Assembly (NCBI GenBank): GCA_963779755.1
Contig: CAVZZO010000003.1
Coordinates: 1,344,001 to 1,408,000 of the forward strand
DNA from: an uncultured Gemmatimonadales bacterium
Lineage (GTDB): Bacteria; Gemmatimonadota; Gemmatimonadetes; Gemmatimonadales; GWC2-71-9
Direction of reading: 5' to 3'
Length of the DNA stretch: 64,000 bases
Position 1 is the first letter of the stretch; each line of letters begins with the position of its first letter. Position numbers and translations under genes: made by a program. Of this stretch, positions 1-64,000 are shown piece after piece. The notes beneath the pieces are model-generated. The model had not been told where the DNA came from, did not search any database, and was given only the letters and a program-made list of their open reading frames with translations.

Positions 1-2436
1 AGCCTGTTCCAGGAGCTCCGGTATGCGCTGCGGGCATTGCGCATGAGCCCGGGCTTCACGGCCGCCGCCGTGCTTACCCTGGCCATCGGCATCGGCGCCT
101 CGACCGCTGTGTTCAGCGTGGTAGACCAGTTGCTGATCCGGCCGCTGGGGTATCACGAGCCCGACCGGATCGTACGCCTGCTCAGTTACCGGCAGAAGGA
201 ATCCGGGACCGGTACCATTTCGGCGCCGGATTTCGCCGACTGGATCACCCAGTCCCGGGCATTCGCCTCCGCGGCGCTCTACGACGAGTACTCCCCCACC
301 CTCACCTCCGCCGGCGTGCCCCGGAAGCTGCAGGCCGCCTCCGTCAGCGCCTCGTATTTCGACGTCCTGGGCGTGCAGCCTGCGATCGGCCGGTTCTTTC
401 TCCCCGCGGAGGATGCCGGTGGATCCAGCCGGGTCGTCCTCAGTTGGAGCCTGTGGCGCGACGCGTTCGGGGCCGACCCGGCCGTGGTGGGCCGCGTGAT
501 CGACCTGAGCGGGTTTCCGTACACTGTGGTCGGCGTGGCACCACCCATGGAGGATCCCGGTCTGTCGGGCGGCGCGTTCGGCACTCCCCAGCTCTGGCGT
601 TCGACACCTCGGTACTTCCGGACGGCCGGCCGCGGCGGCCACTCCTTTACCGCTATCGCGCGGCTCAAGCCCGGCGTATCAGCCGCCCGCGCCGAGGCAC
701 AGCTCAATGCTGTCCAGCAACGCCTGGCCGGGCAGTTTCCCACCGAGGATGCCGACCGGGTGGTACGCGCGAGAATCCTGAAAGACACGCTGGTCGGCAG
801 CGTGCGGCCGGTTCTCTGGGTGCTGTTCGCGGCGGTCGGGCTGGTACTCCTCATCGCCTGCACCAATGTCGCCAACCTCCTGCTGTTCCGCGCCGCGGGA
901 CGGGCGCGCGAGATCGGCGTCCGCACCGCACTGGGCGCCTCGCGCGGAAGGATCATCCGGCAGCTGATGGGGGAGAGCCTGCTGCTCGCCGGCATCGGCG
1001 CGGCCGGCGGGGTGCTGCTTGCGGGCGGCATCATCAAGGCCATGGTGGCGCTTGCCGCCGGACAACTTCCCCGGGCCGGCGGCGTGCATATCGACGCCCG
1101 GGCGCTTCTGTTCGGCGTGGCCGCGGCCGGCGGCTGCGCTCTGGTCTTTGGACTCGCCCCGGCGCTTCATACCGCGCGGGTGGATGTGCTCGGCATGCTG
1201 GGCCAGGGCGGCCGGGGGATGGTGAGCCAGCGGGGCGGCCGGCTGCGGGCCGGCATGGTCGCCGTTCAGGTGGCCATAGCGGTGGTGGTGATGCTGGGAG
1301 CCGGGCTGCTGCTGCGCTCGCTGGCGCGGCTGCAGGCGATCAATCCCGGCCTGGCCGCCGAGCGGGTCCTGGTGCTTCGTGCCGATCCGCCCGGTGATCC
1401 CTACGATCCCTCCACCGAGGCCGGCGAAGCGGCGCTGCTCGGCCTGTACACGCAATTCCACGAACGGATTGCCGCGCTGCCCGGCGTACAGTCGGTCGGG
1501 ATGACCGACCTGTTGCCGATGTCCGGCAGCTTTAACAGCAACGGCTTTCGGATCGTCGGCCGTCCGGTGCCCGGGCCGGGGGAAGTCCCTTCGGCGGAAA
1601 CGCGCGCGGTGAGCCCGGGGTACTTCGCCACCATGGGCATTCCCCTGCTTCAGGGGCGGGGCATCCAGCCGTCGGACGACGCTGGGTCCGGGAAGGCCGT
1701 CGTCGTCAACCAGGCCTTCGTCCGCCGCTACCTCCCCAAGGCGGCGCCGCTGAACAGCCGCCTTCGAGTGTTCGCACCGGATGCCGCTCCAGCCCGGATC
1801 GTCGGAGTGGTGGGAGACGTGACGCAGTTCGCGCTCGACCGCCCCGCCGACCCCGTGATCTACGTGCCCCTCTCCCAGGCCCCCGACTACATGCAGGGCG
1901 AGCCGTGGATCGTGGTGCGAACCGCCGGCGAGCCCGCCGCGCTCACCGCTGCCGTGCGCCGCGCCATCCAGGAGGTCGAGCCGCACACACCGGTCTATGC
2001 CGCGCAGCCCATGACGGCGGTGATCGGCGCAACCCTGGCCCGCCCCCGCTTCCACACCGTGCTGCTGGCCGCGTTCGCCGCCATCGCCTTCATCCTCGCC
2101 TCCCTGGGCGTGTACGGCATGGTGGCGTATGCCGCCTCGCGCCGCCTCCCCGAGCTGGGGTTGCGGCTGGCGCTCGGCGCCGAGCCGGCGAATCTCCGGC
2201 GCTTTCTGATCGGCGGCGGGCTGCGCCCGGTCCTGATCGGCGCGGGTGCCGGCCTTCTCGGCGGCCTCCTCGCGGTGCGCCTCCTGCGGGGAATGGTCTA
2301 CGGGGTGGCTGCTACCGATCCGGCCACGTTCATCGCCGTTCCGCTGGCGCTCATCACCGTTGCAACCCTCGCGGCGTGGCTGCCCGCCCGCCGGGCATCG
2401 CGCGTGGATCCGATAGCCGTGCTGCGGGAAGAGTGA
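1..2436 (+). CDS. ADOP-family (MacB/FtsX-like duplicated) ABC permease #1, 5'-truncated by window
   Basis: Frame 1 is open from base 1 (SLFQELRYALRALRMSPGF...). Shows LTLAIGIGA, LLIACTNVANLLL, RxALGA twice and C-terminal [15 protein letters not shown]. Confidence 0.92.
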   Translation, partial: SLFQELRYALRALRMSPGFTAAAVLTLAIGIGASTAVFSVVDQLLIRPLGYHEPDRIVRLLSYRQKESGTGTISAPDFADWITQSRAFASAALYDEYSPTLTSAGVPRKLQAASVSASYFDVLGVQPAIGRFFLPAEDAGGSSRVVLSWSLWRDAFGADPAVVGRVIDLSGFPYTVVGVAPPMEDPGLSGGAFGTPQLWRSTPRYFRTAGRGGHSFTAIARLKPGVSAARAEAQLNAVQQRLAGQFPTEDADRVVRARILKDTLVGSVRPVLWVLFAAVGLVLLIACTNVANLLLFRAAGRAREIGVRTALGASRGRIIRQLMGESLLLAGIGAAGGVLLAGGIIKAMVALAAGQLPRAGGVHIDARALLFGVAAAGGCALVFGLAPALHTARVDVLGMLGQGGRGMVSQRGGRLRAGMVAVQVAIAVVVMLGAGLLLRSLARLQAINPGLAAERVLVLRADPPGDPYDPSTEAGEAALLGLYTQFHERIAALPGVQSVGMTDLLPMSGSFNSNGFRIVGRPVPGPGEVPSAETRAVSPGYFATMGIPLLQGRGIQPSDDAGSGKAVVVNQAFVRRYLPKAAPLNSRLRVFAPDAAPARIVGVVGDVTQFALDRPADPVIYVPLSQAPDYMQGEPWIVVRTAGEPAALTAAVRRAIQEVEPHTPVYAAQPMTAVIGATLARPRFHTVLLAAFAAIAFILASLGVYGMVAYAASRRLPELGLRLALGAEPANLRRFLIGGGLRPVLIGAGAGLLGGLLAVRLLRGMVYGVAATDPATFIAVPLALITVATLAAWLPARRASRVDPIAVLREE

Positions 2437-2506
2437 GCCGCGATACGAGATAACACCGGAGAGGTAAGGCGTGAGGCGCGCGGTGTGACGCCGGCGGCCT
2501 GACCGC

Positions 2507-2551
2507 CTGCCGGAGCCGGCACCCCGGACCGAGCGCCGCGCGCGAGAAGCC
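2507..2551 (+). repeat. 3' half of family-B hairpin element
   Basis: CTGCCGGAGCCGGCACCCCGGACCGAGCGCCGCGCGCGAGAAGCC matches the 3' arm of the copies at 12971 and 15697. Confidence 0.75.
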
Positions 2552-2591
2552 CAGGAACTGGAAGACCGCCTTACTGCCTGAAAGGAACCAG

Positions 2592-5051
2592 ATGCAGGGA
2601 CTCATCTCCGACATCCGCTACACCCTTCGCGGCATCCGCCGCAGCCCGGGTTTCGCCCTGATCGTAGTGCTGACGCTGGCGCTGGGCGTGGGGGCGAATG
2701 TCATGATCTTCACCCTGATCAACGGCGTTCTCCTCCGGCCGCCGCCCGGGGTGAGCCGGCCGGACCGGCTGGTCGCGATCTACACCAGCGACTATTCCGG
2801 GCCGCCCTACAGCGCGTCCTCCTGGCTGGACTACCAGGATTTCCGCTCCCAGTCCGCCACCCTGAGCGACATCGCAAGCTATGCGCCGAGGCCCATGGCC
2901 GTGAGCACCGGCAGCGAGAACTTCCGCGGATTCGGCGAGCTGGTGAGCGGGAACTATTTCCGGCTGCTCGGCGTGCACCCCGTCGTGGGACGGGTCTTCA
3001 GCGCGGGCGAGGGCGAGCAGCCGGGCGCCGATCCCGTCGTGGTCATCAGTTACTCCATGTGGCAGAACCGCTACGGCGGGGCACCCGATGTCGCCGGGCG
3101 CACCCTGCGCATCGCCGGCCACCCGTTCACCATCATCGGCGTGGCGCCGCGGGGCTTTTCCAGCCTGCTGCGCGGAATTGGCGTCGACCTCTGGGTGCCC
3201 CAGACCATGGGCGCGGTGGTGCAGCCGGGCAGTGATGTGCTCGAGCGCCGGAGCAGCCGGGGGCTCCTGCTGGTGGGGCGGCTGAAACCTCACGCCACCT
3301 TCCCGCAGGCCCAGGCGGACCTGTCGCTGGTCGCCCATCGGCTGCACGATGCCCATCCGGATTCCTGGACCGACGTCCGCAAACAGAGCCGTATCGTCTC
3401 GCTGGTTCCCCAGATCAAGGCCGGTGTGTTCCCCCGCATGCGGGGAGCCGTTGTCGGCTTCTTCGCCGTGCTCATGGTGGTGGCGGGGCTGGTGCTGGTG
3501 ATCTGTTGCGCCAACCTCGCCAATCTCCTCCTGGCCCGGGGAACGGGCCGGCAGAAGGAAGTGGCCATCCGCCTGGCGCTGGGCGCCAACCGGCGGCGTC
3601 TGGTGCGGCAGCTGGTCACCGAGAGCATGGCCCTCGCGCTCCTGGGAGGCGGCGTCGGCGTGCTGATCGCCACCCAGGCGGCCCGTCTGGTCCAGCGCCT
3701 TCAGCCCCCCCTGCCTATTCCTGTCAGCCTGAATCTGGCGCCCGACCTGCGTGTGCTCGTCTTCGCCGCCGCGGCCGCCACCCTGACGGGACTGGTCTTC
3801 GGGCTCTATCCGGCGCTCCGGGCCACGCGCCCCCAGCTCACCAGCATGCTGCATGAGAGCGCGCCGCTGTTGCGGATCATCGGCCGCAGGCTGGCGCTGC
3901 GCGATGTGCTGGTCGTGGGCCAGGTGGCGGTCTCCACGGTCCTGCTGATAGCCGCCGGTCTCTTTCTGCGCAGCCTGCAGAAGGCTCAGTCGCTCGACAT
4001 CGGATTTCAACCCGATCACCTGGCACTCGCGACCTTCGAGCTGGGCATCCAGGGATACACCGATGAGCGGGGCCGGATCTTCTACGACCAGCTGCTGGAG
4101 CAGGCGCGGCGGACGCCCGGCGTGGAATCGGCCAGCCTGGTGCGCGATCTCCCCTTGAGCGTGTCGTTCAGCCGGCGCGGCCTGCAGCGTATCGAGGGCT
4201 ACGAGCCGGGCCCGACCGAGGATATTGAGACGGGCTACAACGTGGTGGATACGGCCTATTTCCGCACCATGGGAGTTCACCTGGTCCGGGGCCGGGCATT
4301 CTCCAGCCAGGACCGCACCGGGGCGACACCGGTGGTGATCGTCAACCAGGCGTTCGCCCAGCGCTACTGGCCCGATCAGGATCCGCTGGGCAGGCACATC
4401 ACCTTCGCCGACGCGCCGGCGGAGGTCGTTGGCGTGGCCCAGACGGGAAAGTATGCCTCGCTGAGCGAGGAAGACCGGCCCTACTTCTATATCCCCTGGC
4501 GGCAGGAATACCAGGGGGATATGACGCTCCTCCTGCGCACGGCCGGGCCGCCGGGCGAGAGCTTTACCGCCATCCAGCGCGAGGCCGCCGCCATCGATCG
4601 TGACCTGCCGGTGCAGCTCACCACGATGGACGACCACCTGGGCTTCGCCACCCTCGCGCAGCGGATCGGCGCGGCCCTGCTCGGCGCCTTCGGTGCCGTC
4701 GGCATCCTGCTCGCCGGGATCGGCCTCTACGGCGTTATGGCCTATGTGGTCTCGCGCCGCACCCGCGAGATGGGGATCCGCATGGCGCTGGGCTCGGAAC
4801 GTTCCGCCGTCATGGGCCTGGTCCTCCGGCAGGCGTTCCGCCTCACGGCTATCGGGCTGGTCATCGGCATGGGAATCGCCGCCGCTATATGCCACCTCCT
4901 GGGGCGCTTCCTCCTTGGCGTCCCACCGCTCGACCCGCTGACCTTTGGCGCCGTCGTGCCGGTCTTCGCACTGGCCGCACTGGCCGCAAGCCTCGCGCCC
5001 GCCCGGCGGGCCACGCGGGTCGCACCGGTGGAGGCGCTGCGCGCGGAGTGA
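2592..5051 (+). CDS. ADOP-family ABC permease #2
   Basis: 819 aa; DIRYTLRGIRRSPGF start, duplicated MacB_PCD/FtsX layout, GAAAGGA RBS. Confidence 0.93.
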   Translation: MQGLISDIRYTLRGIRRSPGFALIVVLTLALGVGANVMIFTLINGVLLRPPPGVSRPDRLVAIYTSDYSGPPYSASSWLDYQDFRSQSATLSDIASYAPRPMAVSTGSENFRGFGELVSGNYFRLLGVHPVVGRVFSAGEGEQPGADPVVVISYSMWQNRYGGAPDVAGRTLRIAGHPFTIIGVAPRGFSSLLRGIGVDLWVPQTMGAVVQPGSDVLERRSSRGLLLVGRLKPHATFPQAQADLSLVAHRLHDAHPDSWTDVRKQSRIVSLVPQIKAGVFPRMRGAVVGFFAVLMVVAGLVLVICCANLANLLLARGTGRQKEVAIRLALGANRRRLVRQLVTESMALALLGGGVGVLIATQAARLVQRLQPPLPIPVSLNLAPDLRVLVFAAAAATLTGLVFGLYPALRATRPQLTSMLHESAPLLRIIGRRLALRDVLVVGQVAVSTVLLIAAGLFLRSLQKAQSLDIGFQPDHLALATFELGIQGYTDERGRIFYDQLLEQARRTPGVESASLVRDLPLSVSFSRRGLQRIEGYEPGPTEDIETGYNVVDTAYFRTMGVHLVRGRAFSSQDRTGATPVVIVNQAFAQRYWPDQDPLGRHITFADAPAEVVGVAQTGKYASLSEEDRPYFYIPWRQEYQGDMTLLLRTAGPPGESFTAIQREAAAIDRDLPVQLTTMDDHLGFATLAQRIGAALLGAFGAVGILLAGIGLYGVMAYVVSRRTREMGIRMALGSERSAVMGLVLRQAFRLTAIGLVIGMGIAAAICHLLGRFLLGVPPLDPLTFGAVVPVFALAALAASLAPARRATRVAPVEALRAE

Positions 5052-5075
5052 GAGGACGGCAAGACGGCAGGACGA

Positions 5076-5348
5076 CAAGCGCGAGCCCGAAGCCGATGCC
5101 TCCCGCAGCGCGCGTATGTGCCGTTGGAAAGGGCATGGAGATTCGCCCGGTGGCGCACTTCGGCGCGCGGAGGGAGGCTCGGCGAGGGCGAGCAGCAACA
5201 GGACCGAGTAAGAGGACGGCAAGCGCGAGCCCGAAGCTGATGCCTCCCGCAGCGCGCGTATGTGCCGTTGGCAAGAGCATGGAGACTCGCCCGGTGGCGC
5301 ACTTCGGCGCGCGGAGGGAGGCTCGGCGAGGGCGAGCAGCAACAGGAC
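5076..5348 (+). repeat. Two tandem ~129-bp direct repeats (period 144) carrying family-A rod-like hairpins (cores 5085-5189 and 5229-5333)
   Basis: Units 5076-5204 and 5220-5348 are nearly identical; nested stems GCCC/GGGC, GCCGA/TCGGC, GCCTCCC/GGGAGGC, GCGCGC/GCGCGC, GTGC/GCAC. Confidence 0.9.
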
Positions 5349-5356
5349 GGAGGACT

Positions 5357-5481
5357 GAGCGGGAAGCTGCAACGGTGCGAGGGCCGGGGGGCGGCGCAGG
5401 CACCACCGAACCGGGGAGTGGCGGGGTGGTATCGGTGCTGCCCGAGCGGCACGCCGGACCGAGCGCCGCGCGACAGAAGCC
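5357..5481 (+). repeat. Family-B hairpin element
   Basis: GGCACCACCGAACC...GGTATCGGTGCTGCC core shared with the copies at 12971, 15697 and 52778. Confidence 0.88.
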
Positions 5482-5558
5482 GAAAGGACTGAGGACTGAG
5501 GACCGAGCGGAATATCGGCCCGACAAGTCTGACCGCCCGACCGCCCGAAAGGACCGCA

Positions 5559-7979
5559 ATGCGCTCGTTCATCTCCGATTTCCGCCACGCCTGGCGGGGC
5601 CTCCGCAAGAGCCCCGGCTTTCTACTCACGGTCACCACCGTGCTGGCCCTGGGCATCGGCGGGACCGCCGTCATCTTCGCCGTCATCAACGCGGTGCTGC
5701 TGCGTCCGCTTCCCTTCCCCCACCAGGAAGAGTTGGTCCGGATCTTCAGTGCCAAGGGGGGGCAGCGATGGACCATGTCACCGCCCGATTTCACCGACAT
5801 GCGGCGGGAGACGCGTTCATTCACCGAACTGGCGGCCATGAACGAGGGAGACTACGCGCTCACCGGCGGCGGGCCCGCGGAACAGCTTTCCGGCGCGGCG
5901 GTGACGGGCGGCTTCTTCCCCGCTCTCGGAGTGCGGCCGCTCCTGGGCCGTACCATGACGCCGGCCGACGACGAGGCGGCAAGCGCGCGGGTGGCGGTCC
6001 TGGGCTACGGCCTCTGGCAGCGCCGGTTCGGCGGCGACCGGACCATCGTGGGCCGGACCATTCAACTGGACGGTGAGGCGACCCAGGTCATCGGGGTCAT
6101 GCCCGAAGGGTTCAAGTACCCCGACGGCTCCCAGGTCTGGCTCCAACTCCGGTTCACGCCCGAGGAGCTTCGCACCCAGCGCGGGGCGCACTACCTGGAT
6201 GTCCTGGGTCGGCTGAAGCGCGGAACCTCGATGGACGCCGCGGCGACCGATGTGGGACGGATTGCCGACAACCTGGCCGCGGCCTACCCCCGCACCAACG
6301 AAGGAGAAACGGCACGCATGACCGGACTGCGGGAGAGCATGGTGGGTGACGTCCGGACGCCTCTCATGATCCTGCTGGCGGCGGTCGGACTGGTCCTGCT
6401 CATCGCCTGCACCAACGTCGCGGGGCTGCTGCTGGTGCGCGGGTGGCGGCGCCAGCGGGAGCTGGCCATCCGTACCGCCCTGGGCGCCGCCCGGGGACAG
6501 ATCGTCCGCATCCTGCTGGCGGAGAGTGTGCTGTTGTCGGTGTTCGGCGGGTTGGGTGCCATCCTGCTCGCCGTCTGGGGCACGGCGCTCATCGCCGGCC
6601 TCACCGCGGTGCCCATCCCGCTCCTGGGGCAGACCCGGCTGGACTGGACCGTCCTGGGGTTCATCGCCGGGGTCGCCCTCCTGACCGCCGTCACCTTCGG
6701 CCTGGCCCCGGCCTGGCTGGTCTCGTCTCCCCGGGCGTTGCCGGAGCGCCTCAAGGCCGAGGGACGGGGAACAGCCGGGCGCCGCACCCGGAGCCGCCAC
6801 CTGCTGGTAATGATCGAGACCGCGCTCGCAGTGCTGCTGTTGACCAGCGCCGGGCTTCTGCTCCGGAGCTTCGAGCGCATGCGGCAGGTAGACCCGGGGT
6901 TCAATCCCGCGCACGTGCTCACCTTCGGGCTATCGCTCCCCGACGCAACCTACCCGCCGGAGCGCAGCGCGGCATTCATCCAGTCGCTCACCGAGCGGCT
7001 CGAGGCAGTCCCGGGGGTCGAATCGGCCGGGGCCATCTTCGGCCTGCCGCTCACCGGCTTCGGCTATTCCATCTCCGCCCTCACCCTGGACGGCCGCCAA
7101 CTCTCCCAGGAGGAGCAGGAACAGCTGAGCGTCCAGATCCGGGTGGTCACGCCGGATTTCTTCCGGGCGATGAGCATTCCCGTTCGCCGCGGACGCAGCA
7201 TCGAACCGGGCGACCGGGCGGGCACACCACCGGTCATCGTGGTGAACGAGGCGGCGGCCCGGCACATCTGGCCCGGCGCCGACCCGCTGGGGCACCACCT
7301 GGTGGTCGGCACCCGGCTCGGCCTGGGAGAGGAGCATGCGGGCGGGGAGGTGGTGGGCGTGATCGGCGACCTCAAGGACGAGAACCTGACCAGCCCGGCG
7401 GAGCCCACGATCTACCTCTCGCACGCGCAGTTCCCCACCGGGTACATGAGCATCGCCATACGTACCGGAGGCAACCCGCTGCTGCTCAACAACGCGGCCC
7501 GGCAAGCGCTGGCGGCGACCGATCCGGATGTGCCGATGTTCCGGGTGCGATCCATGGAACAACTGGTGGCGGCCAGTGTGGCGCAGCCGAAGCTCTACGC
7601 CGTACTGCTCACCATCTTCGCCGGAGTGGCGATCCTGCTGGCCGCCATCGGCCTGTACGGCGTGCTGGCGCAGGGCGTCGCCCAGCGGCGGCGAGAATTG
7701 GGGATCCGCATCGCGCTGGGCGCGCGTACCCGGGAAGTCGTCCGGCTGGTCCTGCGCCAGGCCTTCCTGCTGGCCGCTGCCGGGGTGGCCCTGGGCCTGC
7801 TGGCGGGCCTGCTGGCGACCCGGATCCTTACCGGGCTCCTCCACGGCGTGAACCCGCGAGACCCACTCACGCTGGGAGGGGTCACCCTCCTGCTGTTCGG
7901 GGTGTGCCTGCTGGCCAGCTGGCTGCCGGCGCGCCGCGCGGCGCGGGTGGAGCCGATGGATGTGTTGAGAGAGGAGTGA
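5559..7979 (+). CDS. ADOP-family ABC permease #3
   Basis: 806 aa with the family motifs; ends RRAARVEPMDVLREE. Confidence 0.93.
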   Translation: MRSFISDFRHAWRGLRKSPGFLLTVTTVLALGIGGTAVIFAVINAVLLRPLPFPHQEELVRIFSAKGGQRWTMSPPDFTDMRRETRSFTELAAMNEGDYALTGGGPAEQLSGAAVTGGFFPALGVRPLLGRTMTPADDEAASARVAVLGYGLWQRRFGGDRTIVGRTIQLDGEATQVIGVMPEGFKYPDGSQVWLQLRFTPEELRTQRGAHYLDVLGRLKRGTSMDAAATDVGRIADNLAAAYPRTNEGETARMTGLRESMVGDVRTPLMILLAAVGLVLLIACTNVAGLLLVRGWRRQRELAIRTALGAARGQIVRILLAESVLLSVFGGLGAILLAVWGTALIAGLTAVPIPLLGQTRLDWTVLGFIAGVALLTAVTFGLAPAWLVSSPRALPERLKAEGRGTAGRRTRSRHLLVMIETALAVLLLTSAGLLLRSFERMRQVDPGFNPAHVLTFGLSLPDATYPPERSAAFIQSLTERLEAVPGVESAGAIFGLPLTGFGYSISALTLDGRQLSQEEQEQLSVQIRVVTPDFFRAMSIPVRRGRSIEPGDRAGTPPVIVVNEAAARHIWPGADPLGHHLVVGTRLGLGEEHAGGEVVGVIGDLKDENLTSPAEPTIYLSHAQFPTGYMSIAIRTGGNPLLLNNAARQALAATDPDVPMFRVRSMEQLVAASVAQPKLYAVLLTIFAGVAILLAAIGLYGVLAQGVAQRRRELGIRIALGARTREVVRLVLRQAFLLAAAGVALGLLAGLLATRILTGLLHGVNPRDPLTLGGVTLLLFGVCLLASWLPARRAARVEPMDVLREE

Positions 7980-8030
7980 ACGGTGGTGAGGCGTGAGGCG
8001 TGAGGCGTGACCGCCCTGGAAAGGAGCCAC

Positions 8031-10511
8031 ATGCAGTCATTCATCTCCGACATACGTTACGCGCTGCGCGGCCTGCGCAAGAGCCCCGGGTTCGCGCTTA
8101 CCGCCGTGCTCACGCTGGCACTGGGGATCGGGGCCAACACGGCCATTTTCAGCGTGGTGGACGGCGTGCTGCTCCGGCCCGCGCCCTTCGAGCACCTGGA
8201 CCGGCTCGCGATGATCTGGGAGACCGACCGGAACAGCGGGACGACGCATGAACCGGCATCCGTCCCCGACTATCTCGACTTCAAGTCCCGGTCACGGCAG
8301 TTCGAACGCCTCGCGGCCTTCCAAGGCGCCGAGGTCAACTTCACCCCCGATAACGGGCAACCCACGCGGCTGGCGGCGCTCGCGGTCACGCACGATTTCT
8401 TCGGGCTGACCGGCGTCCGCCCACTGGTCGGCCGGGGCTTCACCGCCTCCGAGGACGCGGTGGGCGGGCCCGGGGTAGTCATGATCGGCGAAGGGATGTG
8501 GCGGGAGTATTTCGCCCGCGACCCGGTCATCATCGGCCGGAGCATCCGGATCGACGGCGTGTCCCGGACGATCGTGGGTGTGGTCCCGGCCGACGCCGAT
8601 TTCGGCGTCTTCCAGATTCTCAAGTCCGCCGCCTACAGCCGCGCCTTCGCCGACCGCGGCGTCCGGGCCGACGTGCAGATCTGGGCTCCGCTCCGGCCCG
8701 ACCCGGCGAGCTCGCCGCGGGACACGCATCCCATCTTCGTGCTCGGGCGCCTCGCGCCGGCGGCGACCCTGTCCACCGGCCAGCAGGAGATGGCCGGGAT
8801 CGCCGCCGACCTCGAAGCGGCGTATTCCTCCAATGACGCCCGCGGCGTCATGGTCGAGCCCCTCGACCAGGTGGTGTTCGGGCCGGTGCGCCCGGCGCTC
8901 TACATCCTGCTCGGGGCGGTCGGGCTCGTCCTGCTGGTGGCCTGTGTCAATGTGGCGAACCTCCTGCTGGCCCGCGGAACCACACGCACCCGGGCCCTCG
9001 CCGTCCGCGCCGCGCTGGGCGCCGGCCGCGGCCGCCTGGCCCGGCAGTTCCTCCTGGAAGGCATCGTGCTGGCGCTGGCGGGCGGCGCAGCCGGGACGCT
9101 CCTCGCCGTCTGGGGCACGCGGGCCCTGCTCGCGATCGCTCCGGCGGACATCCCCCGCGTTACCTCCATCGGCGTGGATGCTCCGGTGCTGGGAGCGACA
9201 CTGGGCATCACCATTCTTGTCGGCCTGGTCTTCGGGCTGGTTCCGACGCTGCAGGCGACGCGCCTCGATGTGCAGCACGCGCTCAAGGTGGAGGGAGCGG
9301 GCCGGCTCGCCGGCGGGGCGGGAGGACGGATCCGCTCGATCCTGGTGATTTCGCAGCTGGCCCTCGCCGTCGCGCTGCTGGCGGGAGCGGGCCTCCTGAT
9401 CCGCAGCTTCTGGCGCCTCCAGGCGGTGGATACCGGGTTCCATACGGCGGGTGTGCTCAAGGCGGAATTCCAGCTTCCCCGCTCACGCTACCCGGTGGAC
9501 TTTTCCGTGTGGCCCAACTTCCGGGAGATGCACCTCTTCAACCGGCAGCTCCTGGAGCGCGTGGCGGCGCTTCCCGGCGTGCAGGCGGAGGCGATCGCCG
9601 GGAACGGTCCGCTGGATGCCGGGTTCACCAACTCGTTCGCGGTAGTCGGCCGCGAAGCCGAGGCGGAACACTGGCCCGAGATCTCGGTACGGCGGGTTAC
9701 CCCCGGGTACCTCCGGACGGTAGGCCTGGGCCTGGTGCGGGGGAGATCCTTCGAGGCCTCGGACGGAACCGCCTCGGCGCCGGTCGTGCTGGTGAATGAA
9801 GCGGCGGTCCGCCGGTTCTTCCCGGGGCGCGACCCGATCGGTGCGCAGATCCGGCTCTGGGGCAGTGCACGGACCATCGTGGGCGTCGCGGGCGATGAGC
9901 GCTTCCACGGCCTGGCGCAGGCGGCGCCGGCGGCGGTCTATCTCCCGCTGGCACAGGCGCCGTCGGTGGACGGCGCCGAGACGCTCCTGCTGCGCGTGAG
10001 CGGCAACCCGGCAGCCCTGGCCGCCGATGTGCGGCGGGCGATTCACAGCGTGGACCCCGCACTGGCGGCTTTCGGGGTCGAACCGCTGCGCCGGACATTG
10101 GAGCGGTCGGTAGGCAGCCGGCGCTTCACCATGGTCCTGCTCGGCCTCTTCGCCGCGCTGGCCGCGGCGCTGGCGGCCATTGGCATCCACGGCGTGCTGA
10201 GCTTCACCGTCGCCCGCCGCACCCGGGAGCTGGGCATCCGGGTCGCTTTGGGCGCGCGCGGGGGGCAAGTCATGGGACTGATCCTGCGTCAGGCACTGAG
10301 GCTGACCGGTGCCGGCCTCCTCATCGGCATCGCCGGCGCACTCCTGCTGAGCCGGCTTCTGCGGAGCCAGCTCTACGGCACCACACCGACCGATCCGCTC
10401 ACCTTTGTCATCGTGGCTGTGGTGCTGGGGCTGGTCGCGCTGCTGGCCGGCGCCATCCCGGCCCACCGCGCCACGCGGATCGATCCGATGACCGCGCTGC
10501 GAGAGGAGTGA
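8031..10511 (+). CDS. ADOP-family ABC permease #4
   Basis: ATG at 8031 after [29 protein letters not shown]...DPMTALREE. Confidence 0.93.
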   Translation: MQSFISDIRYALRGLRKSPGFALTAVLTLALGIGANTAIFSVVDGVLLRPAPFEHLDRLAMIWETDRNSGTTHEPASVPDYLDFKSRSRQFERLAAFQGAEVNFTPDNGQPTRLAALAVTHDFFGLTGVRPLVGRGFTASEDAVGGPGVVMIGEGMWREYFARDPVIIGRSIRIDGVSRTIVGVVPADADFGVFQILKSAAYSRAFADRGVRADVQIWAPLRPDPASSPRDTHPIFVLGRLAPAATLSTGQQEMAGIAADLEAAYSSNDARGVMVEPLDQVVFGPVRPALYILLGAVGLVLLVACVNVANLLLARGTTRTRALAVRAALGAGRGRLARQFLLEGIVLALAGGAAGTLLAVWGTRALLAIAPADIPRVTSIGVDAPVLGATLGITILVGLVFGLVPTLQATRLDVQHALKVEGAGRLAGGAGGRIRSILVISQLALAVALLAGAGLLIRSFWRLQAVDTGFHTAGVLKAEFQLPRSRYPVDFSVWPNFREMHLFNRQLLERVAALPGVQAEAIAGNGPLDAGFTNSFAVVGREAEAEHWPEISVRRVTPGYLRTVGLGLVRGRSFEASDGTASAPVVLVNEAAVRRFFPGRDPIGAQIRLWGSARTIVGVAGDERFHGLAQAAPAAVYLPLAQAPSVDGAETLLLRVSGNPAALAADVRRAIHSVDPALAAFGVEPLRRTLERSVGSRRFTMVLLGLFAALAAALAAIGIHGVLSFTVARRTRELGIRVALGARGGQVMGLILRQALRLTGAGLLIGIAGALLLSRLLRSQLYGTTPTDPLTFVIVAVVLGLVALLAGAIPAHRATRIDPMTALREE

Positions 10512-10516
10512 ATATC

Positions 10517-12949
10517 ATGCCGGCCTGGTTTTCCGACCTTCGCTACGCGTTGCGCACCCTCCGGAGAAACCCGGGATTCGCCTTCACCGCCGTGCTCACG
10601 CTGATGCTCGGCATCGGCGCCGCCACGGTGATCTTCTCCGCCGTCAATGCCGTGCTGCTGCGCCCCCTGCCCTACCGCGATCCCGACCGTCTGGTCTCGC
10701 TCTGGGAGCAGAACACGGAAAAGGGCTGGCACAAGAACTGGGTCTCGGGGGCGGACTACCTGGACTGGAAAAACCAGGCGAGGGCCTTCCAGAGCATGGG
10801 AGCCTACTCGGATTTCATCTCGGGAATGACCCTGACCGGTGAGGGTGAGCCGGCCTACCTCCGGTCCGGCAAGGTCGCCGGCGGTCTGTTCGACGTGCTG
10901 GGCGTGCAGGCTCAACTCGGCCGCACCTTTCGCGAGGGAGAGACCTGGCAGACCGGCTCGCCCGGTGTGGTCCTGAGCGATGCAGTCTGGCGGGCCCATT
11001 TCGGCGCCGATCCGGCGATCGTGGGCCGCTCCATTACGCTCGACGGCCGGCCCTATGAAGTGCTCGGGGTCCTTCCCCGCAGCTTTCGCTTCCCGGTGCC
11101 GGGGCAGGAAATCTGGACCAGCTTCAACTGGGATCCCGCAGATCGTGGCGCCACCTGGTTCCGGCGAGCCCATTTTCTCCGCGTGGTCGGCCGGCTGGCG
11201 CCGGGACATACCCGGGAGCAGGCGGGCAGCGAGCTCCCCGCCATCGCGGCGCGGCTGGAGCGGGAGTATCCCCAGACCAATCGCCTGACGGGTGCGGGTG
11301 TCACCGGCTACCATGACTGGCTGGTGGGGGACCGCCGCACGCCTCTGCTGGTGCTGATGGGTGCGGTGACGCTGCTGCTCATCATGGCGTGCGTCAATGT
11401 CAGCAACCTTCTGCTGGTCCGCGCCGCCGCTCGGCGCAGGGAAATCGCCGTGCGCAGCGCGCTGGGCGCCGGGCGGCGCCGGTTACTGCGCCTGTCGTGG
11501 TCTGAAACCCTGGTGATCGCGGTCGTCGGGGGCGCCGCCGGGTTCCTCCTGGCCTACTGGGGTGTAGCGGCCCTCAACGCGGCCCGGCCGGCGGACCTGC
11601 TGGACCTGGGCCCGATCAGGATCTCCTGGTCGGTGCTGGCGTTTAGTCTGGGGGCGACCCTGGTCTGCGCCTTCCTCTTCAGCCTGCTGCCCGCCCTGGC
11701 CACGGTCCGGGTGAACCACCGGGCCGCGCTGAAGGAAGGCGGGCGAAGCGAGACCGGGCGCGGATCGCTTCGGATGGGCCAGGTCCTGGTGTCCCTGCAA
11801 GTCGCGCTAGCGCTGCTGCTTATGGTCGGCGCCGGCCTCCTGGTTCGCACGGTAGAGCGGCTGCAGAGCGTGAACCCCGGCTTCCAGACAGCCGGCCGGC
11901 TTGCGGTGACGGTCTCCCTGCCGTCGGCCTCCTATCCCGATGACAGGGCCGTCGTCCTGCTCGAGGGGCAGTTGCTGGAGCGGCTCCGTCATCTGCCGGG
12001 CGTGGAGAATGCCGCCGCGGTTTCTTCCCTGCCGCTTACCCGTCTCTCCTGGACCAGTGATTTCTCGGTCCGCGGCCGCCCGGTCGAGGCGGTGGGGCTG
12101 GAGGTGGTCCACCGGGAAGTCAGCCCGGGATATTTCCAGACCCTGGGCGTTCCCCTCCGGGCCGGGCGCACCTTCGAGGGGAGCGATGCACCGGGCGGCA
12201 CGCCGGTCATTGTGATCAACGATGTCCTGGCCCGGAAGTACTTCGCCGGCGAGAATCCGCTGGGCAAGCAGATCGCCTTCGACCGGGTGCCGGATGAGCA
12301 TTCGCTCTGGTGGACGATTATCGGGGTGGTGGGAAGCGAGCACCAGGCGGAGCTGTCCCTCTCGCCCCGGGCCGAGATCTTTACGCCCATCACCCAGGAC
12401 ACCAGAAGCACACTGCGTTACATCGTCCATACGGCGGGAGACGATCCCATGGCCCTGCTGCCCTCCGTCCGGCGGGCGGTAGCCGCACTCGACCGCAACC
12501 TGCCGGTCTTCGATACCCGGACGCTGGACCAGGTGCGGGTGAGCGCGATGAGCCGGCAGCGCTTTCTCCTGCTCCTGCTGGGCGCCTTCGGAACCGCTGC
12601 CCTGGTCCTGGCTGCCGTGGGGGTCTTCGGCGTGGCCTCGCAGAGCGCCCGCCGCCGTACCCGCGAGGTCGGTATCCGGATCGCCCTGGGTGCCCCGGCC
12701 GGAGCAGTGGTCCGGCTGATAGCTCAGCGGGGTGTGCTGCTGGCGGCCGCCGGCATGGCCGCGGGACTGATCGCCGCGCTGGCCGGAACCCGGCTGCTGG
12801 GCGGAGTGCTGTACGGCGTCGCGCCCAGCGATCCGCTTACCCTCGCGGCCACGGCGGTGCTGCTCCTGTCGGCAGTGCTGGTAGCCACCTGGCTGCCGGC
12901 ATGGCGCGCCAGCCGGGTGGACCCGATGACGGTGCTGAGAGAAGAGTAG
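10517..12949 (+). CDS. ADOP-family ABC permease #5
   Basis: ATG at 10517 with a GAGGAG SD inside the end of the previous gene; family motifs present. Confidence 0.92.
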   Translation: MPAWFSDLRYALRTLRRNPGFAFTAVLTLMLGIGAATVIFSAVNAVLLRPLPYRDPDRLVSLWEQNTEKGWHKNWVSGADYLDWKNQARAFQSMGAYSDFISGMTLTGEGEPAYLRSGKVAGGLFDVLGVQAQLGRTFREGETWQTGSPGVVLSDAVWRAHFGADPAIVGRSITLDGRPYEVLGVLPRSFRFPVPGQEIWTSFNWDPADRGATWFRRAHFLRVVGRLAPGHTREQAGSELPAIAARLEREYPQTNRLTGAGVTGYHDWLVGDRRTPLLVLMGAVTLLLIMACVNVSNLLLVRAAARRREIAVRSALGAGRRRLLRLSWSETLVIAVVGGAAGFLLAYWGVAALNAARPADLLDLGPIRISWSVLAFSLGATLVCAFLFSLLPALATVRVNHRAALKEGGRSETGRGSLRMGQVLVSLQVALALLLMVGAGLLVRTVERLQSVNPGFQTAGRLAVTVSLPSASYPDDRAVVLLEGQLLERLRHLPGVENAAAVSSLPLTRLSWTSDFSVRGRPVEAVGLEVVHREVSPGYFQTLGVPLRAGRTFEGSDAPGGTPVIVINDVLARKYFAGENPLGKQIAFDRVPDEHSLWWTIIGVVGSEHQAELSLSPRAEIFTPITQDTRSTLRYIVHTAGDDPMALLPSVRRAVAALDRNLPVFDTRTLDQVRVSAMSRQRFLLLLLGAFGTAALVLAAVGVFGVASQSARRRTREVGIRIALGAPAGAVVRLIAQRGVLLAAAGMAAGLIAALAGTRLLGGVLYGVAPSDPLTLAATAVLLLSAVLVATWLPAWRASRVDPMTVLREE

Positions 12950-13272
12950 AAGGACTCAGGACCGAGGACTGAGCGGGAAGCTGCTACGAGGCGAGGGCCC
13001 GGGTTGCCGGCGCAGGCACCACCGAACCGGGGGGTGGCGGGGTGGTATCGGTGCTGCCGGAGCCGGCACGCCGGACCGAGCGCCGCGCGACAGAAGCCTG
13101 AGGACTGAGGACTGGGGACTGAGGACTGGGGACTGAGGACTGAGGACTGAGGACTGAGGACTGAGCGGAAAGCTCCGCCCTACCGCCATACGCCGGAAAG
13201 GACTCCAATGCAGTCTCTGCTCTTCGATCTCCGTTACGCGTTCCGCGGTCTGCGCAAGAGTCCGGGGTTCGC
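12908..13272 (+). repeat. ~365-bp direct repeat copy 1 (ADOP 3' end + family-B hairpin + (TGAGGAC)n + RBS + ADOP 5' end)
   Basis: Near-identical to 15626-15994 by direct comparison. Confidence 0.92.
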
Positions 13273-15667
13273 CGCGGTTGCCGTGCTGACGCTGGCGATC
13301 GGCATCGCGGCGGCGACGGCCGGCTTCAGCCTGGTTAACTGGGTCCTGCTCCGGCCGCTTCCAGGAGTTCGCGGAGCAGAAGGATTAGGACTGGTCTGGA
13401 TAGCTCAGCGACTGCCCGGAGGCGGCATGCAGCCGAACGGACTGCTTCCCCCCGATGTAGCGCAGCTTTCCCGGCTGACCCCGGCGCTGACCGCGCTGAT
13501 AGGATACCAGGGAGGGGACGTGAATCTTGCGCTGCCCGGCGCGCCCCCGCGCAGGATGAACGCGACGTTCGCCATGCCCGGCTATTTCCAGGCGCTGGGC
13601 ACGCGTATGAAGATGGGCCGTGCGCTTGGTCCTGCCGATTACAGCGGTCGAACCGGCGCAGATGTGATGGTGATCAGCGACCATATCTGGCGTTCCCTGC
13701 TGGGGAGCACACCGGATATCATCGGCCGCCGCCTCGCGATCAACGGAATTCCGTTCAGTGTCGTGGGCGTCGCCGAGCGGGGATTCCGGGACATCAACCG
13801 GCTGGACCCGGTGGATCTCTGGCTACCCTCGCCCACCCTCGGCGTGGTGGCGCACTTCAAAGCGGAGTACCAGGGGCCGTCCGATCTGTACCAGTACGTG
13901 GCGCGCCTGTCACCCCGCGCGGACTGGGCAATCGCCGAACGCCAGCTGCAAGCGGCCATGCGGGGCATCGTTGTCGCGGCGCCGGACCGGTTTAATAACA
14001 GGACTACGGCCACGGTCTTCGCCGGCCTGGGTCTCCAGGCGCTGGGGCGCGACAGTATCGGATTCAGCCTGCGAGTCACCATGATCGTCGCAGGCCTCGT
14101 GCTGCTCGGCGCGTGTGCCAACGCCGGGAATCTCCTCCTGTTCCGCCGCCTGCAGCGCCGGGCCGACGGGGTCATTCGCCTCGCGCTGGGGGCCAGTCGC
14201 GCCCGTCTCTTCCGCCATCATCTGGCAGAGAGCGTGCTCCTGGGTCTGCTCGGAGCCATGGGATCTCTCCCCCTCCTCCCCATGGCACTACGCGGACTCG
14301 AGGGTCTTCGGGTGGGATGGTCCCCACTGGGGCACGTCAGCCTCGATTGGCGGGTCTTCGCTTTCGCGGCGGGCACCGGGCTCGTCGCGGCATTCCTGGC
14401 CGGGACGATTCCTGCCTGGCTGGGATCCCGGCTGGACCTCACGGCCGAGCTTAAGGAAAACGGCCCCGCGCAATCGTCGCGTGCGCCTCGGCTGCGGACC
14501 GCTCTGGTTGTCGTGCAGATCGCGGTCGCATTGACCATGGCGAGCGGGGGCTACCTGTTCGCACGGACACTGGAGAATCTCGCACACGTCCCGCTGGGGC
14601 TCGACCCCGATCAGGTAAGCGTCTTCTATGTGCGCCCAAAGGCAATGGGATACTCCCCGGAACGGACCCGGGCCTACCTGGCCTCGCTGGCGGCAGGCGT
14701 GCGTGCCGCTCCGGGGGTGCGGCAGGTTGCGCTGGCGGAGTTGACGCCCTTCCTCGGTATCTCTCATTCCGCCCAGCTGCACCGGGCCGGAGGATCGGCT
14801 GACGACGAAATCGAGGTGAATGTCAATCACGTGAGCCCGGACTATTTCAGTACCTTGCATATTGGCCGGGTCCGGGGACGAACCTTCAACGGTGCGGAGA
14901 TTGTTCCAGACAGCCAGGCGCCGCGGGTCATACTCAGCCGGTCTCTGGCGACGCGCCTGTTCGGGGCCGGGGACCCTGTCGGGCAGCTGGTCGCGTTCGG
15001 GTCGAGCCGGCCCTCGACCGCCACGGTGGTTGGGGTGGTGGAGGACAGCCGGTGGCTCGGGCCGCAGGAGGAAGCGGAACCCATGCTTTACGCTCCGCTG
15101 GGACAAGGTGAAGGCGGCGCGGCCTGGCTGGAGGAGGCGATGCTGCTGGCAAAGGGTCCGGATGCTGGCACGGTAGCTCGCGCGGTGCAACGCGCCGCCC
15201 GTGTGCTGGATCCCGGACTTCCCATCGAGCCCCGCGGCACCCTGCGGGAGGCGGTATCGGCCACAGTGGCAAGCCGCACCTTCTTCTTCCGCGTCGTGGG
15301 CACACTGGCCATCATCACCCTCGTCCTGACGGGGGTCGGCGTGTACTCCCTGGCGGCATTCGGCGTTGCCTCCCGGCGGCGAGAGTTCGGCATCCGCATC
15401 GCGCTGGGGGCGGACGCGGGGGACCTCCTGAGCGCCGTAATCCGGCCTGCCGCCTGGATGGTATTAGCCGGGGTGCTGGCCGGCACTGCCGGTGCGCTGC
15501 TTATCAACCGCCATATCCGGAGTCTCCTGTTCCGGGTGAGCCCGTTCGATGTCACGGCGTTCCTCGGGGCGGCCGCGCTCCTGACGATAATCGTGTTCCT
15601 GGCGAGCTATCTGCCCGCTCGCCGGGCCAGCCGGGTGGATCCGATGACAGTGCTGAGAGAAGAGTAG
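13208..15667 (+). CDS. ADOP-family ABC permease #6 (divergent interior)
   Basis: 819 aa; termini match the neighbours while internal motifs are degenerate ([13 protein letters not shown]). Confidence 0.9.
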
Positions 15668-15994
15668 AAAGGACTGAGGACTGAGGACTGAGGACTGAGC
15701 GGGAAGCTGCTACGGGGCGAGGGCCCGGGGTTGCCGGCGCAGGCACCACCGAACCCGGGGGGTGGCGGGGTGGTATCGGTGCTGCCGGAGCCGGCACGCC
15801 GGACCGAGCGCCGCCCGACAGAAGCCTGAGGACTGAGGACTGAGGACTGAGGACTGAGGACTGAGGACTGAGGACTGAGGACTGAGCGGAAAGCTACCGC
15901 CCTACCGCCATACGCCGGAAAGGACTCCAATGCAGGCTCTGCTCTTCGATCTCCGTTACGCGTTCCGCGGGCTGCGCAAGAGTCCAGGGTTCGC
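15626..15994 (+). repeat. ~369-bp direct repeat copy 2
   Basis: Matches 12908-13272; family-B hairpin at 15697-15826 and heptamer run at 15827-15886. Confidence 0.92.
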
Positions 15995-18353
15995 TCTGAC
16001 TGTGGTGCTGACCCTGGCTCTCGGCATCGGCGCCAACACCACCATCTTCAGCGTGGTCGATGCGGTCCTGCTCCGCCCGCTGGAATACGACCGGCCGGAG
16101 CAGCTGGTTCAGATCCAGGCCCGCGATCCCCGGAGCGGCAAGGCGCTGAGCCAGCTCTCCTACCCCGACTACCGGGAACTGCGTTCCCAGGGCCGCACCA
16201 TCAGGTCGTTCGGGGTATTCCGCTACTGGCTCTTCAACCTGTCCGGCGACGAAGGATCGGAAGCGGTCCTGGGTATCTGGGCGGACGACAGTTTGTTCAG
16301 CGCCGCCCTGCATCTGCGGCCCAGGCTCGGCGCCCTGTTCGCGGGGGGCGGCGGACCGGGAAGCACCAGGCAGGCCCTCTTGAGCAACGGCCTCTGGCAC
16401 CGCCGGTACGGGGCCGACCCCCGGATTGTGGGGCGGACCATCCAGGTGGATGGCCTCCCCACCACGGTGGCGGGCGTACTCCCCGAGGGATTTCGCTTCC
16501 CTGAACTGGTCCCGGCGAACACGCCTCTCCCCACCCGTGAACCGGATGTCTATCTGCCCATCGGCCTGGAACCGGCCAACCACAACGATAGCGGGAACTA
16601 CAACTACTGGGTGCTGGGGCGGCTCGCCCCCGGCGTGGGATTGCCGGCCGCGCAGGGCGACCTGGCCGCCATCACCCGGCGGCTGGCAGAGCGATATCCC
16701 GACGAGGTGAATCGGACGCTGGTGGCGCAACCCCTGAAGACACGGGTGGTGGGCGACGCCAGGGAACCGCTGTTGGTGCTCTTTGGCGCGGTGGGGCTGG
16801 TGCTGCTGATCGCCTGCACCAACATCGGCGGCCTGCTTATTACCCGCCTCGCCGCCCGACAGCGCGAGTTCGACATCCGGGCGGCGCTGGGCGCATCCCG
16901 CCGCCGGCTGGCACGCCAGCTCGGGACCGAAGTGCTGGTGCTCGCGGCGCTGGGCGGCGCGGCCGGGGTCATCCTGTCCATCTGGGGCATCCATGCCGTC
17001 CGGGTGGCCGCGCCGGGCACCATTCCCCGGCTGCGTGAGGTGACGCTGAACTGGCGTATTCTGGCCTTTGCGATGGCGGCATCGGGCCTGGCGGCGGTGC
17101 TCTTTGGCGTGGCACCCGCTTTCCGGCCTCCCTCGGGAGAATCGGTCGTCCATGATACGGGGCGAATGAGCGTGGGGAAGGGCCACCGGCGCCTGAGGCT
17201 GGCACTGGTCGTCTCTCAGGTAGGGCTGTCGGTCCTCCTGCTCACCGGCGCCGGCCTGCTCTTCCGCAGCTTTATCCGGCTGGCCTCCGTGGATCCGGGC
17301 TTCGACGGCAGCAATGTGATCACCATGTTCTCCCTGCTGGCGCCGTCCCGGTATTCAGAGCTGGCTCCGGCCATTGCGTATCAGCGCCAGGTGCTTCAGC
17401 GGATCGAGGCACTCCCCGGCGTGAGCGCGGTCGGGACCGTCAATACCCTGCCCCTCAGCAACCTGGGCAGCACCAGCTCCATCTATATCGTCGGCCGCCC
17501 CATGCCCGGCCCCGGCAGCATGCCCGACGTAGGCAGCCGGAGCATCGGCGGTGACTACTTCAAGGTGCTCCGGATTCCGCTGGTAGCGGGTCGCCTCTTC
17601 TCACCGGGAGACACCCTGGGCGCTCCCGGGGTCGTGGTCGTCAATCAGGCCTTCGTACGCCGGTTCTTCCCGGGTGAGAATCCCCTGGGACGGAAGCTCG
17701 GACTCGACGGCAACGAGTGGACCATCGCCGGGGTGGTGGGGGACACCCGCGGCGTTGCGCTCGACTCCGCAGCCGTGCCGGAGGTGAGCTATCCCTATGA
17801 TCAGGCACCCGGGCCCGTGATTACGCTGGCGATCCGCACCCGCGACGCTCCTCGCGCACACCTGACCGCCATCCAGCGAACCCTGGCAGCGATCGATCCG
17901 GAGCAGTCCTTCTATGCCGTGCGGACCATGCCGGAACTCATGGCCAGCTCTCTGGCGCAGCGGCGGTTCAATCTCTGGCTGCTGGGCGGCTTCGCGGTCG
18001 CGGCGCTGGCACTCGCGGCATTGGGCCTCTATGGCCTGATCGCCTATTCCGTACGCCAGCGCACCCGGGAGATCGGCATCCGCATGGCCCTCGGCGCCGA
18101 CCGGCGGGGAGTGCTCTCGCTGGTGCTGCGGGAGGGCATGCTGCTCACGCTGACCGGCCTGGGACTGGGTCTCCTCGCCGCCGTGCCGCTCTCCCGGCTC
18201 CTCGCGAGCCAACTGTACCATACCGCCCGACTCGATCCGGTGGCCCTGGGTTCGGTGGTGGCCATCTTCGCATCGGTGGCGGGCCTTGCCAGCCTGCTCC
18301 CCGCCCGGCGCGCCGCCCGGGTGGACCCGATGACGGTCCTGCGCGAGGAGTGA
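15930..18353 (+). CDS. ADOP-family ABC permease #7
   Basis: 807 aa with the family motifs; ends DPMTVLREE. Confidence 0.93.
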
Positions 18354-18447
18354 GGCCCCGATGGAAAGGGAAGACAGAAGGGGTGAGGCGTGACACGCCG
18401 GACGCCTCACGCCTTACGCCTCAATGCCTCACGGGACAAGGGACCCC

Positions 18448-20853
18448 ATGACCTCAGTGATCGCCGATCTCCGCTATGCCATCCGCGGCTTGCGCAAGAG
18501 CCCGGGGTTCACCCTCGCCGCGGTCCTCACGCTGGGGCTGGGAATCGGGGGAACCACGACGATGTTCAGCGTGCTGAACGGGGTTCTGCTGCGCCCCCTC
18601 CCCTACCCGGAACCTGCGCGCCTGGTCACCTTCGCCGAGACAAATCCGCGATACCACGGTGCCATCGGTGTCACCTACCCGGAATTCGACTTTCTGCGGG
18701 CGAACGCAACGGTGTTCGACGGCCTGACGGCGACGACGCCAGTCGGCTTCAACCTGTTCGCGGGCGATCGGGCGGAGCGGGTGCGGGGCCTGCGGGTAGC
18801 GAGCGACTACTTCCGGGTTCTCGGTGCACGGCCGGCGCTGGGGCAGGCCTTCACCGCCGCCCAGGACCAGCCCGACGGCCCGGATGTCCTCGTGCTGAGC
18901 CACGGGCTGTGGGTCCGGCGCTTCGGCGGATCGCGGGATGTGATCGGCCGGAACGTGCTGCTGGACGGCAGGTCCTACCGGATCATCGGGGTCATGCCGG
19001 CCGATTTCCAGGCGTTCCCCGCCGTCGCTCTCTGGACCACGATCGCCCAGGTCGGCGCCACCATCGGCGGCGGTCGTAACCTCACGGTCATCGGCCGGTT
19101 GCGCCCGGGACTCTCGCTGCAACAGGCGGAGGCCCGGATGCCGGGCCTGACCGGCGCGTTCCGCGCACGGTTCGACAAACGGCTGGACCAGGCGAGCCTG
19201 CTCGACCTGATGCCGTACCGCAGCCTGGTCGTGGAGGATACCGGAAGGGAGATCGGCCTTCTGTTCGGCGCCACCGCACTGGTGCTGCTCATCGCCTGCG
19301 CCAACGTTGCGGCGCTGGTGCTGGGCCGCACCGCCTCGCGCGCAAGGGAACTCGCCGTCCGCGCGGCAACGGGGGCGACCCGCGGCCGGCTGGCGCGCCT
19401 GCTGCTCACCGAGAGCCTGGTGCTCTCCCTGGCCGGCGGTCTCATGGGTCTGCTGGTGGCGCGGGCCGGCCTGCGCAGTCTGCTCGCCCTCGCTCCGGAG
19501 GCGCTTCCCAGACTGGCGGGCGTACACCTGGACGCAACAGCGCTGGGATTCGGCCTCGCGCTGTCCCTGCTCACGGGCATGGGCTTCGGCCTGGCCCCCG
19601 CTTGGCGCAGCGCCCGAACCCGCGCGGATGAGGCCCTGGCGCAGAGTGCGGGCCGCACCACCAACTCGCGGCGGGCCACCCGGGCCCGCGGCCTGCTGGT
19701 GACTCTGGAAGTCGCGCTCTCGCTCATGCTCCTGGTAGGCGCGGGACTCCTGTTGCAGAGCTATGCCCGGCTCATGCGGGTGGATCCAGGATTCCGGACC
19801 GGGCACCTGCTTACCGCCGAAGTGTGGCTCACCGGAGCGCGCTACGACTCGGCCGGCACCCTGACCCGGTTCTACGACCGGCTGACGGACCGGCTGGAAC
19901 GCGTGCCCGGCGTCCGGTCCGCCGCGATGGTCGAGGCCGGCCTGCCGCTGGAGCACGGCGGGAACACCGGGATCCAGCTGGACAATGATCCCGCCTGGCA
20001 CGGCGCCGACTATCGCACCGTTACTCCCGGCTATTTCGCCCTCCTGGGCGTCCCGCTGTTGCGGGGCCGCGCCTTCAGCAAGTCCGACCTGGCGGAGACG
20101 GAACCGGTCGCGCTGGTGAACGCGTCTCTCGCCCGCTCCTATTTCGGCGATTCGCTTGCCGTGGGCCATTTTATAAAGATCGAGGGAGTGGCCCGGCGAA
20201 TCGTCGGCATGGTGGGCGACGTCCGTTCGCGGGTGGATCAGCCGGCCCCTCCCAGCGTATTTCTGCCCGCGGCGCAGACGCCGGCCGGACTGACCCGTGC
20301 CTTCGTAAGCTGGTATCCGATCCATGTGCTGGTGCGCACCGCCGTCGCACCGGAGGCGCTGCGGACCTCATTGCGGCAGGCCATCGCCGCCACCGATCCC
20401 GCCGTTCCGGTCGGCCAGGTCCGCACTATGGACCGGGTATTCGACGACGCCCTGGCCCTGCGGCACTTTATCATGCTGCAGCTGGCCCTGTTCGCCGCCA
20501 CCGCCCTTGCGCTGGCCGCGGTGGGGATCTACGGAGTCATGTCGAACCTCATGCTGCAGCGAACCCGTGAGATCGGAATCCGGATGGCCTTGGGAGCGAT
20601 GCCCGGCAGGATCGTGCGGAAGATGCTGGGCTACGGGCTGCGATTCGTCCTGCTCGGCGCCATGGCCGGCCTGGCGATCGCCCTGGCACTCACCGGAATG
20701 CTCGCGAGCCAGCTCTACGGCGTCCATCCGCGCAGCATCGCCGCGTTCGCGGGCGCCACGGCCGTCCTTGCGGGCGTCGCCCTGCTGGCGGCATGGCTGC
20801 CGGCCCGCCGGGCCACGCGGGTGGATCCGGCGCGGGTTCTGAGAGAAGAGTAG
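18448..20853 (+). CDS. ADOP-family ABC permease #8
   Basis: ATG at 18448 ([21 protein letters not shown]); ends DPARVLREE. Confidence 0.93.
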   Translation: MTSVIADLRYAIRGLRKSPGFTLAAVLTLGLGIGGTTTMFSVLNGVLLRPLPYPEPARLVTFAETNPRYHGAIGVTYPEFDFLRANATVFDGLTATTPVGFNLFAGDRAERVRGLRVASDYFRVLGARPALGQAFTAAQDQPDGPDVLVLSHGLWVRRFGGSRDVIGRNVLLDGRSYRIIGVMPADFQAFPAVALWTTIAQVGATIGGGRNLTVIGRLRPGLSLQQAEARMPGLTGAFRARFDKRLDQASLLDLMPYRSLVVEDTGREIGLLFGATALVLLIACANVAALVLGRTASRARELAVRAATGATRGRLARLLLTESLVLSLAGGLMGLLVARAGLRSLLALAPEALPRLAGVHLDATALGFGLALSLLTGMGFGLAPAWRSARTRADEALAQSAGRTTNSRRATRARGLLVTLEVALSLMLLVGAGLLLQSYARLMRVDPGFRTGHLLTAEVWLTGARYDSAGTLTRFYDRLTDRLERVPGVRSAAMVEAGLPLEHGGNTGIQLDNDPAWHGADYRTVTPGYFALLGVPLLRGRAFSKSDLAETEPVALVNASLARSYFGDSLAVGHFIKIEGVARRIVGMVGDVRSRVDQPAPPSVFLPAAQTPAGLTRAFVSWYPIHVLVRTAVAPEALRTSLRQAIAATDPAVPVGQVRTMDRVFDDALALRHFIMLQLALFAATALALAAVGIYGVMSNLMLQRTREIGIRMALGAMPGRIVRKMLGYGLRFVLLGAMAGLAIALALTGMLASQLYGVHPRSIAAFAGATAVLAGVALLAAWLPARRATRVDPARVLREE

Positions 20854-20903
20854 AACGGACCGAGGACCGTGCCGGAGAAACCAGAAAGGGATGGAGAGGA
20901 CAC

Positions 20904-22055
20904 ATGGATTCCTTGCCTGCCGTTGCCCGAGTCGCCGGCCCCGGCGCTACCCTCCTGCTGCTCGCCACCTCGCTCGCCGCCCAGACGACCGCCGGCTTCG
21001 TCACCCGGCTTGGGAACGACACGGTCGCCGTGGAGCGCTACGAGGCCTCCCCTACCGTTATCCGGGGCATCAGTGTCAGCCGGGTGCCGTCCACCCGGGT
21101 CGCGCGATACGACATGACCCTGGCCCACGACGGAACGATCGACCGGCTGCATATCGCCGTCGCGACTCCCGGAGGCCGGCCCCTGGCTGAAGTCGACTAT
21201 CGCTATTTCGACGACAGCGTAGTGCTTACCCAGAAACGCGACACCCTGAGCCGGACCATGACCATCCCGGTGACCGGACGTCCCCTGCCGTTCAGCAACA
21301 CCACGGTCGCCGGGTGGGAGGTGGTGCTACAGCACCTGCACGGCGGTCACATGCGCATGCTGGCCGGGAGAGAGCCGCTCGATTATGCGGTAACCCGCCT
21401 GGGCAACGGCGAGGTCCGGCTGATCACCTCGGATCACGACTACAGCCCTCTGGAGGCACGCCTGGGAGCCAATGGCCGGCTGCAGGAATTCGACTTCCGT
21501 GGAACGACCGACAAGTACCTGGCCACCCGCGTGGCCGACGTGGATGTCGAAGGGCTTGCCGCCCGCTTCGCCGCCGCCGACCAGGCCGGCCACGGCCTGG
21601 GAACCCTCTCCCCCCGGGATACCGCACGCGCTCAGCTTGGCGGGGCTCGGGTCATGGTGGACTACGGCCGCCCCTCGGCGCGGGGCCGGGTGATCTTCGG
21701 CAACGTGGTCCGCTGGGGGCAGGTATGGCGCCTCGGAGCCAACGAGGCCACGCAGCTCATCACCGACCGGGATCTGGTCATCGAGGGCGCCACCGTGCCA
21801 GCCGGTAGCTATTCGCTCTGGGCCATCCCGAACAGCGGCGGCTGGAAGCTGGTCATCAACAAGCAGCACGGCCAGTGGGGCACGGAGTACCACCCGGAGC
21901 AGGATCTGGCGCGCGTGCCCATGCAGACCTCGCGTTTGTCCGACCCGGTCGAGCGAATGACCGTCCGGATCGACCTGGGCGAGCAAGGCGGTGCCATCGT
22001 CGTCCGTTGGGCGGATACCGAAGCCCGGGTTGCGGTGACGGCGAGGGGTGGGTGA
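20904..22055 (+). CDS. Secreted protein with C-terminal DUF2911 domain
   Basis: Signal-like N-terminus (LLLLATSLAAQ); LSPRD...VDYGRPSARGRVIFG..WRLGANEAT is typical of DUF2911. Confidence 0.8.
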   Translation: MDSLPAVARVAGPGATLLLLATSLAAQTTAGFVTRLGNDTVAVERYEASPTVIRGISVSRVPSTRVARYDMTLAHDGTIDRLHIAVATPGGRPLAEVDYRYFDDSVVLTQKRDTLSRTMTIPVTGRPLPFSNTTVAGWEVVLQHLHGGHMRMLAGREPLDYAVTRLGNGEVRLITSDHDYSPLEARLGANGRLQEFDFRGTTDKYLATRVADVDVEGLAARFAAADQAGHGLGTLSPRDTARAQLGGARVMVDYGRPSARGRVIFGNVVRWGQVWRLGANEATQLITDRDLVIEGATVPAGSYSLWAIPNSGGWKLVINKQHGQWGTEYHPEQDLARVPMQTSRLSDPVERMTVRIDLGEQGGAIVVRWADTEARVAVTARGG

Positions 22056-22145
22056 GATGATCGCGAGGCGTTAGGTGGGCACCCCTTACGCCTCACGTCT
22101 GACCCCTTACCATTCCCTTTTCCCTTTTCCCTTTTCCCTGTTCTC

Positions 22146-22808
22146 ATGATTTCCCTGCGCAGCCTCGAGAAGTCCGTCCCCTCCGGCGCCGGCCGGCTCT
22201 GGATCCTCCGGGAGATTACCGCCGAGATCCGGCAAGGCGAGTTCGTCAGCATCATGGGCCCCTCGGGTGCCGGGAAATCCACGCTGCTCGGCATCCTGGG
22301 CATGCTGGATCACGGGTTCGAGGGCGAATACCATCTGCTGGGCCAGCCGGTCCACCGGCTCTCCACCCGGGAGCGCAACGACCTGGGGCGCGCCACCGTC
22401 GGCTTTGTCTTTCAGCAGTATCATCTGATCGACGACCTGACGGTGTACGAAAACCTGGACGTGCCGCTCTCCTACCGCAACGTAAAGAAGTCCGAGCGCG
22501 CGGCCCTGGTGGCGGATATTCTCGACCAATTCGGTATCGTGGCCAAGAAGGACCTGTTCCCCAGCCAGCTCTCCGGTGGGCAGCAGCAGCTGGTGGGCGT
22601 GGCGCGCGCGGTGGTGGCAAACCCCAAGCTCATCCTGGCCGACGAGCCTACGGGCAACCTGCACTCCGGGCAGGCGCGCGAGATCATGGAGCTGTTCCGC
22701 GAGCTCAACCGGCAGGGGACGACGATCGTCCAGGTGACCCACTCGGAGGAGCTCGCCGGCTATGGCAGCCGGGTCATTCAACTCCTCGACGGCCGAATGG
22801 CGTCGTAG
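22146..22808 (+). CDS. ABC transporter ATP-binding protein (MacB/LolD-like)
   Basis: Walker A GPSGAGKST, signature LSGGQQQ, Walker B ILADEPTG, H-switch VTHS. Confidence 0.95.
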   Translation: MISLRSLEKSVPSGAGRLWILREITAEIRQGEFVSIMGPSGAGKSTLLGILGMLDHGFEGEYHLLGQPVHRLSTRERNDLGRATVGFVFQQYHLIDDLTVYENLDVPLSYRNVKKSERAALVADILDQFGIVAKKDLFPSQLSGGQQQLVGVARAVVANPKLILADEPTGNLHSGQAREIMELFRELNRQGTTIVQVTHSEELAGYGSRVIQLLDGRMAS

Positions 22809-22978
22809 TTGGAACCGCAGATTACGCAGATTACGCAGACTCCTTATAGTAGATACCCCTGCTGGAGCGCCTGCCTGACAGTGCCGCCGGTGCTCCCCGG
22901 CAGACTTGAGCGGCTGATTCCCGATCGGCCGGGATCGCGGTCGATCATCTGTGTAATCTGCGTAATCTGCGGTTCCAA
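22809..22978. repeat. MITE/REP-like element with 31-bp terminal inverted repeats built from (CGCAGATTA) 9-mers
   Basis: TTGGAACCGCAGATTACGCAGATTACGCAGA ... TCTGTGTAATCTGCGTAATCTGCGGTTCCAA, one mismatch. Confidence 0.85.
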
Positions 22979-23011
22979 TTTGCCGGGAACTCGACACCTG
23001 AACGGGACTGC

Positions 23012-24379
23012 GTGAACGATCGCCCGCCCATCCGCATCCTGATCGCCGACGACCAGCGCGACGTGCTGGAGGCGCTGCGCCTGCTGCTCAAGAGCGAAGG
23101 GTTCGTCCTCGAGTCGGCGACATCGCCGGCGGGGGTGCTGGCGGCCGTCGAGGGCCACGATTTCGACGTAGTCCTGATGGATCTGAATTTCCAGCGCGAT
23201 ACCACTTCGGGCCAGGAGGGACTCGACCTGCTGAGCGCCCTGCAGCGGACCGACCCCACGCTTCCGGTCGTGGTCATGACCGCCTGGGGTACGGTGGACC
23301 GGGCAGTGGAGGCCATGCGGCGCGGCGCGCGTGATTTCATCGAGAAGCCCTGGGACAATACCCGCCTGCTGGCCACTCTGCGCACCCAGGCGGCGCTGGC
23401 CGGCGCCCTGCGCCGCTCCGAACGGCTGGAGAGCGAGAATCTGGCGCTCCGGGGTGATGGCGGTCCGGAGCTCATCGCTACCTCCCGCGCGATGCAGCCG
23501 GTGCTGCGGCTCATGGAGCGGGTCGCCGCGGCCGACGCCCCGGTGCTGATCAGCGGCGAGCACGGCACCGGCAAGGATCTGGTAGCGCACCGGCTGCACG
23601 CCGGCTCGGCACGCTCGGCCGGGCCCCTGGTCACGGTGAACGTCGGTGGACTGTCGGACGGAGTGTTCGAGAGCGAGCTCTTCGGGCACGTGCGCGGCGC
23701 CTACACCGACGCCAAGGCCGACCGGGTGGGACGCTTCGAGCTGGCGCAGGGCGGCACCCTTTTCCTCGATGAGATCGCCAACATCGCCCCCAGCCAGCAG
23801 GCCAAACTACTGCGCGTGCTCCAGACGGGCGAGTTCGAGCGGGTCGGCTCCTCCAAGACCCGCCAGGTGGACGTGCGCATCCTCTCCGCCACCAACGCCG
23901 ACCTGCGCGCCGAAGTGGCCACCGGGCGGTTCCGGGAAGACCTGCTATTCCGGCTCAACACGGTGGAAATCCACCTCCCGCCGCTGCGCGACCGGCCGGA
24001 AGACATCCCGCTGCTCGCGCGGCACTTTCTGGAGCGCCACGCCCGTCGCTACGGCAAACCGGTCGAGGCGTTCGACACCGAAGCGCTGGAGGCGCTGCTG
24101 CGCCACACCTGGCCCGGCAATGTCCGCGAGCTGGACCACGTGATCGAACGGGCCGTGCTGCTGGCCACCGGTCCCCGGCTGCGGGAAGCCGAGCTGGGGC
24201 TGGTCGAGCCGGCCGGTAACGCGCCCGCGCGGCTGGAGGGGATGACGCTGGATGACGCCGAGCGCTACCTCATTCAGCGGGCACTGGCACGGACGCAGGG
24301 GAACGTGAGCGAGGCGGCCCGTGCCCTGGGGCTGAGCCGCAGCGCCCTCTACCGCAGGCTTCAGCGATTCGACCTCTGA
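23012..24379 (+). CDS. Sigma-54-dependent (NtrC-family) response regulator
   Basis: Receiver domain (ADD, LMD, K), AAA+ GEHGTGKD, GAYTDA (GAFTGA-like), WPGNVREL, Fis-type HTH. Confidence 0.95.
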   Translation: MNDRPPIRILIADDQRDVLEALRLLLKSEGFVLESATSPAGVLAAVEGHDFDVVLMDLNFQRDTTSGQEGLDLLSALQRTDPTLPVVVMTAWGTVDRAVEAMRRGARDFIEKPWDNTRLLATLRTQAALAGALRRSERLESENLALRGDGGPELIATSRAMQPVLRLMERVAAADAPVLISGEHGTGKDLVAHRLHAGSARSAGPLVTVNVGGLSDGVFESELFGHVRGAYTDAKADRVGRFELAQGGTLFLDEIANIAPSQQAKLLRVLQTGEFERVGSSKTRQVDVRILSATNADLRAEVATGRFREDLLFRLNTVEIHLPPLRDRPEDIPLLARHFLERHARRYGKPVEAFDTEALEALLRHTWPGNVRELDHVIERAVLLATGPRLREAELGLVEPAGNAPARLEGMTLDDAERYLIQRALARTQGNVSEAARALGLSRSALYRRLQRFDL

Positions 24380-25692
24380 ACTGGGACCGCCGCTTCTTCC
24401 TGCTGGCGCTGGCCACCGCCGCGCCGGCCTCGATTTGCGCCCTGCTGCTCGTCTGGCTGGGCCCGCACAGCCCCAATCTCCGCTGGACCATCACGGTGAT
24501 CGTCGGCATCGCGTGGCTGGTCGGCGCCGTGGCCATTCGCGAGCGCGCCGCACGGCCGCTGCAGACGCTGGCCAATCTGGTGGGGGCCATCGGCGAAGGG
24601 GATTTTTCCATCCGCGCCCGGGGCGCCGATCCGGACGACGACCTCGGGCTGGCCTACTATGAGGTGAACGCCCTGGCCCAGGCGCTGCGGCAGCAGCGGC
24701 TGGGATCGCTCGAGGCCGAGGCCCTGCTGCGGCGCGTCATTGTCGAGATCGACGCCGCGATCTTTGCCTTCGACGCCGAGCGCCGCCTGCGGGTGGTCAA
24801 CCGGGCAGGGGCGGCGCTGCTGGACGCACGGCCGGAGCGCCTGCTCGGTCGCACGGCGGAATCGCTCGGGCTCGACGCGTGCCTCGAAGGCCAGAGCCCG
24901 CGCATGGTCGAGATCGCCTTCCCGGGCAAGAGCGGCCGCTGGGAAATCCGGCGCAGCTCCTTCCGCCAGGAAGGCAGGCCGCACCAACTGCTGGTACTGA
25001 ACGACGTCGGGGCCGTCCTGCGGGAGCAGGAACGGCAATCGTGGCAGCAGGTGATCCGGGTTCTGAGCCACGAGGTGAACAACTCGCTCGCGCCCATCAA
25101 GTCCATCGCCGAGAGCCTCACCCAGGCGATGAATCGGGGAGCGGGCGCCGCCGCCGACCCGGGCGACCTGCAAAGCGGCCTCGGCGTCATCGCCGCCCGC
25201 TCGGAATCGCTCCGCCGTTTCATGTCATCCTACGCCCAACTCGCCCGGCTGCCCCGGCCGAACCTGGAGCGGATCGCCGTGGCCGAGCTGGCGGAACGGA
25301 CGGCGCCGCTGGAGCAGCGCCTGCCGGTCAGCGTGACCGGCGGGCCGGACGTGACCGTGGCGGCCGACCCCGATCAACTGGAGCAGGTGCTGATCAACTT
25401 GTTGCGCAACGCGGCCGATGCCGCGCTGGAAACCGGTGGCGGGGTCCGCCTGGGGTGGCGCACCGACCGGGACCAGATCGTCATCGCCGTGGAGGACGAC
25501 GGGCCGGGGCTGCCCTCCACCACCAACCTGTTCGTTCCCTTCTTTACTACCAAACCCAGCGGCACCGGAATCGGACTGATCCTGAGCCGGCAGATCGTAG
25601 AGGCGCACGGTGGGACGCTGGCGTTGCGGAACCGGCCGGAGGGGATGGGATGCCGGGCGGAACTACGCCTGCCGATGGTGGGTGGGGCGTAA
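24376..25692 (+). CDS. Sensor histidine kinase (HAMP-PAS-HisKA-HATPase); probable CTG start
   Basis: H-box SHEVNNSL, N-box NLLRNA, DDGPG, FFTTK, GTGIGL. The frame extends 40 codons above GTG 24496 and encodes a TM helix. Confidence 0.88.
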   Translation: MNWDRRFFLLALATAAPASICALLLVWLGPHSPNLRWTITVIVGIAWLVGAVAIRERAARPLQTLANLVGAIGEGDFSIRARGADPDDDLGLAYYEVNALAQALRQQRLGSLEAEALLRRVIVEIDAAIFAFDAERRLRVVNRAGAALLDARPERLLGRTAESLGLDACLEGQSPRMVEIAFPGKSGRWEIRRSSFRQEGRPHQLLVLNDVGAVLREQERQSWQQVIRVLSHEVNNSLAPIKSIAESLTQAMNRGAGAAADPGDLQSGLGVIAARSESLRRFMSSYAQLARLPRPNLERIAVAELAERTAPLEQRLPVSVTGGPDVTVAADPDQLEQVLINLLRNAADAALETGGGVRLGWRTDRDQIVIAVEDDGPGLPSTTNLFVPFFTTKPSGTGIGLILSRQIVEAHGGTLALRNRPEGMGCRAELRLPMVGGA

Positions 25693-25787
25693 GGCGTAAG
25701 ACGCAAGGCGTAAGGAACGAGTAGTTCCAGGTGCGACGACAGGGGCCGGGATTCGGGATCTGGTAAGCAGGTCCCGTTCTCACTGCT

Positions 25788-25853
25788 CACGCCTCACGCC
25801 TCACGCCTTACGCCTCACGCCTCACGCCTCACGTCTCACGCCTCACGCCTCAC
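25788..25853 (-). repeat. Heptamer tandem repeat (GTGAGGC)n
   Basis: About 9 copies of CACGCCT on the + strand; the first unit supplies the stop codon of the site-2 protease. Confidence 0.9.
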
Positions 25854-26557
25854 CCGTATCTCGTATGGGGATACACCAGATTCACCGCAAACAGGAATAT
25901 GTGGTTCCATAGCTGGCCGAACACCTGCCAGGCAACCAGGATGCCGATCCAGCTGAGGCCCGGGTTGCGGCGCAGGAAATCCTGGTAGCGCTCCGTCTGC
26001 CGTTCATTGAGGAAGAGGGGAACGGCCCCGCTCCCGTCCAGCGGCGGCAGGGGCAGGATATTGAGCGTTGCCAGAACGAGGTTGAGCGAGAAGACCACAC
26101 TGACCAGAAACGCTATCGCCGACCAGAGCCCGCCGGCGGTCGTGTCCGTCACGTGATCGAAGTTGACCGACTGGGGCGAGAAGAAGATCCCCGCGGAGGT
26201 CGCGATACGGATGGCCACCAGGGCCAGGATAACCAGCAGCAGGTTGGTGGCCGGCCCGGCCACGGCCATCCAGGCGGCGCGCTTGGGATGCCGGGCGGCC
26301 CAGTGAGGATCGTACGGGGCGCTGGCGTAGCCGAAGGGCCAGCCGGTGAGAAAGAGGGAAATGACCGGCAACACCACCATCCCGAACGGCTCACGCCGGA
26401 TGTGCGGGATGGGATTGAGCGATACCTGGCCGCCGTGATAGGCGGTGAGGTCGCCCCCCAGCTTGGCGACCCAGGCGTGCGATCCCTCGTGCAGCGTGGT
26501 GGAAAAGAGAAATACGATGTAATAGATGAGCGCGCTGGCGGGATCGAAGTTCCCCAT
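25850..26557 (-). CDS. Site-2 protease (M50 family)
   Basis: HEGSH zinc motif, AGPATN, NILPLPPLDG. Confidence 0.92.
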   Translation of the reverse strand: MGNFDPASALIYYIVFLFSTTLHEGSHAWVAKLGGDLTAYHGGQVSLNPIPHIRREPFGMVVLPVISLFLTGWPFGYASAPYDPHWAARHPKRAAWMAVAGPATNLLLVILALVAIRIATSAGIFFSPQSVNFDHVTDTTAGGLWSAIAFLVSVVFSLNLVLATLNILPLPPLDGSGAVPLFLNERQTERYQDFLRRNPGLSWIGILVAWQVFGQLWNHIFLFAVNLVYPHTRYG

Positions 26558-27306
26558 CAGCCACTCTGCCCACTCTGCCCACTCTGCCCACTCTGCCCAC
26601 TCTGCCCACTCTGCCCACTCTGCCCACTCTGCCCACTCAACTTATACATCCGCACTCGCCAGATAGGCCGCCGGAAGCCGGGGGCATGGACCGTCACCTC
26701 GTAGCGGAGATACACCTTGCTGTCGGCCAGGACATAGAGCTCGTCGATCTGGCCGCCGCCGGATGGCTTCCATTCGACGGTGAGGTGGTCGTCCTTCCAT
26801 TTTGCCTTGTACTGCACCGAAATGCTGTCGCTTACCTGCAGTGAGTCCTTCCGCCCGTCGGGGTGCAGGGCATAGCTGAAACCGTCGTCGTTGGTGAAGA
26901 CCAGCGAATCGCCCTGCTGCGCAATCGTCAACGCCACCGGCGGCTGGGCCATGCCCATGAGCTGGGCCATCTGTTCCCGTTCGCCCTTGCTGGGGCCGCG
27001 ATACCGGCCGCCTCGCGGCATCCGGGTTTCCCCCGGCATGCCCATGCGGCTGGAATCGGGGTAGCGGGTTTCCGCCGTATCGGGGCGGGCGCCGGTGCTG
27101 TCGTCCGAGCTGTCTGCCGCGGCGGTATCGGTTCGCGCCCGACCCATCTGAGGCGGCTGGAGGGTGGCACTGCTGTCCGCCATCTTCCAGCGGCCCGAGA
27201 GATCGGGGTGCTGCGCCTGAAGGCCGGCAGGCAAGCCGGCGGCGAGCGCTGCTCCCGCCAGCCAGCCCCACCAGGTTCGACTGCTCATTCGATTGATCAT
27301 CCTCAT
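26557..27306 (-). CDS. Hypothetical secreted protein with (SGQ)8 tail
   Basis: Signal peptide and PDLSGRW motif; TGATG overlap with the protease start; 9-mer repeat at 26561-26638. Confidence 0.7.
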   Translation of the reverse strand: MRMINRMSSRTWWGWLAGAALAAGLPAGLQAQHPDLSGRWKMADSSATLQPPQMGRARTDTAAADSSDDSTGARPDTAETRYPDSSRMGMPGETRMPRGGRYRGPSKGEREQMAQLMGMAQPPVALTIAQQGDSLVFTNDDGFSYALHPDGRKDSLQVSDSISVQYKAKWKDDHLTVEWKPSGGGQIDELYVLADSKVYLRYEVTVHAPGFRRPIWRVRMYKLSGQSGQSGQSGQSGQSGQSGQSGQSG

Positions 27307-27355
27307 GTGCGAAAATTAGCCGGTTCCCCGGGATTCTGACCACCGGCACGGGGCT

Positions 27356-28771
27356 TCAGACCCTCCGATCCACCCAGCGTCCCCGCCGGAACAACCCCGC
27401 CGCCGCCAGCGTCAGGGCTCCCTCCGCCAGCGGAATGGAGAGGAAGACGCCGAGCGGGCCCATCTGGCGCGACAAGAGCCAGGCCAGCGGGATCTCCAGC
27501 AGCCAGAAGCAGCTAAGATTGAGCCAGGTTGGCGTCCAGGGATCGCCCGCCCCGTTGAACGCGCTGGTGAGCACCATGCCCAGGGCGTAAAAGGCGAACC
27601 CCAGGCTCAGGATGCGCAGCGCGGTCACCGCTAACGGTGCCGCGCCAGGGTCGCTGGTAAAGACGCCCACCACCGGCCCCGCCCACACAAGGAATACCAG
27701 CCCGATCCCGCCCAGGAACGCCACGTTCACCTGCGCTGCCCGCCAGACCGCCCGGCGGGCGCGCTCCGGCTTTCCCGCCCCCAGCGCCTGCCCCACCATG
27801 GTGGCGGCGGCGTTGGCCAGTCCCCAGGAGGGCAGCAGCGCGAAGATGGCGAGCCGGATGGCCACGGTATACCCCGCCACCGCCGCCTCGCCGAAGGTGG
27901 AAAGAATCCGGACGAGCCCGATGTAGCTCGAGGTGGCCACCAGCACCTGGAAGGTGCCGGTGCCCGAGAGCCGCAGCACCCGGCGCATGATATCCGGACG
28001 GAGCCGCAGATCGGGGCGGCGGATGCAGAGCCGCCCCCCATCGCGGCTCAGGCGGTAGGCCTGATAGAGCACGGCCGTCCCCCGCCCCATCGTGGTCGCC
28101 ACGGCGGCGCCGGTGACGCCCAGCGCGGGGAAGGGCCCCAGCCCGAAGATCAGACAGGGGTCCAGCACCAGATTGATGCCGTTGCCCAGCCAGAGCGTCC
28201 GCATGGCAATGGCGGGATCGCCCGCACCGCGGAAGATGGCATTGATCAGAAACAGCAGCAGCACGCTGGCGCTGCCGCCCAGCATCATGCGCGTGTACCC
28301 GGCCCCATGCAGCGCCAGCGCGGGCGAGGCGCCCATCAGGCGGAGCAACTGGGGCGCCAGGGTGATCCCCGCCAGGGCCACCCCAGCCGCCACCAGCAGG
28401 CCCAGGGCGATCCCCTGCACCGCCGCCGTGGCGGCGGCGGCGGGATCCTTCTCGCCGATACGCCGGGCCACCATGGCGCTGACCCCGATGCCCAGGCCGA
28501 TGGCTGCGGTATAGACCAGGGTCATCATGCTCTCGGTAAGCCCCACGGTGGCGATCGCCTCCGCTCCCAGGCGCGACACCCAGAAGATGTCGGTGAGCGC
28601 GAAGACCGATTCCATGGCAGTCTCCAGCACCATGGGGACGGCGAGCAGCAGCAGCGCGCGGCCGATGGGGCCGGCGGTATAGTCGTGCGGCACCCCGCGT
28701 ATGGCATCGCCGATCAGGCGGCGCCATGGCCGCCGGTGTGGCCGCTGTTCCAGAATCTGTTCGGTTGCCAT
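27356..28771 (-). CDS. MATE family efflux transporter
   Basis: LAVPMVLE, SRLGAEAIATVG, RGAGD, NLVLDPCLIFG, MVGQALGAG. Confidence 0.93.
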   Translation of the reverse strand: MATEQILEQRPHRRPWRRLIGDAIRGVPHDYTAGPIGRALLLLAVPMVLETAMESVFALTDIFWVSRLGAEAIATVGLTESMMTLVYTAAIGLGIGVSAMVARRIGEKDPAAAATAAVQGIALGLLVAAGVALAGITLAPQLLRLMGASPALALHGAGYTRMMLGGSASVLLLFLINAIFRGAGDPAIAMRTLWLGNGINLVLDPCLIFGLGPFPALGVTGAAVATTMGRGTAVLYQAYRLSRDGGRLCIRRPDLRLRPDIMRRVLRLSGTGTFQVLVATSSYIGLVRILSTFGEAAVAGYTVAIRLAIFALLPSWGLANAAATMVGQALGAGKPERARRAVWRAAQVNVAFLGGIGLVFLVWAGPVVGVFTSDPGAAPLAVTALRILSLGFAFYALGMVLTSAFNGAGDPWTPTWLNLSCFWLLEIPLAWLLSRQMGPLGVFLSIPLAEGALTLAAAGLFRRGRWVDRRV

Positions 28772-28790
28772 ACGCCACTCCCGCTCCCGG

Positions 28791-28835
28791 AAATGAAGAA
28801 CCCCGCCTGGCTCTGACTTGGCACAGGCGGGGTTC
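28791..28835 (-). terminator. Intrinsic terminator in the MATE 5' leader (attenuator)
   Basis: 12-bp perfect stem GAACCCCGCCTG/CAGGCGGGGTTC followed by TTCATTT on the minus strand, about 20 nt before the ATG. Confidence 0.7.
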
Positions 28836-28872
28836 CGCGGAATCGAAGCGAGGGAGGATTACTCCCGGGTCC

Positions 28873-28986
28873 TCATGCGGAGCCTCGCTCGTCTGTGCCT
28901 TCGCTGATCGGCCGGACCACCGGCGCCCGCACGCCCGCGGCGGGCGTGTAGCTGGTGACATCGGCGATGACGAAGGCGTTCCGCAT
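28873..28986 (-). CDS. Putative 37-aa leader peptide (MRNAFVIADV...GTDERGSA)
   Basis: Short ORF between the promoter and the leader terminator; its last codons overlap the antiterminator arm. Confidence 0.5.
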   Translation of the reverse strand: MRNAFVIADVTSYTPAAGVRAPVVRPISEGTDERGSA

Positions 28987-29032
28987 GTTTCTGCTCGGTT
29001 TGGGCCGGGATCCGGCGATTACAGAGTTAGCC

Positions 29033-29061
29033 ACTTTAATGGCTGGGCCCCGGCCTGTCAA
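29033..29061 (-). promoter_or_regulatory. Sigma-70 promoter for leader + MATE
   Basis: TTGACA-N17-TAAAGT on the minus strand. Confidence 0.75.
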
Positions 29062-29186
29062 CTTCATCCCGTCACTCACCCCTCTCCAGTTCCCGGCCCC
29101 GTGAGGCCAGTCACAGCAGCGGGTCGGGGCTTCCCCCGATACTGCCCGCCAGGCATCAGGCCACCCCCACAGCCCGAGAGGCAGAC

Positions 29187-29957
29187 ATGTTCACCCATTC
29201 GAAAACCCTTGCCGTGCTGGCGGCCGGCGCCTTGCTCCTGGGCGGCTGTAACGGCCGGGAGCAGGCCAATTCTGACCAGAACGCCACCCCGCCTGCCGAG
29301 ATGGCAACCAGCCAGGGTTCGGCCCAGATCCGGCTGGTCAACGTCCTCCCCAGCCAATCGGTGACGCTGTTCGCCGATTCCACCCAGGTCGCGACCGCTT
29401 CGGCCAATCAGGCCGGCAGTTGGCAGACCGTGCCCGCGACGGCGGTGGACCTCAAGGTTGTGCTTCCCGGCGGCAGCCCGGATAGCGCCGCCGCCAAGTC
29501 GAGCAAGGAGCTGGACGCCAACCAGCGGTACACCGCGCTGGTGCTGCCGCCGGAGAACCCGGACGACCAGCCCAAGCTGACCATCCTGCAGGAGAACTAT
29601 CAGCCGCCGGAGGAGGGCAAAGCCCGGCTCCGCATCATCAACGTGATTACCCCGGGGCAGTCGGTGGACATCTATGCCCAGGGGAACCGGGACCCCATCG
29701 TGTCCGGCGTGGACTACGAGTCCGATACGGGACTCAACGACGTGCAGCCGGTCACCGGGAATCTCCTGGTCCGCCCGTCCGATAGCAAGACGACGCTAAC
29801 GACCATCAGGGATGTGAAGCTGGTTCCCGGGGTCACCTATACCTTCCTCCTCACCGGCACGCCGAAGAACGTGACCGTGATGAAGCTGGGGGCGGATAGC
29901 GCGGCAACCGGCGCGGATACCACGGCCCACGACAGCGATACCACCACCGGAGGGTGA
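29187..29957 (+). CDS. DUF4397-like lipoprotein
   Basis: Lipobox LLGGC; two repeats (AQIRLVN, ARLRIIN). Confidence 0.75.
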   Translation: MFTHSKTLAVLAAGALLLGGCNGREQANSDQNATPPAEMATSQGSAQIRLVNVLPSQSVTLFADSTQVATASANQAGSWQTVPATAVDLKVVLPGGSPDSAAAKSSKELDANQRYTALVLPPENPDDQPKLTILQENYQPPEEGKARLRIINVITPGQSVDIYAQGNRDPIVSGVDYESDTGLNDVQPVTGNLLVRPSDSKTTLTTIRDVKLVPGVTYTFLLTGTPKNVTVMKLGADSAATGADTTAHDSDTTTGG

Positions 29958-30049
29958 GGCGTAGGAGCCAAGACACCGGACCTGAAACGCGAAGAAACGG
30001 TGGGGAAAAAAGGGGAAGCGAAAAACGATCGCTTCCCCTTTTTTCCTGT

Positions 30050-30136
30050 TCCCTGGTCCCTGTTCTCTGGTCCCTGGTCCCTGGTACCTGGTCCCTGGTA
30101 CCTGGTCCCTGGTCCCTGGTCCCTGGTCCCTGGTCC
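30050..30136 (+). repeat. Heptamer tandem repeat (CCCTGGT)n
   Basis: About 12 degenerate copies upstream of msrA. Confidence 0.9.
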
Positions 30137-30180
30137 CCCTCCCCTTTCCCCTTTCCCGCACGCTCAGCATACCTTTCAGC

Positions 30181-30732
30181 ATGCCTTCCAGCCTTCAGAC
30201 CGCGACCCTCGCCGCCGGGTGCTTCTGGTGCATCGAAGCGGTCATAGAACGCCTGCGCGGGGTCGAGCGCGTGGTGTCGGGCTATACCGGCGGCTCGGTG
30301 CCCGACCCCACCTATGAGCAGGTCTGTACCGGGACCACCGGCCATGCCGAGGCGGTGCAGGTCACGTTCGATCCGGACGTAATCAGCTATCGCGAGCTGC
30401 TGGAGATTTTCTTCGCGTTTCACGATCCGACCACGCTCAACCGCCAGGGGCCCGACCGGGGCACCCAGTACCGTTCGGCCATCTTCGCGGCAGACCAGGA
30501 TCAGGAGCAGGCGGCACGGGAAGTCATCGCCGATCTCACCCTGCGCGGAGTGTTTCCCGATCCCATCGTCACCCAGGTGGAGCGGCTGGGCACGTTCTAT
30601 CCAGCCGAGGCGTACCATCAGGAGTACTATCGGCGAAATCCCAACCAGATGTACTGCCAGGCCATGATCTCCCCCAAAGTGAGCAAGCTGCGGCAGCACT
30701 ATGCCGAGCGGCTCAACTCGCTTTCCGGCTGA
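30181..30732 (+). CDS. msrA: Peptide methionine sulfoxide reductase A
   Basis: GCFWC, TGHAEAV, HDPT, QGPDRGTQYRS, AEAYHQEY. Confidence 0.96.
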   Translation: MPSSLQTATLAAGCFWCIEAVIERLRGVERVVSGYTGGSVPDPTYEQVCTGTTGHAEAVQVTFDPDVISYRELLEIFFAFHDPTTLNRQGPDRGTQYRSAIFAADQDQEQAAREVIADLTLRGVFPDPIVTQVERLGTFYPAEAYHQEYYRRNPNQMYCQAMISPKVSKLRQHYAERLNSLSG

Positions 30733-30767
30733 CCGCCGAGGGGCCGTCCCAGACGGCGCGCCTCCGC

Positions 30768-31004
30768 GATCCGCAGATTACGCAGATTGACTCCGATGCC
30801 TGCGGCGCTTCGTGGAGCGTCGCTGCGCCATCAGAGTGATCCACAGATTACAGAGATTGACGCCGGTGCCTGCGGCATTCCGTGGAGCGTCGCCGAGCCA
30901 CCACAAAGAACGACTGTTCCTTCTTGCTTCGTGGGTGCCGGGGCCGCTGTCGGAGCGCGGCCCGGTCATAGAATCCCTCCGTGTAATCTGTGTAATCTGT
31001 GGAT
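30768..31004. repeat. CAGATTA-type inverted-repeat element with an internal ~50-bp duplication
   Basis: GATCCGCAGATTACGCAGATT and GATCCACAGATTACAGAGATT left arms; GTGTAATCTGTGTAATCTGTGGATC right arm. Confidence 0.75.
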
Positions 31005-31122
31005 CAATCCATGGAAACTCGGGGCTTGACCGGAACCTCGCCGCCGCTCCCGATCCGCCCTCACGGATCCTTCAGGGTCTCTTCATTCTCCGGCTCCAAG
31101 GTTGGCGGGAAGGAGAACGACC

Positions 31123-32202
31123 ATGTCGCCGCTCTGGCCGGCCGCCCCCGACGTCTCACCTGATGTCATCACGCGGATGCGGGGGCTCAAGAATCTGGTA
31201 GGGAATACGCCGCTGCTCGCCATCGCCTATACCTGGCGGGGGGAGCCGCGGGTGCTCTACGCCAAGTGCGAGATGCAGAACCTCACCGGCAGCATCAAGG
31301 ACCGGCTGGCGCTGCACGTGATCCGGCGCGCCTATGAGAGCGGCGTATTGCGGCGCGGCGCGCCCATCGTGGCGGCCAGCACCGGCAATAGCGGCATCTC
31401 CTTCGCCGCCATCGGCCGGGCCATCGGGCACCCCGTCACCGTGGTCATGCCCCACTCGACGCCGCGGGAGCGGATCGATCTGGTCAGGTCGTTCGGCGCG
31501 GACGTGAGCCTGGCCCTGGACACGGGGGCGGGGATCCGGGATTGCGCCCGGCTGGCGGAGAGTGTGGCGGCGCCGCTGGAAGGGGCCCTGCTGGCCCACG
31601 ACTTCGCCAGGTCGTGCAACGCCGAGGCCCACGCGCGTACCACCGGGCCGGAGCTGTGGAGCCAGCTCTTCTCGCACGCCCTGAAGCCGGACGCGTTCGT
31701 GGCCGGCGTGGGCACCGGGGGGACCCTCATGGGAGTGGGACGCTATCTCCGGGCGATGCATCCTTCGATACGCCTGCATCCCCTGGAGCCGCGGAACGCG
31801 CCCGTGCTGTCATCTCCCCGGGCGGCTGGTCCGCACCGGATCGCCGGGCTCGCCGATGTGGGCCAGAGCATGCTCGCCGACCTCAAACATCTGGACGAAA
31901 TCCTCTCGGTGGACGACGGCGATGCCATCCGCATGGCTCAGGCACTGGCCCGCGTGCTGGGGCTGCCGGTAGGGATTTCCTCGGGGGCCAACTTCCTGGG
32001 GGCCGTCCAGGCGCAGACCCGCTGGGGAAAGGATTCTGTGGTGGCGACCGTCTTCCCCGACAGCAGCCGGAATTACCTCTGCGCGCCACTGACGGAGGAA
32101 GAACCCGCCGAGGAGGGCCACCTCACCTCGGAGATCCGGCTCCTGGCCTTCCGGGCCCAGAACCGGACCTGCGAGGCCTGCGCGGATATGGATGCGTTTT
32201 GA
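31123..32202 (+). CDS. PLP-dependent cysteine synthase family protein with C-terminal CxxC
   Basis: GNTPL, NLTGSIKDR (PLP Lys), STGNSG, GVGTGGT, GISSGAN; AGGAG RBS. Confidence 0.88.
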   Translation: MSPLWPAAPDVSPDVITRMRGLKNLVGNTPLLAIAYTWRGEPRVLYAKCEMQNLTGSIKDRLALHVIRRAYESGVLRRGAPIVAASTGNSGISFAAIGRAIGHPVTVVMPHSTPRERIDLVRSFGADVSLALDTGAGIRDCARLAESVAAPLEGALLAHDFARSCNAEAHARTTGPELWSQLFSHALKPDAFVAGVGTGGTLMGVGRYLRAMHPSIRLHPLEPRNAPVLSSPRAAGPHRIAGLADVGQSMLADLKHLDEILSVDDGDAIRMAQALARVLGLPVGISSGANFLGAVQAQTRWGKDSVVATVFPDSSRNYLCAPLTEEEPAEEGHLTSEIRLLAFRAQNRTCEACADMDAF

Positions 32203-32233
32203 GGACGGCAAGACGGCAGGACGGCGGGCTACC

Positions 32234-33319
32234 TCAGTCCTCAGTCCTCAGTCCTTTTCTCTCATACCACCCCCGGCTCCGCCCCACCAGCCACACCACC
32301 GACAGCATCACCGGCACCTCCACCAGGACGCCCACTACCGTTGCCAGGGCGGCGCCGGATTCCAGCCCGAAGAGGCTGATGGCGGCCGCTACCGCCAGCT
32401 CGAAGAAGTTGCTGGCACCGATGAGCGCCGAGGGGCAGGCGACCCGGTGGGATTCTCCAGCCGCGCGGTTCAGAATGTAGGCCAGGCCGCTGTTGAAATA
32501 CACCTGGATCAGAATGGGCACGGCGAGCAGCAGGATGACCAGCGGCTGGGCCAGGATCTGCGGACCCTGGAAACCGAAGAGCAGCACCAGGGTCACCAGC
32601 AGCGCGACCAGTGAAATCGGCTGCAGGCGCTGGAGCACGCGCTCCAGCGCGGCGACGCCCCGCCGGAGCAGCGACCGGCGCCAGAGCTGCGCGCCGGCCA
32701 CCGGCACCAGGATGTACAGCCCTACCGAGAGCACCAGCGTCTGCCACGGAATGGTGATGGCCGACAGGCCCAGCAGCAGCCCCACGATGGGCGCGAAGGC
32801 AACGATCATGATGGCGTCGTTCAGCGCCACCTGGGTGAGAGTGAAGTTGGGGTCGCCGTCGCTCAGATTGCTCCAGACGAAGACCATTGCGGTGCAGGGG
32901 GCGGCGGCCAGCAGGATCAGTCCGGCGACGTAGGAATCGAGCTGTGCCGCCGGCAGGAACGGCCGGAATACTCCGCGAACAAAGATCCAGGCGAGGAGGG
33001 CCATGGAAAAGGGCTTTACCGCCCAGTTCACGAACAGGGTGATTCCCATCCCCTTCCAGTGCGAGCGGACGCCTGCGAGCGCACCGAAATCCACCTTCAG
33101 CAGCATCGGCACGATCATGAGCCAGACGAGCACTGCCACCGGGAGATTCACCCGGGCGATCTCGGCACCGCCCAGCGCAGCGAACGCGGCCGGAAAGAGC
33201 ATCCCCAGTCCGATCCCCGCCGCGATACAGAGCAGGACCCAGAGTGAGAGATAGCGGGCAAAGGGCGACAGCTCCGCCCCGGCGGCCTGCCCGGTGGTGA
33301 CCTCGCAGACCGCGCTCAC
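32234..33319 (-). CDS. acr3: ACR3-family arsenite efflux transporter
   Basis: RYLSLWV, NWAVKPF, APCTAMVFVW, GASNFFELAVA, GVLVEVPVML. Confidence 0.95.
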   Translation of the reverse strand: MSAVCEVTTGQAAGAELSPFARYLSLWVLLCIAAGIGLGMLFPAAFAALGGAEIARVNLPVAVLVWLMIVPMLLKVDFGALAGVRSHWKGMGITLFVNWAVKPFSMALLAWIFVRGVFRPFLPAAQLDSYVAGLILLAAAPCTAMVFVWSNLSDGDPNFTLTQVALNDAIMIVAFAPIVGLLLGLSAITIPWQTLVLSVGLYILVPVAGAQLWRRSLLRRGVAALERVLQRLQPISLVALLVTLVLLFGFQGPQILAQPLVILLLAVPILIQVYFNSGLAYILNRAAGESHRVACPSALIGASNFFELAVAAAISLFGLESGAALATVVGVLVEVPVMLSVVWLVGRSRGWYERKGLRTED

Positions 33320-33810
33320 CGGCCCGGTTGCTCCGCCTCGAGGCCGATGGCGCGAACCTGCTTCTCCAGCGCCAGCCGCTCCAGCCGCTCCGCCGGCAAC
33401 GCCAGCAGAAGATCAATGCGCCGCTTCAGCAGCCAGAACGCATCACGAAACGCCCGCATACGGTGGACATCGTCTCCCGGTACATCGGCCGGGTCGGCCA
33501 TGCCCCAATGGGCCATGACCGGCTGCCCCGGAAAGACGGGACAGGATTCCTTCGCACGGTCGCAGACCGTGATGACGAAATCGAAATGGCCCCGCTCCAG
33601 CCCCTCTACTGACCGGGGCGGGTGCCCTCCCCACGAGAGCCCCATCTCCTCCAGCGTCCGAACGGCATAGGGATTCACCTCCGCCGCCGGCCGGGATCCG
33701 GCGCTCTCGGCCTGGAACCGCTCGCCGCCATAGGCATTGAGCAGCGCCTCCGCCATCTGGCTGCGGGCGGAGTTGCCGGTGCAAAGGAAGAGGACGCGGA
33801 ACACTCTCAA
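33316..33810 (-). CDS. arsC: Arsenate reductase (LMW-PTP/thioredoxin type)
   Basis: LFLCTGNSARSQMAE, ITVCD...CP, HWGMADP. Confidence 0.92.
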   Translation of the reverse strand: MRVFRVLFLCTGNSARSQMAEALLNAYGGERFQAESAGSRPAAEVNPYAVRTLEEMGLSWGGHPPRSVEGLERGHFDFVITVCDRAKESCPVFPGQPVMAHWGMADPADVPGDDVHRMRAFRDAFWLLKRRIDLLLALPAERLERLALEKQVRAIGLEAEQPGR

Positions 33811-34700
33811 GCTCCGGGCTGGGCGGTATGGCGGTATGGCGGTACGGCGGTAGAAGCATGAGCTGATTCACCTGCCGTCCTGCCCTCCTGCCGCCTTGCC
33901 GCCCTGACGAACGCCCCCATCACCCGCCCGCCGATTTCCCGGGCGAACACCTCGGTATCCAGGCCGGCACCGGCCAGGAAGGTCCGGGCGTCGGCGAATT
34001 CATAGACCCGGGTAGGCTCGATGCCGATCTGCGCGAAGCCCGCCTCGGCCAGGAGCCTGCCATACTCCTGCTCTTCCAGCGCGCCGGCGATGCAGCCGAC
34101 CCACAGTTCCATACTGCGGCGCACCTCCTGCGGTATCTCCCCGCGCACGATGATATCGGAGATCGCCAGCCGCCCGCCCGGCTTGAGCACCCGGAAGGCC
34201 TCGGCCAGGACGCGCCGCTTGTCGGCGGACAGGTTGATCACACAGTTGGAGATGATCACGTCCACCGAGGCATCGGGGAGCGGAATGTTTTCGATTTCGC
34301 CCTTCAGGAACTCCGCGTTCTCGATGCCCGACTTGCGCTGATTCTCCCGCGCCAGCGCCAGCATCTCGTCGGTCATGTCGAGGCCGTAGGCCTTTCCGGC
34401 AGGCCCCACGCGACGCGCGGAGAGCAGCACATCGATCCCGCCGCCGGAACCGAGATCCAGCACGATCTCGCCTTCCTTCAGCTCGGCCAGGGCGGTGGGG
34501 TTGCCGCAGCCCAGCGAGGCCAGCACGGCCGTATCCGGCAGGCAGTCAACCTGCTCCGGTGTGTAGTGATTGTCGGTGATCGGGTCGCACCCGCCATTGG
34601 CGGTCGCGGCGCCGCAGCAGGAACTGCCCTCGCCGGAGAGCACGCGAAGGGCGGCAGAGCCGTAACGGGCACGAACGGTGTCCTGGATGTCATCAGACAT
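33807..34700 (-). CDS. arsM: Arsenite S-adenosylmethionine methyltransferase
   Basis: SLGCGNP, LDLGSGGGID, ISNCVINL, WVGCIAGA. Confidence 0.93.
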   Translation of the reverse strand: MSDDIQDTVRARYGSAALRVLSGEGSSCCGAATANGGCDPITDNHYTPEQVDCLPDTAVLASLGCGNPTALAELKEGEIVLDLGSGGGIDVLLSARRVGPAGKAYGLDMTDEMLALARENQRKSGIENAEFLKGEIENIPLPDASVDVIISNCVINLSADKRRVLAEAFRVLKPGGRLAISDIIVRGEIPQEVRRSMELWVGCIAGALEEQEYGRLLAEAGFAQIGIEPTRVYEFADARTFLAGAGLDTEVFAREIGGRVMGAFVRAARRQEGRTAGESAHASTAVPPYRHTAQPGA

Positions 34701-34724
34701 GAATGCCTCGAGAATCGGATGGAT

Positions 34725-34796
34725 AGTCGCTGGTCGCTGGTCGTTAGTCGTTAGTCGTTAGTCGTTAGTCGTTAGTCGCTCACGCCTCACGCCTTA
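34725..34796 (-). repeat. Heptamer tandem repeats (GTGAGGC) and (CGACTAA) after arsR
   Basis: GTCGTTA x5 plus variants on the + strand. Confidence 0.85.
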
Positions 34797-35120
34797 CCCC
34801 TCACAGCAGGCCCTGGCACAGCTTCCCGCATGCTTCCCTGGTTTCACTGCGCCGGCGAAGGCCGCGATGGCATCCAAGGCCTCGCGGTTCAGGCTGTAAT
34901 GCACCCAGCGGCCGTCCTTCCGGTCGGTGACCAGGCCGGCGTCTTTCAAAGTCCTGAGATGGAACGAGAGGCGGGACTGGGCGGCGTCCAGTGCATCGGT
35001 CAGATCGCAAACACAGCGCTCACCATGAGATAGCAGAGTCACGATCTCCAGCCGGGTGGGGTCGGAGAGGGCGTGGAACCAGCGCGCCGCAGCGGCGAGA
35101 TCCAGGGAAGTGGCAGTCAT
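34794..35120 (-). CDS. arsR: ArsR/SmtB transcriptional repressor
   Basis: ALSDPTRL, ERCVCDL, SFHLRTLKDAGLV, C-terminal CARACC. Confidence 0.93.
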   Translation of the reverse strand: MTATSLDLAAAARWFHALSDPTRLEIVTLLSHGERCVCDLTDALDAAQSRLSFHLRTLKDAGLVTDRKDGRWVHYSLNREALDAIAAFAGAVKPGKHAGSCARACCEG

Positions 35121-35128
35121 GGCGAACA

Positions 35129-35156
35129 AACATATCAATTTTTTTTGATATGTCAA
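35129..35156 (-). promoter_or_regulatory. ars promoter with overlapping operator palindrome
   Basis: TTGACA-N16-TATGTT; perfect 9-6-9 inverted repeat ACATATCAA-N6-TTGATATGT at 35130-35153. Confidence 0.8.
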
Positions 35157-35214
35157 GCAAGGCGGCAGGTTTCCCCGTTCCCTTTCCCCCTTCCCCCTTC
35201 TTACTTCTTACTTC

Positions 35215-36387
35215 TCATTTGTTCACCGGCTCCGCCCGCAGCATTACCGCGCCATGCGCCGGCACGGTGGTGCCGTACTTGCCCTGCTGCGGCCCCAGGT
35301 CCTTGTGGGTCCACAGGTCGCGCACCCGCGCGGTGGTGCCCCGGGGCAGCCCGACCCGGCTCCAGTAGGCCGTGATTTCGGTCGGGACGTCGGCCCGGTT
35401 GAGCAGGACCACCGCGTAGGAACCGTCCCGGAGCGGTCGCGACCAGACCTGTACCGCCGGCGGCCCCTCCTGCACCAGGGTCCCCTGCATACCCGCCGAA
35501 TCCTGATCCACCGCGATGACCTCAGGGTTGGTCAGGATCTCACGGGTCTCGTCGGACATGCTGCGGAGATCGTTGCCTGCCATGAGCGGCGCCGCCATCA
35601 TGGCCCACAGACTGAAATGGGCCCGGTACTCGTCCCGGCTCATACCGCCGTTGCCCACCTCCAGCATGTCGGGATCGTTCCAGGCGCCGGGTTTCGCCAC
35701 CTCGGCATGGGGCGAGGACAGGTCCAGAATGGTCATGACGCTGTTCCAGCTGTCGTCGATATCGCCCGTCGTCCGCCACAGGTTGCCCACCGGCGGGGCC
35801 CACTCCCATGGCCGGTTGGAGCCCCATTCGCAGATACTGAGCACGATGGGTCGCCCGGCCGCCTTCAGGGCGTCGCTGAACTTCCGGTACTGGGTGGGAG
35901 CGTCCAGCGAGTCGGCGTAACACCAGTCTTCTTTCACATAGTCCACGCCCCACTGGGCGAAGGTCCGGGCATCCTGTTCCTCGTGCCCGTAGGTCCCGGG
36001 GCGGCCCTGGCAGGTCTTGCGGCCGGCGTCGGTGTAGATGCCGAACTTGAGGCCCTTCGAGTGGACATAGTCGGCCAGCGACTTGATCCCCTCGGGAAAC
36101 CGGGTGGAGTCGGCCACCAGCCGGCCCTGGGCATCCCGGGCCACCTGCCAGCAGTCGTCGATCACCACGTAGCGGTACCCGGCATCGCGCATGCCGCTCG
36201 ACACCATGGCGTCGGCCGTTTCCCGGATGAGCTTCGAGCTGACATCGCAGCCGAAATGATTCCAGCTGTTCCAGCCCATCGGCGGCGTCAGGGCGAGCCC
36301 GTTGTCCCAGGGCTTGACGGGGCGGGCTGCCAGCGTGACGATGACGGCCAGAGGGGCAATGACGAATGCGGCAAGGGTCGAGCGCAT
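35215..36387 (-). CDS. GH27 alpha-galactosidase
   Basis: TPPMGWNSWN, IDDCW, DYVKEDWC, WRTTGDI, WNDPDMLEVG. Confidence 0.93.
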   Translation of the reverse strand: MRSTLAAFVIAPLAVIVTLAARPVKPWDNGLALTPPMGWNSWNHFGCDVSSKLIRETADAMVSSGMRDAGYRYVVIDDCWQVARDAQGRLVADSTRFPEGIKSLADYVHSKGLKFGIYTDAGRKTCQGRPGTYGHEEQDARTFAQWGVDYVKEDWCYADSLDAPTQYRKFSDALKAAGRPIVLSICEWGSNRPWEWAPPVGNLWRTTGDIDDSWNSVMTILDLSSPHAEVAKPGAWNDPDMLEVGNGGMSRDEYRAHFSLWAMMAAPLMAGNDLRSMSDETREILTNPEVIAVDQDSAGMQGTLVQEGPPAVQVWSRPLRDGSYAVVLLNRADVPTEITAYWSRVGLPRGTTARVRDLWTHKDLGPQQGKYGTTVPAHGAVMLRAEPVNK

Positions 36388-36403
36388 GCGACGCTCCGGG
36401 ATA

Positions 36404-36645
36404 GGGAACCGCAGATGACGCAGATGTATGATCCACAGATTACGATCCACAGATTACGATCCACAGATTACGATCCACAGATTACGATCCACAGATTACA
36501 CAGATTACCCGGATTGTTGAACCAGGGCAGGACGGCAGGACGGCAGGACGGCCCTGAAGGACTTCCTCGCGGCTATCTATTGGAGGCCGCTCGGTCGCAG
36601 GACGGCAGGGAAGATAATCTGCCCCGATCTGTGTAATCTGTGGAT
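36404..36645. repeat. CAGATTA-type element with five 14-mer tandem copies, enclosing a family-D element
   Basis: (GATCCACAGATTAC)x5 at 36430-36499; inverse arm ATCTGTGTAATCTGTGGAT at 36627-36645. Confidence 0.85.
36536..36608 (-). repeat. Family-D 73-bp dispersed element, copy 1
   Basis: Reverse complement of 50168-50240 with about 4 mismatches. Confidence 0.88.
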
Positions 36646-36682
36646 TACCATTAGGGAGCCCTCTGATCTCCGGACCCTCGCC

Positions 36683-39127
36683 ATGATCCGCCTGAACCGT
36701 TCCCTCCGTCACACCCTCCGTGCCGCTCTCGCGATCCTCTTCACCGCCTGCAGCGGTGGGCGAGCCCCCCAGCCACCGGCTTCGGTTGAGCACGCCCGTC
36801 TCCCGACTGGTGCGGTGCTTGACCCGGCCGGGAGCCGGGTGGCCCTGGGCAGCATGCCGCTGGCCGCCGCCCTGGCGCCGGATGGACGCCACGTGGCCGT
36901 CTTGCTCAATGGCTGGCGGGAACAGGGGCTGCAGATCGTGGACCGCTTCTCGGGCACGGTCACGCAGACCCTGAAACAGCCCTGGGCCTTCCTGGGCATC
37001 GCCTTCACGCCGGCGGGCAACGCGCTCTATACCTCGGGCGGCAATCAGGATGTGCTGTACCGCTATCGCTGGGACGGGAGCGCGGCGACCCTGGCCGACA
37101 GCGTCCTGCTGGCCGAGTCGGTGGGCCACGGACGGGCGTATCCCGCCGGGCTCGCGATTTCGCCCGACGGGCGGCGGATCTATGTGGCCCTCAATCTGGC
37201 CGACTCGCTGGCCGTAGTGGACGCGGCGGCGGGACGGGTGATCCAGCGCCTCCCCCTGGGGCGCTATCCCTACGCCGTGGCGGTCGCGCCCGACGGCACG
37301 GTCTACACCTCAATCTGGGCCGGCGACAGCGTGGCGGTATTCCGACCCAGCGGTGATTCGCTGGTGGCGGCGGGCCGCCTGCCGGCGGGCCGCCACCCGA
37401 CCGCCCTGCTCCTTAATGGCGACGGCTCCCGCCTCTACGTCGCCTCCTCGACCACCGACCGGATCAGCGTGCTCGACACCCGGGGCGGAACGCTTCTGGG
37501 GACGCTCGACGATTCGGCGCCCGCCGGCCCGGACGAGGGCAGCACCCCCAACGCGCTGGCGCTCTCGCCCGACGGCACCAAGCTCCTGGTGGCCGAGGCC
37601 GACAACAATGCCGTGGCGGTCTTCAGCCTCTCGACGTCCAGCGCCGGCAAGGTCGCGGCGGCACGGGACACGCTGCTGGGTCGGGTCCCGGTGGAGTGGT
37701 ATCCCACAGCCCTCGTTACTGCCGGCGACACCATCCTGGTGGTGAATGGCAAGGGCAACGGAACCGGGCCCAACCCGGGCCGCTCGCAGCCGGGCCACCG
37801 GCTGCAGGACCGGGCCGACTACACCCTGGGACAGCTCTCCGGCTCCCTCACGACGGTACTGCTGGGCCCGCAGCGGCTGGACCAGCTGCCGGCCTACAGC
37901 GCGCGGGTGGCGCGGGCGAACGGCTGGATCGGCGCAGCAACCGCCGCCCGCCGCTATCCATCGTTCGAGCACGTGATCTATATCATCAAGGAGAACCGCA
38001 CCTACGACCAGGTCCTGGGCGACCTGGAAATGGGCGACGGCGACTCCTCGCTGACCTTTTTCCCCCGGCCGATCTCCCCCAACCATCACGCCCTGGCGGA
38101 GCGGTTCGGCGTCTTCGACCGGTTCTTCGTGAATGCCGAGGTGAGCGCCGACGGCCACAACTGGTCCACGGCTGCGTATGCCCCCGACTACGTGGAAAAG
38201 ACGGTCCCGTCGCAGTACCGGGGCGATGCGCACGACTACGACTATGAGGGAACCAACAGGAACCGGATTCCCGCCGACCCGGATGATGACGTGAACTCCC
38301 CCTCGACCGGGTATCTCTGGGATCTGGCACGGCGGGCGGGGATCACGTTCCGCAATTACGGGGAGTTCGTGGTCGACGACACCAGCGGCGGCACCCTGCA
38401 CTACACCGGCACCAAGCCCTGGCTCGACCAGCACACCAATCATCAGGCGCCGGGCTGGGACCTGGACATTCGGGACCAGCGCCGGGCGGACGTCTGGGTG
38501 GCGGAATTCCGGCAGTTCGTGCAGCAGGGCAGGATGCCGCAGCTGGAGATCCTGCGCCTGCCCAACGATCACACCAGCGGGGCGCAGGCCGGGAAGCCGA
38601 CGCCGCAGGCCTACATGGCCGATAACGACCTGGCGCTGGGCCGGGTGATCGACGCGCTGTCGCACTCACCCTTCTGGACCAGCACGGTGGTCTTCGTGCT
38701 GGAAGACGACGCGCAGGACGGCCCCGATCATGTCGATTCCCACCGCTCGCCCCTGCTGGTGATCTCGGCGTGGAACCGGGGCGGGGTGATCCACCGGTTC
38801 ACCAACACCACCGACGTGATCGCGACCATCGCCGACATTCTGCACCTGGGGTCGCTCTCCCAGTTCGATCATTTCGGCCGGCCGCTGCGCGATATCTGGG
38901 CGACTGAGCCGGACCGGACGCCCTACACCGCCCTCACGCCCGCCGTGTCCCTGGACCGGCGCAATCCGGCCGGCACCGCCGAGGCGCGCGATTCGCGCCG
39001 CCTGGATCTCTCGCAGGAGGACCGGGCGGACGAGGAGCTGTTCAACCGTATCCTGTGGCGGACCATCAAAGGCACGGTGCCCTATCCCGGCCCGCGGCGG
39101 GCGTCGCTGGCGGAGGTGCGGCGGTGA
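36683..39127 (+). CDS. YncE-like beta-propeller / alkaline-phosphatase-like phosphoesterase lipoprotein
   Basis: Lipobox-like LFTAC; SPDG propeller repeats; YIIKENRTYD, SADGHNW, LPNDHT, EDDAQDGPDHVDSHRS. Confidence 0.88.
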   Translation: MIRLNRSLRHTLRAALAILFTACSGGRAPQPPASVEHARLPTGAVLDPAGSRVALGSMPLAAALAPDGRHVAVLLNGWREQGLQIVDRFSGTVTQTLKQPWAFLGIAFTPAGNALYTSGGNQDVLYRYRWDGSAATLADSVLLAESVGHGRAYPAGLAISPDGRRIYVALNLADSLAVVDAAAGRVIQRLPLGRYPYAVAVAPDGTVYTSIWAGDSVAVFRPSGDSLVAAGRLPAGRHPTALLLNGDGSRLYVASSTTDRISVLDTRGGTLLGTLDDSAPAGPDEGSTPNALALSPDGTKLLVAEADNNAVAVFSLSTSSAGKVAAARDTLLGRVPVEWYPTALVTAGDTILVVNGKGNGTGPNPGRSQPGHRLQDRADYTLGQLSGSLTTVLLGPQRLDQLPAYSARVARANGWIGAATAARRYPSFEHVIYIIKENRTYDQVLGDLEMGDGDSSLTFFPRPISPNHHALAERFGVFDRFFVNAEVSADGHNWSTAAYAPDYVEKTVPSQYRGDAHDYDYEGTNRNRIPADPDDDVNSPSTGYLWDLARRAGITFRNYGEFVVDDTSGGTLHYTGTKPWLDQHTNHQAPGWDLDIRDQRRADVWVAEFRQFVQQGRMPQLEILRLPNDHTSGAQAGKPTPQAYMADNDLALGRVIDALSHSPFWTSTVVFVLEDDAQDGPDHVDSHRSPLLVISAWNRGGVIHRFTNTTDVIATIADILHLGSLSQFDHFGRPLRDIWATEPDRTPYTALTPAVSLDRRNPAGTAEARDSRRLDLSQEDRADEELFNRILWRTIKGTVPYPGPRRASLAEVRR

Positions 39128-39141
39128 CCTGACTTCCCTGC

Positions 39142-39270
39142 CCCCCTTCCCGGCCGGGAAGGGGGAACTGGACCTGACCCCCTGGCCCCGTTCCCCGCAC
39201 CGGGGTGGCAATCGAGGACAGAATGCGGATCCCCCCTTCCCAACAGGGAAGGGGGACAGGGGGTTAGGTC
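39142..39270. repeat. REP-like palindromes between convergent genes
   Basis: CCCCCTTCCCGGCCGGGAAGGGGG; near-identical palindrome at 59128-59151. Confidence 0.7.
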
Positions 39271-39365
39271 TGGCAGTGCCTGGCGGGACAGACGAAACGC
39301 CCGGCACCTGACTTCGGCACCGGGCGTCCGGCCCTTCGCGTCGCGCGAGTGCGTACTTCTACTTC

Positions 39366-40025
39366 TTATCCGAATATGTTGAAAATACGCGCCGCGAAGG
39401 ATGAGCCGGTCAGCAGCACGGCACACCCGATGCCAAGCATGGCGACCAGCACCAGCGTGAGGGGGCTGACCCCGCTCAGTGCCAGGATACCCAGCACCAC
39501 GACGCCCGCGCCCACCAGCACGTCGGCCCCGCTCGAGAGGTAGACGGCGTCTTCGGCCGGGCTGCCCGGATTCGCCATCCGGCGCTGCCGCACCATCGAC
39601 TCGAGCCGGGCCAGAGCGCCGCTCTCGAACAGCAACGCGCCGCCCAGGACGATGGCCGAGACGGCCAGCAGATCAACCCCGCCAACCCCGAGCAGCACCA
39701 GCAGTCCAAGCACCAGCCCCGCCAGACCGGCCAGGGCGCCAAACCCCAGTCCACCGGTCACGTCGCGCTGGCTTTCTCCCAGAACGCGGCTGTAACGCGC
39801 GGCGAGGGCGGCACTCCCGACCAGCAGGGCGAAACCCGCTCCGATGGCCGCAATCGACACCAGTCCGCCGGGCAGCACCCCGAACAGTCCCAGCACCGCC
39901 AGGACCATCGCGCCTGCGCCCGCGACTGATTGGGTGAGAGAGCCTCCCTCAAGCTCAGTAGCGGCCCGCGGCCTGGTCGCCTCCACCCCTCCCACACGGA
40001 TGCTCCGTGGGCTCCCGTTCAGCAT
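39366..40025 (-). CDS. Hypothetical Gly/Leu-rich membrane protein
   Basis: AAAGGAGG RBS; about 6 hydrophobic segments in three similar pairs. Confidence 0.7.
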   Translation of the reverse strand: MLNGSPRSIRVGGVEATRPRAATELEGGSLTQSVAGAGAMVLAVLGLFGVLPGGLVSIAAIGAGFALLVGSAALAARYSRVLGESQRDVTGGLGFGALAGLAGLVLGLLVLLGVGGVDLLAVSAIVLGGALLFESGALARLESMVRQRRMANPGSPAEDAVYLSSGADVLVGAGVVVLGILALSGVSPLTLVLVAMLGIGCAVLLTGSSFAARIFNIFG

Positions 40026-40298
40026 ATGTGAACCTCCTTTCTTTCTAGCACGTACCCCGGTCGCTGCGTCGTTGCCGGGGGCCTGCAGTTGTCCAGACCA
40101 TCGAACAACCACCGGGTGCTCTCGTATCGCTGTCCCTTTGCGGTGGGAGCAATTACCGACGGGGCACTACCCGGTTGACTCGGCCGGCAAGTACGTGTCC
40201 CGCAATGCTTTGGACGTCGCCGGCCTCACCCGCACAATAGAGGTGTGCTGCTGCTCCCGATATGCCGCGCATCACACCCGACGGTGCCGGACCGGGGC

Positions 40299-40991
40299 TC
40301 ACATCGGCTCCTTGATCTTCTTCCGGACCAGCCACCAGTTCACCGGAAAGGCGGTGAGGAACCCGGCCAGCATCGCGATCTGCATCATGAGCCAGAACAC
40401 CGGGCCTGTCTTCTCCAGCTCGTGGCCGAAAATCAGAAAAGTGGCAATGGCCATCCACCCGTACATCCCGACCTGCCAGCTGGTGAGCGACAGGGTGTCG
40501 GCCTTCAACGCGGCCTTGAGGCCCTCGGAGGGGGAGAGGCCTTTCATGGGCTTGATGGCGAAGTACTGGAAGGCAATGCCGAAGACGAAGGCGAAACCGT
40601 AGTCCACCAGCCAGGCGGCGAAGATCTTGTGGCCGAAGAGTGTGAACGGCGCCAGCACCAGGAGCCACTCGGCGCAGAGATCCCCCAGGGTGCAACCGCT
40701 GCCGCAGTGCAGCGCCGAAACCATCGTGCTCTGCCAGAAGGGTTTCTGCCTGGACGGAGGCTCCCGGCGTTCGATCTTCGCCCGCCGGAACTGTTCCCGG
40801 GTGCTGAGGCGTCCCACGCGGCAATAGGCCCAGAGACCGACGGGACCGCTGTAGAGTCCGGTCACGGGCCAGACGATGTTCATGACACTCATCTGCTGGG
40901 GATGCAGAATGACATCCACCAGGATGAGGAGGGCGGATAGCCCCCCCACAGCAAGGCAGATCCAGGCGAGCACGACAAGCCAGTGAGGCAT
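40299..40991 (-). CDS. DUF4396 family membrane protein
   Basis: HCGSGCTLGD, YGFAFVFGIAFQYF, DTLSLTSWQVGMYGWM, PVNWWLV. Confidence 0.85.
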   Translation of the reverse strand: MPHWLVVLAWICLAVGGLSALLILVDVILHPQQMSVMNIVWPVTGLYSGPVGLWAYCRVGRLSTREQFRRAKIERREPPSRQKPFWQSTMVSALHCGSGCTLGDLCAEWLLVLAPFTLFGHKIFAAWLVDYGFAFVFGIAFQYFAIKPMKGLSPSEGLKAALKADTLSLTSWQVGMYGWMAIATFLIFGHELEKTGPVFWLMMQIAMLAGFLTAFPVNWWLVRKKIKEPM

Positions 40992-41182
40992 CTGGCAGAC
41001 TGGGGCCCTCGGGGTCCCGGTACCATGACGCCGATCACAGCCCTGGTCATACGCCAGGCGGCGTCTACTCACCCGGAGGACGCCGAGCGCGCAGAGCTAC
41101 GCAGAGAAACACCGCCGTGATGGTGCCATCGGGATTACATTGTTGAGCGACCCCCATCACCCCCTCAGACCGGCCCGACCCC

Positions 41183-43015
41183 ATGCGCCTACGCCGTCTC
41201 CTGCCAGCCCTGTTCGCCGCACTCGCGTTGCCCGCGGCCCTGCCGGCCCAGGCCGTGGTCTATCACGTGCGCTTCCCCAACGCGGTACACCACGAAGCGG
41301 AGATCACCATGACGCTCACCGGCCTCCCGGCCGGCAGGCCGCTGGAGCTCCGCATGAGCCGCTCCTCGCCCGGGCGCTACGCGTTGCACGAGTTCGCCAA
41401 GAACGTCTACCGCGTGAGCGCCCGCGACGGGCAGGGGCGCGCGCTGATGCTCACGCGCCCGGACCCCTACGGCTGGACCGTCCCGCGGGCCGGAGGATCG
41501 GTGACGGTCTCGTACACGCTCTACGGCGACCGGGCCGACGGGACCTACGATGGAATCGATTCGACCCATGCCCACCTCAACATGCCCGCCACCTTCATGT
41601 GGGCCCGGGGGCTGGAGCAGCGGCCGATTCACGTCACCTTCGAGCCGCCGGCCGGGAGCGGGTGGAAACCGGCCACCCAGCTCCTGCCGACCGACCAGCC
41701 GCTCACCTTCCGGGCGCCCGACCTGCAGTATTTCATGGACAGCCCTACCGAGCTCAGCGACTACGCCCTGCGCACCTGGCCCGTCAGCTCCGGCGGGCAT
41801 GACTACCAGATCCGTCTCGCGGTACACAGCCAGGCCACGCCGGAGCAGCTGGATCAGTACGAGGCCATGGCGAAGAAGGTGGTAGCGGCCGAGGAGGCCA
41901 TCTTCGGCGAGTTCCCGCAGTACGAGCCCGGCACCTATACCTTCATCGCCGACTACCTGCCCTGGGTGTACGGCGACGGCATGGAACATCGGAACTCCAC
42001 CATTATTTCCAGCAGCCGGGCCACTCTGGGCGACAATCCGGTCGCGCTGCTGGGCACGCTGGCGCACGAGTACTTCCACTCCTGGAACATGGAGCGGATC
42101 CGGGCCCGGGAAATCGAGCCGTTCGACTTCGAGCGGGCCGACATGTCGCCCACCCTGTGGTTCGGCGAGGGATTCACCAACTACTACGGCAAGCTGGCGC
42201 TGCGCCGGGCCGGCGTGTGGAACGACTCCACCTATGCCCGCAGCGAAGGCCAGGCGCTGAACTACGTGATGATGGCTCCCGGGCGGCAATTCCACTCCCC
42301 CGTCGGCATGAGCCGGCTGGCGCCCTTCGTGGATGCCGCGACGTCCATCGACCCCGTCAATTTCCCCAACACGTACGTCAGCTACTATCCCTGGGGCGAG
42401 GTCATCGCGCTGGGGCTCGACCTCACGCTGCGGCAGCGCTTCGGCAAGCCGCTGGACGGATTCATGCGGCTCATATGGCAGCGCTTCGGCAAGCCGGGCG
42501 TGCCCTACCGACTGAACGACATCCAGCACGCCCTGGCCCGGTACACCGGCGACAGCGCCTTTGCCCGCCGGTTCTTCGACCACTATGTCCGCGGCAGCGA
42601 CATGCAGGACTACGCCGCCTTGCTGGCCCCCGCCGGCCTGCTCCTCCGCCCGCTGAACCCGGACGCGGCCTGGGCCGGCCCGGCGCAGGTGGAGTACGAC
42701 AGCAGTGGCGGGAGGCTCGCGGTGGGCACGATCATCGGATCGCCGCTCTATGACGCGGGGCTCGACCGCGACGACGTGATCCGTACCCTGGACGGACGGC
42801 CGCTCACCTCCGACAGCGTCTGGGACGCCGTCAAGGCGGCCCACCATCCCGGCGACCGGATCGCCGTGACCTACCGCTCCCGCGGCATGGACAAGGAAAC
42901 GACCATCACGCTGGCAGCCGATCCGCGGCTGGAACTGGTGACCTACGAGCAGGCAGGGCGGCCGGTCACCGACGCCATGCGCGCGCTGCGGCAGCAGTGG
43001 CTTGATGGAGAGTAG
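41183..43015 (+). CDS. M61 glycyl aminopeptidase with PDZ domain
   Basis: GMEHRNS, HEYFHSWN, EGFTNYY; C-terminal PDZ (GSPLYDAGL). Confidence 0.92.
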   Translation: MRLRRLLPALFAALALPAALPAQAVVYHVRFPNAVHHEAEITMTLTGLPAGRPLELRMSRSSPGRYALHEFAKNVYRVSARDGQGRALMLTRPDPYGWTVPRAGGSVTVSYTLYGDRADGTYDGIDSTHAHLNMPATFMWARGLEQRPIHVTFEPPAGSGWKPATQLLPTDQPLTFRAPDLQYFMDSPTELSDYALRTWPVSSGGHDYQIRLAVHSQATPEQLDQYEAMAKKVVAAEEAIFGEFPQYEPGTYTFIADYLPWVYGDGMEHRNSTIISSSRATLGDNPVALLGTLAHEYFHSWNMERIRAREIEPFDFERADMSPTLWFGEGFTNYYGKLALRRAGVWNDSTYARSEGQALNYVMMAPGRQFHSPVGMSRLAPFVDAATSIDPVNFPNTYVSYYPWGEVIALGLDLTLRQRFGKPLDGFMRLIWQRFGKPGVPYRLNDIQHALARYTGDSAFARRFFDHYVRGSDMQDYAALLAPAGLLLRPLNPDAAWAGPAQVEYDSSGGRLAVGTIIGSPLYDAGLDRDDVIRTLDGRPLTSDSVWDAVKAAHHPGDRIAVTYRSRGMDKETTITLAADPRLELVTYEQAGRPVTDAMRALRQQWLDGE

Positions 43016-43034
43016 AGAGCCCTCTGAACAATGG

Positions 43035-43300
43035 AACCGCGAAGACGCACGAAGGGTGCAAACGCCGGTTGGCTCAGGTCTCGTAACTGCAACATGGAGA
43101 CACGGAGCTTCGAAGGGCTACGGAGCAACTGCTGGGTTGAATCTCCGGTTCTCCGTGCCTCCGTGTTGCAGTTTCTGTGGATCAACACTTCGGATCTGGC
43201 TACGGAAGACCGACGGCTCGGTTGTGGGACTCTCCCGGCGCTCTGATACTGCGGAAGCGCCAAAGAAGAGGACCTTCGCGCTCTTCGCGGTTTCGCGGTT
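43035..43300. repeat. Nested inverted repeats (REP/MITE-like)
   Basis: Outer AACCGCGAAGA / TCTTCGCGGTT; inner AACTGCAACATGGAGACACGGAG (43085) / CTCCGTGCCTCCGTGTTGCAGTT (43151). Confidence 0.7.
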
Positions 43301-43326
43301 TGAACCTGAGACTTCAGGAGGACTCG

Positions 43327-44850
43327 ATGCGATTGTCACCCGTTCTGCTCGCCATCACCATTCTCGCTCCGCCGGCCGCGGCGCAGCGCCCCGCTCCGCA
43401 GAGCGACAGCGCCGGAGGGAAGGAAGCGCCCCTGCCGGTGCCGAAGGAAGACTCCTCCGTCACCGAGCACACGATAAAGATCGGCGGCGCGGCGATTCCC
43501 TACCGGGCCCGGGCCAGCACCATGCTGCTCAAGAACGACAAGGGCGAGCCGGTCGGCAGCCTCTACTACACCGCCTACACCCGGACCGACGTAAAGGATG
43601 CGGCGGACCGTCCCATCACCTTCGCCTACAACGGCGGCCCCGGGTCTTCCTCGGCCTGGCTGCACATGGGCGCGTTCGGGCCGCGGCGGATCGTGCTGAA
43701 CGACACCAGCGCCACTCCCCCGCCTTATCGGCTGGCGGACAATCCCAATTCGCTGATTGACGTCACCGACCTGGTCTTCATTGACCCGATCGGAACGGGC
43801 TTCAGCAAGCCGGTGGGGAAGGGGAAGGGGAAGGACTTCTGGGGCGTGGATGAAGACGCCCGATCGCTGGCGCAATTCATCCTGAATTACGTGAGCCGGA
43901 ATCACCGCTGGCTGTCCCCCAAGTACCTGCTGGGCGAAAGCTACGGCACCACCCGCTCCGCCGTGCTGGTGAACCGGATGCAGGACCAGGAACACATGGA
44001 CTTCAACGGCGTGGTACTGATCTCGTCGGTGCTGGATTTCGAAACCCTGCGCTTCGCGCAGGGGCATGACATCTCGTACGCCCTCTACCTGCCGAGCTAC
44101 GCGGCGACGGCCGTCTATCACCACCGCATCAGCCAACCCGCCGACCTCGATGCCTTCCTCCGGCAGGTGCGCACCTTCGCCCTGGGCCCCTATCTGACCG
44201 CGCTCACCCGCGCCGCCCCGCTGCCGCCCGACAGCCTGAGCGCGGTGGTGAAACAGCTTGCCGCCTACACCGGCCTGCCGGAGGATTACCTCAGGAAAGC
44301 CAACCTGCGGGTGTCCCTCGGCATGTTCATGCAGGAGCTGACCCGGGGGGACAGCGTCGTTACCGGACGCTACGACTCACGTTATACCGGACCGACCACC
44401 GATCTCCTGGCGGAACGCTCCAGTTATGATCCCAACTACACCGCAGTCGCTGGCCCGTTTACCGCGGCGGTGAACAGTTACCTCCGGGATGAGCTCCAGT
44501 ACCGCACCGACGATCGGTATAACATCCTGGGCGGGGTAGACTGGAACTGGAACCGGGGAGGCCGGGGCGGCTGGAACGGCGCCACCTACGTCGGCTCCGA
44601 CCTGGTAAACGCGATGGTCTCCAATCCTAATCTCCAGGTGGAGATCGAGAACGGGTACTACGACATGGCCACGCCCTTCCTGGCCACCGAGTACACAGTG
44701 GACCATCTGGATCTCCCGGCCCGTCTGCGGAAGAACATCGGCCTCAAGTACTACCCGGCCGGCCACATGATGTACCTGCTGGAGCCCGCGCTGGCGAAGC
44801 TCAAGGCCAACGTGGCGGCGTTTATCCAGAAGACGGACAATGTGAAATGA
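43327..44850 (+). CDS. S10 serine carboxypeptidase
   Basis: NGGPGSSS, IDPIGTGFS, GESYG, GYYDMATP, AGHMMY. Confidence 0.92.
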   Translation: MRLSPVLLAITILAPPAAAQRPAPQSDSAGGKEAPLPVPKEDSSVTEHTIKIGGAAIPYRARASTMLLKNDKGEPVGSLYYTAYTRTDVKDAADRPITFAYNGGPGSSSAWLHMGAFGPRRIVLNDTSATPPPYRLADNPNSLIDVTDLVFIDPIGTGFSKPVGKGKGKDFWGVDEDARSLAQFILNYVSRNHRWLSPKYLLGESYGTTRSAVLVNRMQDQEHMDFNGVVLISSVLDFETLRFAQGHDISYALYLPSYAATAVYHHRISQPADLDAFLRQVRTFALGPYLTALTRAAPLPPDSLSAVVKQLAAYTGLPEDYLRKANLRVSLGMFMQELTRGDSVVTGRYDSRYTGPTTDLLAERSSYDPNYTAVAGPFTAAVNSYLRDELQYRTDDRYNILGGVDWNWNRGGRGGWNGATYVGSDLVNAMVSNPNLQVEIENGYYDMATPFLATEYTVDHLDLPARLRKNIGLKYYPAGHMMYLLEPALAKLKANVAAFIQKTDNVK

Positions 44851-44856
44851 CCGGCG

Positions 44857-44920
44857 GGGCGCAGGGGCGAGGCGCAGGGGCGAGGCATGCCTCGCCCCTG
44901 CGCCCCGCCCCTGCGCCCCT
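44857..44920. repeat. REP-like palindrome GCAGGGGCGAGGCATGCCTCGCCCCTGC
   Basis: Perfect palindrome; a related copy GCAGGGGCGAC-GCATCT-GTCGCCCCTGC lies at 46752-46779. Confidence 0.75.
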
Positions 44921-45012
44921 GTCTTCAACTTTTCCTGCCTCCCACACGTAGTACCACTATCCCCCGCCGGCCCCGGGCCGGCTATCTGCTTGTCCCTTCA
45001 GCACATGGTCCC

Positions 45013-46740
45013 ATGAAAGCATTTGCCCTGTGTGCGGCCGCGGCGCTCCTGCCCGGCCTCCTCGCGGCCCAGTCCATGGCCCCCGCCGATTCGACGCCCA
45101 TGCGGGCTCCCGCGCCCGACCCCACCCTGCCTCTCAAGCACGCGCCCCAGCCCACCGGGGCGGATATCACGGCCGCCGATCTCATGACGCGGCTCTACAT
45201 CTATGCCGACGATTCGCTCCAGGGCCGCGAGGCGGGCACGGTCGGAAACACCAAGGCCACCGATTACATCGCCGCCCAGGTGAAGAAGATCGGCCTCCAG
45301 CCCGCGGGCGAGAACGGCACCTATTTCCAGACGCTGCCCTTCAAGACCCGGACGATCGACTCCGCCTCCAGCCTGACCGCCGGGGGCACGGCGCTGGAGC
45401 TGGGGCGGGAGTGGGCGGCCACCGGAACCGCCTCCGGGGCGGGACAGGACATGCGGGTCATCTACGCCGGCGAGCTGGGCGACAGCAGCTTTCAGCTCGG
45501 CAGCGATCAGGTCCGGAATCACCTGGTGATCTTCGCGCTGCCCCGGAGCGGCCGCGGCAGCCTGCGCCGTCTGGGCGATCTGGCCGACAGCGCCGGCGCG
45601 ATCGCGGTCGTGGTGCCCGACCGCTACATGGCCTTCTTCAGCCGGCCGGGAACCTTCGTGGACGATCCGGATCGTCAGTCCACGGGCCCCTCCGCCATCG
45701 TGATGCTCACCGCCGACGGCGCCGCCCGGCTCCTGGGCCGGCCCATGGACCAGGTGGCGCCCGGCGACAGCGGCGTAACCGCCTCGCTCGACCTGCGGTT
45801 GAACATCCAGCCGGTGGAGTACCCGGCCCGCAATGTGGTGGCCATCCTCCCGGGCAACGATCCGGCGCTCAGGAACCAGTACGTGGCGATCGGCGCCCAT
45901 AACGACCACATCGGCGTCAACGACCAGCCGGTGGACCACGACTCGCTGCGCCTCTACAACCACCTGGTGCGGCCGGGCGGGGCGGAAGACCGGGGGGCCC
46001 GTGCCACCCCCGCGCAGCAGGCCGAGGTGAACCGCGAGCTCGCCGCCTGGCGGGCGAAGCACCCGGCCATGCGCCCCGATTCCATCGACAACGGCGCCGA
46101 CGACGACGGCTCCGGCACGGTCACCGTGCTCGAGATCGCCCAGAAGATGGCGTCGCTCACGGGGAAGAACGCGCCCCGGCGCTCGATCCTCTTCGTCTGG
46201 CATGTGGGCGAGGAGAAGGGCCTGCTCGGCTCGGCCTGGTTCACCGACCACCCGACCGTGCCGCGCGATTCCATCGTGGCGCAGCTCAACATGGACATGG
46301 TCGGCCGGGGCGATACCTGGGACGAAACCGGCAAGACCAAGGACGGCCAGCCGCTCGCCGGCGCCGCCAACTACCTGCAGATCGTCGGCTCGCGCCGGCT
46401 CTCCACCGAGCTGGGCGACCTGATCGAGCGGGTGAACACCGAGGACAAGCACGGCCTGGTGTTCGACTATGCCATGGACGCCAACGGCCATCCCATGAAC
46501 ATCTACTGCCGCAGCGACCACTATGAGTACGCCCGCTACGGCATTCCCATCGCGTTCTTCACTACCGGCGGCCACTCCGACTACCATCAGGTTACCGACG
46601 AGCCCCAGTACATCGACTATCCGCACATGGCGCGGATCGGCAACCTGGTGGAAGACGTCGCCCTGCACATCGCCAACCTGGATCACCGGCTGGTGGTGGA
46701 CCAGCCCAAGCCGGATCCGAATGGAGGGTGCCGGCAGTAG
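45013..46740 (+). CDS. M28 family metallopeptidase
   Basis: GAHNDH, NGADDDGSG, GEEKGLLGS, LNMDMVG, RSDHY, DYHQVTD. Confidence 0.92.
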   Translation: MKAFALCAAAALLPGLLAAQSMAPADSTPMRAPAPDPTLPLKHAPQPTGADITAADLMTRLYIYADDSLQGREAGTVGNTKATDYIAAQVKKIGLQPAGENGTYFQTLPFKTRTIDSASSLTAGGTALELGREWAATGTASGAGQDMRVIYAGELGDSSFQLGSDQVRNHLVIFALPRSGRGSLRRLGDLADSAGAIAVVVPDRYMAFFSRPGTFVDDPDRQSTGPSAIVMLTADGAARLLGRPMDQVAPGDSGVTASLDLRLNIQPVEYPARNVVAILPGNDPALRNQYVAIGAHNDHIGVNDQPVDHDSLRLYNHLVRPGGAEDRGARATPAQQAEVNRELAAWRAKHPAMRPDSIDNGADDDGSGTVTVLEIAQKMASLTGKNAPRRSILFVWHVGEEKGLLGSAWFTDHPTVPRDSIVAQLNMDMVGRGDTWDETGKTKDGQPLAGAANYLQIVGSRRLSTELGDLIERVNTEDKHGLVFDYAMDANGHPMNIYCRSDHYEYARYGIPIAFFTTGGHSDYHQVTDEPQYIDYPHMARIGNLVEDVALHIANLDHRLVVDQPKPDPNGGCRQ

Positions 46741-46848
46741 GACGGCAGGGCGCAGGGGCGACGCATCTGTCGCCCCTGCGCCCTGCTTCCGTCTTTCTTC
46801 CGTCCTTCTCCCGTCTTTCTTCCGTCCTTCTCCCGTCTTCTTCCCGTC

Positions 46849-47526
46849 CTACTTCCGTCCTCCCATCACCCCCCGTCGCTCATCCCATAACCGTCCGCCC
46901 CCCACCAGGGCGTTGACGTTACTGCCGGTCCGTACGTCCTCGGGGATCTTCGTCAGCTTGTCGGTGTTCCCGCCGCCCAGGACGACGTACTCCGCCTGCA
47001 GGCCCTGCCGCAGCAGACCGACGATACGGTGAACATGCTTGGTCCACTTCTTCGCTCCCAGGCGGTGGTACCCGGCCACCCCGGCATAGTCTTCGTAGGT
47101 CCGCCGCTTGCGATAGGGCAGGTGCGCCAGTTCCAGCGGCTGGAGGGTTCCTTCGATCACCAGGGCCGATCCCAGCCCCGTCCCCAGGCCCAGAAAGAGC
47201 ATGCGGCCGCCTTCGTAGCTCCCCAGCGCCTGCATGGCGGCGTCGTTCACCATGCGTATCGGCTTGCCGAAGGCGGCCGCAAAGTCGAACCCCACCCAGC
47301 CCGGCCCCAGGTTGTAGGGGTCCTGGACCGGGCGATTGTCCCTGACCGGGGCGGGATAGCCCATGGCGATCACGTCGTACTCCCAGTCGGCCGCGTGCAG
47401 CACGGCCTCCACCATCCGGTCCGGCGTCATGGCCGGTCCGGAAGGGATCTTGCGCGGGACGCTATCGTCGGGCCGGCCGATCTTCACGTTGTGACCGCCG
47501 ACGTCGATGACGAGGACCTGGTGCAT
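46849..47526 (-). CDS. ppgK: ROK-family / polyphosphate glucokinase
   Basis: IDVGG, NDAAMQALG, LGLGTGLGSA, ELAHL, LGGGN; lies next to zwf and gnd. Confidence 0.75.
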   Translation of the reverse strand: MHQVLVIDVGGHNVKIGRPDDSVPRKIPSGPAMTPDRMVEAVLHAADWEYDVIAMGYPAPVRDNRPVQDPYNLGPGWVGFDFAAAFGKPIRMVNDAAMQALGSYEGGRMLFLGLGTGLGSALVIEGTLQPLELAHLPYRKRRTYEDYAGVAGYHRLGAKKWTKHVHRIVGLLRQGLQAEYVVLGGGNTDKLTKIPEDVRTGSNVNALVGGGRLWDERRGVMGGRK

Positions 47527-47690
47527 GGTCTGCTCGATTCGGATCTGAATTGGGAGTACCCGCCAAGACGCAAGGCAACAAAATATGCGCGATGGGGATT
47601 GATCACATCAACATACCATCCGTGATGTAGACAGCGATTGCCTTTGCGGTCCTTCGCTGCCTTTGCGTCTTCGCGGTTGTTCCGACGGCC

Positions 47691-49088
47691 TCAAGGCAAG
47701 CGATTCCAGCCCCCCACCCCGGCCGGCAGCCGGTCGGCCTGCGGCGGCCCCCAGCTCCCCGGCTCATACTCGTAGGGCGCGCCGTCCTTCCCCAGTGCCG
47801 GGTCCACGATGGCCCAGGCAGCCTCGACCACGTCCTGCCGGGCAAAGAGCGTGGCATCACCGGCCATGGCGTCGCCCAGGAGCCGCTCGTAGGCGGTCAT
47901 CCTTCCCTGCTCTCCCTGCGCCGGCTGCTCCACCACCGACAACTGCACCGGCAGCCCGGCCATCGCTTCGCCGGGACGCTTCGCGCGGGCGCCGATGGCG
48001 ATCGCCACCTGGGGGTTGAGCCGGAAGCGGACCGTATTCCCCATCGAGGGCACCGCTTCGTGGAACACTACCTGCGGCGGGTTCTTGAGCTCGACCATCA
48101 CCTCGGTCACCGTCCGGGCCATCGCCTTCCCGGCCCGCACGAAAAACGGCACCCCGTCCCAGCGCCAGGAATCCACGTGCAGGCAGAGCGCCGCGTAGGT
48201 CGGCACGGTGGACTCCCGGTTGACCCCGGGCTCGTCGCGATACCCGCGGAACTGCCCCAGCACCAGATCAACCGGGTCGAGCGGACGCACGGTGCGCAGG
48301 ACCTTGGCCTGCTCGTCCCGGATGGCCTCGGGATAGAGGCTGGACGGCGCTTCCATGGCCAGATAGCTCACCACCTGCAGCAGGTGGTTCTGGATCACGT
48401 CGCGGATGACGCCGGCCTCCTCGTAGAACCGGCCCCGTCCCTTGACGCCGAAGTCCTCCGCCATGGTAATCTGCACGTTCTCGACGTAATGCCGGTTCCA
48501 GATCGGATCCAGGAACGCGTTCGCGAAGCGGAAATACAGGATGTTCTGCACCGCTTCCTTGCCCAGGAAATGATCGATCCGGAAGATGCTGCGCTCGGGA
48601 AACGCCTGGTGCAAAATGTCGTTCAGCTGCTTCGCCGAGGCCAGATCGCGCCCGAAGGGCTTCTCCACGATGACCCGGGCGTCCTTCGCACACCCGGCCC
48701 GCGACAGCTGTTCCACCACCGTGGCAAACATCGAGGGCGGAATGGCGAGATAGTGCAGCGGCCGGGCCGCCCCCGACTCCTTCAGGATGCCCGCCAGTTG
48801 GGCGAAGGTCCGGGGATCGTTGTAGTCGCCGTCCACGTAGCGCAGGCGCTTCGACAACTCTTCCCAGGCGGCCGGGTCGATCCCGCCGCCGTACTCGGTG
48901 ATGCTCGACTTGGCCCGCTCCTTGAGCTGCTCGAGCGTCCAGCCCGACTTGGCGACCCCGATCACCGGGATATCGAGCCGCCCCCGCCTGGCCAGGGCAT
49001 GCAGCGCGGGGAAAATCTTCTTGTACGCCAGGTCGCCGGTGGCCCCGAAGAACACCAGGGCGTCGGAGCGGGGGTGGTCGCCGGTCAC
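47691..49088 (-). CDS. zwf: Glucose-6-phosphate 1-dehydrogenase
   Basis: [29 protein letters not shown]. Confidence 0.96.
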
Positions 49089-50104
49089 GGCTTCTCCCGA
49101 TGGCCGCCGAACTCGTAGCGCATGGCGGAGAGCACCTTGTTCTGGAAGAGGTCGAGATCGCGCGAGGCGAACCGCTCGAACAGGGCGGAGGCCAGCACGT
49201 GAGCCGGGACTCCGATATCGTTCGCCGCCTGCAGAGTCCAGCGGCCCTCGCCGGAGTCCGAAACACGCCCGCCGAACTGCTCCAGGCCGGGATCGGCGGC
49301 CAGGGCGGCGGCGGTGAGGTCGAGCAGCCAGGAGGCGATGACGCTGCCGCGCCGCCAGACCTCGGCGACATCCCGGAGGTTGAGGTCGAACTGGTAGTAC
49401 TCCGGCGTGCGCAGTGGTGCCGTCTCGGCATCCTCGGCATGCTCGGCATGCTCGGCCAGGCCCGCGCCGGCGTTCTTCAGAATGTTGAATCCTTCGGCGT
49501 AGGCCGCCATGACCCCGTACTCGATCCCGTTGTGCACCATCTTGACGAAGTGGCCGGCGCCGTTAGGCCCGCAGTGGAGATAGCCCTGCTCGGCGGTTCC
49601 GGCGATCTTCTCGCGGCCGGGCGTGCGCGGGATATCCCCCCGTCCCGGCGCCAGGGCGGCGAAGATCGGATCCAGCCGCCGTACCACTTCGGTCTCCCCC
49701 CCGATCATGAGGCAGTACCCCCGATCCAGGCCCCAGACCCCGCCGCTGGTCCCCATGTCCACACAGTGGATCCCGCCGGGCTTCAGCCGTTTTGCCCGCT
49801 CGATGTCGTCGTGGTAATGAGAATTGCCGCCGTCGATGATGGTATCGCCATCTTCCAGATGGGGAATCAGCTCGTCGATGGCGGCATCCACCACCGCGGC
49901 GGGGACCATGAGACAGATGGCGCGGGGGGCCTGCAGCTGGCGCGCGAGTTCCGCCGCCGATGCGGCGCCGGTAGCCCCCTCGGCCACCAGCGCCTCCACC
50001 GCGTCGCGGGAGCGGTCGTACACCACGCAGGTATGTCCACCACGCATAAGGCGCCGCACCATATTGGCGCCCATGCGGCCAAGTCCGATCATGCCGAGTT
50101 GCAT
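49085..50104 (-). CDS. gnd: 6-phosphogluconate dehydrogenase (decarboxylating, short form)
   Basis: [41 protein letters not shown]. Confidence 0.95.
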
Positions 50105-50167
50105 CGAAGAATGCCTTTGATTCGGGAGTCGTTAGTCGTTGGTCGTCAGTCGTTAGTCGCTGGTCTC

Positions 50168-50240
50168 CTGCCCTCCTGCGACCGAGCGGCCCCCAATAGA
50201 GAGCCGCGAGGAAGTCCTTTAGGGCCGTCCTGCCGTCCTG
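50168..50240 (+). repeat. Family-D 73-bp dispersed element, copy 2
   Basis: Inverse match to 36536-36608; preceded by a GTCGTTA-type heptamer run at 50128-50165. Confidence 0.88.
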
Positions 50241-50301
50241 GTAATACTAGCCCCATTCACCCCTCTGTCTCTATACTGAGTCAGACCCGCTCGGGGAGAC
50301 T

Positions 50302-52080
50302 ATGACCCGCCGCTCCCGTTTCGCGCTCATCCTCGTGCTGCCGCTGCTCCCGGCGCTCCTGCCGGAGGCGGTGCCAGCCCAGACCCCCGGCCAATGGCCC
50401 CTCCCGGCGCACGACTACACCGCCACCCGCTACAGCACTCTGTCGCAGATCAGCACCGCCAACGCCTCGCGGCTCCAACCGGTATGGAATTTTTCCACCG
50501 GCGTGCTGGGCGGCCACGAGGGTTCGCCGCTGGTGGTGAACAACACCATGTATGTGGTGACTCCCTGGCCCGACGTCCTCTATGCGTTCGACCTCACCAA
50601 GGAAGACTATCCGCTCAAGTGGAAGTACCGGCCCGATGTGAACCCCGCCGCACTGGGGGTCGCCTGCTGTGACGCGATCAACCGCGGAGCGGCGTACGCC
50701 GACGGGCGCATCGTATTCAACCTGCTGGACGGTCACACCGTGGCGGTGGACGCGGAGACGGGCCGCGAGCTGTGGAAAACGAAAGTCGCCGAGATCGGCC
50801 AGGGCGAAACGCTGACCATGGCGCCCCTGGTGGTGAAGAACCGGGTCATCGTGGGGCCGTCCGGCGGAGAACTGGGCATCCGGGGCTGGGTGAAAGGCCT
50901 CGACCTGACCAGCGGGAAGGTGGTCTGGACCGCCTACAACGCCGGCCCCGACAGCGAGGTGCTGGCGAAACCCGGCGTGTTCAAGCCCTTCTACCAGCCG
51001 GGAGCGGATCTGGCCCTGAAGAGCTGGACCGATGCCGACTATCGGCACGGCGGTGTGCCGGTCTGGGGCTGGCTCTCCTACGATCCCGAGCTCGACCTGG
51101 TCTATTTCGGCACCGGCAACCCGGGCCCCTACAACCCGGAACAGCGGCCGGGCGACAACAAGTGGTCGGCATCGGTGCTGGCCCGCCGGCCGGAAGACGG
51201 CTCGCTGGTCTGGGCCTACCAGTTCACCCCGCACGACAACTGGGATTATGACGCCAACGCCGAGATGATCCTGGCCGATCTTACCATCGCGGGACGGCAG
51301 CGCAAGACGCTGGTGCACTTCGACAAGAACGGCTTCGCCTACGTGCTGGACCGCGCCACCGGGGAAGTGCTCCAGGCGAAGCCGTACGTGGACGTGACCT
51401 GGGCCAGCGGAGTCGATCTCAAGACCGGCCGGCCGCTGGTGGATTCGGCCAAACTGACCGGCGCTTCCCGGGGCGAAGTGCAGCACATCTGTCCCAGTCT
51501 GGAGGGCGGCACCAGCCCCGCCTCGCCCGCCTCCTACTCCCCCGCCACCGGGCTGTTCTACGTCTCTACGGTGAACCTCTGCATGAGCTGGACGGCCACC
51601 AAGACGGGCTATATCGAGGGGACGCCGTATATCGGAGCCAGCACGCCCTATACCGTGGGTGCCGGGGGCAATATGGGCGCCTTCATCGCCTTCGATGCCG
51701 CGGCGGGCAAGCGGGTCTGGCAGATCAGGGAGAAGTTCCCCGTCTGGAGCGGCAGCGTGGTCACCGCCGGCAACGTGGTCTTCTATGGCACGCTCGATGG
51801 ATGGTTCAAGGCGGCCGACGCGAAGACCGGCAAACTGCTCTGGAAGTTCAAGGTCGGCTCCGGCGTGGTGGGGGCGCCCATCACCTACACCGGCGCCGAC
51901 GGCCGGCAGTATGTGGCGGTCTATGCCGGTATCGGAGGCGACTGGTTCCTGCTGTCCGGTGATATGCGTTCCGACGACCCGGCCGACGTCCGGCCACGGT
52001 CGGACTTCGCCCCCGATCTGGCCCGATACACCAGCCAGGGAGGTATGGTGTGGGTGTTTGGGCTGAGGACTGAGGACTGA
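50302..52080 (+). CDS. PQQ-dependent alcohol/methanol dehydrogenase (XoxF/ExaF-like, lanthanide-type motif)
   Basis: GHEGSPL, ACCDAINRG vicinal Cys, SGGELG, GTGNPGP, PHDNWDYD, Trp docking repeats, signal peptide. Confidence 0.9.
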   Translation: MTRRSRFALILVLPLLPALLPEAVPAQTPGQWPLPAHDYTATRYSTLSQISTANASRLQPVWNFSTGVLGGHEGSPLVVNNTMYVVTPWPDVLYAFDLTKEDYPLKWKYRPDVNPAALGVACCDAINRGAAYADGRIVFNLLDGHTVAVDAETGRELWKTKVAEIGQGETLTMAPLVVKNRVIVGPSGGELGIRGWVKGLDLTSGKVVWTAYNAGPDSEVLAKPGVFKPFYQPGADLALKSWTDADYRHGGVPVWGWLSYDPELDLVYFGTGNPGPYNPEQRPGDNKWSASVLARRPEDGSLVWAYQFTPHDNWDYDANAEMILADLTIAGRQRKTLVHFDKNGFAYVLDRATGEVLQAKPYVDVTWASGVDLKTGRPLVDSAKLTGASRGEVQHICPSLEGGTSPASPASYSPATGLFYVSTVNLCMSWTATKTGYIEGTPYIGASTPYTVGAGGNMGAFIAFDAAAGKRVWQIREKFPVWSGSVVTAGNVVFYGTLDGWFKAADAKTGKLLWKFKVGSGVVGAPITYTGADGRQYVAVYAGIGGDWFLLSGDMRSDDPADVRPRSDFAPDLARYTSQGGMVWVFGLRTED

Positions 52081-52765
52081 GGACTGGGGACTGGGGACTG
52101 GGGACTGGGGAGTGAGGAGTGAGGAGTGAGGAGTGAGGACAGACTCCACCCGAAGCCGATGGCTCCCGGAGCGGGCGTAGGTGCCCAGGCACAGCGGGGA
52201 ACCAACCCCCTGTTAGCATCTCCAGCCCGCGGAGGGAGCCACGGCGAGGGTGGGCGATGGACTGAGGAATGAGGACTGAGGACTGAGGACTGAGTCCACC
52301 CGAAGCCGATGGCTCCCGGAGCGGGCGTAGGTGCCCCTGCACAGTGGGGAGCCAATCCCCTGTTAGCACCTCCAGGCCGCGGAGGGAGCCACGACGAGGG
52401 TGGGCGATGGACTCAGGAATGAGGACTGAGGACTGAGGACTGAGGACTGAGGACTGAGTCCACCCGAAGCCGATGGCTCCCGGAGCGGGCGTAGGTGCCC
52501 ATGCACAGTGGGGAGCCAATCCCCTGTTAGCACCTCCAGGCCGCGGAGGGAGCCACGGCGAGGGTGGGCGATGGACTGAGGAATGAGGACTGAGGACTGA
52601 GGACTGAGTCCACCCGAAGCCGATGGCTCCCGGAGCGGGCGTAGGTGCCCAGGCACAGCGGGGAACCAACCCCCTGTTAGCATCTCCAGGCCGCGGAGGG
52701 AGCCACGGCGAGGGTGGACGATGGACTGAGGACTGAGGACTGAGGACTGAGGACTGAGGACTGAG
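52063..52765 (+). repeat. Array of four 116-bp family-A hairpin units separated by (TGAGGAC)n
   Basis: Units at 52145-52260, 52295-52410, 52459-52574 and 52609-52724; periods 150/164/150. Confidence 0.95.
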
Positions 52766-52777
52766 CGGAAAAGTAGT

Positions 52778-52831
52778 GCCGGCGCAGGCACCACCGAACC
52801 GGGCGAATCGGATCGGTGCTGCCGGAACCGG
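52778..52831 (+). repeat. Family-B hairpin core with alternative apical loop
   Basis: GCCGGCGCAGGCACCACCGAACCG-GGCGAAT-CGGATCGGTGCTGCCGGAACCGG. Confidence 0.85.
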
Positions 52832-52865
52832 GAACCGGACCCGTCAGCCAAACGCCGGGAGCTTC

Positions 52866-53330
52866 ATGAGGTACTTCCAGACCTGCCTGCTTCTCCTGTT
52901 GGCCGCCGCCTGTAGCGGGGAACGCGGGCGCGCCCGGCCGCCCGCCCAGGCCGGGGCCACGGCTGCCCCGCCGCAGGTGCGCTACGATCAGCATGTCTTC
53001 GCCGGCGGGGTCGCACCCGCGGCGGACAGCATGTCCAATCCCTACGCCAACGATGCGTCTTCGGTCCAGGCCGGCGAGCAGCTCTTCGGCTCGATGAACT
53101 GCGACGGCTGCCATGGCGGGCCACCGACCGGCTTCGTGGGCCCCAGTCTGGTTGACGGGCGCTGGCGCTACGGCGGCGCCGACGGGGCGGTCTTCCAGTC
53201 CATCTTCTACGGCCGTCCGCGCGGCATGCCCGCCTACGGCGGCCTGCTCACCACTGAGATGATCTGGAAGCTGGTGACCTACATCAAGAGCCAGCCGGTA
53301 TCGGACGATGTGCCGACGGAAAGATGGTGA
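52866..53330 (+). CDS. Mono-heme c-type cytochrome lipoprotein (cytochrome cL/XoxG-like partner)
   Basis: Lipobox LAAAC, NPY...G.QLF..MNCDGCHG, GPSL.DG.WRYG, GMPAYG. Confidence 0.88.
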   Translation: MRYFQTCLLLLLAAACSGERGRARPPAQAGATAAPPQVRYDQHVFAGGVAPAADSMSNPYANDASSVQAGEQLFGSMNCDGCHGGPPTGFVGPSLVDGRWRYGGADGAVFQSIFYGRPRGMPAYGGLLTTEMIWKLVTYIKSQPVSDDVPTERW

Positions 53331-53404
53331 ACACTGGTAAGGCGTGAGGCGTGTGCACGCCTGAGCCCTTACGCCTCACGAAAATCATCCCGAGGCCCGT
53401 ACGG

Positions 53405-53887
53405 ATGAGCCAACCTCCCATTCACCCTGAAACGGTCATCGGTCACATCCATCTCAAGGTGGCCGATCTCGACCGGGCCCTCCGGTTCTACCGTGACGTG
53501 CTCGGGTTCGAGGAGACCCAGCGCTACCCCGGCGCGGCCTTCCTCTCGGCCGGCGGCTATCACCATCATATCGGTCTCAATACCTGGGAAAGCGGAGGCG
53601 GCACGCCGCCACCGCCGGGCTCCACGGGACTCTATCATATCGCTATCCGCTACCCCAGGCGCGCCGAGCTGGCCGACGCGCTGCGGCGCCTGCGCACGGC
53701 CGGCATTCAGCTCGATGGCGCCGCCGACCACGGGGTGAGCGAGGCACTCTACCTGCGCGACCCCGACCAGAACGGCGTCGAGCTGTACTGGGACAGACCC
53801 GAGGCAGACTGGCCACGCAACCCCGACGGAACGCTGGCGATGACCACCGGAAGGCTGGACCTGGGGGCCCTGCTCGACGAGACATAA
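53405..53887 (+). CDS. VOC/glyoxalase family protein (CatE-like)
   Basis: IGHIHLKVADL, AGGYHHHIGLNTW, DHGVSEALYLRDPDQNGVELY. Confidence 0.9.
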   Translation: MSQPPIHPETVIGHIHLKVADLDRALRFYRDVLGFEETQRYPGAAFLSAGGYHHHIGLNTWESGGGTPPPPGSTGLYHIAIRYPRRAELADALRRLRTAGIQLDGAADHGVSEALYLRDPDQNGVELYWDRPEADWPRNPDGTLAMTTGRLDLGALLDET

Positions 53888-53910
53888 GATCTGAATTGCC
53901 GCTTCGGTCT

Positions 53911-53972
53911 TCTTACTTCTCACATCTTACTTCTTACGCCTTACGCCTTACGCCTCACGCCTCACGCCTCAC
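53911..53972 (-). repeat. Mixed heptamer run (GTGAGGC / GTAAGGC / GTAAGAA)
   Basis: Tandem 7-mers covering the stop of the PafC-like gene. Confidence 0.85.
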
Positions 53973-54891
53973 CTCTCGCGTCTACGCTCTCAAGAAGCCG
54001 TTGCCGGTAGTACTCCGGCTCCTCCACCACCGCATCTTCCCCGTACTGCAGCACCTGCCGTATCAGCCAGTCGGCACTGGCGACCCGGTAGGTCACCACC
54101 CAGGAACCATCCGGCTCCAGGCTGCCCTCGGGATGGCGCTCCCGGATCCAGCGGCTGATCCGGGGCGAGAAGCGAACCCGGACGGCGTCTACTCCGTCTT
54201 CCGGCTCGAGGAAGAGGCCGTCCGGTCCGGTCACCGGCTCGAAATCCGCCCGGGGTGTGAAGCGGCCGCCCGCCGGCTCGACCTCCAGGATCCGGTCCAT
54301 CCGGAACCGCCGCCAGGCCTGCGCGCGCTCACACCAGCCGATGACATAGGTCTTCCCTTCGGCGCTCACCATCTGGTGCGGCTGAATGACGCGCTCGGTG
54401 CCTTCCCCCGCGCTCAACCCGGCATAGACGATGCGCAGCCGCAAATGGTCCCGCACCGCCTGCGCCGGCAGCGGATGCTCCCCGCCGTCTCCCGACGCCA
54501 GCGACCAGCCGGCCCGGTCCGATGGATGCCCCAGCAGCGCGGCCAGTTCGGTCTGCAGCGGATGTTCCGCATGCTCCTGTCCGGCCAGGCCCAGCTGAAT
54601 CGCAAGCAGCTCGTCGGGAAAGAACCGGATGGGGCGGCGGAAGGGGCCGCCGCTGGAGACCGCAACCCGATCGCCTTCCTGCCACACGCGCAGCGACAGC
54701 AGCCACTCGGCATCGGGCGTCTCGCCCAGCAGCGTCAGGGCCCGCAGATCGGCGCTGATCTGCCCGGTCGTGGTGTCCAGGAGGCGGGCCAGCTCATTCA
54801 GGCCGATCTCGCTCCGGCCGTTCCGGTCGGCGCGGGTGAGATGGGCGACGAGCGACACGATCCGGTTCAGCTGCAGCGCGGAGTTGGTCAT
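53962..54891 (-). CDS. WYL-domain regulator, PafC-like
   Basis: N-terminal wHTH (IGLNELARLL...ISADL), WYL (ERVIQP, TYVIGWC, RRFRMDRI), WCX (LIRQVLQYG...VEEP). Confidence 0.85.
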   Translation of the reverse strand: MTNSALQLNRIVSLVAHLTRADRNGRSEIGLNELARLLDTTTGQISADLRALTLLGETPDAEWLLSLRVWQEGDRVAVSSGGPFRRPIRFFPDELLAIQLGLAGQEHAEHPLQTELAALLGHPSDRAGWSLASGDGGEHPLPAQAVRDHLRLRIVYAGLSAGEGTERVIQPHQMVSAEGKTYVIGWCERAQAWRRFRMDRILEVEPAGGRFTPRADFEPVTGPDGLFLEPEDGVDAVRVRFSPRISRWIRERHPEGSLEPDGSWVVTYRVASADWLIRQVLQYGEDAVVEEPEYYRQRLLESVDARGEA

Positions 54892-54904
54892 GGCGCGCTC
54901 CGCC

Positions 54905-55981
54905 TCAACTGTAAAGCGCGGCCACGCGCTGCCGCATGCCGCCGAGCTCCGCAGCCAGCGTGTGGGGCGAGACGATCCGGGCCTGCCGGCCGAAGGTCAG
55001 CAGCCAGCGAAGAAAGGGATTGGTGTCGCGCACCGCGAACTCGAGCAGCGCCCCGGCATCGTCCAGCAGCGGATCGATCACCCGGCCCAGGCCGCGGGCC
55101 TGGACCCGGCGGGAATCGGGAAAGGCGAACCGTACCCGCACCTTGACCGGCTCGTGGTCCGACAGGTCCCACGGCGGCCGATCGACGTAGCTGCGGATGG
55201 AGAACCCGGCGGGCGGCTCGAACCGGCCCGCCCGGCCGGTCAGCGCGCGCGCCCCGCGCATCCGGTCTATCCGGAAGACGCGCAGCGCGTCGCGGTTCCG
55301 CGCCCGCGCCACACAGTACCAGCGGCCCCAGTTGAAGAAGATGCCGCAGGGTTCGATCTCGCGCGTCTCCAGTTCATCGCGCCCGATGGTGTAGTACTCG
55401 CAGGAGACGGCGATCCGCTCCGCGACCGCGCGCTGCAGAACCTGCAGGGCCCTGGTGCCTTCATCCGGCAGGGGCGAGGACAGCGCGCGCTCCACGGCCG
55501 CGGCGGGAAGCGGGAGGTCGAACTCGAGTTTGCGCCGCGCGCTGGCGGCGGCGCGGGAAAAGGGCGGCACGCCCATGGCCGCGACGCGGGCAGTCGCCTC
55601 GTCCAGAGCACGAAGCTCATCCGGCGACACGACAATGCGGTGCAAACCGCGATAGGGCAGCTCCCGTCCGCTGCCGGCCGGCTCCAGCTCGAGGTAGGGA
55701 GCGTAGAACCCGCGGGGCAGGAGGCGATAGCCCTGGGCCGGCTCGTCGCCGGGGGCATCCGGCATCGGCACCGTTTCGATTTCGATGCCGAGGCCGCGAA
55801 GTTCGTCCTTGTCCCGTTCGAAGGCGCGGCGGGCCGACTCCTGCGCCGTGGCGTCGGCGCCGGCGGGATCGTCCAGATACCCCCGTACCCTGGCAAAGAT
55901 GTCCTCCCGCGTCACCGGATAACGGTGCTGCAGGAGATAGGCGATGAGATCGAGCCAGCGTGCGGTCTTGGCGGTGCTCAC
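54905..55981 (-). CDS. WYL-domain regulator, PafB-like
   Basis: RWLDLIAYLL...VRGY...RRAFERDKDELRGLGI (PafB hallmark), REIEPCG, GRWYCVA, RVFRIDR, WCX WLLTFG. Confidence 0.88.
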   Translation of the reverse strand: MSTAKTARWLDLIAYLLQHRYPVTREDIFARVRGYLDDPAGADATAQESARRAFERDKDELRGLGIEIETVPMPDAPGDEPAQGYRLLPRGFYAPYLELEPAGSGRELPYRGLHRIVVSPDELRALDEATARVAAMGVPPFSRAAASARRKLEFDLPLPAAAVERALSSPLPDEGTRALQVLQRAVAERIAVSCEYYTIGRDELETREIEPCGIFFNWGRWYCVARARNRDALRVFRIDRMRGARALTGRAGRFEPPAGFSIRSYVDRPPWDLSDHEPVKVRVRFAFPDSRRVQARGLGRVIDPLLDDAGALLEFAVRDTNPFLRWLLTFGRQARIVSPHTLAAELGGMRQRVAALYS

Positions 55982-55989
55982 GGAGAGAT

Positions 55990-56011
55990 AAGGTACCGCC
56001 GGGGTGGGACA
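55990..56011 (-). promoter_or_regulatory. Candidate PafBC/RecA-NDp-type promoter
   Basis: TGTC-CCACCCCGGCGG(12 nt)-TACCTT, 8 nt before the GTG start. Confidence 0.5.
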
Positions 56012-56072
56012 GCGCTAGGGGGCCAAAGAACTGAGGAGAAGCGTGAGGATAGCACCGAGGACCCAAGCCAGG

Positions 56073-56153
56073 TGTCACCCTGAGGGAGCGCAGCGACCGA
56101 AGGGGCCGAAATCCGGGGAGGGCTTCGGCCCCTTCGCTCCGCTCAGGGTGACA
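56073..56153. repeat. REP-like hairpin TGTCACCCTGAG...CTCAGGGTGACA
   Basis: 12-bp outer inverted repeat plus an inner CGAAGGGGCCGAA/TTCGGCCCCTTCG stem. Confidence 0.8.
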
Positions 56154-56187
56154 ATCGAATCCACTCAGTCCTCAGTCTCGTTCTCTC

Positions 56188-58251
56188 CTACCTGTCCCAC
56201 GCCTCCCGCATCCGCTGAATCAGGTCCCGCATTTCCGCGCGCACCCGGACCTTGAGGGATCCGATGCTGATGGTCCAGTCGCCGCCCTGGTGGAGGTTGC
56301 AGCGTTCCGTCGGTTCGGTGCCCGCGCGAAACCATTCCCGCCGGGTGGTGGGGCAGTACCAGCCCGCCAGCATGCCCGACTCCGGGTCGATGTCCGCTTC
56401 CACCACGCCCTCCGGCGGCACCCAGTCCGCGTCCGAGTCGTGCCAGCCATGGCGGTAGAACGAAGCCCAGGCCGGCGCGGCGAGCCGCCCGCCTGAAGCG
56501 CCCCGCCCCAGCGATTGCGGCGTATCGCGCCCGAACCAGAAGCCGGCCACCATGGTGGGCGTGTAGCCCACGAACCAGACGTCGGCACCGTTGTTGGTGG
56601 TACCGGTCTTTCCCGCCGCGGGGCCATACACGCCCAAGCGACGGATGGCGGTCCCGGTACCTTCATCCACCACCGACTGCAGCATGGAGGTCACCAGGAA
56701 GGCGGTCACCGAATCGAGCACCTGCCGGGGGCCGGCCGGCCGCCCGCGGTACACGGTATCGCCGCCCGTTTCGATGCTACGCGCAAACCAGGGCTCGACC
56801 CGCCAGCCGCCGTTGGCCAGGGGGACGTAGCCGGTCACCAGCTCGAGCGGTGTGACCTCCGCCGAACCCAGGGCCAGCGACGGCACCAGCGGCAGGCGGC
56901 TCTCGATGCCCATGCGGTGTGCCAGCTCGGCGATGGGACGAACTCCCACCGCCTGGCTCACCCGCACGGTGGCGGCATTGGCCGACAGCGCCAGCGCGTC
57001 CCGCAGCGTGACCCGGCCGGCGTAATCGCCGCCGTAGTTGGCGGGCTGCCAGGGATGTCCGTCGTTGGCGACCTCCACCGGAACATCGTCGACCAGGGTG
57101 GCGGGCGTGAGGCCGGCCTGCAGCGCGGCCGCATAGACGAAAGGCTTGAAGGCCGAGCCCGGCTGGCGCCGGGCCTGGGACGCGCGGTCGAAGCCGCTGC
57201 CCGCGACCTCGGTGCCGCCTACCGTCGCCAGCATGCCCCCGCTGGCCGGGTCGATCGCCACCATCGCGCCCTCCACGTTCCGCCCGATGGCCGCCGCACG
57301 GTCGCGAACGGCGCGTTCGGCCGCCTGCTGGGCGGCACGATCGAACGTGGTGCGCACGGTAATTTCGCCGTACCAGGGGCGGCCGTGCATCACCGAATCC
57401 ACCAGCGCGCGTGCCGCCGCCACCGCGTAACTGGGCTGTTCCGGCGGACTCCAGCCGCGCCGCGACACCCGTAGCCGCTGCTGCGACGCCTTCTCCGCCT
57501 CCCGGGCGCTGATGAACCCCTGCCGCGCCATCAGCGACAGTACCAGATCGCGCCGCGCGCGCGCCCGCTCCGGGTGAGCGCGGGGATCGTACACCGAGGG
57601 CGCCCGGGGCAGCGCCGCGAGCGTCGCCGCTTCGGCTAGCGAGAGCCGGGAAACCGGCTTGCCGAAGAACTCCCGGCTGGCCGCCTCCACCCCGTAGGTC
57701 CCATCGCCCAGGTAGATCAGGTTCAGATACAGCGAGAGGATCTGGTCCTTGCTCAGGACCTTCTCGATCCTGGGGGCCAGGTGCAGTTCGATCAGTTTCC
57801 GGCCCAACCGGGAAGCGGCGGAGCGGTCGAGAAATCCGCTCCGCACCACCTGCATGGTGAGGGTGGAAGCGCCCTCGCGCACCCCCAGCGACGATACGTC
57901 GCGCCAGAGGGCCCGGCCGATGCCGCGCCAGTCCACGCCATGATGCTGATAGAACCGCCGGTCTTCTACCGCAATGAACGCCTCCCGCACGCTCTCGGGA
58001 ATGCGGTCGAGCGGCACCACCACCCGGCGCACCGGGTTCAGGTGCCCCAGGAGGCGGTCGTGCCGGTCCAGCACCCGACCGCCCTCGGAAGGGCGGAAGG
58101 CGCGGATATCGTGAAGCGACGGACAGCCGCGAAGCCCGCAGCTGGTGCTGTAGAGTGAAGCGGAGAGAATGCCCAGCGCCGGCAGGACCACCAGCCCGGT
58201 CAGGATCCGGCGGCGATTGCGGCGAAAGAATGGGGCGAGGTGCAGCGGCAT
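56188..58251 (-). CDS. Class A penicillin-binding protein (PBP1A family)
   Basis: EDRRFYQHHG, GASTLTMQ, RKLIE, YLN; transpeptidase SAFK, SAN, KTGT. Confidence 0.93.
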   Translation of the reverse strand: MPLHLAPFFRRNRRRILTGLVVLPALGILSASLYSTSCGLRGCPSLHDIRAFRPSEGGRVLDRHDRLLGHLNPVRRVVVPLDRIPESVREAFIAVEDRRFYQHHGVDWRGIGRALWRDVSSLGVREGASTLTMQVVRSGFLDRSAASRLGRKLIELHLAPRIEKVLSKDQILSLYLNLIYLGDGTYGVEAASREFFGKPVSRLSLAEAATLAALPRAPSVYDPRAHPERARARRDLVLSLMARQGFISAREAEKASQQRLRVSRRGWSPPEQPSYAVAAARALVDSVMHGRPWYGEITVRTTFDRAAQQAAERAVRDRAAAIGRNVEGAMVAIDPASGGMLATVGGTEVAGSGFDRASQARRQPGSAFKPFVYAAALQAGLTPATLVDDVPVEVANDGHPWQPANYGGDYAGRVTLRDALALSANAATVRVSQAVGVRPIAELAHRMGIESRLPLVPSLALGSAEVTPLELVTGYVPLANGGWRVEPWFARSIETGGDTVYRGRPAGPRQVLDSVTAFLVTSMLQSVVDEGTGTAIRRLGVYGPAAGKTGTTNNGADVWFVGYTPTMVAGFWFGRDTPQSLGRGASGGRLAAPAWASFYRHGWHDSDADWVPPEGVVEADIDPESGMLAGWYCPTTRREWFRAGTEPTERCNLHQGGDWTISIGSLKVRVRAEMRDLIQRMREAWDR

Positions 58252-58324
58252 CCGACCTCCGGGGGGCATACCTGAGATGCCCTACGTTCCCCGGAGGATG
58301 CGTGTTTCATCCTGCACCGTACGC

Positions 58325-58522
58325 CTAATCGCGCCGGGCTACCCGGCGCTTGCGGCCCCGGCGGCGGGCGGCGGCGGCCTTGATGCGGCGGGCGGCACTG
58401 GGCTTCTCATAATGCCGGCGCCGGCGCAACTCCTTGAACAATCCGGACTTCAACAGCTTGCGGCGGAAGGCCTTGAGGGCGCGTTCCACGCTCTCCCCTT
58501 CCCGCAGATCCACCTGGGTCAT
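58325..58522 (-). CDS. rpsU: 30S ribosomal protein S21
   Basis: ESVERALKAFRRK...RHYEKPS. Confidence 0.92.
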   Translation of the reverse strand: MTQVDLREGESVERALKAFRRKLLKSGLFKELRRRRHYEKPSAARRIKAAAARRRGRKRRVARRD

Positions 58523-58597
58523 GCCTGCTCCTCTCTGAAAGCAGAAGGCCGGCCCGCCATGCGGCGAGCCGGCCGTTCTTCTGGAGGCCGGTAGTCC

Positions 58598-58810
58598 TTA
58601 CTGGCCGAGCTTGACGACGTTCTCCGCCGCGGGGCCCTTGGCGCCCTGGACGATGTCGAACTCGACCCGCTCACCCTCGCTGAGGCTCTTGAAGCCGTTC
58701 GCCTGGATGGACGAGTGATGGACAAAGCAGTCCTTCTGGCCGCCTTCGGGGGTGATGAAACCAAAGCCCTTGGCGTCGTTGAACCACTTCACCGTGCCGG
58801 TGGTACGCAT
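58598..58810 (-). CDS. cspA: Cold-shock protein
   Basis: [15 protein letters not shown] (RNP1), CFVHHS (RNP2), [16 protein letters not shown]. Confidence 0.93.
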
Positions 58811-59174
58811 GTTCCTGCTCCTGTGCTGTGGTAATCGGGTGCCGGACATGCCGTACGACCGACTACGCAATGTGCGTGAATCAGACCCTCACGCCGGGCT
58901 CGGCCGCCGGTGCGCTTGCATGCGCAACTTCAGAGACGACGGCCGAAGATCAAATGGGGACCGGCTACCAAGGCCGGCCCCCAGTAAACGCTACTCGGAT
59001 TGGGAAAAATGCTCCCAACGCAGAATATGAAGATAGGGGCGAAGCGCCGTTTTGGCAAGCCTGCCATGGGCCTTACCCCGCCGTCCCGCACCCGGGGGAT
59101 CCCCTGTCGGCTCCGGGGATCCCCTGTCCCCCTTCCCGGTCGGGAAGGGGGCCCCGGGCCACGCCTCCACATGC

Positions 59175-60551
59175 CTAGGGATTATCGATCGGCAGCCCGC
59201 TCGGCACCCATGCCGGCACCGGACTGGGGTGGTGCCGCGGATCGTCCGTCAGGGCGGTCATGAAGTCGGCCAGGTGATCCACGATGGAATCCGGAATGAC
59301 GACGCCGTTGATGATGGTATCGCGGGTACTGAGAATCTCGGCGGCCGTGGGGAGCAGGGTGTTCTGGAGCAACGGCTCCAACTGCCCCGGGTCGTAGTTC
59401 TGGAGCTGCACGTCGGACTGGCTGTAGTGGGCGATGAAGTCGCGCAGCTGGGGGAATGCTCCGTCGTGCCCGTAGGGGCCCGTGAGCATCACGTTGCGCA
59501 GCGGGGTGGTGCGGAAGGTATAGCGCATCGCGGCTTCGTTGTTCACCATGGCCCGTCCATAGTCGTCTCTCCCGCCCGCGCCCACGCCCTTTCCCGGGCC
59601 AAACTGCGCGATGGCGACGTTATGGAACTGATTGTCGCTGAACGCGGGGCCGTTGTGGCAGATGGAGCACTTGAGTTTCATGAAGTCGCGCGCACCCACC
59701 AGCTGCGCCTGGGTCAGGGCCTGGTTGTTGCCGGCCAGGAAGCGATCCCAGCGCGATTGGTTGAAGTTGAACCTGTCCACCAGGAAGCCGGCGATGGCAT
59801 TGCTGGCATACGCGAAATCCATGTCCTTGAACTTCACGCGGGGGTAGGCGGCCTCGAACATCCGCACATACTGCGGAATGGCCCCCAGCCGCTTCATCTC
59901 CATGGCCCAGATGCTGTCCATCATCGCATCGGGAATGGCGGCCAGCTCGTTTCCGTCGAAGCCCCGCATCTCGTCACGGGCGAGCACGGGGAACATCGGC
60001 TGGGCCGACAGCGCGCCGAACTCGAACACCCGCTTCATTGCCGGCGTCAGTGCCTGCCCGGCCGGAGTGAAGACGTGTCCCGTGGAGTCCTGATACACCC
60101 GCCCGTCCCAGAAGAAGCTCGTCAGGGCGGTCAGGTTATAGAGGGGCGGCGCGTTGCGCGGAATGAACCGGTTCTCCGGGTGTACCCGATTCGGGCCGAG
60201 TCCGGTTGCCCCTTCGCCGATGGACAGACTCCGGGTGTCGCCCGTGCCGTAGGCCGGCAGGTGACAGGTCATGCACGAGATGTCGTGGTTACCCGAGAGG
60301 ATCTTGTCGAAGGCCAGGGCCCGGCCCAGCCGCACCAGGGCCGCCCGCACCGGGGGAGGCGACTGGAGCGGGCCGATACCCCGGGCGGCCGCGAGGATCC
60401 GAACGCTGTCGGCCAGGCTGGTTATCGCGGCCTCGTTGAGCACGGAACCCGGTTCCGGTGAGCTGGGGCCGTCGATGCCGCAACCGGCCAGGAACAGGCC
60501 CGAGGCCAGCACGGCCAGCACGGCTCGGCGGGAGATGGGGGATACTCGCAT
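59175..60551 (-). CDS. Di-heme cytochrome c peroxidase / MauG family lipoprotein
   Basis: LSGNHDISCMTCH, RNAP, FFWDGR, CSICH, FRTTPLRNV...PYGHDG; lipobox LAGC. Confidence 0.88.
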   Translation of the reverse strand: MRVSPISRRAVLAVLASGLFLAGCGIDGPSSPEPGSVLNEAAITSLADSVRILAAARGIGPLQSPPPVRAALVRLGRALAFDKILSGNHDISCMTCHLPAYGTGDTRSLSIGEGATGLGPNRVHPENRFIPRNAPPLYNLTALTSFFWDGRVYQDSTGHVFTPAGQALTPAMKRVFEFGALSAQPMFPVLARDEMRGFDGNELAAIPDAMMDSIWAMEMKRLGAIPQYVRMFEAAYPRVKFKDMDFAYASNAIAGFLVDRFNFNQSRWDRFLAGNNQALTQAQLVGARDFMKLKCSICHNGPAFSDNQFHNVAIAQFGPGKGVGAGGRDDYGRAMVNNEAAMRYTFRTTPLRNVMLTGPYGHDGAFPQLRDFIAHYSQSDVQLQNYDPGQLEPLLQNTLLPTAAEILSTRDTIINGVVIPDSIVDHLADFMTALTDDPRHHPSPVPAWVPSGLPIDNP

Positions 60552-60716
60552 GGTCTTGGGGGGCGCCAGGCGCGGTATAGGGGAGTCCGCCCGAACCAGA
60601 GCGGCTGGGCGGACCGATATCTGGTAATCGGAATCGGCCGGCCGGAGGGGACACGGCTTCCTCCAACCGGCTCCGGGCGATAATGTGGGGGAATCACGTC
60701 CGCAGGATACCGACCG

Positions 60717-63335
60717 ATGGATCAGAAAGAGTGGGAATCGCTGGAGCCGCTTCTGGACGAGGCGCTGGAGTTGCCGCCCGGTGAACGCGCCTCGTGGCTG
60801 GACCGCCTGCGGAGCCGCTCCGCCGCCCTGGCGGACGCGGTGGAGGCGCTGCTGGCCCGCGAAGCCGAGGCCGACCGGGAGGCCTTCCTGGAAGGGGGGC
60901 TGAGGGTCACCCTGGCTGGGCAGCAGCTCGGGGCCTGGACCCTGGAGCGGCCGCTGGGCCAGGGGGGAATGGGCACCGTCTGGCTGGCCCGGCGGACCGA
61001 CGGCCGCTACGAAGGGATGGCCGCGGTCAAGCTGCTCAACCTGGCGCTGGTCACGCCCGCGGGCCTCCGCCGCTTTCGCCGGGAAGGCAGCACGCTCAGT
61101 CTCCTGGCCCACCCCAACATCGCCCGGCTGCTCGATGCCGGGGTCAGCCCGGCGGGCCAGCCCTATCTCATTCTGGAGTACGTGGACGGGCAGCCGGTCG
61201 ACGCCTGGGCCGCCGCGCGCGGGCTCGGTCTGCGGGAACGGCTCCAGCTCTTCCAGCAGGTGCTGGGGGCCGTGGGGCACGCGCACGCGCATCTGGTGGT
61301 GCACCGCGACCTGAAACCCGGCAACATTCTGGTCACGGCCGACGGCAGGGTGCAGCTGCTGGATTTCGGCATCGCCAAGCTGCTCGACACCGAGGGCGCC
61401 GATCTGGAGACGCGCACCAGCATCCGGGCGCTGACACCCATGTTCGCCGCGCCGGAGCAGCTCTCGGGCGACCAGATCACCACCGCAACCGACATCTACG
61501 CCCTCGGCGTCCTGCTCTATCTCCTGGTCTCCGGGCGCCACCCCACGGCAGGCGATGCCCGCACCCCCGCCGACGCCGTGCGCCGCGCGCTGGAGATCGA
61601 GCCGGCCCCGCTGCATCTGGGAGACCTCGACACCGTCCTGGCCAAGGCGCTGCGCAAGTCCGCGGCGGAGCGCTATCAGACCGTCGCCGCGCTGAGCGAA
61701 GATCTGACCCATTACCTGAATCACGAACCGGTGAGCGCCCGGGCACCGTCCTGGAATTATCGCAGCGCCCGGTTCCTCCGCCGCCACCGCGCCGGCGTCG
61801 TCGCGGCCGCGCTGGCCGCCGCGACCCTGGTGGGCGCGACCGTCTACTCCACCTCGCAACGGGCCGAAGCCATCCGCCAGCGGGATGCCGCCCGGGACGA
61901 GCGGCACCGGGCCGACGCCCAGGTCGAATTCCAGGATCTGCTGCTGTCGGAGGTCGGCGACAAGCCGGTCACCATGCGGCAACTGCTGGACCGCGGGCGC
62001 GGCGTACTCGAGCGCCAGGCCATCGGGGACCCCAAACTCATGGTGACGGTGCTGCTGCAGCTGGCGGAAAATTACGGCGAACTGGGGGACCTGCCGGTCG
62101 GTGATACCCTGCTCGCCCGGGCGGACTCATTCGCCCAGGTGTCGGGCGACCCGGGCGCCAGGGGACGGGTCCACTGCCGGCGCGCGGACCACCTCCGGCA
62201 GCAGGGCCGCTATGCTGACGCCTGGCGCGAGATGGACCAGGCCGACAGCCTCATGCGGAACCTGGCGCGCTCGACCGATCGCGTCGGTTGTCTCGTGATC
62301 CGCTCGCACCTGGCCGAGGAGTCGGGCCTCCACACCGATCTGGCCCTGGCCAGCACGCAGGAGGCCCTGGCCATATTGGACAGCCTGGGGGACACCGACA
62401 ACATGCTGTATGTCAGTGTCCTGGGGGAAGTGTCCTCCGGGCTGTCGGTGGAGGGGCGCCACCGGGAAGCGATGGCGGCGCTACGGCGCACCATGGCCCT
62501 GATGGACAGCACCGGCCGGGGCGGTATGCTTCCCCGGATCATCTACCAGCACAACCTGGGCACCATCCTGGCCGAACTGGGCGAGACGGCCGCGGCGGAA
62601 ACCGTGTTCCACGATGTGCTGGTGCGGTCGGCCGGTGCGGACCCGGAGAACGGCGCGCCCGCCCAGCCTCTGATCCACTACGCCGAGACGGCGCTCTATC
62701 AGGGGCATGCCGACAGCGCCGCCAAGTATTTCGCGGAACTGCTTCAGGGCGCCTCCCGCGACTCCAACGCCTACTGGCAGTGCCGCGCCCTGTTCGGCCT
62801 GGCGCGCGCGCAGATCCGGCTGGGCCGCCTGCGCGATGCCCGGGCCAGCGCCGCGCGGTTCCGCCGCCTCTTCCGGGCCAACTTCAAGCGCCTCAACACC
62901 GATGACCAGGTGGCCGATCCTGGCGTCCTGGACGGCTGGCTCGCCCTGGCGGACGGCAGGGTCGCGGCGGCGCACGACCTGCTCGATTCCGTACTCACGA
63001 GCTACGGCTGGCAGGAGAACCGCTACGTGAAGTTGCTCCGTGCCGACGCCCTGCTGATCGCCGCCGCCGACCTCAAGCTGGACAACCTGGACGAGGCACT
63101 GGCCCTGGCGCGGAAATCCGACAGTTCCGCGGTGCTGGACTCCCTGGCCGAATACCGGAGTGCCTATGTCGGGGAGGCCCGGGCCGAGATCGCTCGCATC
63201 CTGCTGGCCCAAGGCGATAGCGCCGGCGCGCGCGCCCGACTGGAGGAAGCGCGTGCGGCCCTGCGCACCGGCGCGGGACCGGAACATCCGCTGACCCGGG
63301 AGACGGAAGACCTGCTGGTGGAGCTGGGACAGTAA
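60717..63335 (+). CDS. Ser/Thr protein kinase with TM segment and TPR-like C-terminus
   Basis: GQGGMGTV, AVK, HPNIARL, HRDLKPGN, DFG, APE. Confidence 0.93.
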   Translation: MDQKEWESLEPLLDEALELPPGERASWLDRLRSRSAALADAVEALLAREAEADREAFLEGGLRVTLAGQQLGAWTLERPLGQGGMGTVWLARRTDGRYEGMAAVKLLNLALVTPAGLRRFRREGSTLSLLAHPNIARLLDAGVSPAGQPYLILEYVDGQPVDAWAAARGLGLRERLQLFQQVLGAVGHAHAHLVVHRDLKPGNILVTADGRVQLLDFGIAKLLDTEGADLETRTSIRALTPMFAAPEQLSGDQITTATDIYALGVLLYLLVSGRHPTAGDARTPADAVRRALEIEPAPLHLGDLDTVLAKALRKSAAERYQTVAALSEDLTHYLNHEPVSARAPSWNYRSARFLRRHRAGVVAAALAAATLVGATVYSTSQRAEAIRQRDAARDERHRADAQVEFQDLLLSEVGDKPVTMRQLLDRGRGVLERQAIGDPKLMVTVLLQLAENYGELGDLPVGDTLLARADSFAQVSGDPGARGRVHCRRADHLRQQGRYADAWREMDQADSLMRNLARSTDRVGCLVIRSHLAEESGLHTDLALASTQEALAILDSLGDTDNMLYVSVLGEVSSGLSVEGRHREAMAALRRTMALMDSTGRGGMLPRIIYQHNLGTILAELGETAAAETVFHDVLVRSAGADPENGAPAQPLIHYAETALYQGHADSAAKYFAELLQGASRDSNAYWQCRALFGLARAQIRLGRLRDARASAARFRRLFRANFKRLNTDDQVADPGVLDGWLALADGRVAAAHDLLDSVLTSYGWQENRYVKLLRADALLIAAADLKLDNLDEALALARKSDSSAVLDSLAEYRSAYVGEARAEIARILLAQGDSAGARARLEEARAALRTGAGPEHPLTRETEDLLVELGQ

Positions 63336-63353
63336 CACATTCCTCTCTTATGC

Positions 63354-63923
63354 TCATCGCGCCTCTCCATCTTCCTGAGAGTGCAGCATCCCATGCAGCA
63401 TGAGCCGGGCCTTCCGCCAGTCGCGCTTGATGGTCCGGTCGGAGACGCCCCGCATGCCGGCGATCTCGGCGAAGGTGAACCCGCAGAAGAAGTGGAGGTC
63501 CACCAGCTGGCTGAGTGCCGGGTTGAGCGTGCCGAGCTCATCCAGCGCCTCGCTGAGCCGGCCCAGTTCTTCGGCCTCGGCTCCCGCGTCGGACGGCAGG
63601 GTCTGATCGCCCACCAGGGTGATCTCGAACTGGCTGCCCCGCTTCTGCGCCCGCCGGGCGCGGACATAGTCGATCACCAGCCCACGCATGGCGCGCGAGG
63701 CGTAGGCCAGAAAGCGGGTCTGATCGGGGAAATCCAGGCCGGCGCGGCCGGCGATGTTCAGGTAGGACTCGTGCAGCAGAGTGGTGGGGCTCAGGGTGAG
63801 GGCAGAGCCCCCGCGGCGCAGATGCTGCTCCGCGATCCGGTGCAGCTCGCCGTAGAGAGCGGCGAACAACTGGTCCGCCGGTGTGGCATCGGCCCGGCGG
63901 AGCAGGTCACCAAGCTCGGGCAT
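63354..63923 (-). CDS. ECF sigma factor (Sig-70_X6 / TIGR02999-like)
   Basis: LYGELHRIA, TLSPTTLLHESY, RAMRGLVIDY.R...AQKRG, VDLHFFCG, TIKRDW. Confidence 0.92.
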   Translation of the reverse strand: MPELGDLLRRADATPADQLFAALYGELHRIAEQHLRRGGSALTLSPTTLLHESYLNIAGRAGLDFPDQTRFLAYASRAMRGLVIDYVRARRAQKRGSQFEITLVGDQTLPSDAGAEAEELGRLSEALDELGTLNPALSQLVDLHFFCGFTFAEIAGMRGVSDRTIKRDWRKARLMLHGMLHSQEDGEAR

Positions 63924-64000
63924 GGAGCACCTCCCGAGAAAGGATTACAAGCATGCGGCCCGGGCCGGGAAACGGCAAGACCGCATTCCCGCCTGACGCC

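Follow-up and report, generated by a model that had tools for sequence, protein, structure and literature searches.

A block of repeated hairpins and heptamers separates the genes for a PQQ-dependent dehydrogenase and a c-type cytochrome in the window (the whole 64,000-nucleotide stretch of DNA analysed here), raising the question of what these hairpins are and whether they belong to this gene pair. A sequence-only reading had proposed selection on a strand-specific RNA or single-stranded DNA structure, and had offered three options: an unrecognised structured RNA, an mRNA processing or stability module, or a non-autonomous mobile hairpin. We lean towards the last of these as the best reading: the units are probably a dispersed, non-coding intergenic hairpin repeat of the REP/BIME, ERIC or Correia class, non-autonomous and fitting no described family.

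Two arrays of rod-like hairpins in the window

The dehydrogenase gene (50302..52080, + strand; PF01011, 3e-64) and the cytochrome gene (52866..53330, + strand; PF13442, 7.7e-13) flank the array, as had been read from the letters. The cytochrome ORF was listed from a GTG at 52776; an in-frame ATG at 52866 precedes a signal-peptide-like sequence and is the likelier start. Where four hairpins of about 116 nt had been placed at 52145..52724, we found four imperfect palindromes of ~113 nt each on the + strand at 52145-52721, reported by Tandem Repeats Finder (TRF) as a period of 150 with 4.2 copies over 52109-52758. Units 1 (variant A, 52145..52257), 2 (variant B, 52295..52407), 3 (variant B', 52459..52571) and 4 (variant A', 52609..52721), all on the + strand, matched R1, a model built from this genome only, with 103.4, 102.4, 107.1 and 102.5 bits, and they fold at -72.9 (z -6.2), -62.6, -70.0 and -73.3 kcal/mol, respectively. 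The variants of unit 1 recur in unit 4 and those of unit 2 in unit 3, confirming the order A-B-B'-A'.

The units are embedded in heptamers on the same strand. An array of CTGAGGA, GGGGACT and GAGTGAG units (52063..52144; TRF period 7, 11.1 copies), with a (GGGGACT)n tract at 52090-52115, runs from the final codons of the dehydrogenase gene into unit 1. A spacer of GGACTGA-type heptamers follows unit 1 (52258..52294; TRF period 7 over 52259-52294), and further heptamer spacers follow units 2 (52408..52458; period 7 over 52409-52458) and 3 (52572..52608; period 7 over 52573-52608). The start-to-start distances of the four units are 150, 164 and 150 nt, and the extra 14 nt in the middle correspond to two heptamers, so that the spacers do differ by whole heptamers. 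Unit 4 is followed by a (GGACTGA)n array (52722..52765, + strand; period 7, 6.1 copies, 100% matches) and by a second hairpin module, termed 'family B', in a short form (52766..52850, + strand; fold -39.7 kcal/mol).

The second array has the same scaffold and consists of two + strand units at 5082..5195 (R1 match of 111.7 bits; -65.0 kcal/mol) and 5226..5339 (108.7 bits; -69.2 kcal/mol), with a period of 144 and 2.0 copies. It lies between two + strand genes for MacB/FtsX-type permeases (2592..5051 and 5559..7979; PF12704 and PF02687 in each), and on its 3' side a 'family B' module at 5355..5460 (+ strand; -54.7 kcal/mol) was matched by the short form in blastn. This module is itself dispersed, with ~10 copies in the genome by blastn. 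Three compensatory stem changes had been claimed between the arrays at 52145 and 5082, namely GGCTCCC/GGGAGCC versus GCCTCCC/GGGAGGC, GCGGGC/GCCCGC versus GCGCGC/GCGCGC, and ACCC/GGGT versus GCCC/GGGC. All three are present, but the fully paired GCCCGC occurs in unit 1 only; units 2-4 carry GGCCGC, which leaves a G.G mismatch.

Conservation of the fold and of its unpaired purines

The element is the hairpin itself, and its units are 102-122 nt long. Between its helices P1, P2 and P3 lie first a 3x2 loop (GAA/GA) and then a 3x3 loop (GNA/GRA); inward of P3, a 2x2 GU/CA mismatch leads to a short helix, which is followed by a tandem G.A step and, last, an apex that varies. As RNA, the units reach -62.6 to -73.3 kcal/mol (z of -3.1 to -6.7 against dinucleotide shuffles), and for each + strand unit none of 200 shuffles folded as well. 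Folded as DNA, the first units of the 52145 and 5082 arrays reach -35.2 and -35.4 kcal/mol, respectively.

Two alignments, A4 (35 units from 29 genomes) and A5 (47 further units), were scored at 24 scaffold pairs. In A4, 92.1% of cells were paired, compared with 66.3% in shuffles and 34-50% in slid controls; in A5 the value was 90.1%. Changes on both sides occurred in 22 of the 24 pairs in each alignment, none of 500 shuffles matched the observed pairing values, and RNAalifold on plain MAFFT alignments gave identical helices. Selection on the fold is thus strongly supported, and covariation in a larger alignment, which the sequence-only reading had named beforehand as the test of this claim, grew rather than vanished once other genomes were included.

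Strand specificity had been argued from a G-U pair in the GCATCT variant. This pair is real and occurs in units 1 and 4, but a single G-U is not evidence of a strand, because in the scaffold of this genome G-U and A-C wobbles balance (16 versus 15). The signal appears across genera, where the strand carrying the purine loops shows 81 G-U against 29 A-C (29:6 in A4 and 52:23 in A5). Both strands fold strongly as RNA (-58 to -73 kcal/mol). Of 39 units of this genome, 37 fold better as RNA on the purine-loop strand (mean -68.1 versus -62.1 kcal/mol), an advantage that may be only the mismatch bonuses of the RNA parameters, as the two strands fold alike as DNA.

While the outer 3x2 loop varies between genera, the letters of the inner loops (GNA/GRA, GU/CA and the tandem GA) hardly change across at least 28 genera, all in one GTDB family. 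The loop letters are fixed or almost so in A4; A28, G29, U37, G40 and G149, for example, are present in 35/35 units. A C-G-U-C/U sequence is conserved at the P3/P4 junction, the base of the inner hairpin (CGUC in 22 and CGUU in 13 of the 35 units of A4), where the units of the window read CGUA, and an apical UUGGGAU motif recurs among units. The unit ends, that is, helix P1, vary and covary, and no terminal sequence or tag is conserved. Because the helices have drifted freely and a few unpaired purines have stayed fixed across dozens of genera, a specific binding partner is predicted: a putative protein would read one strand, in a folded state as RNA or single-stranded DNA, through the purine loops. 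It is possible, though we hold this only tentatively, that the rod is the substrate of such a protein reading the GNA/GRA, GU/CA and tandem GA purines of one strand as part of a new hairpin-guided copy system, or as a multi-copy structured RNA family restricted to one Gemmatimonadota family.

The structured RNA also has to be weighed in its own right. Units would be transcribed alone or within the transcript of a neighbour, their loops and apex would bind protein or RNA (as sponge, scaffold or processing signal), and copy number would act as dosage. Loops more conserved than helices, covarying pairs, the one-stranded excess of G-U, the recurrent apical motif and the better RNA fold of the purine-loop strand all speak for it; a functional RNA would more typically show such loop conservation, G-U excess and UUGGGAU than a selfish repeat would, which counts against the dispersed repeat. 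The flanks of 81 units argue the other way: within 70 nt to each side, information per position did not exceed 0.2 bits, with no promoter-like or target motif, and a T-rich tail (at least 5 T in the first 15 nt downstream) was found at only 2/81 units. With these flanks, and with the copy-number and orientation data below, we regard a structured RNA as an unlikely explanation.

Copies in this genome and in relatives

The six units of the window are part of a family of ~40 genomic copies. nhmmer gave 42 matches in this genome and R1 gave 40 (39 strong) at ~20 intergenic loci on two contigs, and units of the 52145 array are 90-96% identical to units 220 kb distant. Of 36 flanking ORFs tested, 35 were the best GC3-supported ORFs near the units, many unrelated housekeeping genes among them. 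The units are therefore a dispersed family and not a locus-specific RNA.

With R1, only two weak matches were found among 40 relatives, so the family looked specific to this genome. Rebuilding the model with the two weakly matching relatives (R2) uncovered a wide distribution: among 150 further genomes from the GTDB family of this one, a family of soil bacteria, R2 matched 40 and, with the window's own genus included, 28 of 78 genera. In a sample of the order, matches came from 19/61 genomes of the own family and 0/89 of two sister families; in a sample of the phylum, from 20/71 of the own family and 0/79 of eleven other families. Collecting copies genome-wide and phylum-wide, as had been suggested, thus yielded own-family genomes only in these samples. 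Scanning one genome each of 185,579 species for the core pattern gave 67 loci, of which R2 confirmed 39/46 from Gemmatimonadota and 0/21 from other phyla.

One unit searched by blastn in a mode for distant matches had no match in plasmid and phage collections. Rfam 15 at gathering scores gave no match in the whole window or in 10 unit-bearing loci of six genomes; at E up to 10 only chance-level matches appeared, the best over the array scoring 16.1 bits where the gathering score is 60. A match to Rfam or to a described REP or MITE family, which had been named as grounds to abandon the sequence-only reading, was found in neither case. Open-access and bioRxiv full text held nothing relevant on palindromic repeats, REPs or structured RNAs of Gemmatimonadota, which is not proof that the family is unpublished, and it is apparently undescribed so far.

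The copies behave as repeats do. They form tandem arrays, and for 92 of 108 units the nearest relative lies in the same genome, with a mean identity between units of 0.64 within genomes and 0.46 between them. Copy number ranges from 0 to ~40 between related genomes, and truncated half-copies and a mini-unit without apex are present; both features, like the clustering of copies by genome, stand against a structured RNA, being the behaviour of repeats and not of genes. On the dispersed-repeat reading, the element would multiply within genomes, either through a mechanism that copies it or through recombination and gene conversion. The GGACTGA-type heptamer arrays around the units would aid the recombination route in this genome, where same-strand GGACTGA-like repeats lie within 80 nt of 25/39 units and 9 of 27 exact arrays of at least three GGACTGA lie within 300 nt of a unit. 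Such arrays liken the spacers and flanks here to the heptameric G-rich repeats of Xanthomonas and Nostoc, which, according to PMC4692102, are mostly transcribed, lie mostly between aligned ORFs and are under-represented between divergent ones. Those are simple tandem repeats; each unit here is a complex, structured element of 113 nt with heptamers around it.

Gene context and possible routes of spread

Among metagenomic relatives, the start of a CxxCH ORF lies at -49 to +43 nt relative to the stop codon of the dehydrogenase in 56/57 cases; here the gap is 785 nt. The 785-nt block, made up of heptamers, the four units and the 'family B' module, would thus be an insertion into a junction that abuts or overlaps in relatives. 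None of 80 metagenomic loci encoding dehydrogenase relatives holds a unit, so the association with the PQQ dehydrogenase operon is incidental, the suggested tie to the gene pair falls away, and an operon-specific regulator was rejected. Being sense-oriented between two co-directional genes, the block is most likely co-transcribed with both, and its transcript would contain four very stable RNA hairpins. By analogy only, these could stop 3'-to-5' exonucleases or be processing sites, uncoupling the dehydrogenase from the cytochrome.

Orientation differs between this genome and the others. Here, units lie sense to neighbouring genes at 13 of 15 informative loci, the pattern of a transcribed element, which favours a structured RNA and counts against the dispersed repeat; 17 of 20 loci also lie the same way relative to GC skew, on the C-rich strand. 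If the units were a hairpin-guided copy system, this double bias would point to replication-coupled copying. Outside this genome, crude GC3-based gene calls, which left 46 of 82 units unclassified, placed 12 units in convergent and 3 in divergent contexts and 21 between co-directional genes, with 10 antisense and 11 sense to neighbours. Sense and antisense copies also score alike (44.7 versus 42.8 bits in our own averages). Units thus lie downstream of genes and avoid divergent promoter regions, and many begin 20-100 nt past a stop codon. The near-equal orientation argues against a structured RNA and also against a module acting only within sense mRNA, so the proposed mRNA processing or stability module is disfavoured in that form.

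The same context suits another explanation, in which the units are bidirectional terminators without a U-tract, or exonuclease barriers, selected just for a strong hairpin at 3' ends in either direction. Convergent placement, proximity to stop codons, equal sense and antisense frequency and strong RNA folding of both strands fit it well. Stability alone, however, leaves the invariant unpaired purines and the asymmetry of G-U and A-C unexplained, and arrays of 4-6 units within apparent operons would cut off the downstream gene. A U-tract is present at just the two units noted above, and a consensus scan of 51800-53000 gave no terminator-like site on the + strand. We therefore consider this explanation improbable.

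Several findings on mobilisation weigh against the dispersed repeat, which we still prefer. Among the 141 long ORFs closest to units in other genomes, no match to a transposase or integrase family was found. Flanking target-site duplication did not exceed the control (mean best repeat 4.33 nt for 82 units, 4.07 nt for 241 displaced controls). As regards MITE-type ends, the whole unit is an inverted repeat, but its ends are unconserved. Between the inverted units at C3:741094-742142, two small ORFs resembling secreted proteins were found and no candidate enzyme. A hairpin-guided copy system would need no conserved ends, target duplication or Y1 transposase.

REP/BIME sequences and REPINs (PMC3733652, PMC3116915) offer a close comparison. 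Like these, the units are intergenic, hairpin-forming and multi-copy, vary in copy number among relatives, lie after genes and inside operons in clusters or mosaics with other short motifs, occur in both orientations and as inverted doublets, and keep their hairpin by compensatory change. According to PMC3733652, which contains no occurrence of Gemmatimonadota, REPs are palindromes of 20-40 bp with a GTAG or CGTC tetranucleotide at one end, and CGTC-tagged REPs seem to have no transposase dedicated to them. The units resemble the latter in being a palindromic family with CGUC in most aligned members and no identifiable transposase. They differ in size and multi-loop architecture, in that their CGU-C/U is internal to a longer hairpin instead of terminal, with CGUU in a substantial minority, in that the conserved part is the purine internal loops within a long rod, and in being shared by many genera where REPs are species-specific.

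A REPIN-like element moved in trans by a RAYT, a Y1 HUH transposase cutting a folded single strand, also has to be considered. The genome encodes three Y1_Tnp genes, inverted unit doublets occur in G004, G054, G051 and, twice, G091, the C-G-U-C/U sequence recalls the GTAG/CGTC tags of REPs (PMC3733652), and the common orientation relative to GC skew would fit. Yet R1, searched at E up to 10, did not hit any of the three Y1_Tnp loci, and the units are three times the REP length. Across 150 genomes, Y1 transposase genes were found in 26/40 element-positive and 62/110 element-negative genomes (own tally, with G149 among the negatives), and in G072 and G133, with 19 and 17 matches, no Y1 gene was found. 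In the single-contig genome G051, the replication strands split only 5:3 (from 20 sampled 20-kb pieces, whose noisy skew makes the split uninformative). The HUH/RAYT co-occurrence that had been proposed for checking thus showed no association, the RAYT link was rejected, and mobilisation by a RAYT is very improbable. One Y1 gene of this genome has its own, different short hairpin repeat. Because the usual RAYT partner is missing, the family can serve to test other routes by which REP-like elements spread, such as recombination via the short tandem repeats with which Gemmatimonadota spacers are filled.

ERIC/IRU sequences of enterobacteria and Correia/NEMIS elements of Neisseria occupy transcribed intergenic regions in either orientation, are imperfect palindromes 100-150 bp long and are thought to affect mRNA stability or processing. 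In Correia elements the terminal inverted repeats are defined and a TA is duplicated, whereas no target duplication accompanies the units; ERIC is not known to have a transposase. The likeness is one of architecture only, in a different phylum, and tandem arrays with heptamer spacers set the units apart from both. Intergenic repeats are common in bacteria, and the copying mechanism and function of most families are not known. In annotating Gemmatimonadota, the covariance model tells these repeats from genuine regulatory RNAs, and the family accounts for long 'empty' operon spacers such as that of the dehydrogenase/cytochrome pair.

The attC sites of integrons are imperfect palindromes of 57-141 nt with a variable apex, recognised as a folded single strand via unpaired bases, and their core consensus is RYYYAAC ... 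GTTRRRY (R''/R'). The units share the palindrome, the variable apex and the conservation of unpaired bases over helix sequence, and could in principle be recombination sites of gene cassettes, of integron type or of a new cassette system. G139 has a stretch of lower G+C where a unit follows each of four small co-directional ORFs (two from the Uma2 family), and in G161 a unit and a small gene are absent from the syntenic site in five congeners (genus g24; 70-75% identity, junctions unreadable). This genome also encodes two integron integrases above the curated cut-off, at C3:405150-406091 and C1:690828-691766. The nearest units, however, at C3:487005 and at C1:575972 and C1:799437, leave none within ~80 kb, and the outer columns of A4 carry no GTTRRRY/RYYYAAC-type core letters. 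Moreover, most units separate housekeeping genes or form ORF-free arrays, and in this genome they mark no cassette boundaries. The attC reading was rejected on the missing core and the distant integrases, and we consider cassette sites exceedingly improbable. Different short double hairpin repeats beside the C1 integrase region are the better attC candidate.

Hairpin arrays in the window

Four rod units, imperfect hairpins of ~113 nt, were located on the + strand at 52145-52257, 52295-52407, 52459-52571 and 52609-52721, with start-to-start spacings of 150, 164 and 150 nt and with spacers composed of whole GGACTGA-type heptamers. Units 1 and 4 share one variant set and units 2 and 3 another. 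The sequence-only reading, which had described this array, its A-B-B'-A' order and spacers differing by whole heptamers, was borne out in all details checked. Two further units of the same layout (5082-5195 and 5226-5339), neighboured by two MacB/FtsX-type permeases, show the compensatory stem changes that had been listed for them. Every window unit forms a single long, imperfect hairpin (RNA fold -62.6 to -73.3 kcal/mol, z -3.1 to -6.7), a stability that no shuffle among 200 matched. For unit 1 of each array, the DNA fold reached about -35 kcal/mol on the + strand, and -34.2 (52145 array) and -30.6 kcal/mol (second array) on the complementary strand.

As had been noted, the 52145-52721 array lies between a PQQ dehydrogenase and a c-type cytochrome, in a gap of 785 nt (52081-52865) that was compared with the extracted loci L137-L216. 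None of 80 metagenomic loci with dehydrogenase relatives (66-77% identity) carries a unit. Of these loci, 57 extend far enough downstream, and in 56 of them the start of a CxxCH ORF falls at -49 to +43 nt relative to the dehydrogenase stop. The window array is thus an insertion specific to its lineage, at a junction where the two genes usually abut or overlap. The same 0/80 count led us to reject the unit as a regulator of the dehydrogenase operon. Since the array is sense between two co-directional genes, it is likely co-transcribed with them. REP and ERIC elements have exonuclease-barrier or processing roles, and co-transcribed units may, by analogy, serve as such a barrier or processing site. 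A (GGGGACT)n tract is present at 52090-52115, and many other 7-9-mer arrays occur in the window; quadruplex-forming GGGGA(C/T)T repeats, with the same unit as this tract, are described for Nostoc (PMC4692102).

Dispersal within and between genomes

The window's genome (4.23 Mb, 4 contigs, 68% G+C) yielded 42 matches to the units by blastn and iterated nhmmer. Training a covariance model (R1) on 39 of these gave 40 matches, 39 of them strong. Both large contigs carry units, at ~20 loci in all; some units stand alone and others form arrays of two to six. Three subtypes differ in the apex, and a few half-copies occur. Flanking ORFs with Pfam matches are unrelated housekeeping genes (thiolase, enoyl-CoA hydratase, AcrB, YceG, PBP1A, glutamate dehydrogenase and others). 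Among the unit-neighbouring ORFs sampled in this and other genomes, no DNA polymerase III alpha family was matched. Five units located 220 kb from the window array match it at 90-96% identity, and whole blocks of several units, spacers included, recur at distant loci such as C1:804338-804975 and C3:1025088-1026110 on the two large contigs.

GGACTGA-like repeats lie within 80 nt on the same strand in 25 of 39 units, on both sides in 18, and on the opposite strand in only 2; of the genome's 27 exact (GGACTGA)≥3 arrays, 9 have a unit no more than 300 nt away. The recurrence of whole blocks and the embedding of units in heptamer arrays make recombination through these arrays a plausible route of spread within this genome. 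It cannot be the general route, since most foreign copies have unique flanks, in which no conserved motif, T-rich tail or target duplication was found. The junction motif GAGCGGRAAGCU precedes many rod units of the window's genome and also a second hairpin module, family B (~105 nt, fold -54.7 kcal/mol; window 5355-5460, 12969-13077, 15695-15805 and 52766-52850), which hints at a shared mosaic grammar. Family B has ~10 copies in this genome, follows both rod arrays and elsewhere in the window adjoins heptamer arrays.

In 40 relatives, R1 gave two weak matches only; when aligned, these kept the architecture but had largely dissimilar helices. A broader model (R2) was therefore assembled from 12 diverse units of the window's genome and three foreign units from the R1 relatives. 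R2 was positive in 40 of the 150 further genomes searched from the GTDB family of the window's genome, representing 28 of 78 genera with the window's own counted, with up to at least 19 matches per genome among the 24 candidates scored in each. The order sample gave 19/61 genomes of this family and 0/89 of two sister families, and the phylum sample gave 20/71 and 0/79 of eleven other families, the unpublished genome G204 being one positive in each sample. A 19-base core pattern, searched in one genome per species (185,579 species), returned 67 loci; R2 confirmed 39 of the 46 titled Gemmatimonadota, Gemmatimonadales or Gemmatimonadaceae, all from MAGs, and none of the 21 from other phyla. The family is thus lineage-wide, and outside its GTDB family it was not found among the genomes sampled. 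Neither the window units nor the copies at 10 loci from six genomes matched Rfam, one unit searched in each of the plasmid and phage collections gave no match, and full-text searches of open-access papers and bioRxiv returned nothing relevant on REP, palindromic repeats, structured RNA or RNA motifs in this phylum.

For 92 of 108 units the closest relative belongs to their own genome; identity averages 0.64 within genomes against 0.46 between genomes, and the best identity of a unit of the window's genome to any foreign unit is 0.58. In G246, a genome of another genus, units at L123 (C3 1420-2900) have a (GGGAAGC)n array on one side and the reverse complement of that array on the other; a 69-nt mini-unit that lacks the apex (2714-2782) also occurs there. 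A short motif, GGAUUCCUCGG...CCCUCGGAAUGACA, follows the units there, and a similar one stands beside a unit of the window's genome (L013). In the genome G070, two LigD (ligase plus primase-polymerase) genes (L082 and L122) are each directly followed by an antisense unit, which suggests a duplicated gene-plus-unit segment.

Covariation and the strand probably under selection

Within the window's genome alone, pairing reached 89.8% of cells (81.3% in shuffles); both sides had changed in 13 of 26 pairs, many of these changes being inherited by whole subfamilies. In an alignment of 35 units taken from 29 other genomes, paired cells made up 92.1% (66.3% in shuffles) and 22 of 24 scaffold pairs had changed on both sides; none of 500 shuffles attained any of five measures, and sliding the partner by 1-3 columns lowered pairing to 34-50%. 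A second set of 47 units gave 90.1% and 22/24 pairs, both alignments being fitted to the model. RNAalifold on plain MAFFT alignments recovered the same helices, and within the inner one a change of A-U to G-C.

The most conserved part of the units is their unpaired letters: a 3x3 loop (5'-GNA / 5'-GRA), a 2x2 mismatch (GU/CA), and CAGU-GA-GCG opposite CGC-GA-ACUG, which forms a tandem G.A step. UUGGGAU recurs within the otherwise variable apex. The outer GAA/GA loop of the units in the window's genome is not universal, and the window units are atypical in their inner part, with AGGUGC/GCAYCU in place of the tandem G.A step.

A single G-U pair had been taken as evidence of strand specificity. 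It proves nothing, because G-U and A-C mismatches are equally frequent in the scaffold of the window's genome (16 vs 15). In other genomes G-U exceeds A-C (29:6 and 52:23 in two unit sets), suggesting that selection acts on the fold of the purine-loop strand. DNA hairpins also tolerate G.T, and the model may slightly favour G-U, so the folded molecule may be either DNA or RNA. The G-U excess, the loop conservation and the recurrent apical motif would also be expected of the main rival explanation, a true multi-copy structured RNA, against which stand a missing promoter signal, a 1:1 orientation relative to neighbours in other genomes and the repeat dynamics.

Placement and identity of the family

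At 15 loci of the window's genome the neighbours are co-directional; units are sense to them at 13 of these loci and antisense at 2 (two-sided binomial p ~0.007), both antisense loci lying in a PBP1A / Ser-Thr kinase / PBP1A region. Two other loci are convergent and three unresolved; in one convergent region, three + units follow a + gene, and ~1 kb from them a - unit is located among ORFs of the - strand. By cumulative GC skew, with which a weak gene-strand bias agrees, the purine-loop strand is the C-rich strand at 17 of 20 loci; neither this bias nor the sense bias (13/15) predicts the other.

In other genomes, crude GC3-based gene calls classified 36 of 82 units as 11 tandem-sense, 10 tandem-antisense, 12 convergent and 3 divergent. 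From these counts, units avoid divergent (promoter) spacers, as REP-type repeats do, and outside the window's genome they are indifferent to the direction of their neighbours. Pfam matches on neighbouring ORFs add roughly three to four sense and three antisense cases, and mean bit scores are 44.7 for sense and 42.8 for antisense copies. Sampled skew in the single-contig genome G051 was noisy and gave an uninformative 5:3 split.

Co-occurrence with HUH/RAYT genes, which the sequence-only reading had raised, was not borne out, and a REP/REPIN element with its RAYT was rejected: no unit is near any of the three Y1 transposase genes of the window's genome, Y1 genes occur in 26/40 element-positive vs 62/110 element-negative genomes (the latter set including the unpublished G149), and the unit-rich genomes G072 and G133 have none. 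attC sites, whose consensus has an R-box core, were likewise rejected, as the outer helix of the units has no R-box-like core and the nearest unit is ~80 kb from either of the two integron integrases (C3:405150-406091 and C1:690828-691766; TIGR02249, 448 and 425 bits, above the curated cut-off).

The best explanation is that the family is a non-autonomous hairpin-forming intergenic repeat behaving like REP/BIME, ERIC or Correia elements. Of the earlier interpretation, selection on the fold (22/24 covarying pairs) is strongly supported, a non-autonomous mobile hairpin is the favoured one of its options, and the single G-U argument falls. Such units would multiply within genomes and be tolerated after genes and inside operons, their fold being maintained by selection on one strand. 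From the conserved purine loops, a putative protein is predicted to read the folded single strand, whether DNA or RNA.

One Y1 gene of the window's genome (L054, C1:953128-953475) is flanked by a different, short double-hairpin repeat, which recurs four times at C1:671.9-680.5 kb, 10-19 kb from the integrase at C1:690828-691766. This recurrence makes the double-hairpin repeats probable attC sites, and a cassette may carry the Y1 gene. At L090 (G139:C319, 1868-4654), five - strand rod units occupy sequence of 58-61% G+C. A small co-directional ORF precedes each of four of these units, and two of the ORFs belong to the Uma2 family (PF05685); the layout resembles a cassette array.
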